A DNA stretch of 38,908 nucleotides. Source: an uncultured Thermoanaerobaculia bacterium. Its GTDB lineage: Bacteria; Acidobacteriota; Thermoanaerobaculia; Thermoanaerobaculales; Sulfomarinibacteraceae. The DNA lies in NCBI GenBank assembly GCA_964597585.1, contig CAZQYU010000004.1, forward strand, positions 1 to 38,908, given 5' to 3'. Below the pieces are notes generated by a model that was not told the origin of the DNA, ran no database searches, and saw only the letters and a list, made by a program, of their open reading frames with translations. Positions 1 to 38,908 of this stretch are shown one piece after another. A program made the position numbers and the translations under genes. The first letter of the stretch is position 1; every line of letters begins with the position of its first letter.

Positions 1-39
1 GGGGCCGGCCTACGGGCTCACGGCTCGCTCCGGCGGGGC

Positions 40-60
40 GCCGCGGCTGCAGGCCGCGGC
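40..60. terminator. GC-rich hairpin just downstream of the tRNA 3' end (terminator or processing stem; no U-tract)
   Basis: GCCGCGGC(40-47)-TGCAG-GCCGCGGC(53-60), 18 nt beyond the tRNA CCA. Confidence 0.4.
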
Positions 61-78
61 ACACCCTCACGTGAAGCA

Positions 79-164
79 TGGTGCCGGAGGAGGGAATCGA
101 ACCCTCACAGAGTTGCCTCCAAGGGATTTTGAGTCCCCCGCGTCTACCGTTCCGCCACTCCGGC
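79..164 (-). tRNA. tRNA-Leu(CAA), type II with long variable arm and encoded CCA
   Basis: Minus strand reads GCCGGAGTGGCGGAACGGTAGACGCGGGGGACTCAAAATCCCTTGGAGGCAACTCTGTGAGGGTTCGATTCCCTCCTCCGGCACCA: acceptor GCCGGAG/CTCCGGC, anticodon loop CTCAAAA, TTCGA T-loop, discriminator A plus CCA. Confidence 0.97.
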
Positions 165-171
165 CCGCTGC

Positions 172-201
172 ATTCTCCCGTTCAACGCCGGTACCGGTCA
201 A
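172..201 (-). promoter_or_regulatory. Putative sigma70 promoter of tRNA-Leu
   Basis: TTGACC(201-196)-18 nt-GAGAAT(177-172), followed by a GC-rich discriminator. Confidence 0.4.
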
Positions 202-316
202 GCGGTACACCTTCCGCGTTCAGTATCAGGACGCACTCGCGACAAGAAGCGGATCGCCATTCTCAAGAAGCATCTATTCGAGACAGCGTCTTTTCAGGAG
301 TCCAATGAGAAAAGAC

Positions 317-345
317 TTGACGAAAGGCTGTCACTGGAGTAAATT
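317..345 (+). promoter_or_regulatory. Sigma70 promoter of the arsR-fmdB operon
   Basis: TTGACG(317-322)-17 nt-TAAATT(340-345) in an AT-rich patch. Confidence 0.7.
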
Positions 346-358
346 ACTAAATGGTGAT
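343..358. promoter_or_regulatory. Putative ArsR-family operator overlapping -10/+1
   Basis: Imperfect palindrome ATTACTA-AA-TGGTGAT (5/7 symmetric); position typical of ArsR autorepression. Confidence 0.5.
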
Positions 359-393
359 AGTGTGAGATTGAGAGGAATCGAGAAGGAGGCGCC

Positions 394-750
394 GTGCCAG
401 GAACAGATGATCTGCTGACCCGGATCGCCGAGGTTCTCAAGGCCATGGCCGACCCCACCCGGCTCAAGATCCTGCACAGTCTGCATTCCGGTGAGCGCTG
501 CGTGTCGGACATCCTGCACGTGGTCGGCGGAAGTCAGGCGAACGTCTCGAAGCATCTCTCGGTGCTCAAGCGCGCGGGTCTCGTCGACTGCCGCCGGGAT
601 GGCCTGAACGTGTTCTATCGCATCATCGACGAGGGCGTCTTCACCATCTGCCGCAATGTCTGCGACTCATTGGAGCAGCGCGTCGACCGCGAGCACCAGG
701 CGATCCTCGAAGGACGGCATCAGATCGAAGAAGTCGAGGTTCTCGGCTAG
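394..750 (+). CDS. ArsR/SmtB family transcriptional repressor
   Basis: KAMADPTRLKIL...SQANVSKHLSVLKRAGLV..RRDG..VFY winged-HTH signature; AAGGAGG RBS before the GTG; Cys in ERCV, DCRR and ICRNVC. Confidence 0.93.
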   Translation: MPGTDDLLTRIAEVLKAMADPTRLKILHSLHSGERCVSDILHVVGGSQANVSKHLSVLKRAGLVDCRRDGLNVFYRIIDEGVFTICRNVCDSLEQRVDREHQAILEGRHQIEEVEVLG

Positions 751-825
751 GCGACCGCCGACCCGCGTCGTGAAGCTCGCGGCAATTGCCTTGGAATCTC
801 CCGAGCCGAGTGAGGATGAATCACG

Positions 826-1035
826 ATGCCGATCTACGAGTATCGCTGTAACCAGTGCCAGCGCAAGTTTCAGAAGCTGCAGGGCGTCGGCGCCAGCTCC
901 GACGGCGTCCGCTGCCCGCATTGCGGTGCCTCCGAGGTTGTTCGTCAGCTCTCCACCTTCGCGAGTGCATCCACCGCGAGCGCAAGCTCCAGCGGCAGCC
1001 TGGGAGCCGGCTGTGGCAGCGGCGGTTTCACCTGA
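826..1035 (+). CDS. FmdB-family zinc-ribbon protein (extends to 1044 if TGA is read as Sec)
   Basis: MPIYEYRCNQC...CPHCG (two CxxC) and a Ser/Gly-rich tail ending GCGSGGFT; GAGGA RBS. Confidence 0.9.
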   Translation: MPIYEYRCNQCQRKFQKLQGVGASSDGVRCPHCGASEVVRQLSTFASASTASASSSGSLGAGCGSGGFT

Positions 1036-1071
1036 GGAGTCTGAGCACCGGGACCCGGGCGGTTCCCTCCT
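1035..1071 (+). other. Candidate bacterial SECIS-like stem-loop
   Basis: AGGAG(1035-39)/CTCCT(1067-71), GAGC(1043-46)/GTTC(1062-65), CCGG(1048-51)/CCGG(1055-58); apical loop GAC starts 16 nt after the TGA. Confidence 0.45.
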
Positions 1072-1187
1072 GATCGACCTTCCCGCCGCCCGAAGGGCGC
1101 CGTGCACGCGATGGGCTCCACACTCCTCGCCTGCTTCCCACGGCCGGCTCCGTGGCTGCGACACCGCCGACTCACAGGACACCACAA

Positions 1188-2336
1188 TCAGCCGGCGCGG
1201 AGGTCGCGGGATCCGGTCTTGTCGTCCTTGACGCGCAGGGCGCGGCGCCGCAGCAGGCTCTCGACCATGAGCCGGGTCTCGACCTCGGACCCGGGCATCT
1301 GGCGCACGATCTCCCGCACGGTGTAGGCACCGTTGATCCGCGACAGCAGAAATCCCTCCTCTGGACTGCACTCGAGGGAGAAGAGGGCGGCCGGAGGTAC
1401 GGCGAGCTCGAGTATAGAGTTGTCGTCGAGCTGCCGACGCTCGAGCTCTTGCAGAATCTTGTGCTCGATTCCCGTCGCCTGCTCGTTGGCCTCCCGCTGC
1501 TGCGCGTGCCGCTCGCGAATCTCTCGAAGCTGCTGCCAGGCTCGCAAGAGATTCCCGGCCGCGATCGCCCGCTCGGCCTCCTTCAGCAGTACCCGCCAGG
1601 CGCCTTGAGAAAACCCGGGGATGACGATCTCGGTCGTGGTCGGCGGCCTGAGCTCGAACAGGCCGGCCTCCGCACCGGAGAAGATGAAGTGCAGTGTGTG
1701 GAACATCGGCAGCCGACAGGCCAGCGAGATTTCCTCGATGCTGTTGCGGCCGTTGATCTCGCCGAGAATGCCGAGCTCGGTTGCGCCGATCTGCTGCACG
1801 TCCACGGCTCGAATCAGCTTCGGAATCCACTGCGGGTCGGGAATGCTATCCCGGATGCGGAGCCACTCGTCCTTGCGCCGGACACCCTCGAGAGTGAGCA
1901 TATCGATCGCCAAGCCGAGTGGTTGGAACTTCTTCGCGGGGAGAATGTTCTCCAGGAACCGGAAGTCACCCTCCTCCCAGAGAAACAGCTCGTAGATGGT
2001 CTCCTCGGTCTTGACCTGGAGAATCCGGGTCAGGTCCTCGCGCGAGATGCGCCCGATGATCACCAGCAGCTCACCGAGCAGGGTGCCGTGTCGGTCCTGC
2101 ATGTCGAGCAGCTCCTGGAGCTCCTCTTCACTGATGTAGTTCCACCCGACCAGGTAATATCCGAGGTACTCCTTCGGATTCTCCGACGACGAAGCGACGA
2201 CGAGCCCGTCCCGGAAGTACACCTTCTTGTTGTGCTCGGGGCCTTCGACGGCAAGCGTGCCTGTCTTGCGGCTCTGCGACACCCACTGCAGCAGGTCGGC
2301 GAAAGGCATCGTACGGAGGTTGCCGCTAATCGACAC
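1188..2336 (-). CDS. DUF4388 (PatA N-terminal-like) domain protein with a helical/TPR-like middle and wHTH-like C-terminus
   Basis: SISGNLRTMPFADLLQWVSQSRKTGTL...VYFRDG...LGYYLV...LGELL...LFLWEEGDFRF pattern; C-terminal EEGFLLSRING. Confidence 0.8.
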   Translation of the reverse strand: MSISGNLRTMPFADLLQWVSQSRKTGTLAVEGPEHNKKVYFRDGLVVASSSENPKEYLGYYLVGWNYISEEELQELLDMQDRHGTLLGELLVIIGRISREDLTRILQVKTEETIYELFLWEEGDFRFLENILPAKKFQPLGLAIDMLTLEGVRRKDEWLRIRDSIPDPQWIPKLIRAVDVQQIGATELGILGEINGRNSIEEISLACRLPMFHTLHFIFSGAEAGLFELRPPTTTEIVIPGFSQGAWRVLLKEAERAIAAGNLLRAWQQLREIRERHAQQREANEQATGIEHKILQELERRQLDDNSILELAVPPAALFSLECSPEEGFLLSRINGAYTVREIVRQMPGSEVETRLMVESLLRRRALRVKDDKTGSRDLRAG

Positions 2337-2452
2337 TCACACGCTCCCGCGACCTCGGCGCCAACGCGAGCAACGGGACCCGTGGACCCGAACGAATCGA
2401 TGCGACTGGACGCAAGCCATAGGCAAGAAGGAGGTTGCGATTCCCTCGCCGG

Positions 2453-2461
2453 ATTATACCA
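2453..2461 (-). promoter_or_regulatory. Extended -10 promoter for the DUF4388 gene
   Basis: TG-G-TATAAT on the minus strand, about 115 nt upstream of the start. Confidence 0.65.
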
Positions 2462-2497
2462 CGATCGTCACCGACTTCAGTCGGGAAGTCTCGACGG

Positions 2498-2531
2498 CTC
2501 CGTCACTTCCCGCCGGCCTCCGGCGACGGAG
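2498..2531 (-). terminator. Hairpin after nfnB (terminator or stability stem)
   Basis: CTCCGT..CGCCGG-CCT-CCGGCG-ACGGAG bulged stem directly after the stop; no clear U-tract. Confidence 0.35.
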
Positions 2532-2537
2532 GCGAGG

Positions 2538-3992
2538 TCAGGAAGGTGCCTGGTCTCGACTCCTGGGAGTCCGGACATCCTCCTTCAGATAGCGGTCGAT
2601 CCCGGCGGCGGCGGTCTTGCCCGCACCCATGGCCAGAATCACCGTCGCTGCGCCGGTCACGATGTCGCCGCCCGCGAACACCCCGGGAATCGAGGTCATC
2701 ATCGTCGCTTCATCGACCACGATGTTCCCCCAGCGATTCAGCTGAAGCCCTTCGGTGCTCTTGGTCACGAGCGGGTTCGGTCCCTGGCCGATGCCCATCA
2801 CAACCGTGTCGAGCTCGATGTCGTACTCGCTGCCCTCAACCGGAACCGGACGCCGACGGCCCGAGCTGTCGGGCTCTCCCAGCTCCATCTTGATGACGCG
2901 CACACCGGTGACGAGACCGTCCTCATTCGAGTGGATCGCAACCGGGGAGGTGAGCCAGCGGAAGTCGATCCCCTCCTCCTCAGCGTGCTCGAGTTCTTCC
3001 AGGCGCGCAGGGGACTCGGCGCGGGTGCGCCGGTAGAGGCAGACAACCTGCTCGGCACCGAGCCGCATCGAGGTCCGCAGGCAGTCCATTGCGACGTTTC
3101 CGGAACCGACCACCGCGACTCGCGGGCCGATCGCGACCGGGGTGTCGAAATCAGGAAAGCTGAAGGCCTTCATGAGATTGACGCGAGTGAGAAACTCATT
3201 CGCGGAGTAGACGCCGATGGCGTTCTCCCCCGGAATCCCCATGAAGTACGGGAGACCGGCACCGGTGCCGACGAACACCGCGTCGAAGCCGTACTCCTCG
3301 AACAGCTCTGCCACTGACGCGGTCTTCCCGACGACGAAGTTGCACCGGATCTCGACGCCGAGGCGACGCAGGTTGGAGATCTCCTCGTCAACGATCGCCT
3401 TGGGCAGGCGAAACTCGGGAATGCCATAGATCAAGACCCCGCCGGGCTTGTGCAGCGCCTCGAGGATCGTCACTGAGTGACCGCGCATCGCGAGGTCGGC
3501 TGCGCACGCCAAACCGGCCGGCCCGGAGCCGACGATCGCAACCCGGAACCCGGTCGGTGGAGCCGGCTGGGGCATTCTGGTCTCGCCGCTTTGCCGTTCC
3601 ACGTCCGCAACGAACCGCTCGAGACGGCCGATCGCCACGGGGGCCTGCTTGTTGCCGACGACGCAGACCTTTTCGCACTGATCCTCCTGCGGGCAGACCC
3701 GCCCGCAGATCGCAGGCAGCGTGTTGTCCTTCTTGATGATCGCGAGGGCGCGGGCGAACTCGCCATCCTGGATCGCTTCGACGAAGGCGGGAATGTCGAT
3801 CCCGACTGGACAGCCAGCGATGCACTTCGGCTTCTTGCACGCGAGACAGCGCTCCGCCTCGGTGGTGGCGAGGTCCTCGGTGAATCCGAGGGCCACCTCG
3901 GCGAAGTTCCGCCGCCGCTCGACGGGGTCCTGCGCCGGCATCGCCTGTCGGGGAATCGCCATTCGCTGCTTCGGCGTCAGGTCGCGGGCCAT
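2538..3992 (-). CDS. nfnB: NfnB/SudA-type large subunit (GltD-like FAD, 2x[4Fe-4S]) of the electron-bifurcating NADH-dependent reduced ferredoxin:NADP+ oxidoreductase
   Basis: CLACKKPKCIAGCP and CGRVCPQEDQCEKVC Fe-S motifs, GSGPAG, YGIPEFRLPK, GSGNVAMD, YRR, FAGGDIVTG; ATG overlaps the nfnA TGA; GAGGTG RBS. Confidence 0.88.
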   Translation of the reverse strand: MARDLTPKQRMAIPRQAMPAQDPVERRRNFAEVALGFTEDLATTEAERCLACKKPKCIAGCPVGIDIPAFVEAIQDGEFARALAIIKKDNTLPAICGRVCPQEDQCEKVCVVGNKQAPVAIGRLERFVADVERQSGETRMPQPAPPTGFRVAIVGSGPAGLACAADLAMRGHSVTILEALHKPGGVLIYGIPEFRLPKAIVDEEISNLRRLGVEIRCNFVVGKTASVAELFEEYGFDAVFVGTGAGLPYFMGIPGENAIGVYSANEFLTRVNLMKAFSFPDFDTPVAIGPRVAVVGSGNVAMDCLRTSMRLGAEQVVCLYRRTRAESPARLEELEHAEEEGIDFRWLTSPVAIHSNEDGLVTGVRVIKMELGEPDSSGRRRPVPVEGSEYDIELDTVVMGIGQGPNPLVTKSTEGLQLNRWGNIVVDEATMMTSIPGVFAGGDIVTGAATVILAMGAGKTAAAGIDRYLKEDVRTPRSRDQAPS

Positions 3993-4849
3993 CACTTCAC
4001 CTCCCCGAACGGCATCGCCTGACACGTGTGCTGCGCGAGAAAGCGCTCGCGCGCAATCCGCTCCTGCTTGAGATAGATGCGCTGCCGCTTGAGGAGCAGG
4101 TCAAAATCGACCTGGTGCGCGTCGAATTCGGGACCGTCGACGCAGACGAACTTACTCTCGCCGCCGACCGCAACCCGGCATCCACCGCACATACCGGTGC
4201 CGTCGATCATGATCGTGTTGAGCGAGACCACGGTCGGGATCCCAAGAGGGCGGGTCATATCTGCGACGGCCTTCATCATCACCCCTGGTCCGATCGCGAT
4301 GACCTGTGCCGGTGCTCCGTGGTCGGCGATGTAGCCATCCAGGGCGTGCGTCACGAATCCCTTGCGGCCGAGGCTGCCGTCGTCGGTGGTGAGGATCGTC
4401 TCATCGGACGTGGCGGACATCTCGTCGCGCAGGATCACGAGCTCGGCCGTCCGGCCGCCGAGGATGGAGACGACCCGATTGCCGGCCTGTTTCAGGGCGC
4501 GGGCAATCGGCAGCAGGGGAGCGATCCCGGCGCCGCCGCCGACGCACACGCAGGTCCCCAGCAACTCGACGTGGGTCGGCGTGCCGAGCGGTCCGACAAC
4601 ATGGAACTCGGCGCCGGCCTCGAGCAGCCCCATCTCCATCGTCGACTTTCCGACCTCCTGGACCACCAGCGTGATCGTGCCCGCAGCAGCGTCGTGGTCC
4701 GCGATGGTCAGCGGGATGCGTTCGCCGTGGTCGTGAAGCAGAACAATCACGAACTGCCCCGCCCGATGCTTGCGAGCAATCTCGGGCGCCTCGACCACGA
4801 AGCGTTTGAACTGGGGCGCGATGCTGGCGACCTCAACGAGCCTGGCCAT
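3992..4849 (-). CDS. nfnA: NfnA/SudB-type small subunit (FNR-like FAD/NAD-binding, [2Fe-2S])
   Basis: GQFVI..ERIPLTI, GPLG, GGGAGIAP, Asp-ligated cluster motif MIDGTGMCGGCRV...CVDGPEF; GGAGG RBS. Confidence 0.9.
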   Translation of the reverse strand: MARLVEVASIAPQFKRFVVEAPEIARKHRAGQFVIVLLHDHGERIPLTIADHDAAAGTITLVVQEVGKSTMEMGLLEAGAEFHVVGPLGTPTHVELLGTCVCVGGGAGIAPLLPIARALKQAGNRVVSILGGRTAELVILRDEMSATSDETILTTDDGSLGRKGFVTHALDGYIADHGAPAQVIAIGPGVMMKAVADMTRPLGIPTVVSLNTIMIDGTGMCGGCRVAVGGESKFVCVDGPEFDAHQVDFDLLLKRQRIYLKQERIARERFLAQHTCQAMPFGEVK

Positions 4850-5062
4850 TCCGCCTCCGGGAGGGAGCCGATCGCACGGCTCCGCTCGCACCGAGACACT
4901 CTAGCAATCGAACCTTGGCCGATCAAGAAGGAATCGTTCCTGAATATCCATGCGAGCGGGCTCTCCTCATCCATACGACCCACTCTGCAACTTGCCCGGG
5001 AAGGAGAAGTCGGCAGTAGAGGGAGCGTCCACACGCAAGGCGTCATACCGGCCGCACTCAAG

Positions 5063-5103
5063 ATGACCGAAGCTGCTCGTCGGTGTATAGTCACGAGGCA
5101 GCT
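5063..5103 (+). promoter_or_regulatory. Promoter of the GGDEF gene with a flanking inverted repeat
   Basis: ATGACC(5063-68)-17 nt-TATAGT(5086-91); AGCTGCTCGT(5071-80)...ACGAGGCAGCT(5093-5103) bracket the -10. Confidence 0.5.
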
Positions 5104-5141
5104 CATTGCCGGAGGCACTTCGGAACGAACGGGTCAACCTG

Positions 5142-7244
5142 ATGTCGACCGTACTCTCTCTCATTCCTTTGGCTGTCGCCTGTCTACTGCTGTCGCTGGC
5201 GTCTCGCCAGTGGCGGACGACCGCATTGCCTTGGGGGACCGTACCGCTGGCGGTGGCGGCAGTGATGGGTGCGGGCGTCCTTGCGGTCACCGTACTCGCG
5301 CTCGTGGTCACCGTCGCGGAGACGGCAGGCCGGTGGCAGACCCTCCGCGAGGTTGTCCCCGTCTCGGCGTTGGCCATCGCAGTCGCTGGCATGCCGAAAA
5401 CGGCGCTGCCCGGAACTGTGGTCCGTCTGATGATTCTCCTTCCCGCAGCTCTCGTCATCTTGCTGCTGGTCCGTCGTTGGATACCGGGCGGTGAGCGTCA
5501 CCACCATGGCACCTGGAACGAGCTCGCCGCAACCCTGCTCCTGCTGGCGAGCGCCACCCTGCTGGCGTGTGGCCTCGCGCTCGAGCTGCCGTTGCTGACG
5601 ATCCTCGGTTTGTCAACTCCGGCCATGTTGCCTGCCCTGATCGAGGATGTCGTGCGGGCGGCCGCAGGACACGCAAGGGTCGACGGGATGGTGGACGCCT
5701 CGAGCGCGATCGCAGAGGCGCTGACCTCGACCGCCACCGGCCCGGTCGAGTCTCTCGCCGAGCGTCTCCACGAGACCTTCTCGCCGTTCCTCCGGCATCG
5801 CGCCACGATCGTGGCCCTGAATCCCGCGTATGGGGAGGGCACGTCGGTGGTCAGCTGCTATCCCTCCGCGGGAGAAGACGTGCACAGGATCAGGGAGCGT
5901 GCCCGCCACGCGCTCCAGTCCGGGCGTCGGGACTCGCTGGTCGGCGTCCGCATCACCAACCTCGAGGACCGCGACCACCTCCATCCCGCATTTTCCCACC
6001 AGCTGCTCGTACCTCTCCGGAGAGGACAGCAGTTGATCGCGCTGCTCGCGTTCCTGAACGACGCGCCGTTGGTCGTGCCCGCGATGGAGCGGCCGTTCGC
6101 CGATGCTGCGGCGGCGATTCTCGATCATCTACTTGGCCAACGCGAGCTCGCGTCGCGGGTCGCCCTGCTCGCACAGCGCGCGAACAGCCAGGGCGACCGA
6201 CTGCGCCAACTGCTCGAACTCAGCAACGCCGTGAGCTCGTCCAGTGACCCCAGGCGGGTCACGGAGAATCTGACGCGAACGGTCTGCGAGGTGTTCGGAT
6301 TCGGGGCCTGCGATCTCCTGCTCGACGCGGGCTCGGGCGACTCGATGCGGCGTGTCGCAAGCTGGAAGGACGGCGCTGGCGGCTGGATCGCTGACGAGGA
6401 AGACGAGATTGCGATGACCACGCTCAACGCGGCTCTGTCCCTCGGTACCTCGATGTCGCGCGCCGTCGTCGTTCCCGCTGACGCGTGGCCCCAGCCGCCA
6501 CGCAACGGGAGGGAGGTCGACCTCCTGCTCGTGCTCGGGCTGGGTTCGGAGGCGCGCCGTGTCGGGTATCTGGTCGCCGAGCCGCGACGCGAGACAGAGC
6601 TTCCCGACCTGGACGATCTGCGGGTGCTCGAGATCCTCACCGAGCAGGTCACGCCCGCCCTTTCATCCACACTCCGGGTTGCAGAGCTCTACCGCCAGAC
6701 CCAGATCGACGGGCTGACAGGGATCGCAAACCGCCGAGGGCTCGACCAGCACCTCGACAAGGAGCTGCGCGAGGCAAGGGAGCGTGAGACCGGAATCGCC
6801 TTCGGCATGATCGACGCCGACAGTTTCAAGGCGGTCAACGACCGTTTCGGCCACCGAATCGGTGACGTCGTCCTACGCGAGCTCGCTCAGCAGCTCGCTC
6901 AGAGCGTCCGTACGATGGACTTCGTCGCACGTTACGGCGGAGAGGAGTTCTGCATCGTGTTGCCCGGACTCGGGCTCGAGCAGGCCCAACAGGTCCTCGA
7001 GCGGCTCCGAGTGTCGATCGAGGCCTACGGCTTTGCCCGCAGTGAGCTGACGCATCCGGTGACGTTGACGGTGAGCATCGGCGTCGCCCACTTTCCGAGC
7101 GACGGCAGCGACGCGCGTCGCCTGATCGAGCGTGCCGACGTCGCACTCTACCGCGCCAAAGCTCTCGGAAAGAACCGTGTCGTGCTCGCCGCAGACGTCG
7201 CGCAGGGCGGCCTCTTCGACAGCCACGAGCCCTTCGCGGTCTAG
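5142..7244 (+). CDS. Membrane-anchored sensor diguanylate cyclase (several TM helices, GAF-like region, GGDEF)
   Basis: Hydrophobic N-terminus; DGLTGIANRR, DADSFKAVNDRFGH.IGD, RTMD I-site followed by ARYGGEEF, TVSIGVA, ADVALYRAK; start codon uncertain (5106 TTG is an alternative). Confidence 0.9.
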   Translation: MSTVLSLIPLAVACLLLSLASRQWRTTALPWGTVPLAVAAVMGAGVLAVTVLALVVTVAETAGRWQTLREVVPVSALAIAVAGMPKTALPGTVVRLMILLPAALVILLLVRRWIPGGERHHHGTWNELAATLLLLASATLLACGLALELPLLTILGLSTPAMLPALIEDVVRAAAGHARVDGMVDASSAIAEALTSTATGPVESLAERLHETFSPFLRHRATIVALNPAYGEGTSVVSCYPSAGEDVHRIRERARHALQSGRRDSLVGVRITNLEDRDHLHPAFSHQLLVPLRRGQQLIALLAFLNDAPLVVPAMERPFADAAAAILDHLLGQRELASRVALLAQRANSQGDRLRQLLELSNAVSSSSDPRRVTENLTRTVCEVFGFGACDLLLDAGSGDSMRRVASWKDGAGGWIADEEDEIAMTTLNAALSLGTSMSRAVVVPADAWPQPPRNGREVDLLLVLGLGSEARRVGYLVAEPRRETELPDLDDLRVLEILTEQVTPALSSTLRVAELYRQTQIDGLTGIANRRGLDQHLDKELREARERETGIAFGMIDADSFKAVNDRFGHRIGDVVLRELAQQLAQSVRTMDFVARYGGEEFCIVLPGLGLEQAQQVLERLRVSIEAYGFARSELTHPVTLTVSIGVAHFPSDGSDARRLIERADVALYRAKALGKNRVVLAADVAQGGLFDSHEPFAV

Positions 7245-7858
7245 CCTGCGGTTTCCATCTGCCAGAGGAAGCGGAGTTGCCAACGTGCGGCGTCTCCGGC
7301 CGATTCGACCCCAATGCGGGCGGTCCGGACCACAGCGCCCTCCGCCGGCCTGACGCCGTCGTCGACCAGGCGCAGCGAAGCGCCGAGCGCGCACAGATCC
7401 AGGCCGTCGTGCGAACGATCGAGAGCGAGCGCCTGGCAGAGCTTGCCCGGTCCATCGCACAGGCGTGTCTCGGCGACCCGGGGCCCCCGGCGCGCACGCA
7501 CCAGCTGGTGGCCGAACGTCGGAAGGCCAGCACGAAGGAGCACAGCCTCTCCGCTCCCCTCCTCTGCCGTCACCAGGTTTGCGCAGTGGTGCAGGCCGTA
7601 AATGAGATAGAGGTAGGCGTGCCCCGGAGGGCCCCACATCGAGAGGTTGCGCGCCGTCCGCCGCCCTCCCCAGGTGTGGCTCGCACGATCCGTGGGACCG
7701 AGATAGGCCTCAACCTCGGTCAGACGCAGTCCGACCTCGCCGTCCTCGGTTGAGTGCACCAAGAGCTTGCCCAGCAGCTCCCGGGCGACCCTCTCGGTGG
7801 GACGCTGGTAGAATGCGCGTCCGACGACGGCATGGCTCGAGTCGAAGGAGGACGGCAT
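7241..7858 (-). CDS. mpg: DNA-3-methyladenine glycosylase (MPG/AAG family)
   Basis: FYQRPTERVARELLGKLL, EVEAYLG..DRASH, PGHAYLYLIYGLHHCANLV, AVLLRA, GPGKLCQAL, RIGV. Confidence 0.9.
   Translation of the reverse strand: MPSSFDSSHAVVGRAFYQRPTERVARELLGKLLVHSTEDGEVGLRLTEVEAYLGPTDRASHTWGGRRTARNLSMWGPPGHAYLYLIYGLHHCANLVTAEEGSGEAVLLRAGLPTFGHQLVRARRGPRVAETRLCDGPGKLCQALALDRSHDGLDLCALGASLRLVDDGVRPAEGAVVRTARIGVESAGDAARWQLRFLWQMETAG
7806..7814 (+). promoter_or_regulatory. Extended -10 element for the epimerase, lying inside mpg
   Basis: TG-G-TAGAAT about 40 nt upstream of the epimerase ATG. Confidence 0.4.
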
Positions 7859-8804
7859 GGCATCGAAAGCCTGCGTGACCGGCGGCGCCGGATTCATCGG
7901 CTCGCATCTCTGCGACGCCCTGCTGGCTGCCGGCCACCAGGTGACCATTCTCGACGACCTCTCCTCGGGCCGCAAGGAGAACCTGCCACCCAACGCTGAT
8001 CTCCGTATCATCGACGTGCGCTCTCAGGCAGCCGCCGAGGTCGTCGAGCGGGAGAGATTCGACGTCCTGTTCCACCTCGCCGCCCAGATGGACGTCAGGC
8101 GCTCGGTCGAGGATCCGGTGTTCGACGCCGAGGTCAACCTCGTCGGCCTACTCAACCTGCTCGAGGCGGCCCGTAAGGCGGGCACTCGACAGGTTGTGTT
8201 CGCGTCGACCGGCGGAGCCATCTACGGCGACCAGGAGCGCTACCCGGCGGACGAGGACCACGTGACCCGTCCACTCTCCCCCTACGGCGTAGCCAAGCTG
8301 GCGAGCGAACGGTACCTGTACTTCTACCATCGCCAATACGGTTTGGACGCGACCTGCCTGCGCTTCGCCAACGTCTACGGTCCACGCCAGAACCCTCACG
8401 GGGAGGCGGGCGTCGTGGCCATTTTCCTCCATCGGCTGCTGGGCGACGAGCAACCGGTCATCAACGGCGACGGTCTCCAGACTCGAGACTACGTCTGGGT
8501 CGGAGACATCGTGAGCGCAGGTCTCGCCGCCCTCAGCAAGCGGGGATTCGCCGTCTACAACGTCGGCTCCGGTGTCGAGACCGACGTCAACACCCTGTTC
8601 GAGCTGATCCACCGTGCGCTCGGGGCCGGCCCTCCAGCGATCCACGGTCCGGCAAAGCCGGGCGAGCAGGCTCGTTCGTCAATCGACTCGGCGCGGCTGG
8701 AGCGGGAGCTCGGTGTGAAGGTGGTGACTCCGCTCGCGGAGGGCATCGGACGAACCGCTGCGTGGTTCCGCGACCGTGCGAGCACCGTTGTCGCCGGAAG
8801 CTGA
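7857..8804 (+). CDS. NAD-dependent epimerase/dehydratase (UDP-glucose 4-epimerase-like extended SDR)
   Basis: TGGAGFIGSH, HLAAQ, STGGAIYG, SPYGVAK (YxxxK), NVYGPRQ, GDGLQTRDY; AAGGAGGA RBS. Confidence 0.93.
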   Translation: MASKACVTGGAGFIGSHLCDALLAAGHQVTILDDLSSGRKENLPPNADLRIIDVRSQAAAEVVERERFDVLFHLAAQMDVRRSVEDPVFDAEVNLVGLLNLLEAARKAGTRQVVFASTGGAIYGDQERYPADEDHVTRPLSPYGVAKLASERYLYFYHRQYGLDATCLRFANVYGPRQNPHGEAGVVAIFLHRLLGDEQPVINGDGLQTRDYVWVGDIVSAGLAALSKRGFAVYNVGSGVETDVNTLFELIHRALGAGPPAIHGPAKPGEQARSSIDSARLERELGVKVVTPLAEGIGRTAAWFRDRASTVVAGS

Positions 8805-8833
8805 GCCGATGCCGTCCACCGGGGAACGCGAGC

Positions 8834-8852
8834 TTGTGAAAGAAAGTATAAT
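8834..8852 (+). promoter_or_regulatory. nuo promoter -10 (TATAAT) with an overlapping Rex/CRP-like half-site
   Basis: TTGTGAA-AGAA-AGTATAA(8834-8851); consensus TATAAT at 8847-8852. Confidence 0.55.
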
Positions 8853-8954
8853 GCCCCGGCGTCGGCCGCCCGAAGTCTCCGCGGGAACGCGGCGAGAGTG
8901 TACCGATGTTGCATGGATGGGTGGGACGGGGACAGTGAAGCGGAGGACGTGACC

Positions 8955-9482
8955 ATGCGCCAACCCGACGGAAGCTCCACAGTGCTGACGACGCGCGTCG
9001 ACGCGATGCTGGCCTGGGTGCGTAAGAACAGTCTGTGGCCGCTCCCCTTCGGTACGGCCTGCTGCGCGATCGAGTTCATGTCGTCGGTGTCCGCCCACTA
9101 CGACCTCGCGCGGTTCGGAGCCGAGGTGGTGCGCTTCTCACCACGCCAGTCCGACATGATGATCGTTGCCGGCACCATCACCGACAAGATGGCGCCGATC
9201 GTGAAGCGGATCTACGACCAGATGGCCGAGCCTAAGTACGTCATCTCGATGGGTGCGTGCGCCTGCACCGGCGGCTTCTACCGTGCCTACCACGTGGTTC
9301 AAGGGGTGGACGAGTTCATCCCCGTCGACGTGTACGTCCCGGGATGCCCGCCGACCCCCGAGGCCCTGATCCACGGCATCCTGAAGCTCCAAGAGATGAT
9401 CCAGCGCGGGGAGACCCAATATGACCGTCTCAAGCCCTCGAAAGACCGCGTCGCACCCGCTGTCGAAGCTGCTGCCGAGTGA
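8955..9482 (+). CDS. nuoB: NADH-quinone oxidoreductase subunit B
   Basis: [41 protein letters not shown]; GGAGG 8 nt before the ATG. Confidence 0.96.
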
Positions 9483-11127
9483 GGTCAAGGCCACTGTCGA
9501 GCAGGCCTCGGACGACCACACCGTCATCACCGTCGAGCGTGGGCAACTGATCGATGTGCTTCGGGCTCTGAAGGAGCACCGAGAGCTGCGCTGCAACCTG
9601 TTGGTCGACGTGTGCGGGGTCGATTATCCGGACCGTGACAGGCGTTTCGAGGTCGTGTACCACGTGGCGAGCCTCGAGAACGGGCGGCGGTTCCGCGTCA
9701 AGGTCCCCCTCGACGAGGGTGATGCGGTGGTCCCGTCCGCGTACGGACTCTACAAGGCCGCCGATTGGTTCGAGCGCGAGGCTTGGGACATGTTCGGAAT
9801 CCGCTTCGAGGGCCACCCGAACCTCAAGCGGATCCTCACCCACGAGGCGTTTCGGGGGCACCCTCTGCGCAAGGACTACGATCCCGGCCAGCGTTGGCAA
9901 CTCACAGAAGCAGAGGAGATGGTCCCCGACTGGGCCACGACAACGCAGGACGGAGATGACCACTTCGAGACCCAGATCCTCAACCTCGGCCCCTCGCACC
10001 CTGCCACCCACGGCACGCTGCGGACGGTCGTCCGGCTGGACGGCGAGGTCATCACCAACGCGGAGTGCGAGATCGGCTACCTCCACCGCTGCTTTGAGAA
10101 AATGTCCGAGACCCACGAGTGGAACCAGGTCGTGCCCTATACCGACCGCCTCAACTACTGCTCGAGCATGATCAACGGCGTCGGCTACACGACCGCGGTC
10201 GAACGGATGCTGGGCATCGAAGCGCCACCGCGGGCTCAGGTCGTCCAAGTCATCCTGTCCGAGCTGTCGCGGATCATGGACCACTGCGTCTGCCTCGGTG
10301 CGAACCTGGTCGACCTCGGCGCACTGACCAACTTCTGGTACTTCTTCCAGCCCCGGGAGGAGATTTACGGCCTACTGGAGGCATGTGCGGGCGGGCGTTT
10401 GACAATTTCCTATGTTCGCGTCGGCGGGCTCGCCCACGACGTTCCGGCCGACTTCGAAGAGCGGGTCCGCTACCTGCTCCGCTACATTCCCAAGTTCATC
10501 GACGATGTCGAGCGCCTCGTGACCTCGAACACTATCTTCCGGGACCGCACCGAGGGCATCGGGGCGATCACGGCGGAGGAGGCCGTCGCCTGGGGTTGGA
10601 CGGGACCTTGCCTACGCGCCAGCGGCGTCCCCTACGACGTCCGCAAGGCGTACCCGTACCGGGGGTACGACCAGTACGAGTTCGACGTCCCGATCGCGTC
10701 GGCAGGCGACACCTATGCGCGCTACCTGGTGCGGATGGAGGAGATGCGGCAGAGCCTGCGCATCATCGAGCAGGCGATTGACAGTCTGCCGGACGGCCCG
10801 ACCCTGACCGACGATCACCACGTCGCGCTGCCTCCGAAACAGAAGGTCTACACCGAGATGGAGTCGCTGATCTGGCACTTCAAGCTGATCTACGAGGGCA
10901 TCAAGGTGCCGGCCGGAGATGCCTACTCGCTGTGCGAGGGGGCCAACGGCGAGCTCGGTTACTACATTGTCTCGGACGGCGGCGGCAAGCCCTACAGAAT
11001 CAAGGTGCGCCCGCCCTGCTTCGCGATCTTCCAGACCTATCCGCACATGCTGATCGGACACATGGTCCCGGACTCGATCGCGATCCTGGGCAGCCTCAAC
11101 ATCATCGCGGGAGAGCTCGACCGATGA
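9421..11127 (+). CDS. nuoCD: Fused NADH-quinone oxidoreductase subunit C/D
   Basis: NuoC part: [34 protein letters not shown]; NuoD part: [35 protein letters not shown]; start overlaps nuoB by 62 nt with a GGGGAG RBS. Confidence 0.93.
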
Positions 11128-11654
11128 AGAAGGTCTCGACCGTCAACGTCGATCGCCCTGCGCCGTCCCTTGCGGAACGCACCTATCTGGTGCCGATCCT
11201 AAAGGGCCTCGCGGTCACGTTCCGCCACTTCTTGCGCAACTTGATCGGCCAGAAGGACGTTGCCACGATCCAGTACCCGGAGGTCAAGCGCCAGTACTCG
11301 GAGCGCCTCCGCGGCCGCCACATCCTGACCACCAAGGAAGATGGTTCGCTGCGCTGTGTCGCCTGCTACATGTGCGAGACGGCCTGCCCGGCGGAGTGCA
11401 TCCACATTGTGGCCGAGGAGGACCCCAACGCCGCCGTCGAGTGGGAGAAGGTGCCGAAGGTGTATGAGATCGACCTCCTCCGCTGCGTGTTTTGCGGCTA
11501 CTGCGTTGACGCCTGCCCGAAGGAGGCGATCATCATGAGCCGACAGCACGAGATGGCGTTTTCGAACCGCGGAGAGGCCGTCGTCGGCATCGAGGAGCTG
11601 CGCCAGAAGGGGCCCATCGATCAGGAAGATATCGGCTATCGGCCCTACTTCTGA
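11124..11654 (+). CDS. nuoI: NADH-quinone oxidoreductase subunit I
   Basis: TIQYPE..RLRGRH, CVACYMCETACP, CVFCGYCVDACP; ATGA overlap with nuoCD. Confidence 0.95.
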   Translation: MKKVSTVNVDRPAPSLAERTYLVPILKGLAVTFRHFLRNLIGQKDVATIQYPEVKRQYSERLRGRHILTTKEDGSLRCVACYMCETACPAECIHIVAEEDPNAAVEWEKVPKVYEIDLLRCVFCGYCVDACPKEAIIMSRQHEMAFSNRGEAVVGIEELRQKGPIDQEDIGYRPYF

Positions 11655-11659
11655 CACGC

Positions 11660-11715
11660 TGCAAGCTCTCTCTCCGCCAGGCTCGACTCGAGGTTCTCGG
11701 CGGGGCGAGCTTGCA
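11660..11715 (+). terminator. Long hairpin after nuoI (terminator or mRNA stability element)
   Basis: TGCAAGCTC(11660-68)/GAGCTTGCA(11707-15) plus inner CTCCGCC/GGCGGGG; no U-tract. Confidence 0.5.
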
Positions 11716-11721
11716 CGTCGG

Positions 11722-11730
11722 TGCTACGAT
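11722..11730 (+). promoter_or_regulatory. Extended -10 for the DUF465-psd-pssA operon
   Basis: TG-C-TACGAT just after the nuo hairpin. Confidence 0.45.
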
Positions 11731-11768
11731 GAAAATGCATGGACCATGAGGTCCCGAGGAGGGACGGA

Positions 11769-11975
11769 ATGAGTGCAGACCACGGGCAGCTTGAGCGCGC
11801 GCGGCCTTCCTTCGAAGAGCTCCAGCAGCAACATCAGGAGCACGAGCAGCGGCTTGCGGAGCTCAACAACAAGGCATGGCTCACTCCAGCCGAGGAGATC
11901 GAGGAAAAGCGCCTGAAGAAGCTCAAGCTGCACTTGAAGGACCAGATGGAAAGCCTCCGTCGGTCTGCGTCCTGA
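11769..11975 (+). CDS. DUF465/YdcH-family small coiled-coil protein
   Basis: FEELQQQHQEHEQRL..L....LTPAEEIEEKRLKKLKLHLKDQM; GAGGAGG RBS. Confidence 0.85.
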   Translation: MSADHGQLERARPSFEELQQQHQEHEQRLAELNNKAWLTPAEEIEEKRLKKLKLHLKDQMESLRRSAS

Positions 11976-11994
11976 CACGCATTCTGCGGTGGAG

Positions 11995-12600
11995 ATGATC
12001 GTTCCGGAGGGGTGGCCCTTCGTTCTCGTGCCTGTGTGCGCCGGTGTCGCCAGCGCCATCTTGGGCTGGGTCTGGACCGGCTGGAGTCTCGTGGCCGTCG
12101 GCGTGGTCTGTCTGGTGGTGTTCCGTGATCCTCCACGATCCTGCGAGCTCCCGGCCGGCGTCGCCTGCGCACCCGCCGACGGCCGGATCGACCTGCTCCA
12201 GAAACTCGACGACGGCCCGGCAGGGCGGCTCCGCGTGCGGGTTCGGATGCCACCGTTCGCGCCTCAGGTCACGCGGTTGCCACTCGAGGCAACGCTGATC
12301 GAGGTCGATCGGCTCGAAGCGCCCCTTGAGGCCCCACGAGAGGCTCTGGAGTCGAGTTGGTCGACTGCCTACGGTACGATCGCCTTGCGCCAGATCGCGG
12401 GCCGTTTCGCGCGTCGGATCGTGTTCGACCACTCACCAGGTCGCCTCGTCGAGCGCGGAGCGCGGGTCGGGGTGATGCGGTTCGGGACACGGGTCGAGGT
12501 CGACCTTCCGATCGACGCGATGCCTCTCGTCCACGTTGGCGACCGGGTTCACGCCGGGAGCACGGCCATCGCTCGTTGGACGAAACCGGAGGTTGCATGA
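11995..12600 (+). CDS. psd: Phosphatidylserine decarboxylase-family protein with a degenerate active site
   Basis: EGWPF, FRDPPR, APADG, QIAGRFARRIV, G.R.GVMRFGTRVEV.LP; located upstream of pssA; start 11995 ATG or 11989 GTG. Confidence 0.85.
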   Translation: MIVPEGWPFVLVPVCAGVASAILGWVWTGWSLVAVGVVCLVVFRDPPRSCELPAGVACAPADGRIDLLQKLDDGPAGRLRVRVRMPPFAPQVTRLPLEATLIEVDRLEAPLEAPREALESSWSTAYGTIALRQIAGRFARRIVFDHSPGRLVERGARVGVMRFGTRVEVDLPIDAMPLVHVGDRVHAGSTAIARWTKPEVA

Positions 12601-13403
12601 GAGGTCGACTCGGTCCGCGCCGCAAGGGCGGGCCCCGCCTGCGACGAGGCATCTACCTGCTTCCGTCACTGTTCACCGTTGCCAATGTGCTCGGTGGTTT
12701 CATGTCATTGGTCTCGTCCAGTCAGGGTCACATGGAACGTGCCGCCGTATTGATTCTGGTCGCCATCTTCGCCGACGTGCTGGATGGCAGGATCGCCCGA
12801 CTGACCGGGACGACGTCCTCTTTCGGCGAGGCCTACGATTCGCTCGCCGACGTGGTCTCATTCGGCGCCGCTCCGGCCTTGCTCGCCTTTCACTGGGGCC
12901 TGTGGCAGCAGCCGCGGCTGGGCACGTCGGTGGCGTTCCTGTTCCTCGTTGCGGGCTCGATCCGTCTCGCGAGATTCAACTCCACCGCACACGATCCCCA
13001 CCGCTTCAGCGGCCTGCCGATCCCGGCCGGCGCCGGTGCGGTCGCGCTCCTGGTGCTGGTCTCGCCGACCCCAGTCCGCCACCCGGCGTTCATCCCTGTG
13101 GTGGTCTGTTTCGTGCTCGCTCTGTCTCTGCTGATGGTCTCCAATCTCCCCTACCGCTCGTTCAAGGACTTCGACCTGCGGCGGAAGTGGCCCGTCCCGA
13201 CGTTGTTCCTCATCGCTGTGGTGTTCTCGCTCATCACGCTCACGCCGCACGTGCTGTCCATCCTGCTCGCGCTCTACATCCTGTCCGCCCCGGTGGCCGT
13301 CTTCTCCGGGCGCCTGGGACATCGCCCAACCCCCGCGCCCGAGGGTGCGGATGAAGAGGGACCCGAAGATGACCCCACCGAGCCGGACGATCATCCTGAG
13401 TGA
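12597..13403 (+). CDS. pssA: CDP-diacylglycerol--serine O-phosphatidyltransferase (type II)
   Basis: YLLPSLFTVAN, intact CDP-alcohol motif DVLDGRIAR....SSFGEAYDSLADVVSFG.APA, RLARFN, FSGLPIP, LMVS; ATGA overlap with psd. Confidence 0.92.
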   Translation: MRGRLGPRRKGGPRLRRGIYLLPSLFTVANVLGGFMSLVSSSQGHMERAAVLILVAIFADVLDGRIARLTGTTSSFGEAYDSLADVVSFGAAPALLAFHWGLWQQPRLGTSVAFLFLVAGSIRLARFNSTAHDPHRFSGLPIPAGAGAVALLVLVSPTPVRHPAFIPVVVCFVLALSLLMVSNLPYRSFKDFDLRRKWPVPTLFLIAVVFSLITLTPHVLSILLALYILSAPVAVFSGRLGHRPTPAPEGADEEGPEDDPTEPDDHPE

Positions 13404-14352
13404 CCCCCTGACACTGGTGGGCAGGGAGCTGCTCGAGCTCCTGCCGCGCTTCCCCGAGCTCCTGGGCGAGCTCCGCTTCGTCCACACCGGTGACGATGAC
13501 GAGCACCAGATTGCCGAGCTCTCCGGGCAGGCCTCGCTGGTTCCACCGCTCGACGACCCTTCCCAGCTCGAGGGTGCTGAAGCCGTGGTGCTCGCGACCG
13601 ACACCCGCAGCCGTCGTACCGCCCAGGTCGAGGCCTTCCTTGCGACCCACGTCGGGGTCCCGGTGGTCGATGCCGGCCGCCTCGAGTACCTCCGGGAGCA
13701 CCTCGTCGTCGCGTCCCCTTCGCTCGCAGGCTCAGCCCACGAGCGACACGTTCGGGTTCCGCACCCCGCCCTCCTCGCTGCGAGCGCCGTGATCTCGGCG
13801 TTGGAGGAGCTCGAACCTGCCGGCATCTCGGTGGTCGCGATCAACCCGGTCTCCGAGCTCGGCGGAAACGCGATCGAGACGCTTGCGGCGCAGGCTCTCG
13901 AACGGCTCCAGGGCCTCGCCGTCGACACGCTCCTCGACGACAAAGTCAGGGCGTTCAACCTCGTGGTCGACCCGGACGATCAGCGCCTGGACGACGATCT
14001 CGCGAGGTTGATGCCGGAGCTCGAAACCACGGCATCGCAGGTGCTCGGCGGCTGCTTTCACGGCCACCTGGCTCAGCTCGCCGTCCAGCTCTCCGAGCCG
14101 ACGAGCTACGGCGAGATCGAGACCGCAATCGAGAACAGCCCGAGTTTGCGCAGAGTTGAGGGCAGCTTCGGCCTGGACGCGACGGTAGGCTCCAACGCAG
14201 TGCTCGTCGGGTCGCCGACGGTTTCGCGGGCTGGCCGGTGGCTCAGTCTCACCTGCGCCATGGACGGCCTACGGGTCGGCGGTGCGCTGACCGCGCTCGA
14301 GTTGCTCGCAGGCCTGCTCGGTCCGTCAGCCGGCGGATACCCCAACCACTGA
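13369..14352 (+). CDS. Aspartate-semialdehyde dehydrogenase-fold (Asd/ArgC/Usg-like) protein, probably non-catalytic
   Basis: TLVGRELLELL, VVDAG, PVSELG..AIETL, RAFNL, CFHGH, DGLRVGGALTA follow the Asd architecture; GxxGxxG and NPNC are absent. Confidence 0.75.
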   Translation: MTPPSRTIILSDPLTLVGRELLELLPRFPELLGELRFVHTGDDDEHQIAELSGQASLVPPLDDPSQLEGAEAVVLATDTRSRRTAQVEAFLATHVGVPVVDAGRLEYLREHLVVASPSLAGSAHERHVRVPHPALLAASAVISALEELEPAGISVVAINPVSELGGNAIETLAAQALERLQGLAVDTLLDDKVRAFNLVVDPDDQRLDDDLARLMPELETTASQVLGGCFHGHLAQLAVQLSEPTSYGEIETAIENSPSLRRVEGSFGLDATVGSNAVLVGSPTVSRAGRWLSLTCAMDGLRVGGALTALELLAGLLGPSAGGYPNH

Positions 14353-14419
14353 AGACAGATCGGGAATCCAGTAAGATGTCTCGGCTGGTACGCCAGCCCT
14401 AACCACTTGGAGGTGACCG

Positions 14420-15886
14420 ATGACCAGTCCACTGCAGTCGCTCGAACCCGCTCATTTGTGGCAGCACTTCGATGCCATCCGGCAGGTTCCGCGACCGTCG
14501 AAGCACGAGGAGAAGATCGCCAAGCACGTCGAGGAGTGGGCGAAGTCACGCGGCTTCGAGCTCCGCCGCGATGCCGCCGGCAGCATGGTGATCGCCGTTC
14601 CCGCGACCGCCGGACACGAAAGCGCCCCTGTGATCATCCTGCAAGGCCATCTCGACATGGTCTGTGAGAAGAACTCCGACGTCACCCACGACTTCATGAC
14701 CGATCCGATCCGCGTGCGGGTCGACGGGGATTGGGTGAAGTCTGTCGGAACCACGCTCGGCGCGGACAACGGGATCGGGCTCGCGGCGGCGATGGCCGTC
14801 GCCGACGACCCTGCAACGGTCCATGGGCCGCTCGAGATCCTCTGCACGATCGACGAGGAGACCGGGCTGACCGGCGCCAAGCAGCTCGACCCCAACATCG
14901 TCAACGGCACGACCATGCTCAACCTCGACACCGAGGAGGACGGCGCGGTCTACATCGGATGCGCCGGCGGCGCCGATACCTCGGCGCGATTCCCGGCGAC
15001 CCGGCGACGTGCCCTGCTCGGCTCGGTCCCCGTCCGGATCGCCGTCCGCGGCCTGCGCGGCGGGCACTCGGGCCTCAACATCATCGAGAACAGGGCCAAT
15101 GCGATCAAGCTCGCGACCCGCGCCGTCATCGCCGCCCTCGACCAGGGGATCGACGTCGACCTGGTGTCGATTGACGGCGGCTCCAAGCACAACGCCATTC
15201 CGCGAGAGTGCTTCGCAGTCTGTCGCGTGATCGATGGCGATCTCGATGGCTTCCGCGCTGCGGTGGCATCGGCCGCTCGCGACTTCAAGGTGGAGTTCGG
15301 CCCCGCTGAGCCCGACATGGAGGTTGAGGTCGAGCCCGTCGAGGAGACCGACGACAACCTGATGCCCGTCAACGTTCACGCCCGGGACCGGCTGCTCGGG
15401 GCAATCGACGGCCTGCCCCACGGCGTGCTCTCGATGTCCCGCGACGTCCCCGGCCTGGTCGAGACCTCGACCAACCTGGCCGTCGTCTCCACCGAGTCCG
15501 ACGGGGTACACCTGGTGCAGTCCCATCGATCCTCGGTCATGCCAGCGCTGTTCGCGGTACGCAGAGGGGTCGCCTCGACTCTCTCCCTCGCCGGCGCGAG
15601 CTATGAGTGGGACGAGCCCTACCCCGGATGGGCGCCCAACCCGTCCTCGGCGATCGTCGCCCGGACCGTCGACGTGTACGAGCGCTTGTTCGGTTCGAAG
15701 CCGGCCATCAAGGCGATCCATGCTGGCCTCGAGTGCGGTCTCCTGCTGGAGAAGGTCCCGGGGATGGACGCGGTGTCGATCGGACCTGAGATCCGCAACG
15801 CGCACTCACCGGACGAGATGGTTCAGATCTCTTCTGTGCAGAGGTTCTACCAGCACCTCACCGCTCTGCTGGCCGATCTCGCCTGA
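14420..15886 (+). CDS. pepD: Aminoacyl-histidine dipeptidase (peptidase M20C)
   Basis: LQGHLDMVCEK, TTLGADNGIG, DEETGL, NLDTEE, GGHSG, IHAGLECG, HSPDE; GGAGGTGA RBS. Confidence 0.95.
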   Translation: MTSPLQSLEPAHLWQHFDAIRQVPRPSKHEEKIAKHVEEWAKSRGFELRRDAAGSMVIAVPATAGHESAPVIILQGHLDMVCEKNSDVTHDFMTDPIRVRVDGDWVKSVGTTLGADNGIGLAAAMAVADDPATVHGPLEILCTIDEETGLTGAKQLDPNIVNGTTMLNLDTEEDGAVYIGCAGGADTSARFPATRRRALLGSVPVRIAVRGLRGGHSGLNIIENRANAIKLATRAVIAALDQGIDVDLVSIDGGSKHNAIPRECFAVCRVIDGDLDGFRAAVASAARDFKVEFGPAEPDMEVEVEPVEETDDNLMPVNVHARDRLLGAIDGLPHGVLSMSRDVPGLVETSTNLAVVSTESDGVHLVQSHRSSVMPALFAVRRGVASTLSLAGASYEWDEPYPGWAPNPSSAIVARTVDVYERLFGSKPAIKAIHAGLECGLLLEKVPGMDAVSIGPEIRNAHSPDEMVQISSVQRFYQHLTALLADLA

Positions 15887-15908
15887 ACTCGACATCGTTC
15901 TGAAAGTG

Positions 15909-15941
15909 AGCCCCGGGGCGCGTCCGCGCCTCGGGGCTTTT
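15909..15941 (+). terminator. Rho-independent terminator after pepD
   Basis: AGCCCCGGGGCGC-GTCC-GCGCCTCGGGGCT followed by a T run. Confidence 0.8.
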
Positions 15942-16000
15942 CGCGTCCGGGAACGGCCGCCCGCAATCGACTGTTACGCACCGCGAAGGATGGGAGGGAC

Positions 16001-17176
16001 ATGGAGAGCACCCCCGACGACACCATGCGATGGGCCTCGGCAGTGGCCACCGACGACAACTTCCTGAAGGCCATAGCGGTGGCGGCGCGGGAGATCCGCG
16101 ACCAGCTCGAGGCCGATGACCCGGACCTGGTCTTCGCATTCGTGTCTCCCCACCACCGGGCGGTCTGGGATGCGCTCCCCCGCCTGCTGGCGCAGGAGTT
16201 TCCGACCGCCACCCGCCTCGGCGCATCCGGCGGCGGAATCATAGGTTCGGGACACGAGTTCGAGGGCCGTGCCGCTGTCAGCCTGACCGCAGCACGGATG
16301 CCGAGAATCACCATTCTCCCCTTCGTCCTCGAACACGAAATGACCTTCGACAGCTGTGATCTCGCAGACGCCGACCCAGTCGCGCTGGTCGTGCTGGGAG
16401 AACCCTCGTACGGCAATATCGAGGATCTTCTGGCGGAGATCGACCGTCGCTTCCCCGCCACCACGATCGTGGGTGGCATGGCGTCAGGAGCGCGTCACGT
16501 CGGCGAGAACCTCCTCCTCCTCGACGATCAACTGATCACCGAGGGGGTCGTCGGAGTCGCTCTGTCAGGGGATCTCGCGGTCGACTCGATCGTCGCCCAA
16601 GGATGCCGCCCGGTCGGGAATCCAATGTTTGTGACTCGATGTGACGAGGGCATGCTGCTTGAGATCGACGGCCGCCGCCCGATCGAGGTGCTGCACGAGC
16701 TCTTCGATAGCCTCTCGCCTCGCGACCAGGAGCTGCTTCGGTACTCGCTGTTTCTCGGACTCGTGATGCAGGGTGAGCAGAGCACCTACCGCCAGGGCGA
16801 CTTCCTGGTCCGCAACATCGTCGGAGTCGACCCGGAAAGCGGCGTGCTGGCGGTCAGTGCGCCCCTGACGCCCCACCAGGTGATCCAGTTCCACCTTCGA
16901 GATGCCCGAACCTCGGCCGACGACCTGAGGTCGCACCTCGCCTTCTACCGCAGCCGAGCGCTGCCACCCCCTCGGGGCGCGCTGCTGTTCTCCTGCCTTG
17001 GCCGCGGCAAGGGTCTGTATCAGGTCCCGGACCACGACAGCCGGGAGCTGGCGACCGCCCTGGGGCCGATCCCGATCGGTGGCTTCTTCTGCAACGGAGA
17101 GATCGGTCAGGTCCAGGGCAGGACCTACCTCCACGGCTACACGAGCTCCATCGCGCTGTTCCGTCCGAGGGGCTGA
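16001..17176 (+). CDS. FIST N/C domain protein
   Basis: PDLVFAFVS, GASGGGIIG, GGMASG, VAQGCRPVG, QFHLRDA, LFSCLGRG, GFFCNGEIG, LHGYT; GGGAGG RBS. Confidence 0.9.
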   Translation: MESTPDDTMRWASAVATDDNFLKAIAVAAREIRDQLEADDPDLVFAFVSPHHRAVWDALPRLLAQEFPTATRLGASGGGIIGSGHEFEGRAAVSLTAARMPRITILPFVLEHEMTFDSCDLADADPVALVVLGEPSYGNIEDLLAEIDRRFPATTIVGGMASGARHVGENLLLLDDQLITEGVVGVALSGDLAVDSIVAQGCRPVGNPMFVTRCDEGMLLEIDGRRPIEVLHELFDSLSPRDQELLRYSLFLGLVMQGEQSTYRQGDFLVRNIVGVDPESGVLAVSAPLTPHQVIQFHLRDARTSADDLRSHLAFYRSRALPPPRGALLFSCLGRGKGLYQVPDHDSRELATALGPIPIGGFFCNGEIGQVQGRTYLHGYTSSIALFRPRG

Positions 17177-17247
17177 GTTCCCGGGAATCGGGCCTTTGAT
17201 GCGGAGGTCAGGGTGTCGCTGAGCCACCGCCGTCACCGGGGTGTCGG

Positions 17248-17628
17248 TCACTTCTCGATGAACTCGAGCTTGTAGCCGTCGGGATCCTCGACGAAGGCGA
17301 TCACCGTCGACCCGTGCTTCATCGGTCCTGGCTCGCGCACGACTGCGCCGCCTGACTGACGCACCCGCTCGCAGGCGCCGCGAATGTCGTCGACACCGAT
17401 CGCAATGTGACCGAACCCGGACCCGAGCTCATAGCTCGCGGTGTCCCAGTTGTGGGTCAGCTCGATCACCGCCGAGTCGGACTCGTTGTCGTAGCCGAGG
17501 AACGCGAGCGTGAAACGGCCGCCCGGGTAGTCTTGGCGGCGCAGCAGGCGCATGCCGAGGGCCTCGGTGTAGAAGCGGATCGAGCGTTCGAGGTCGCCGA
17601 CCCGGATCATTGTGTGCAGGATTCTCAC
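17248..17628 (-). CDS. gloA: Lactoylglutathione lyase (glyoxalase I, E. coli-like short type)
   Basis: [55 protein letters not shown]; AGGAGG RBS 6 nt before the GTG. Confidence 0.95.
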
Positions 17629-17639
17629 CAAATTCCTCC

Positions 17640-18848
17640 TCAGAAGTCCGAGGTCATGATGAACACGGGGGCGCCGTCGAAACGATTGTAGAACGGGCGT
17701 AGGCGCTCCCTGTTGTAGAACTTGCCGACGTCCACCACCTTCTTTCGGCTGCTCACGACCTCGATCGGGACGTTGTCGTAGCGGCCGTTACGCACATTGA
17801 CCAACCGCCCCGACCTGCCCTCCTGGATCAGGTCCATCGCCAGGTTGCCGAAGGCCATTGGGACGATGGAGTCCATCGCGTCGGGATCGCCGCAGCGCAC
17901 CAGGTATCCCAACCGCTGGTTGATGACATTGATTCGTCGTCCGCGGTTGTACTTCGGGGAGACCTCCCGGAGCGCGCGCGCGACGACGTCGCCGACCCCG
18001 CCGAGCTTCTTGTGCCCGAACATGTCGGTCTCCTGCTCCGCAAAGACCATGTCCTCGAGACCGGTGAAAGTCGCGCCCTCGGACACCAGCACCACGCTGT
18101 AGTTCGACGGGTTGCGTCGACGGTCCTCCGACAGCAGATCGCACAGGTGCTCGATGTCGAAGGGATGCTCCGGGATCACGCAGCGGTTGGCGGCACCCGC
18201 CATGGTCGGCAGCAGGGCCGTGAACCCGGCGTAGCGGCCGAAGACCTCGATCACCAGGAAACGTTCGTGGCTCCCCGCAGAGGTCCGTAGGGCGTGGGTC
18301 ATCTCGATGGTGCGGGTCACACAGGTTGAGAAACCGATGCAGTAGTCGGTTCCCGGGACGTCGTTGTCCATGGTCTTTGGAAGAGCGATGACCGGCACTC
18401 CCTTGTGATGGAGGTGGACGCCATAGGACAGCGTGTCGTCGCCGCCGATGGGGACCAGGGTGTCGATCCCAAGCCATTCGATGTTGGCCAGAACCTCCGG
18501 CGTGAGGTCGTTGGCCTCGTCGGCGTAGCGCTCCTGAAGGTGCTCCGGAACGTTGAACCGCGGGATGTGACTGGGACGGGTCCGCGAGGTGTGGAGAAAC
18601 GTTCCCCCGGTCCGTCCGACCTTGTTCACGCCCTCGTCGGTAAGGTCCAGAACGCACTGACCCAGGCTCGCCGGGTCATTGCGGTCGATCTCGATCAGAC
18701 CCGCCCAGCCGCGGCGGATCCCGAGCACGCGGTAGCCTTCGCGTAGAGCCCGGACGGTGATGGCCCGAATCGCCGGGTTGAGCCCGGGGACATCACCCCC
18801 CCCGGTCAGAATACCGATCGTGCCTCGGATCGTAGTGTGCGTGGCCAT
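17640..18848 (-). CDS. pfkA: 6-phosphofructokinase, PfkA family, with PPi-dependent signature
   Basis: [48 protein letters not shown]. Confidence 0.9.
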
Positions 18849-18900
18849 GCGCGGGACCTTTCCGGGACGAGCTGCAACAGCTTCCGATCTGTGCGGCGCC

Positions 18901-19935
18901 TCAGGCGCTGACCACCCGCCAGGAGATCGTCGACTCCGCACGCAGTGGTACCACCTCACCGTCCCCTAGCCGATAACGTGCAGGAACCGCCCATACTTTC
19001 CGTTCCAGGCGAACGCTGGTCCGATTACGGGGGAGCCCGTAGAAGTCCGCTCCGTGAAATGCCGCAAAGGCCTCGAGGCGATTGAGCGCATCGGCCGCCT
19101 CAAAGGCCTCGGCATAGAGAGGCAAGGCCCCGTGGGCACTGAAGATCCCCGCACAACCGTTCGCACACTCCTTGCGCGATCGCTCGTGTGGAGCGCTGTC
19201 AGTGCCGAGAAAGAACCTCGGGTCGCCGCCGGTGGCGGCCTCGATGAGTGCGAACCGGTGCTCCTCGCGTTTGAGCACCGGGAGGCAGAAGTGGTGCGGC
19301 TGGAGGCCGCCGATGAAGAGGGCGTTGCGGTTCATCAGCAGGTGCTGTGGAGTAATGGTCGCCCCGACGCCGCTCGGGCAGGCGCGGACAAACTCCACGG
19401 CATCGCGGGTCGTCGCATGCTCGAGCACCAGCCTCAGACCGGGATAGCGATCCCGCAGCGGGACCAGGACCCTGTCGATGAACGCCTTCTCGCGGTCGAA
19501 GACATCAACCTGCGGGTCGGTCACCTCGCCGTGGACCAGCAACGGCAGTCCCAACTCCTCCATCGTGCCGAGCACGTCGCCGACCCGCTCGAGCGAGGTC
19601 ACTCCTGCCTCGGAGTTCGTCGTGGCACCTGCAGGGTAGAGCTTGGCCGCCACGATCCCCGCCGCATGCGCACGAGCCACCTCGTCGGGGCTGGTGAGGT
19701 CGGTCAAATAGAGGGTCATCAACGGTTCGAAGGTGGAGCCTGCCGGTCGGGCAGCGAGAATCCGGCTTCTGTAGGCGTCGGCCTCGTCCACGGTGCGGAT
19801 CGGCGGACGGAGGTTCGGCATCACGACCGCACGCGCGAAGGTCGCCGCGCTGTACGCCACGGTGTCGGCGAGGGCCGTCCCATCGCGGAGGTGCAGGTGC
19901 CAGTCATCCGGTCGCGTCATGGTCAGGCTGTCCAT
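18901..19935 (-). CDS. pyrC: Dihydroorotase, class II (E. coli-type)
   Basis: RPDDWHLHLRDG, VMPNL, KLYPAGATTNS, VHGEV, LEHATT, CLPVLK, GTDSAPH; start 19935 (alternatives 19944, 19989). Confidence 0.95.
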   Translation of the reverse strand: MDSLTMTRPDDWHLHLRDGTALADTVAYSAATFARAVVMPNLRPPIRTVDEADAYRSRILAARPAGSTFEPLMTLYLTDLTSPDEVARAHAAGIVAAKLYPAGATTNSEAGVTSLERVGDVLGTMEELGLPLLVHGEVTDPQVDVFDREKAFIDRVLVPLRDRYPGLRLVLEHATTRDAVEFVRACPSGVGATITPQHLLMNRNALFIGGLQPHHFCLPVLKREEHRFALIEAATGGDPRFFLGTDSAPHERSRKECANGCAGIFSAHGALPLYAEAFEAADALNRLEAFAAFHGADFYGLPRNRTSVRLERKVWAVPARYRLGDGEVVPLRAESTISWRVVSA

Positions 19936-19995
19936 AGATCGCATCCCTCCGCCGCCCCGCGCGCCGTACTCGGCGGGGATCGCGGGCACGCCGTC

Positions 19996-20017
19996 ATGAT
20001 ACGCGGCCTGTTACCGT
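19996..20017. promoter_or_regulatory. Back-to-back -10 elements for pyrC (minus) and the membrane protein gene (plus)
   Basis: TATCAT on minus at 20001-19996; TG-T-TACCGT on plus at 20009-20017, 7 nt before GTG 20025. Confidence 0.4.
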
Positions 20018-20024
20018 AGCTGTC

Positions 20025-22070
20025 GTGAGGGCGCAGAAACCCAACCGCAAAGGTGGACGCCGCACGCGGCTTGGCGGCGTGGTGATCGGGCTGCTTGCTG
20101 CTGCGGCGCTGCTTCCGGTCGCTGGCCTTGGTGGACGGCTCATCGTCTCCGGCCTGCCGCCGTTTCCTGTTGACGGCGACCATGCGCTGATCGAGATCGC
20201 CACCCGGCAGGCGGCGGCCGGCGAGCGGCTCCTCGGACCCTACTCCCGCTTCGGATTCCACCACCCCGGCCCCGCGCTCTTCTACCTGTACGCCCCGTTT
20301 CTCGCGAGCTTCGGTGGGAGCTACCTGGCACTGTGTCTGGGGGTGGTGTTCCTCGACCTGACCTCCCTCGCCGTGGTGCTCGGCATCTTCGCTCGTTCGA
20401 GGTGGGGCGAGGGCCTCGCTTGGCCTTCGCTCCTCCTCGCCGGGTACGTGCTCTACCTCGGGCCCGGCGTGCTGGTTTCGCCGTGGAACCCGCACGCGAT
20501 CCTGCTGCCCCTGTTGGCGACGCTGGTTGCTGCGTCGGCAGTCATGGCCGGCCGGGACATTTGGCTGCCTGCGGCCGTCGCCGGAGGCTCTCTGGTGCTT
20601 GAGAGTCATCTCGGGCTGCTTCCGGTGCTCGCTGCGACGACAGCCGTGATTCTCCTCGTCCGTGTACGACTGAGGTCCGCGCCCGCGACACCGGGGCGGA
20701 CCGGCCCGAGGGGAGCTGCGTGGCCGACGGCGGCAGCCGTCGCTCTCGTCGCCTGGCTCCCGGTCGGTCTCGAGGCCGCTCTCCACCGAGGGGGCAACCT
20801 CGCGGCCATCGCGTCCTTCGTCCGCCACCGACAGGGTGGGCAGCCGCTTGCAGCCGCACTCCGGACGGTGTTCGCCCACATCGGCGCCCCTCTGGTGACA
20901 CCATGGGGCGCGACGGCACGGGACAGCCCGGGCGGCGGGACGCCCTGGCTCGGTCTCGCCCTCGTCGTCGCCACTGCCCTCGCCTTCGTCGTCGCCGCCC
21001 GTCGTCGGCGCCGCTTCGGCGCCGCGCTCGCCGTCACCACGCTCGTTTCATCCCTCGCCGCCGTCTTCGCGACGGCGTCGGTGGTCGGGACGCTCCATGA
21101 GTATCTGGTGCGGTGGGTGACCGTCCTCGCCCCGCTCGGCCTGCTCGCGGTCGGCGAAGCCATCCGCCCCGAGCCGGCCAGTGCCCGCGGCCGGCGCGTC
21201 CTCTCGGTCACGCTCGGGCTCGCGCTCGCTGCCGTCGCCGCGACCTCGTGGCACGCAACGCTGGCGTGGGACGACATCGACCGCCTCCAATCGTCGGACC
21301 GTTTCGCCCAGAATCGCTTGCTCGGTGACGCGGCACTCGCCGAGGCGGCTCGAGTCAAGCCCGCCGGGATCACCGTCATCCCGGTGGAATCCGATCGCTG
21401 GGGCACAGCTGCGGCGGTCGCAGCGAAGCTGCTGACAGCCGGAAACGGCATCGCGGTCGGGTCACGGTGGCGTGACATGTTCGGACTCCCGCGCTCACCG
21501 AAGCCGGAAGACCTCCGGCTCGGCCTGGCATCTCACGAGGACGATTTCCCAGGAGCTCTCTTGGCCGAGGTCGGAGACACTCGGCTTGTGCGGCTGGAAC
21601 CGCAGCCTCTCACCGCAGGCGAGCTCAGCTTCGGCCGCGCGAACGCAGCCGTCTACCTGCTCGACGGGTTCGACGCCGCTGAGGGCTCTGGAGGCGAGGG
21701 ATTCCGCTGGATGATCGGCCGCCGCGGGCGGATTCTGCTTCCCGTCACCGACACTCTGAAGCCTGCGGTCATCGCCCTCGAAATCGAACCGTTGGCGGTT
21801 CCGGACGCTCAGCAGGCCGTGACCGTGAGGGTCGACGGAAAGCTCGCAGGAATGGCTGCGCTCGACCTGGGCGGGTTCGAGTGGTACCGCTTCAAGGTCC
21901 CCTACGGCACCGCGGCGGGTGTCGCCGTGGTGGAGCTCGATGCGGCGTGGGCACGGTCGCCGTTCGAGCTCGAACGCTCGCTCGACGTGCGTCCGTTGAG
22001 CCTCAGGATCCGCCGACTTCGCCTCGAGCCGGCCGTTGAGCTCCCTCCCGCGCCGGAACTCCGGCCCTGA
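20025..22070 (+). CDS. Multi-pass membrane protein, probable GT-C fold glycosyltransferase with a periplasmic C-terminal domain
   Basis: About 11 hydrophobic segments; DGDHALIE acidic motif after TM1, GPYSRFGFHHPGP, SPWNPH; soluble beta-rich C-terminus. Confidence 0.65.
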   Translation: MRAQKPNRKGGRRTRLGGVVIGLLAAAALLPVAGLGGRLIVSGLPPFPVDGDHALIEIATRQAAAGERLLGPYSRFGFHHPGPALFYLYAPFLASFGGSYLALCLGVVFLDLTSLAVVLGIFARSRWGEGLAWPSLLLAGYVLYLGPGVLVSPWNPHAILLPLLATLVAASAVMAGRDIWLPAAVAGGSLVLESHLGLLPVLAATTAVILLVRVRLRSAPATPGRTGPRGAAWPTAAAVALVAWLPVGLEAALHRGGNLAAIASFVRHRQGGQPLAAALRTVFAHIGAPLVTPWGATARDSPGGGTPWLGLALVVATALAFVVAARRRRRFGAALAVTTLVSSLAAVFATASVVGTLHEYLVRWVTVLAPLGLLAVGEAIRPEPASARGRRVLSVTLGLALAAVAATSWHATLAWDDIDRLQSSDRFAQNRLLGDAALAEAARVKPAGITVIPVESDRWGTAAAVAAKLLTAGNGIAVGSRWRDMFGLPRSPKPEDLRLGLASHEDDFPGALLAEVGDTRLVRLEPQPLTAGELSFGRANAAVYLLDGFDAAEGSGGEGFRWMIGRRGRILLPVTDTLKPAVIALEIEPLAVPDAQQAVTVRVDGKLAGMAALDLGGFEWYRFKVPYGTAAGVAVVELDAAWARSPFELERSLDVRPLSLRIRRLRLEPAVELPPAPELRP

Positions 22071-22365
22071 TGAGGGCAGTGACCACCATTGTCGGGGCGA
22101 CTCCGTCGATCTCTATCAGCTTGTCCTGGGAGGCCGCACCGATGATCAGGTCGAGACGGCGGCGCTCCACCCCGACCACCTCCGCGACCAGCCGCAGCAC
22201 CGCCTCGTTCGCCCGACCACGTTCGGGAGGCGCCTGGACCTCGACCTTGAGCGCTCCCCCATGAGCTCCGATGACCCGTGAACGACGCGCACCGGCCTTG
22301 ACCCTGAGTCTGAGCCGGCTCGACGAGGAATGGGCGATGATCTCGACCTCGTCGCTCGTGTCCAT
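22003..22365 (-). CDS. DUF167/YggU (UPF0235) family protein
   Basis: LRLRVKAGARRSRV.G....ALKVEVQAPPERGRANEAVLRLVA..G......IIGAASQDK. Confidence 0.88.
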   Translation of the reverse strand: MDTSDEVEIIAHSSSSRLRLRVKAGARRSRVIGAHGGALKVEVQAPPERGRANEAVLRLVAEVVGVERRRLDLIIGAASQDKLIEIDGVAPTMVVTALIRAGVPAREGAQRPARGEVGGS

Positions 22366-22373
22366 GACTGCCG

Positions 22374-23165
22374 CTATCCGCGGGACAGGATGACGCCGCG
22401 GCGGGAAGCGTCGATGAACGAGAGCACCTGGTTCACTTCGGGCTGTCCGGCGAGCTCCCGCCGGCAGATCTCCAGGGCCTCCGAGGTCGGTAGCCTCGGG
22501 TTGTGGAGGTGCCGCCACAGCCGTTTGAGCGCGTCACGTGCCTCAGGGCTGAAGCCCTTTCGCTCGAGCCCGATCGAGTTTGGGCCAAAACAGCGGGCGG
22601 GACGTCCGCCGACAGTCTTCATGAACGGAAGACAGTCCTTGGTGGCAACCGTGAAGCCGCCGAGGAAGGCGTGGCGTCCGACCCGACAGAACTGATGGAC
22701 CGCCGAAAAGGCGCCGATGCTGGCGTCGTCCCCGACCTCCACGTGTCCGGCCAAAGTCGCCGCGTTCGCAAAGATCGTGCGGCTGCCCACGTGGCAGTCG
22801 TGCGCGACGTGGGCCGCGGTCATGAACAGACTGCCGTCTCCCAGCGTCGTGACACCGCCTCCGCCCGGGGTCCCCCGGTGCAGGGTGACGAACTCTCGAA
22901 AGACGTTGCCGTCGCCGACAACCAGTCGGGTCGGTTGGCCGGCATACTTCAGGTCCTGGGGAGGAGCGCCGATCGAGCAATGGCTCTCGAAGCGATTGCC
23001 ACGACCGATCGTGGTATGGCCGGTGAAACGGCAGTAGGGTCCGACCATGCAGCCATCGCCGATGGTGACGTCGGCCTCGATGATGCAGTACGGTCCAATC
23101 ACGACCCTGTCGCCGATGATCGCCCCGGGCTCGACCAAAGCTGTTGGGTGGATCTGCGCGCTCAA
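22374..23165 (-). CDS. lpxA: UDP-N-acetylglucosamine O-acyltransferase
   Basis: IHPTALV, hexapeptide repeats, PQDLKY, REFVTLHRGT, HVAHDC, LAGHVEV, HQF; TTG start overlapping the fabZ TGA. Confidence 0.95.
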   Translation of the reverse strand: MSAQIHPTALVEPGAIIGDRVVIGPYCIIEADVTIGDGCMVGPYCRFTGHTTIGRGNRFESHCSIGAPPQDLKYAGQPTRLVVGDGNVFREFVTLHRGTPGGGGVTTLGDGSLFMTAAHVAHDCHVGSRTIFANAATLAGHVEVGDDASIGAFSAVHQFCRVGRHAFLGGFTVATKDCLPFMKTVGGRPARCFGPNSIGLERKGFSPEARDALKRLWRHLHNPRLPTSEALEICRRELAGQPEVNQVLSFIDASRRGVILSRG

Positions 23166-23593
23166 GGACGCTCCACCATGGCGGAGATCAGCTCCGCCTC
23201 GCACACAAGGTTGCCATTCACCTTCGCGGTTCCCGCGAGCTTGGCGAACGTTCGACGGCGCGAGCGCACTTCGACCTCGAAGATGACCTGATCACCTGGT
23301 ACCACCGGTCGTCGAAAGCGGCAGTTGTCGATCCCGGTGAACAGGATCAGCTTGCCCTTGCGGTCCTCGATGGTCCGAAGGAGCATGAATCCCCCCGCCT
23401 GGGCCATGGCCTCGACGATCAGCACGCCGGGCATGACCGGATTCTCAGGAAAGTGCCCCGCGAAGAAAGGCTCGTTGAAGGTGACGTTCTTCAGCGCTCG
23501 GACGTGCCGGTCGTCAACCTCGAGAATCCGGTCGACGAGCAGCATCGGGTACCGGTGCGGCATCACGTTGAGGATCTCGCGGATGTCGTGCAT
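23162..23593 (-). CDS. fabZ: 3-hydroxyacyl-ACP dehydratase
   Basis: PHRYPMLLVDRI, KNVTFNEPFFAGHFP..PVMPGVLIVEAMAQ, FRRPVVPGD. Confidence 0.96.
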   Translation of the reverse strand: MHDIREILNVMPHRYPMLLVDRILEVDDRHVRALKNVTFNEPFFAGHFPENPVMPGVLIVEAMAQAGGFMLLRTIEDRKGKLILFTGIDNCRFRRPVVPGDQVIFEVEVRSRRRTFAKLAGTAKVNGNLVCEAELISAMVERP

Positions 23594-24633
23594 CACTCCC
23601 CGCCTTCCCCGTCGCCGAGCAGCCGTGCGACACGTGTTTCCAGAGCGCGGAGCCGCTCGAGGACGGCCGGCAGGCGGCGCAGGCTGGCTCCGTCCCTCAG
23701 CCACTCGCGGTGGGGCTGCGCCGGGATTCCAGCCACGAAGCCTCCATCAGGCACATCCTTGATGACAGCGGTCTTGGCCGCGACCACGACCCGATCGCCG
23801 ATTCGGAGATGTCCAGCAGCACCCGACTGCCCCGCCATGATCACGTGGTGTCCGAGGTGAGTCGAGCCGGAGATCCCGACCTGAGCGACCAGGAGGCAAC
23901 CCTCCCCCACTCTGACGTTGTGGGCAATCTGGACCAGGTTGTCGATCTTGGTTCCACGGCCGATCCTGGTCTCACCGAGCGTCGCGCGATCGATGCAGAC
24001 GTTGGCTCCGAGCTCGACATCGTCCTCCAGCACGACGACGCCCACCTGCGGCACCTTGTGGTGCACGCCGCTCACGGTCGCGAAGCCATAACCGTCCGAA
24101 CCCACCACGGCGCCGGCCTGGAGGATGCATCGATCGCCGACCCGGCACCTGTCGAGAACGGCGACCCTCGGGTGCAAGAGGCAGTCGTCACCGATCACGA
24201 CGTCGCACCCGATCACGCTGCCCGCGCCGATCACCGTGCCTCGTCCGATCAGCGTCCGCTCACCAACCACCGCGTTGGCTGCGACGGTTACACGCTCCCC
24301 GATCTCCACGCCCGCGGCAACGACCGCGCTCGCGTGCACGCCGGGCTGCGGCCGAAGCACGGGATGGAGCAGCTCCAAGGCTCGTGCCAGTCCCAGGTAG
24401 GGCTCCGCCGTGACCAAGAGGTTTCGACCTGGAAGAGCGGCAGGGTCTGCGACCAGAATGGCGCCCGCTCGCGAGCTCGCCGCCTGCGCCGCGTACTTGC
24501 GGTTATGGAGGAACGAAAGATCATCCGGGCCGGCCTCCTCAAGAGGTCGAACGGCCCGGATCGTTGTCGTGGGATCGCCGACCACCTCGGCGCCGATCCT
24601 CGCAGCGAGCTCGTCGAGACGGTACGAGGTCAC
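23593..24633 (-). CDS. lpxD: UDP-3-O-acyl-glucosamine N-acyltransferase
   Basis: LSFLHNRKY, hexapeptide repeats, GSDGYGF, KVPQVG, IDRATLG, KIDNLVQIAHN, AQVGISGS. Confidence 0.96.
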   Translation of the reverse strand: MTSYRLDELAARIGAEVVGDPTTTIRAVRPLEEAGPDDLSFLHNRKYAAQAASSRAGAILVADPAALPGRNLLVTAEPYLGLARALELLHPVLRPQPGVHASAVVAAGVEIGERVTVAANAVVGERTLIGRGTVIGAGSVIGCDVVIGDDCLLHPRVAVLDRCRVGDRCILQAGAVVGSDGYGFATVSGVHHKVPQVGVVVLEDDVELGANVCIDRATLGETRIGRGTKIDNLVQIAHNVRVGEGCLLVAQVGISGSTHLGHHVIMAGQSGAAGHLRIGDRVVVAAKTAVIKDVPDGGFVAGIPAQPHREWLRDGASLRRLPAVLERLRALETRVARLLGDGEGGE

Positions 24634-25148
24634 TGTGTCGTGTTGAATCGCCGCACGACGTCGTCGGTGATGTCCACGGCTTGGTCGGCGTAGACCAGGC
24701 CGGACTGGTACTTGTTGAAGATCAGGGTGTAGCCCTTTTCCTTGCCGATCTGATCGATGACCGGCATGATCTTCGCTTCGAGCCCGTCCAGGGTCTTGCG
24801 CCTCGCATCCTCGAGCTCACGCTGGGCGTCGTCCTGGAAGCGCTTCAGCTCGATCTGCTTGTCTTCCATCTTCTTCTTCAGCTCGTCGAGCTTGTCGGGG
24901 GCGAGGGTCAGCTGTTGCTTGGTCAACTGGTCGCGCAACGACTCAAGGTCCGTCTGGATTCGCTTGCCCTGCTCCACACGGTCGGCCTGGAGCTTCTGCA
25001 GCTTCTGCAGGGCTTCCTTGCCCGGATCAGAGTCGGTGACGACGCGCTGGACGTCGATGACCGCCACCGTGACCTGCTGGGCGGCGGCGGGCAGCGCCAC
25101 CGCGGCAAGGGCGGCAGCCATGGCGATGCGGGTGAGTGTACGCAGCAT
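24630..25148 (-). CDS. skp: Periplasmic chaperone Skp/OmpH
   Basis: Signal peptide, VAVIDVQRVV, long coiled coil, GYTLIF....LVYA....DIT. Confidence 0.92.
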   Translation of the reverse strand: MLRTLTRIAMAAALAAVALPAAAQQVTVAVIDVQRVVTDSDPGKEALQKLQKLQADRVEQGKRIQTDLESLRDQLTKQQLTLAPDKLDELKKKMEDKQIELKRFQDDAQRELEDARRKTLDGLEAKIMPVIDQIGKEKGYTLIFNKYQSGLVYADQAVDITDDVVRRFNTTQ

Positions 25149-25169
25149 AAGTCTCTTCCTCCTGAGTTC

Positions 25170-27593
25170 CTAGAAGGTGGTGCCAATCGAAAACTCGAAG
25201 CCATCTCCCTCTTCATCCCTGAAGACGTTGCTGATCGCTTTGCCGTAGATGAACCGGATCGGAGCCTGGAAGATCGGCAGGAAGATACGCAGCTCGGCGC
25301 CCGCGGTCTGGCGGTACGACGAAAGATCCCATCCCTGGGACTCGTCGTAGGTGTTGCCGATGTCGGTGAAGAACACCAGCTTGACCGGTCCGCCGAGCCG
25401 TATCTGGTACTCCAGGTTGCCGACCCAGTAGCGGTCTCCGCCGAGCGCAGAGCCGCCGGTGCTATAGAAGTAGCCGCCGGTCGGGGTGCGCGGCAGCAGC
25501 GAGTACGAGCGCAGACCGCGGATCGAGCGGTCACCGCCCAATCGGTAGCGTTCGTAGATCGGGATCTGCGAGTCGTTGTACACGAAGAACTGCCCGCCCT
25601 CGAGGCGCACGGCGACCACGTTCTTCTTGGTGAGCTGCCTGAACAGCGAGAAGCTCACCTCTGGACGAATGTAGTCGAAGTCGCCGCCGAGCGGGCCGCC
25701 GGCGAAGCGGGGACGGAAGGTGAACCGGGTGCCCCGATTGGGGTCGAAGGGATCGTCCCGGCTGTCGTATGCGAAGCTGGGAGTGATCGACGCCGTCGTG
25801 CCAGAGTAGGTCTCATAGGCCAGCTCCCTGACCACCGGCTCGAGCCCCGGAGGATCCACCGGTCTGACGTGCCCACCGGTCTCGCCGCCGGGCGCGCCGT
25901 TGCGCGAGAGCGCATAGCTCGAGGTCACATCCTCGAGCGAGATCAGTGCCGATACCGAGCTGAACACACCCACCCCGAGGCCGATGGTGAGCGCTCCGCC
26001 ATTGCGCCGCTGGGTGAAGGGGTTGGTGATGTCGGTGTAGCTGAGGTTGGTCCTGTAGACCGAGCCGCCGAGCAGAATCCGCCGGTCAAACAGGTAGGGC
26101 TCGGTGAAGCTCAGGGTGTAGTAGTCGGTGCGCCGGCCGCTCTGCAGAGAGACACCTAATGTCTCGCCTCTTCCGAGGAAGTTGCGGGTATTGAAGACAA
26201 GCTGCCCGAAGAATCCGTCGAGCTCGGAGTAGCCGGCCCCGAACTGGATATCGTTGCGTCCCACCTCGGTGCCCTTGAAGTTGATGTTGACCCGCTTCTT
26301 CTCCTCGTCGAAGGAGAACTCCAGGGGATCGTCCTCGAGCTTGAAGTAGCCGAGAGCGTTCACCTTGTAGACCGAGTTCTTGACCCCGCCCATGCTCATC
26401 ACGCCACCCTCGGCGACCCGGAGCTCCCGCCGCAGCACCTTGTCGCGCGTGACCCGGTTGCCGACGAACTCGGCACGGCCGAGGTAGTAGAGATCTCCCT
26501 CGAACACGTCGATGGTGACGTCGACCACGTGATCGGCGCCCTCGCGGTTGGTCAGCACCTGGTTGACGTAGGAGTAGATGTAGCCGGTGTTCTGGTAGAG
26601 GTCCCGGATCTGCTCCATCCCGTCGTCGATCGCCTTGAACTCGTAGCGCTTGCCGGGCTTGACGTCAAACGCCTTGAGCATCGGCTCGACCTTGAACATG
26701 GTCACGCCCTTGATCGTGATGTCGCCGAGCTTGTAAGGCTCACCCTCCTCCACCGGGATCTTGATCTCGACCCTGTACTTCTTCTTCTTCAGGGTTTCGG
26801 CGTTTGGGCGTTTGGCGACCAGGGTGATCTCGGGTTGCCCGACCTTGACGTCCTTGTAGCCGTGGTTCATGTAGTACTTGCGGAGGTTCTCGCGGTCCTC
26901 GTCCCAGTTGTCCTCGGAAAAGATGATCTTGTCGCCCATGAACCGGTACCAGCTGATCTCCTTGGTCTTCTTGAGGGAACGCCGCAGCCGCCGATCCGAG
27001 AACACGTGATTGCCGACGAACTCGATCTTGCCGATCTTGACCTTGCCGCCCTCTTGGATCGTGTAGACCACCCGCTTCGCCTTCTGACCTGCATCCTCGA
27101 TCCGGTAGGTGACCTGCGCCGAGCGGTAGCCCTCCGCGGCGTACACCTGCAGAAGGGCCGTCTCAATACGGCTCAGACTCGCCATCTTGAGTGGGACGTT
27201 GCGTGGCAGCTCGATTCCCTTCTCGTCGAGCTTGTCCTTCAGCGTCGACGTGGTCAGCTTCTTGTTGCCCTCAAAGACGACCGAAGACACAAAGGGGCGT
27301 TCGTCAACCACCACGTAGAGGTTGACCTTCCCCTCGGGCAGGTCCTCGATGTCGATCCTGAGGTTCTCGAACAGCCCCGAGTCCCACAGCTTCTGGAAGC
27401 CGTCATCGATCGCCTTCCGGTCGAGGATGTCACCCGGCTCGAGCCCGAGGTAGTAGTAGACCGTATCGGCCGTCAGTGTCACGCCGCCCTCGACGATAAT
27501 GTCGGCGATGACGGGTCCCTCGTCATCAGGCGCCGCAGGGACCGGGAGGAGTGCAAGCAGGCACACCACGACCAGCGGTACGAGACGTTTCAC
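25170..27593 (-). CDS. bamA: Outer membrane protein assembly factor BamA
   Basis: Signal peptide, POTRA repeats (FEGNKKL, FVGN..TRDKVLRRE), NFLGRGE, SFTEPY, LGGDRSIRG, terminal FSIGTTF; GTG start with CAGGAG RBS. Confidence 0.96.
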   Translation of the reverse strand: MKRLVPLVVVCLLALLPVPAAPDDEGPVIADIIVEGGVTLTADTVYYYLGLEPGDILDRKAIDDGFQKLWDSGLFENLRIDIEDLPEGKVNLYVVVDERPFVSSVVFEGNKKLTTSTLKDKLDEKGIELPRNVPLKMASLSRIETALLQVYAAEGYRSAQVTYRIEDAGQKAKRVVYTIQEGGKVKIGKIEFVGNHVFSDRRLRRSLKKTKEISWYRFMGDKIIFSEDNWDEDRENLRKYYMNHGYKDVKVGQPEITLVAKRPNAETLKKKKYRVEIKIPVEEGEPYKLGDITIKGVTMFKVEPMLKAFDVKPGKRYEFKAIDDGMEQIRDLYQNTGYIYSYVNQVLTNREGADHVVDVTIDVFEGDLYYLGRAEFVGNRVTRDKVLRRELRVAEGGVMSMGGVKNSVYKVNALGYFKLEDDPLEFSFDEEKKRVNINFKGTEVGRNDIQFGAGYSELDGFFGQLVFNTRNFLGRGETLGVSLQSGRRTDYYTLSFTEPYLFDRRILLGGSVYRTNLSYTDITNPFTQRRNGGALTIGLGVGVFSSVSALISLEDVTSSYALSRNGAPGGETGGHVRPVDPPGLEPVVRELAYETYSGTTASITPSFAYDSRDDPFDPNRGTRFTFRPRFAGGPLGGDFDYIRPEVSFSLFRQLTKKNVVAVRLEGGQFFVYNDSQIPIYERYRLGGDRSIRGLRSYSLLPRTPTGGYFYSTGGSALGGDRYWVGNLEYQIRLGGPVKLVFFTDIGNTYDESQGWDLSSYRQTAGAELRIFLPIFQAPIRFIYGKAISNVFRDEEGDGFEFSIGTTF

Positions 27594-30025
27594 AGATTCT
27601 CCTGGGTATGGGTCACTGTGCTCTTCGCATCGATGACGACGCGATCGTCGACCAGCTGTACCGCGAGGCACGCCGGCAGCGCGAGCCGATGCTCGATCAG
27701 GAAGTCGGCCACGGCATCCTCTACGGCACGCTGGACCAACCTTCGCAGGGGTCTCGCCCCGGCTTGGGGATCGAGCCGGCTGTGCTCGACCAGCCAGGCC
27801 GGCAGGGCCGGGTCGAAGTCAAGCTCGATATTCTGCCGTCTGAGATTTCCCGCGGTGTCCTGGAGCAGCAGCGCGGCGACCCCCAGTAGATGGGTCTCGC
27901 CAAGTGGCTCGAAGACGATCACGTCGTCGAGACGGTTGAGGAACTCGGGCGGAAAGTGGCGACGCAGCTCACGATCGATGACCTCGTGGAGCTGCGCGGA
28001 CGAGATCGGGTCCTTGCGGCTCGCGAAACCGACACTGTCCGCGGCGAGGATGCTACGGCTGCCCAGGTTCGAGGTCATGATGATGAGCGTGTTCGTGAAG
28101 TCGATCACGTTGCCGATGTTGTCAGTCAGCCGGCCATCCTCCAACACCTGCAGCATGAGGTTGTAGATGTCTGGATGGGCCTTCTCGATCTCGTCGAGCA
28201 GCACGACCGAGTACGGATTGCGCCGGACCTGCTCGGAAAGCTGGCCGCCCTCCTCGAAACCGACGTAACCCGGGGGCGAGCCGACCAGCCGAGAGACCGT
28301 GTGTTTCTCCATGTACTCCGACATGTCGAACCGAACCAGGCGGCGGGGGTCCTGGAAGAGGAACTGGGCGAGCTGGCGCGCCACCTCGGTCTTGCCGACC
28401 CCCGAGGGTCCGAGGAAGATGAACGAGCCCATCGGCCGGTTGGGGCTGGTGACACCCAGCCGGCTGCGGCGGATGGCCCGCGCAACGGCTCGGATGGCGT
28501 CGTCCTGGCCGACCACCCGTTGGCGCAGAATCTCCTCCATTCGCCGGAGTCGATCGGCCTCGTCCTCCTTGATGGCGGTAACGGGAATCCCGGTCCAAGA
28601 GGCCACGACCTCCTCGATGTCGCCGCGCACGACGTCTAGCGTCTCCGACGTGCCCTCCGCCTGCGTGCGGTTGAGCATCTCGAGCTCCTCGCGCAGTCGG
28701 AGCTCCTCCTCTCGCAATGAGACGGCCTTCTCAAACTCTTTGCGTGAGATGGCATTCTTCATCCGTCCGACGACCCGGCGGATCTCGGCCTCGACGCGTC
28801 GCAAGGAGGTGGTCGAGCTCACCTGCCGGAGCTTGACCCGGGCGCCGGCCTCGTCGATGACGTCGATCGCCTTGTCCGGGAAGTGCCGGTCGGCAATGTA
28901 GCGACCCGAGAGAGCGACCGCTGACTCGACCGCCTCGTCGCTGAACTGCACACCGTGGAACTCCTCATAACGCGTCTTGACGCCCTGAATGATTGTGATC
29001 GTCTCCGCCTCGGTGGGCTGACGCACGGTGACCGCCTGGAACCGCCTGGACAGGGCGCGGTCCTTTTCGACGTAGCGTCGGTACTCGCGGACAGTCGTCG
29101 CGCCGATGCAGGTGATCTCGCCGCGAGAGAGGGCAGGCTTGAGGATGTTGGCCGCGTCCAGGGAGCCCTCTGCGGAGCCGGTGCCGATCAGGGAGTGGAG
29201 CTCGTCAATGAAGATGATGATCTCGGGGTGCTCGAGAAGCTCCTTGAGCAGACCCTTGAGGCGCTCCTCGAACTGGCCGCGGTACTTGGTACCGGCGACC
29301 AACAGCGACAGGTCGAGCGCAAGAATACGGCGCTCGGCCAAGAGCATCGGCACGTTGCCCTCGACAATCCGGGTCGCCAGGCCCTCGACGATCGCGGTCT
29401 TGCCGACACCGGCCTCGCCGAGCAGGAGCGGGTTGTTCTTGGTCCGCCGGCACAGGATCTGCACCACCCGTTCGACCTCGTCGTTGCGACCGATCAGCGG
29501 ATCAAACGCACCTTCCGCAGCGAGCAGGGTGAGATCGCGCGAGTACTCCGCAAGATGCGGTGTCGCCAGCGCAGAGGCCTGGCGCTCGCGCTCGCGTCCC
29601 CGTCGCGAGACCTCCTCGCGAACCTGGAAGGCGTCGAGCCCGTGCGCCGCGAGGTACTGGGCGGCGCCGCCGTCCTCCGTGCGGAGCAGCCCGAGCAGGA
29701 CGTGCTCGGTGCCGACCTGGGTCTGCCCCATCTGGTCGGCCTCGTGTACGGCGAAAGCGAGGGCCTTCTTCGTGTCCTCGGCAAGCGGCAGATCCGGCGA
29801 GGCCGACGCCTGTTCGAGTGCGACGATCTCGCCGGCAACCTCCTCGCGCAGCTCCTGAACATCGAGCTCGAAGTGCTCGAGCAGCTCCGAGATGCCCTCG
29901 TCGCCCTCGCGCAGAACGCCGAGCAGCAGATGCTCCGGCGTGATCGCACGGCTGCGCGATCGACTGGCTTCGTACCGGGCGAAGAACAGGCTTCGCCGCG
30001 CGTGCTCGTTAAACTTCTCGAACAT
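27590..30025 (-). CDS. clpC: ClpC-like ATP-dependent Clp protease ATPase subunit
   Basis: Two Clp-N repeats ([15 protein letters not shown]), [23 protein letters not shown]-like M domain, [19 protein letters not shown] ClpP-docking loop. Confidence 0.93.
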
Positions 30026-30710
30026 GATCGGTTCGGCCGCCTCCAGGTACCAGGCCGACGACCCGGTCGCATCGGCGGGCCATCTCTTCGTTGTGCGTCA
30101 CTATAATTGAAGTAAGACCCTCCAGCAAATGAAGCTCGCGCACCAGTTCGAAGAGCAGTCGGGAGTTCGCGGTGTCGAGGTTTCCGGTCGGCTCGTCGGC
30201 GAGCAGCAGACGGGGACGCATCGAGAGCGCGCGGGCGACCGCGACGCGTTGCTGCTCGCCACCCGAGAGCTGGTCGGGGAAGTGGTCCCTCCGCTCGCTC
30301 AGACCGACACGGTCCAGAAGCTCGGCGGCACGCTGCCGCGCACGGCGGGAGCTCCATCCCGCGATCCGCAGCGGAAGCGCGACGTTGTCCAGTGCGGTCA
30401 GCTCGTCGAGCAGGTGGTGATGCTGGAAGACGAATCCGATCAGCCGATTGCGCAGCGAAGCCCGGTCGTTGACCGAAGCGTCGGTCACGCGTGCGCCCTC
30501 GAGCTCCAGGGTTCCCGCTTCGGGCCGGTCGAGCAGGCCGACGACGTGCAGCAGAGTGCTCTTACCGACCCCCGACGGACCCACGACTGCGAGCAGCTCG
30601 CCCGCTCTCACGTCGAGGTCGAGTCCCCTCAGCACCTCCACGCGGGTCGCGCCGTCGCCGTAGCCTTTGACGACCCCCCGCATGCGGACCATGGTCGCCG
30701 CGTCACTCAT
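30009..30710 (-). CDS. lolD: Lipoprotein-releasing ABC transporter ATPase LolD
   Basis: [49 protein letters not shown]; follows the LolC/E gene. Confidence 0.9.
30100..30128 (-). promoter_or_regulatory. Internal sigma70 promoter inside lolD, upstream of clpC
   Basis: TTGCTG(30128-23)-17 nt-TATAGT(30105-00) in a run of AT-ending codons. Confidence 0.6.
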
Positions 30711-31851
30711 AGCGAAGCCCTTCGGCGGGCTCTCGCCGGGCGACGGCGCGCGCCGGCAGCCAGGACACCAGAACCGAGAGGCCGAGCGCAAACGCGATCA
30801 CGACAGCCACGGTCACCGGGCTGACCGAGAACGGCACGGCCGATACCACGAACACGCCGCGGGGCAGTGGCAGCGCACCGGTGCGGTCGAGGCCGACGGC
30901 GAGCGTGGCACCAATCACCGTTCCGACTGTCGCCGCAGCCGCGCCGATACATGTACCCATCACCAGGAACAGTCGACGCAGTCGCGCCGGGGCAAGGCCG
31001 AGCCCTGCCAGGACCGCGAGGTCCCGCCGCTTTTCAGCCGCGAGCATCGCCACATTGCACAGCAGATTGAGCGCTGCCACGACCAACATCAGGCCGACCG
31101 CCGCAAAGATCATGACCCGCTCGAGGGTGAGCGCGAGCAGCAGTGGACGGTGCAGCTCCTCGAGCCCAGCGACGCGTACGTCCGGCCGGGTCTTCACCAG
31201 GAGGTCGCGGACGCGTCGTCCGAGGCGCCACGGGTCGGCAGGATCGCGAAGAGTGATCGCCTCCACCACGTCGCCACCCCAGAGGATCCTCTGCGCGGTT
31301 GCGAGAGGGACGATCAGACTGCCCGACTCCCGGCCCGGCTCGGGCGCCTGCACAGCGTTCAGGTGCACCCTCGCGCGCACCGGCAGCGGACCCATCGGAG
31401 TCAGCCGCAGGCGGGCCGAGATCACCTCCACGTCGTCACCCGACGCCACCGCCAGACGCACGGCGAGGATCCTGTCGATCGCCGCCTCCGACACGTCAGA
31501 GCGACCGACAAGGGATGCCGGAACGGCATCGCCGCCCGACTCGACAAGGCAGGTTCCCCGAACCGTTTGGACGATCTCTGCATCAGGCAGTTTCGCTTGC
31601 AAGAGCGAGGCCAGCTCGGCGGGATCGGCGAGTCGGCGCCCCTCGCGAGGCTCGATGCGCGCATGGGCGGTCCGCGCCACGAGCTCCGATCGGATACCCG
31701 ACTGGAAACCCTCCAGGAGGGCCAGCACCACGATCAGGGCCAGTACGCCGAGCGTGAGCCCGATGAACGAGATCAGGGTGACAGTGGCGACGTGGGTGCG
31801 GCGGCCGACACCGACGAGGTATCGCCTCGCCAGGTGGAACTCGACCCGCAA
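30703..31851 (-). CDS. Lipoprotein-releasing ABC transporter permease (single LolC/E, LolF-like)
   Basis: [50 protein letters not shown]; MacB/Lol four-TM topology. Confidence 0.88.
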   Translation of the reverse strand: MRVEFHLARRYLVGVGRRTHVATVTLISFIGLTLGVLALIVVLALLEGFQSGIRSELVARTAHARIEPREGRRLADPAELASLLQAKLPDAEIVQTVRGTCLVESGGDAVPASLVGRSDVSEAAIDRILAVRLAVASGDDVEVISARLRLTPMGPLPVRARVHLNAVQAPEPGRESGSLIVPLATAQRILWGGDVVEAITLRDPADPWRLGRRVRDLLVKTRPDVRVAGLEELHRPLLLALTLERVMIFAAVGLMLVVAALNLLCNVAMLAAEKRRDLAVLAGLGLAPARLRRLFLVMGTCIGAAAATVGTVIGATLAVGLDRTGALPLPRGVFVVSAVPFSVSPVTVAVVIAFALGLSVLVSWLPARAVARREPAEGLRYE

Positions 31852-31854
31852 CGG

Positions 31855-33345
31855 TCAGGCTCCCTCACGCGGCCGCAGGAGCGGGAACAGGATGACGTCT
31901 CGAATCGATGTCTGCCCGGTCATCAGCATCACCAGACGGTCGATTCCGATGCCCTCTCCGCCGGTCGGCGGCATGCCGTGCTCAAGGGCAAGGAGAAAGT
32001 CCTCGTCGATCGCACCCCCGGTCAGGGCCGCCTGCTCCTCGAAACGGCGCCGCTGCTCGCTGGGGTCGTTGAGCTCAGTGTAGGCATTCGCGACCTCCAT
32101 GCCTCCGATGAACAGCTCGAACCGCTCGGTCATCTCCGGGTTATCGGATCGCGCCTTCGCCAACGGAGAGATGTCGCGCGGAAAGTCGGTCACAAAGGTC
32201 GGTTGGAGAAGACGGGACTCGGCCGTGACCTCGAACAGCTCCGCGAGCAGCTTCCCGTCGGAGCGCTCCTCAATGCGCTCCACACCGAGGCGCCGGGCCG
32301 CTGCCTCCATCCGGGAACGTTCCCCGAGATCCTCGGGAGCGAGGTCGGAATGCGTGAGAATCGCCTCGCGAAGGGTCAGCCGCCGCCAAGGACGGCGACC
32401 GAGGTCGATGACGTCCCCACCCCAGGGCAGCGTCGTCTCCCCAACCGCCTCCTGTGCGACGCTCGAGAGCAACCCCTCGGTGAACTCCATCAGAAGCTCG
32501 TAGTCGGCGTAGGCCCAGTAGAACTCGAGCATCGTGAACTCTGGATTGTGCCGGGTCGAGATGCCCTCGTTGCGGAAGTTTCGGTTGAGCTCAAAGACCC
32601 GCTCGAAGCCGCCCACGATGAGACGCTTCAGGTACAGCTCGGGCGCGATGCGAAGGTAGAGGTCGAGATCGAGCGCGTTGTGGTGGGTCGTGAACGGCCT
32701 CGCCGTGGCGCCGCCCGCCAAAGGTTGCATCATCGGTGTCTCGACCTCGAGGAAACCCGCACCCTCGAGCAATCTGCGGATTGCGGACACGATCCGGCTC
32801 CGCGTCTCGAAGACCTGCCGGGAGGCCGAGTTCGCAACCAGATCGAGGTAGCGCTGGCGGGCCCGTGCCTCGCGGTCGGCGAGACCGTGGTACTTCTCGG
32901 GCATTGGCCGCAACGCCTTGGCGAGCACGGTCAGATCATGGACCGCGACGCTCAGTTCACCGGACCGCGTTCGAAAGATCGTCCCGTCGATGCCGATGTA
33001 GTCGCCGAGATCGAGCTGCTGCACGATGTTCCACGTCCGCTCGTCGAGGCGATCGCGACGGAGGTAGAGCTGGATCTGCGCGGCGCCGTCGGACACATCG
33101 AGGAAGGAGACCTTTCCGTGCCCGCGCTGCGCCCGAATGCGGCCGGCGACCCGAGCCGTTCGCGGATCCTGGTCCAGTGATTCCGCCGTCGCTTCCTCGA
33201 GATCGCGGCGGAGGGCCTCAACCGAGGTTTCCACGCGGAACCGGCCGGGAAATGGTTCAACACCCAGCGCCCGCAGCGCCTCGAGCTTCGTAGCCCGGTT
33301 CGCGATCAGCTGCTCGATCGGCTGCAGCGTATTGCTGTCGGTCAC
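31855..33345 (-). CDS. lysS: Lysine--tRNA ligase, class II
   Basis: OB-fold RVAGRI, RQRYLDL, EVETPMM, YLRIAPELYLKRL, FRNEG..HNPEFT, EVANAYTELND, GMPPTGGEGIGIDRL; GGAGG RBS. Confidence 0.98.
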   Translation of the reverse strand: MTDSNTLQPIEQLIANRATKLEALRALGVEPFPGRFRVETSVEALRRDLEEATAESLDQDPRTARVAGRIRAQRGHGKVSFLDVSDGAAQIQLYLRRDRLDERTWNIVQQLDLGDYIGIDGTIFRTRSGELSVAVHDLTVLAKALRPMPEKYHGLADREARARQRYLDLVANSASRQVFETRSRIVSAIRRLLEGAGFLEVETPMMQPLAGGATARPFTTHHNALDLDLYLRIAPELYLKRLIVGGFERVFELNRNFRNEGISTRHNPEFTMLEFYWAYADYELLMEFTEGLLSSVAQEAVGETTLPWGGDVIDLGRRPWRRLTLREAILTHSDLAPEDLGERSRMEAAARRLGVERIEERSDGKLLAELFEVTAESRLLQPTFVTDFPRDISPLAKARSDNPEMTERFELFIGGMEVANAYTELNDPSEQRRRFEEQAALTGGAIDEDFLLALEHGMPPTGGEGIGIDRLVMLMTGQTSIRDVILFPLLRPREGA

Positions 33346-33366
33346 TCCAACCTCCCGCGGCGCGGG

Positions 33367-33375
33367 ATTGTACCA
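33367..33375 (-). promoter_or_regulatory. Extended -10 promoter of the lysS-lol-clpC-bam operon
   Basis: TG-G-TACAAT with an AT-rich upstream region (33390-33430). Confidence 0.6.
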
Positions 33376-33468
33376 TGGAACTCGTTCGCAAAGAACTCAG
33401 TAAGTAGGTCCTTTTCAGATATTTATGTGATCTTCACCGCGGCTCTGGAGACCGCGGGGCTCGGGTTC

Positions 33469-34359
33469 TCACCGGGATGGCTGCCGCTTCCCTCTGCGTG
33501 GGGGCTGGCGAACCCGGTCGGAGCGCGTGGGGCCTCGAGCGCCCCGCGACCCTTCGCGAGCCTGTCGGGCACCGCGATCCCGCTGCGGTTTCGCGTCGCG
33601 CTCCGCTGCGGTCGGGGTTGGCGCCGTCGTCCGACGGGTCGCCGCGAGCAGGGCCTTGACCTCCCGCGGCTCCAGCTCTCTGAACTGCCCCGGCTTGAGC
33701 AAGGGCTCCCGGATGGGGCCGATGCCGACCCGCTTCAGACGCTGGACGTGGTGGCCGGAGCGAAAGAAGAGCTCTCGTACCTCGTGGGTCCTGCCCTCTG
33801 TGATCTCGACGCGCCACCAGGTGTTGGATCCGTCGCGCGCGGCACGCTCCCGGCGGGCGCTCAACGGCTTGACCATCTGGCCCTCGATCCGGGTACCGCG
33901 CAACAGCCGACGGAGCTCGTCGTCGGTGAGATCGCTGCGGATTTTCGCCACGTACTCACGCACCACGCCGTACCGGGGATGGGTCACACGAGCCGCGAAC
34001 GCCCCGTCGTTGGTGAGGATCAGGAGCCCCTCGGAATGGTAGTCGAGCCGTCCGACCGGAAATACCCGCTCCCGGACCTCGCCCCCGAGCAGGTCGATCA
34101 CCGTCCTCCGCCCCTCGGGGTCGTCGCAGGTGGTCATGACCTCGCGCGGCTTGTACAACAGAATGTAGCGTGTGGTGTCGGCCGCCTTGAGCATCCGGCC
34201 ATTCACCTTGATGTGGTCGCTTGCCGGATCTGCCTTCTGGCCCAACTCAGCAACCCGACCGTTGACAGTGACCCTGCCGTCGCGGATCAGGTCCTCGGCC
34301 TTTCGCCGCGAGCACAGGCCACACCCGGAGATGATCTTCTGAAGTCGCTCTTCGGCCAT
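33469..34359 (-). CDS. rluB: rRNA pseudouridine synthase, RluB/RsuA family, with a basic C-terminal tail
   Basis: S4 domain ERLQKII...SRRKAE.LI..GRV.VNG, YKP, PVGRLDYHSEGLLILTNDG, EGRTHEVR; GGAGG RBS. Confidence 0.88.
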   Translation of the reverse strand: MAEERLQKIISGCGLCSRRKAEDLIRDGRVTVNGRVAELGQKADPASDHIKVNGRMLKAADTTRYILLYKPREVMTTCDDPEGRRTVIDLLGGEVRERVFPVGRLDYHSEGLLILTNDGAFAARVTHPRYGVVREYVAKIRSDLTDDELRRLLRGTRIEGQMVKPLSARRERAARDGSNTWWRVEITEGRTHEVRELFFRSGHHVQRLKRVGIGPIREPLLKPGQFRELEPREVKALLAATRRTTAPTPTAAERDAKPQRDRGARQAREGSRGARGPTRSDRVRQPPRRGKRQPSR

Positions 34360-34420
34360 GCCTTCCCTCCAGGCCGCAACACCGTGCGGCGGGACGTACC
34401 GCCTCTCGGCGGGCCACCGC

Positions 34421-34462
34421 ACTCTATCATGTGCGCGGTCCCGGTCCGCGGCAAAGTACAAT
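34421..34462. promoter_or_regulatory. Divergent -10 elements for rluB (minus) and the membrane protein gene (plus)
   Basis: TG-A-TAGAGT on minus at 34429-34421; TACAAT on plus at 34457-34462, 7 nt before GTG 34470. Confidence 0.45.
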
Positions 34463-34469
34463 TCCCGCC

Positions 34470-36467
34470 GTGACCTCCCGCCAGCGCCATACGCCACCAG
34501 AGGGTCAGCTTTTGCGACCGGTGTCGCTGACCTTCGTGACGATCGTGATCACCGCAGCCCGCACGCTCGGACTGCTCGCGCTCAGCGACCAGGGGTACTT
34601 CGCCAAGTATGCGGTCTTCGCCGCTCAAGTCCTCGCTGGTCATCCGCCCCTTGGTCGGCTCGCCGATCTCAGCCCGGCCTACCTGTGGACGGTCGTCGGG
34701 CTGACCGGGCCGCTGGGCTTCGGCGTCGAAAGCGTCCGCATCGTGCAGTGCGCCGCGGTCGGTGTGTCCGCCCTCGCGGCTGCGGCCATCGCCCGTCGGA
34801 TCGCTGGGGAAAGGGCGGCGTGGGTCGCCGCCCTCCTCCTGCTCTGCACCAGGGGTGCGTGGATCAACGCCAGCGAGCTGGAGCCGGAGACCCTGGTCCT
34901 TGTCCTCAACGGCGCTGGCCTCGCGGTGATCTTCAGCGGGCGTGGGCGCTGGCGCGAGCTCTTCGGTGGCCTCCTGCTCGGTCTCTCCGCAGCGACCCGG
35001 CCAACGATCCTGCCCGCAGTTGCTGTCCTGCTTGTCTGGCGCGGAGTCGCGACCTGGAAGACGCAGGTGAACCGCCCGCGCTTCGCCCATTTCGGCTGGT
35101 GGCGTACCCTCCCCCTCGCCCTCGCGTGCGGCGTCATCACGCCGCTGCTGGTACTCGCCGTGGTGCTTCCGGCCGTCGGACCGGTGGGGCTGATGAACCC
35201 GGGAACGGTCTTCTACGAGGGATGGAATCCCGAGGCCACGGGCTATCTCGGTGAGGCTCCCCAGGTGGTCAAGGACCTCGAACGAAGCGCGTCCGAGCCC
35301 GACGCACTGCACAGCGCCTACCGGCTCATCGCCCAGAGAGCGACCGGCGTTCCCGACGCCAACCGGTACTGGGGCGGGATGGGTCTCGAGGCTCTGCTCC
35401 GTCTGCCCACCCACTCGGCGGCACTTGCCGCACGCAAGGCGTGGCTGGCCCTGCACAGCTACGACGCCTGGGACCTTTCGACCATGGTCCTCAAGGAGCG
35501 TGAAATGGGAGGACAGCTGTGGGCGCCGTTCGGTCTCCTGGTGGCTCTTGCCGGAGTCGGGACCGTGCTCGCTCGACGTCGCCCGGGCACGCTGCCTCTG
35601 GCAGCAATCGCCGCTGCGCAGTGGCTGGTGATGGTCCTGTTCTACGTCACGTCCCGCCAGCGCAACGCTCTGCTGCCAGCGATGGCGGCCCTTGCCGGGA
35701 TCGGTGCCGCTGAGATTCTCACCGTGTGGCTGGCCCAAAGGCGGGGTGCGGCGATGGCGGCAGCACTCGCAGCAGTGGCGTGTGCCTTCTGTCTCTCCCG
35801 GCCGGGACCTGCACAGAAGGAGGACGCCCACGCCTGGACGGCGACTTTTTCCGTTCGCGCGGCAGCAGCGGCGGCAGAGCGCGCCGCCGCACGAGGCGAC
35901 ACCGGACGCGCGATCGCCGCGTGGTGCCAGTCCGCCCTCAGCCTCGGCCCGACCGGCCCGGCGCTCCCTCGCAGGGCGATCCGAACCGCCATCGCACAAC
36001 GTCTGACTCGCGAGTTGTCGCAGGCGGAACGATTCGACCTCGCCGTCGCCTCGATTCGGGCGCTGGATTGGCCGACCGCGGATCGGCTGCTCGCCGCCCT
36101 CCAAGACGAGGGCTACCAACCCCGCCGGGGCGCCGAGCTGGCGAGCTCGGTCGCCTACCAGCGCGCCCGGTGCCGCCTCCATCTCGGCGACCCCGCGGCA
36201 GCCCGCGCGTTGCTCGCTACCGCCCGCCGCGAAGCGCCCGGGGAAGCCGACGTTCTCGCGCTCTCGGCGGAGGTTTCGGAGTTGAGCGGCGACTCTCCCG
36301 TCGCCGGCTCACAGCGTAGGCTCCTCGCCGCGCTCCACGACCCGTTCACCGCTGGGCGTGCACGTGCCCGTGCCGCGGCCGACGTGGGCAACCGCACCAG
36401 AGCCGCTCGTTTGCTGGCTGAGATCGAGGACCGGCTCCCCGAGTGGATCCCAACGAGACCGCTCTGA
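34470..36467 (+). CDS. Multi-pass membrane protein, ArnT/PMT-like GT-C glycosyltransferase candidate with a TPR-like C-terminus
   Basis: About 11-12 TM segments; DLSPAYL, EPETL, ATRP, NPGTVFYEGWNPEATG, FYVTSRQR; Ala-rich helical repeats (VAYQRARCRLHLGDPAAARALL) at the C-terminus. Confidence 0.7.
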   Translation: MTSRQRHTPPEGQLLRPVSLTFVTIVITAARTLGLLALSDQGYFAKYAVFAAQVLAGHPPLGRLADLSPAYLWTVVGLTGPLGFGVESVRIVQCAAVGVSALAAAAIARRIAGERAAWVAALLLLCTRGAWINASELEPETLVLVLNGAGLAVIFSGRGRWRELFGGLLLGLSAATRPTILPAVAVLLVWRGVATWKTQVNRPRFAHFGWWRTLPLALACGVITPLLVLAVVLPAVGPVGLMNPGTVFYEGWNPEATGYLGEAPQVVKDLERSASEPDALHSAYRLIAQRATGVPDANRYWGGMGLEALLRLPTHSAALAARKAWLALHSYDAWDLSTMVLKEREMGGQLWAPFGLLVALAGVGTVLARRRPGTLPLAAIAAAQWLVMVLFYVTSRQRNALLPAMAALAGIGAAEILTVWLAQRRGAAMAAALAAVACAFCLSRPGPAQKEDAHAWTATFSVRAAAAAAERAAARGDTGRAIAAWCQSALSLGPTGPALPRRAIRTAIAQRLTRELSQAERFDLAVASIRALDWPTADRLLAALQDEGYQPRRGAELASSVAYQRARCRLHLGDPAAARALLATARREAPGEADVLALSAEVSELSGDSPVAGSQRRLLAALHDPFTAGRARARAAADVGNRTRAARLLAEIEDRLPEWIPTRPL

Positions 36468-36775
36468 CGCGAGGGTGAGGACCTGCCGGACCCGGCCTGA
36501 AGAGTGTCAGCCTCCGGAGACTTCCCGACCGACGATCACCTTCTCTCCCCCCGCCTCCGATGATGACGATCCGGGAACGTCCCGACGGACCGATGCTCCG
36601 CCGATCGAAACTCCTTCGGTCGCGACAACACGGACCGAGCCGAGGGGATTGCGGCACGAGAGCAAGGTCGTCGTATCGACGCTGAGGGACACAGCGTACG
36701 GGTCGAGTGACGTCCTCCGTCATCCGAGCCTATGGCTGCCGAGCCGGAAAGCGCTTTCGTTGGGCCTGCGAGGAC

Positions 36776-37240
36776 TCAGTCCGACTGGACTCCGTCGGGC
36801 CACTGCGTGAACGTGCCGTCGACCAGGACGATGTCCTCCCAGCTGAGCGTGGTCGTCCCCACGATGTACGGCAGATCCTGAGCGAAGTTCGTACCGTAGG
36901 AGATGATCGTATAGGTTCGGCGATCCGCTTCGTAATAGAGCGGCTGGTTCCATCCGTCAAACGATGGAGCGACTTCGATGTAGGTTGGCACGAGCGAGGA
37001 TCCGAGAACGCTCGCCGGGGAGCTCGCCATGGCCTGGAACTCGGCCGTGTCCTGGGCGTACATCTGCACCGCCTGGGAGAGCGTGCGCATCGCCATCATG
37101 GTCGACTTCTGATGGGCCCGGCGCAATGCCTGAAGCAGGTTCGGAATCGCGATCGCCGCGATGATGCCGATGATCGCCACGACGATGAGCAGCTCGATCA
37201 GCGTGAACCCGCGGTTGCTGGGCCTTCCTCGCATGAACAT
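36776..37240 (-). CDS. Type IV pilin / GspG-like pseudopilin
   Basis: Class III signal RG|FTLIELLIVVAIIGIIAAIAIPNL; GspG-like DGWNQPLYY....YTIISYG. Confidence 0.9.
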   Translation of the reverse strand: MFMRGRPSNRGFTLIELLIVVAIIGIIAAIAIPNLLQALRRAHQKSTMMAMRTLSQAVQMYAQDTAEFQAMASSPASVLGSSLVPTYIEVAPSFDGWNQPLYYEADRRTYTIISYGTNFAQDLPYIVGTTTLSWEDIVLVDGTFTQWPDGVQSD

Positions 37241-37511
37241 GACCACTTTCCTAAGCAAGTTCCGTTCCGAAAGCTCTCTGCTACTGGCGCCCGGACCTCC
37301 CCTGCCTGATCGTGGTACCGTCTCGGACGCATGGGCCGCGACGCCGTCTCTGTTGCCAGCCTGCACTTCTCACGATGTCGCGTGATGAGGGCGCAGAGGT
37401 GCCCGTCAGAGTCGAGTCCTTGAGCGGCGAGGCGCCGAGCCGTATGTGCGAGTCGCGAAAGGGCCGGCGATGGCTGACAGATCGGCGCCGGCAGTAGGGA
37501 GGTGGTGGGAA

Positions 37512-38636
37512 ATGCAGGCGAGTCTCCGCATCGGCCCGCTCACGGTCCGGCCGCCGATCGTGCTCGCGCCGATGGCCGGCGTCACCAACTACCCCTTTCG
37601 ATCGCTGTGCCGGCGCTTCGGCGCCGCTCTCTACGTCAGCGAGATGATCACCGCCCGGCCGCTCGTGGAAGGCCACGCCCGCACCCTCAAGCTCGCCGAC
37701 TTCGGCCCCGACGAGAGCCCACGCTCACTCCAGCTGTACGGGGTGGACCCGACCTACGTCGGAGCCGCCGTTCGACGCCTGGTGGAAGAAGGGCGCGTGG
37801 ACCATGTCGACCTCAACTTCGGGTGCCCGGTTCGCAAGGTCACCAGCCGCGGCGGCGGTGCGGCGATTCCGGCCAAACCCCGTCTACTGCGGGCGATCGT
37901 GGCGGCAGCCGTCCAGGCCGCCGGGCCGATCCCCGTGACGATCAAGGTTCGGATGGGGATCGACGACGATCACCTCACCTTCCTCGAGTCCGGCCGCATC
38001 GCCGAGGGGGAAGGCTGCGCCGGCGTCACCCTGCACGCCAGGACCGCCGCCCAGCTCTACGACGGAAGTGCCCGCTGGGAGGCGATCGCCCAGCTCAAGC
38101 GCGCGGTGGCGACGGTCCCGGTGCTGGGCAATGGGGACATCTGGCAGGCTGCAGATGCCGCTCGCATGATCCGAGAGACCGGCTGCGACGGCGTCGTGAT
38201 CGGACGCGGCTGCCTCGGCCGCCCGTGGCTCTTCCGCGACCTGGTCGATACATTCCATGGCCGCCCGCAGCAGCCCGGACCGACGCTCGGCGAGGTCGCC
38301 GACATCATGCGCGAGCATGCCAGAGCGCTCGTCGAGTGGTCAGGAGAGGTCCCCGCGATGCGGTCGTTCCGCAAGCACGCGAGCTGGTACGTCAAGGGGT
38401 TCCACGGCTCGAGCGGGCTCCGTGCCCGCCTGATGGCGGTTTCGACCCTCGCCGAGCTGGACGCGATCCTCGTCGGGGTGAACCGCGACGAGCCCTACCC
38501 ACCGGCAGCCGAGACCGCAAAGCGTGGCAAGCGGTCGGGCACCCAGCGGGTCGCGCTGCCGCCCGGCTTCCTCGACGATCCCGACGACGCGACCCCTCCC
38601 CCACCCGACGCCGAGGACCCCGTCTCCGGCGGGTAG
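37512..38636 (+). CDS. dusB: tRNA-dihydrouridine synthase (DusB-like)
   Basis: LAPMAGVTN, SEMI, QLYG, DLNFGCPV.KV, VTIKVRMG, LHART, GNGDI, IGRG.LGRPWLF; GGGAGG RBS. Confidence 0.92.
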   Translation: MQASLRIGPLTVRPPIVLAPMAGVTNYPFRSLCRRFGAALYVSEMITARPLVEGHARTLKLADFGPDESPRSLQLYGVDPTYVGAAVRRLVEEGRVDHVDLNFGCPVRKVTSRGGGAAIPAKPRLLRAIVAAAVQAAGPIPVTIKVRMGIDDDHLTFLESGRIAEGEGCAGVTLHARTAAQLYDGSARWEAIAQLKRAVATVPVLGNGDIWQAADAARMIRETGCDGVVIGRGCLGRPWLFRDLVDTFHGRPQQPGPTLGEVADIMREHARALVEWSGEVPAMRSFRKHASWYVKGFHGSSGLRARLMAVSTLAELDAILVGVNRDEPYPPAAETAKRGKRSGTQRVALPPGFLDDPDDATPPPPDAEDPVSGG

Positions 38637-38723
38637 CCCACTTCACCACGGTTCGGCGGGAACGCTTGCCGCACAGCTGGTGTTGAATACTCTGGAAGGC
38701 ACTATCCGGAAAGGAGATCGGCC

Positions 38724-38908
38724 ATGCCCAGGTTGACAGTCATGACCATCGCTCTCGCGCTCGGGCTGCTCGCTCCGGTGGTCAGGTCCGCTGCGGCGGA
38801 TGCCGGGACACAGGCGACACCGTGCTGCTTCGCCAACCCGCGCTATGCCGGCGTTTGCCAGGTCGCCCCGGGCGAGGGCGAGACCTGCAGCTCCATCCTC
38901 AACTACCT
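38724..38908 (+). CDS. Partial (3'-truncated) secreted Cys-rich hypothetical protein
   Basis: AAGGAG RBS; MPRLTVMTIALALGLLAPVVRSAAA|DAGTQATPCCFANPRYAGVCQVAPGEGETCSSILNY..., open to the window edge; absent from the ORF track because it has no stop. Confidence 0.75.
   Translation, partial: MPRLTVMTIALALGLLAPVVRSAAADAGTQATPCCFANPRYAGVCQVAPGEGETCSSILNY

Follow-up and report, generated by a model that had tools for sequence, protein, structure and literature searches.

A predicted FmdB-family zinc-ribbon selenoprotein with selenocysteine near its C-terminus and a covarying hairpin behind its stop codon in a Thermoanaerobaculia bacterium

1. Introduction

Does the first in-frame TGA of a small zinc-ribbon gene end its protein, or is it read as selenocysteine (Sec), with the protein continuing to a second stop three codons further on? 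This question is raised by a locus near the beginning of the window, as the whole stretch of DNA analysed is called here (38,908 nucleotides, contig CAZQYU010000004.1 of assembly GCA_964597585.1, from an uncultured Thermoanaerobaculia bacterium). The called open reading frame (ORF) covers 826–1035 on the forward strand and encodes 69 amino acids up to its first TGA. The 3′ end of the longer frame, 826–1044, reads GGC TGT GGC AGC GGC GGT TTC ACC TGA GGA GTC TGA. An initial annotation had drawn attention to this ORF end and to the tail GCGSGGFT-U-GV obtained if the first TGA is decoded as Sec. Both are found exactly in the sequence: decoding through TGA 1033–1035 gives ...GAGCGSGGFT-U-GV and then the stop at 1042–1044.

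The comparisons described below make it very probable that UGA 1033–1035 is decoded as Sec, which would make 826–1044 the gene of an FmdB-family zinc-ribbon selenoprotein of 72 residues, Sec included. The selenoprotein interpretation put forward in the initial annotation is thereby supported, three of the four tests proposed there for overturning it having come out favourably.

2. The Gene and Its Predicted Product

The predicted selenoprotein gene (826–1044, + strand) is preceded by a Shine–Dalgarno-like GAGGA at 812–816 (+ strand), read from the sequence and lying 9 nt 5′ of the ATG. The protein of 826–1035 matches the Pfam family Zn_ribbon_8 (PF09723) with 57.5 bits against a cut-off of 34.4, and the NCBIfam model TIGR02605 (“FmdB family zinc ribbon protein”) with 59.1 bits against a cut-off of 31.3. 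These profile matches confirm the FmdB zinc-ribbon identity proposed earlier, and by them the predicted product of 826–1044 is a member of the FmdB/Zn_ribbon_8 family.

The protein bears CxxC motifs at residues 8–11 and 30–33, followed by a linker rich in Ser, Ala, and Gly and by the tail C63-GSGGFT-U70-G-V. The four knuckle cysteines, C8, C11, C30, and C33, are invariant in an alignment of 30 orthologues. The putative Sec of the orthologues sits in the tail, 4–7 residues past a nearly invariant Cys and 1–3 residues from the C-terminus. An AlphaFold2 model of the 72-residue protein was computed from a 30-sequence alignment with Cys substituted for Sec. The ribbon is confident in this model, with mean pLDDT values of 86, 88, 77, and 90 for the successive 10-residue blocks over residues 1–40, and the tail residues 46–62 and 64–67 are at pLDDT below 50; Sec would therefore be placed on a flexible arm. 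A PDB sequence search with the FmdB protein returned generic zinc fingers and RNA polymerase subunit P only, with no solved relative.

Two stops so close together might also be explained by an assembly or sequencing error, or by a decaying gene, in a MAG that is indeed fragmented (742 contigs, 90% complete). Contigs from two other salt-marsh DNA runs span 1003–1400 with zero listed differences there, and because these runs agree across TGA-GGA-GTC-TGA and the hairpin that follows, this segment is not an assembly slip. Moreover, the same arrangement recurs in 56 distinct loci from other genomes. An error or a decaying gene is thus effectively refuted, its probability being negligible.

Base 866 differs in one of the two salt-marsh DNA runs. 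In two metatranscriptomes, contigs match only the ArsR gene upstream (394–787, at about 94–98% identity) and are uninformative on fmdB expression.

3. Conservation of the First TGA and of the Short Extension

Forty related genomes were searched in six frames; every one of them contains an orthologue, and the best 30 loci were examined. All 30 of these order-level loci share one plan, in which the tail C-x(2-7)-GF[TS] is followed by TGA, exactly two sense codons, and a second stop; a few of the tails carry GGG, PVT, APT, or GVT in place of GF[TS]. The two-codon extensions are GV, GA, GI, AS, AG, GS, RV, GF, and KV. A phylum sample of 200 further Acidobacteriota genomes was also searched, and orthologue matches at E ≤ 1e-9 were obtained in 45 of 201 genomes, the window’s own included. 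Among the 28 newly fetched loci of this sample, 27 have TGA, one to three codons, and a stop. One locus, L153, departs from this plan: its tail is acidic and its stop is TAG. When L153 and one duplicate (L136, the same as L031) are set aside, the order and phylum sets together hold 56 distinct loci. Protein identities among the orthologues fall to about 40%.

In all 56 distinct loci the first stop is TGA, a count that, like the others across these loci, overstates independence because the genomes are related. The UGA inferred to encode Sec in the window (1033–1035, + strand) is thus one case of a pattern in which TGA is followed by one to three sense codons and a second stop. At this second position, TGA stands in 42 loci, TAG in 9, and TAA in 5, and long ORFs in the window’s genome terminate with TGA in 72% of cases, TAG in 24%, and TAA in 4%. 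As genome-wide usage is mixed and the first stop is TGA in every locus, the second stop acts as an ordinary stop and the first does not. The choice of the first stop among homologues, on which the initial annotation had made its reading hinge, is therefore not random. A reassigned genetic code is not the explanation, because TGA is a normal stop in the window’s genome.

The codons between the two stops are also conserved in character. Codon +1 after TGA encodes Gly in 24 of the 56 loci (GGC, GGG, GGA) and Ala in 27 (GCG, GCC, GCT, GCA), and the position after this Gly or Ala is occupied by Val, Ile, Ser, or Ala. The use of synonymous codons for Gly and Ala at +1 therefore indicates protein-level selection on the extension.

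The plainest alternative to Sec is that TGA 1033–1035 is a true stop, with the second stop as a back-up and the hairpin behind them as some other 3′ element, concerned with mRNA stability or attenuation or serving as a protein-binding site. TGA is, after all, the most frequent stop in this genome. A true stop at this place does not sit well, however, with a first stop that never varies next to a second stop that is mixed, nor with intervening codons that are kept as amino acids while their synonymous forms change.

4. The Hairpin behind the Second Stop

A SECIS-like hairpin occupies 1050–1066 (+ strand), where the stem 1050–1055 (GGGACC)/1061–1066 (GGTTCC) encloses the loop CGGGC (1056–1060). 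The whole hairpin lies 3′ of the stop at 1042–1044, and its loop begins 20 nt past the UGA. The 30 order-level loci were aligned from TGA-9 to +50, and RNAalifold found in them a single helix, 1050–1055/1061–1066, with compensatory changes at all six pairs. In a seven-pair version of this helix (one pair added), 92% of the cells are paired, versus 41–55.5% when the partners are slid by 1–3 columns. The covariation score of the seven-pair helix is 0.527 versus 0.188 in shuffles, and none of 500 shuffles reached it.

The initial annotation had proposed a different fold as the SECIS, a three-part stem with its loop 16 nt after the UGA, and had mentioned the present hairpin in a caveat as an alternative. 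It is possible to draw the three-part stem, and energy minimization of 1033–1075 alone yields it (−15.2 kcal/mol), but its stability is that of shuffled sequence (z = 0.05; 101 of 200 shuffles equal or exceed it); because of this z value, the single-sequence fold was given no weight either way, and folding energy does not mark out the window’s own hairpin. Over the 30 orthologues, 51.5% of the cells of the three-part stem are paired versus 50.3% in shuffles. With pairing at shuffle level, it does not behave as a conserved element and was rejected as the SECIS. The expectation that a downstream hairpin should covary was thus borne out, though by the alternative fold (1050–1055/1061–1066) and not by the three-part stem, and the conserved loop starts at 20 nt instead of 16.

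For this G+C-rich hairpin, a simple hairpin finder applied to 57 loci gave a median UGA-to-loop distance of 19 nt, with a range of 10–38. Both this median and the 20 nt of the window lie within the bacterial SECIS rule, which, as worded in the accessible part of the source, places the apical loop 16–37 nt from the UGA with a G at the loop start (PMC10778597). A G is found within the first two loop bases in 55 of the 57 loci, and the loops include GGC (11), CGTGC (7), CGGGT (6), GGT (6), and GTT (4). The UGA-to-hairpin distance is kept whether one, two, or three codons intervene. Three loci (L157, L159, and L161) were judged to be outliers at which the finder picked a different hairpin.

For a background estimate, a qualifying hairpin was defined by a stem of at least five pairs, at least three of them G-C, and a loop of 3–6 bases with G in the first two, starting 13–27 nt past the TGA. 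By this definition, 54 of 56 Sec-site TGAs have a hairpin behind them, whereas among the remaining TGA triplets of these loci the count is 302 of 2108 (14.3%); if six or more pairs are demanded of the stem, the counts are 50 of 56 and 181 of 2108.

Hairpins are frequent in G+C-rich DNA, as the 14.3% of other TGAs with a qualifying hairpin illustrates, and to this extent a true stop followed by an unrelated 3′ element could be defended. Yet a hairpin of that kind would hardly keep its distance from the first TGA irrespective of the number of codons between, or keep a G in the first two bases of its loop in nearly every locus. Nor does it look like part of a transcription terminator: no more than 4 of 56 loci have a run of at least four T after the hairpin, which also speaks against the true-stop explanation, and a scan of 150–1300 revealed no terminator-like site in that region. 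For these two reasons, the hairpin is not regarded as a terminator. At Rfam gathering thresholds, a search of the whole window gave tRNA as the only match.

5. Selenocysteine Machinery

Genes for Sec synthesis and insertion are present in the window’s genome with scores above cut-offs: selA (468.3 bits), selB (312.2 bits, or 332.5 with a C-terminal piece), and selD (370.7 bits). The gene for tRNA-Sec (selC) was not found in the assembly, which consists of 742 contigs, is 90% complete, and contains 31 tRNA genes; the sole RF01852 match above cut-off (48.7 bits) is a tRNA-Ser(tga) by ARAGORN. A search of 12 relatives detected tRNA-Sec in 11 of them, at 71–79 bits; one of the 11 is a 98%-complete genome of the same genus. 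Three of the four genes that the initial annotation had named for checking are thus in this genome, and the fourth, absent from the assembly, is seen in almost all the relatives searched.

In the phylum sample, selA occurs in 163 of 201 genomes (81%) and in all 45 that have the orthologue, a co-occurrence that discriminates weakly because selA is so common in the sample. Some unpublished genomes enter these tallies, G191 in both the orthologue and the selA counts and G089 and G064 in the selA count only; nothing else stated here depends on them. Five selA-negative genomes contain only distant FmdB paralogues (23.8–24.9 bits), and neither a Sec-type nor a Cys-type orthologue was found in these five. 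The formate dehydrogenase alpha subunit TIGR01553 was not found in the window’s genome, and no bona fide selenoprotein was identified there for comparison.

The presence of this machinery bears on a further possibility, namely that the UGA is read through without Sec, by near-cognate Trp or Cys insertion, or that recoding is inefficient, so that the 69-residue form is functional and the site works as a selenium-dependent switch. A stop three codons from the end would cost the protein little. For recombinant thioredoxin reductase, truncated products are on record (abstract of PMC9595596), and the case for Sec in 826–1044 is comparative throughout. A covarying SelB-type hairpin at the canonical distance and a set of Sec genes would have no role in near-cognate read-through, however, and conservation of a small residue behind the UGA speaks for selection on the extension itself. 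Non-Sec read-through or inefficient recoding is therefore very improbable as the explanation of this site, and Sec insertion remains the preferred one.

6. FmdB Genes with Other Tails

As a wider control, named genomes in 5 of the 64 parts of the collection were scanned, on the basis of a 13-sequence alignment, for the N-terminal octapeptide, and 80 loci were kept. Loci were classed as Sec-type when TGA was followed by one to three codons and a stop, with a Cys within the last 12 residues. The hairpin is present in all 14 loci of this class versus 16 of the 66 remaining FmdB loci. The latter, with Cys-rich or acidic tails, stop at TGA in 36 cases, at TAG in 19, and at TAA in 11. Thus, if the first TGA of the Sec-type genes were a true stop, it would have to differ from the stops of other-tail FmdB genes, which draw on all three codons and in 50 of 66 cases lack the hairpin. 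The 14 Sec-type loci carry the labels Acidobacteriota/Acidobacteria, Thermoanaerobaculia, Thermodesulfobacteriota, Deltaproteobacteria, Desulfarculaceae, Nitrospiria, Chloroflexi/Chloroflexota, KSB1, and “Cytophagia”. If the Sec reading is correct, the selenoproteomes of Acidobacteriota and of several other phyla would have to be extended. Four of the 16 hairpin-bearing loci outside the class were judged to be Sec-type with 4–5-residue extensions, and among the 14, L051 duplicates L023.

Paralogues in the window’s own genome end in various ways. One has a Cys-rich tail and a TAG stop (C415), another an acidic tail and a TAG stop (C141), and a third (C60) stops at TGA, beyond which at least 15 codons follow in frame before any further stop.

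When 1.84 billion representatives were searched with the profile, 17,569 matched at E ≤ 0.001 and 2,409 at E ≤ 1e-10. Among the best 150 representatives (50%-identity clusters), 73 end in F[TSG], and many others end in C-x3-6-GGG or -GST, resembling the TGA-type relative L029. A Cys occurs in the last four residues of 14 of these 150 (e.g., ...GAGFCAN), and none of the 150 shows Cys at the Sec position, in the form F[TSG]-C-x1-3-end. Likewise, no Cys-aligned homologue was found among 39 word-search matches or in the translated tails of 138 loci. The Cys counterpart for which the initial annotation had asked did not appear in these searches, and the Sec-tailed group would probably escape searches that require a Cys-aligned homologue for this reason. 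Counterparts of this kind commonly support selenoprotein predictions. Cys-rich FmdB tails such as ...GAGFCAN and ...CCGGGCGCH could not be aligned to the Sec position with confidence.

The missing Cys homologue among the best 150 representatives is the third point that a true stop at 1033–1035 has on its side, together with the prevalence of TGA in this genome and the background of hairpins. Weighed against the invariant first stop, the selected extension, and the position and loop of the hairpin, these points leave a true stop unlikely, and the UGA is taken here as a Sec codon.

None of the 39 word-search matches is named as a selenoprotein; at most they are called “putative FmdB family regulatory protein” or “zinc ribbon domain-containing protein”. 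If UGA does stand for Sec, a large and widespread group of FmdB proteins is annotated about three residues short and loses the residue likeliest to carry out chemistry, and gene callers would be cutting off the Sec-Gly-Val end here and such ends in many related bacteria.

7. Proposed Decoding and Function

According to the preferred reading, which follows the standard mechanism of bacteria, the ribosome would arrive at UGA 1033–1035 while SelB and Sec-tRNA(Sec) are held on the hairpin 1050–1066. Sec would be inserted, Gly and Val would follow, and translation would terminate at 1042–1044. Since Sec would be the third residue from the end, the SECIS would have to lie wholly in the 3′ untranslated region, and the gene would represent a natural bacterial example of a SECIS working entirely from there. 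A failure of recoding would yield a protein just three residues shorter.

The product would consist of a zinc ribbon (residues 1–45) and, behind it, some 25 disordered residues with a conserved Cys-x4-7-Sec pair at their end. Our best guess is that this pair forms a redox-active or soft-metal-binding flexible arm. Such an arm could alternate between the thiol/selenol and selenenylsulfide forms, or could bind a soft metal or metalloid, and it could hand electrons or the bound ligand over to a partner. A literature search on the function of the FmdB family found nothing; a flexible Cys...Sec arm, if real, would provide a first mechanistic handle on this functionally unknown family.

The C-terminal arm of mammalian thioredoxin reductase, Gly-Cys-Sec-Gly, offers a parallel. 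In both proteins a flexible C-terminal tail would bear a Cys/Sec pair, and the SECIS would act from outside the ORF because Sec is so near the stop. Thioredoxin reductase is a flavoprotein with adjacent Cys and Sec, whereas the window protein has no flavoprotein domain and its Cys and Sec would be 4–7 residues apart in the orthologous group; the suggested analogy is functional only. Thioredoxin reductase has been produced in E. coli from constructs whose UTR carries an fdhF-derived SECIS, and the element worked outside the ORF, as described in the accessible part of PMC10778597.

8. Relation to Known Selenoproteins

The FmdB family is not new to selenoprotein research. In the accessible part of their report, Zhang and Gladyshev (2008) list a “Putative regulatory protein, FmdB family” as a new GOS selenoprotein family, with 2 reads, 807 Cys homologues, and the motif CxxU (PMC2398784). 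Reviews of 2022 and 2026 repeat the FmdB entry as U/CxxU, or as UxxU with two Sec residues, and give no accession in the parts concerned (PMC9312934, PMC13188914). Because FmdB-family selenoproteins had already been predicted in 2008, the word “new” used in the initial annotation needs qualification, while the tail-Sec form as such does differ from the CxxU form.

The two forms share the family (COG2331/TIGR02605), and, as far as the accessible text of the 2008 report goes, both are computational predictions of UGA as Sec with a bacterial SECIS. In the GOS form, CxxU places Sec within the zinc knuckle, whereas the window protein has all four knuckle cysteines and would carry its Sec in the tail. 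The CxxU/UxxU motif is absent from the window protein, both of its knuckles being CxxC. Furthermore, the GOS form is reported in that text with 807 Cys homologues, in contrast to the form described here, for which the searches above gave no Cys-aligned homologue.

The accessible part of PMC13188914 also describes NCBIfam “X-star” C-terminal selenoproteins, namely UXX-star families 1 and 2 (NF041114, NF041211) and KCU-star (NF033934). They share with the window gene a Sec a few residues from the C-terminus, with the SECIS necessarily behind the stop. None of the X-star models matched the 72-residue protein at E ≤ 10 in hmmscan. NF041211, glutaredoxin-like by its model name, matches C9:352-555 of the window’s genome with 59.9 bits, below its cut-off of 100, and this place is not fmdB. 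Another NCBIfam family, NF041197, resembles the window protein in being tiny, with two CxxC motifs and one Sec, but its Sec lies between the knuckles and the window protein scores only 15.2 bits against a cut-off of 40; gene B of the relatives, described below, is closer to it. A search of the window’s genome with NF041197 gave no match at the fmdB locus. In NCBIfam, no model covers the tail-Sec FmdB form.

A full-text literature search for FmdB or zinc-ribbon selenoproteins returned the GOS-type record only, Haft & Tolstoy 2025 and Haft & Gwadz 2023 lying outside its scope, and the words zinc, ribbon, and FmdB are absent from the deep-Sep and BSepDB papers. By family and by its predicted decoding, the gene is therefore classed as an FmdB-family member of the SECIS-dependent selenoprotein class, outside every catalogued selenoprotein subfamily tested.

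9. Neighbouring Genes

The gene upstream of fmdB (394–750, + strand) encodes an ArsR/SmtB-family regulator, with an E-value of 2.3e-15 to PF01022 (HTH_5) and 93.9 bits to NF033788 against a cut-off of 55. NF033788 is a general metalloregulator model, and the protein is below cut-off on TsoR (58.9 of 115) and BigR (50.9 of 155). A promoter-like site is located at 317–345, upstream of the ArsR gene, which ends 75 nt before fmdB on the same strand. The two genes are probably operon partners, in which case expression of fmdB would be controlled by the ArsR/SmtB-type sensor. Of the 30 order-level loci, 29 have an ArsR orthologue in this upstream, same-strand position, and the remaining one is truncated by a contig end. 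Among the 28 phylum-sample loci, ArsR is present only at L136 (the duplicate of L031) and, downstream of fmdB, at L143.

Relatives have up to two extra tiny genes in the interval from the ArsR gene to fmdB, each with a conserved TGA. The first, called gene A here, encodes a single-helix membrane peptide with the motif ...LP[RK]LGVPT-TGA-... and is present in 12 of the 30 order-level loci. The second, gene B, has the form CxxC...PVP[TA]-TGA-[GS]x[LI]LWRCxxC..., occurs in half of these loci (15 of the 30), and has its own TGA and hairpin. Gene B scores best with NF041197 (“dual CXXC motif small (seleno)protein”), its 19.5–26.4 bits staying below the cut-off of 40. Variants of gene B were noted as PVPA in L028 and SLILWRC in L045.

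Homologues of gene A were sought beyond the order by tblastn with one query at E ≤ 0.01. Just upstream of fmdB, they occur in six loci of the phylum sample and in three of the named sample (L061, L086, and L108), each with TGA after ...LG[VF]x-T and a hairpin 22–23 nt further on. The gene A peptide also pairs with Sec-type FmdB genes in MAGs labelled KSB1 and Cytophagia, and none was found by this search beside loci with a clearly non-Sec FmdB tail. In the window’s genome, tblastn with the relatives’ genes gave no convincing copy of gene A or gene B.

In relatives, three abutting genes come behind the one for the ArsR sensor; with TGA taken as Sec, the first would encode the single-helix membrane peptide (...LP[RK]LGV[PKS]T-Sec-...), the second a protein of the form CxxC-Sec-CxxC, and the third FmdB-Sec. 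It can be tentatively suggested, as a possibility with the odds rather against it, that the Sec-tailed FmdB is one part of an unrecognised module of tiny selenoproteins. The three proteins could then form a selenol/thiol relay, or a chain handling soft metals, metalloids, or chalcogens, from the membrane to the cytosol, of which the window’s organism would retain the last member only. If so, in some lineages the gene for the Cys...Sec arm would adjoin genes for other tiny Sec-containing proteins.

On the other side of fmdB, a DUF4388 gene (1188–2336, − strand; PF14332, E-value 6.4e-30) is a convergent neighbour only and lies downstream in 11 of the 30 order-level loci.

Small TGA-containing genes beside fmdB in relatives

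In related genomes, up to two tiny genes lie between the ArsR-family regulator gene and the Sec-type fmdB, the zinc-ribbon gene whose TGA near the C-terminus is inferred to be read as Sec, and both contain a TGA of their own. The first, which we call gene A, is located immediately 5′ of fmdB (1111–1299 in the order-level locus L041) and occupies the equivalent position in L028, L033, L035, L038, L039, L042, L043, and L046–L049. It is also present in the phylum sample (L138, L145, L147, L149, L150, and L159) and in the named-genome sample (L086, L108, and L061). Its product comprises a single hydrophobic helix followed by ...LP[RK]LGV[PKS]T-TGA, beyond which the frame continues for about 20–45 further codons, reading A[VAI]PxPxG... 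or M[SA]x[AT]C[DG]..., and in most loci a hairpin is found 17–23 nt past the TGA with a G within the first two loop bases. The protein has no NCBIfam match, and no copy of the gene was found in the window’s own genome. Gene A is a candidate membrane micro-selenoprotein.

The second gene, gene B (about 64 codons; L041:1299–1496), gives the order ArsR gene–gene B–fmdB and is found at the equivalent position in L024, L026, L028, L030, L033, L035, L038, L039, L042, L043, L045, and L047–L049; the window has none. Its product follows the pattern CxxC-x8-PVP[TA]-TGA-[GS]x[LI]LWRCxxCG...FPxGIP. A hairpin of the form GCTCTGGC-ggt-GCC[AG]G[AG]GC, situated within the gene’s own ORF and with a loop that begins 16 nt past the TGA, is shared by 13 of the 15 loci, L045 bearing a close variant, while for L030 the finder selected a different hairpin. 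Among known families, gene B scores highest with NF041197 (“dual CXXC motif small (seleno)protein”), reaching 19.5–26.4 bits, under the cut-off of 40.

The ArsR-family protein and the FmdB paralogue

The ArsR-family protein encoded upstream of fmdB in the window (394–750, plus strand) has cysteines at residues 36, 66, 85, and 89. Cys85 and Cys89 form an ...ICxxxCD pair, seen too in the orthologues from L024, L028, L030, and L048. These residues may serve to sense metal or redox state.

Relatives also carry an FmdB-family paralogue that shares a strand with the tRNA-Sec gene and lies some 0.9 kb away from it. The sequence was read for one such locus (L173:232–1413, from genome G004), and the matching layout in G003, G005, G006, G008, G027, and G028 was judged by coordinates. 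In L173, the paralogue belongs to the GSGWYVTDY type and lacks a Sec tail, and the protein encoded between it and tRNA-Sec looks DUF4388-like by eye.

Other loci in the window and its genome

The window’s genome carries selA, selB, and selD; a formate dehydrogenase alpha subunit (TIGR01553) was not found in it at E up to 1e-10. A glutaredoxin-like ORF on another contig (C9:352–555, minus strand) scored 59.9 bits with the UXX-star family 2 model (cut-off 100). It is an ordinary non-Sec relative because it ends in ...DELGIE-TAG without a TGA.

Within the 38.9-kb window, the sole Rfam or ARAGORN match is a tRNA-Leu(CAA) gene near the beginning, at 79–164 on the minus strand. At position 866, T replaces A in one other salt-marsh DNA run, changing Lys14 of the zinc-ribbon protein to Met (codon as read); this looks like a strain variant.
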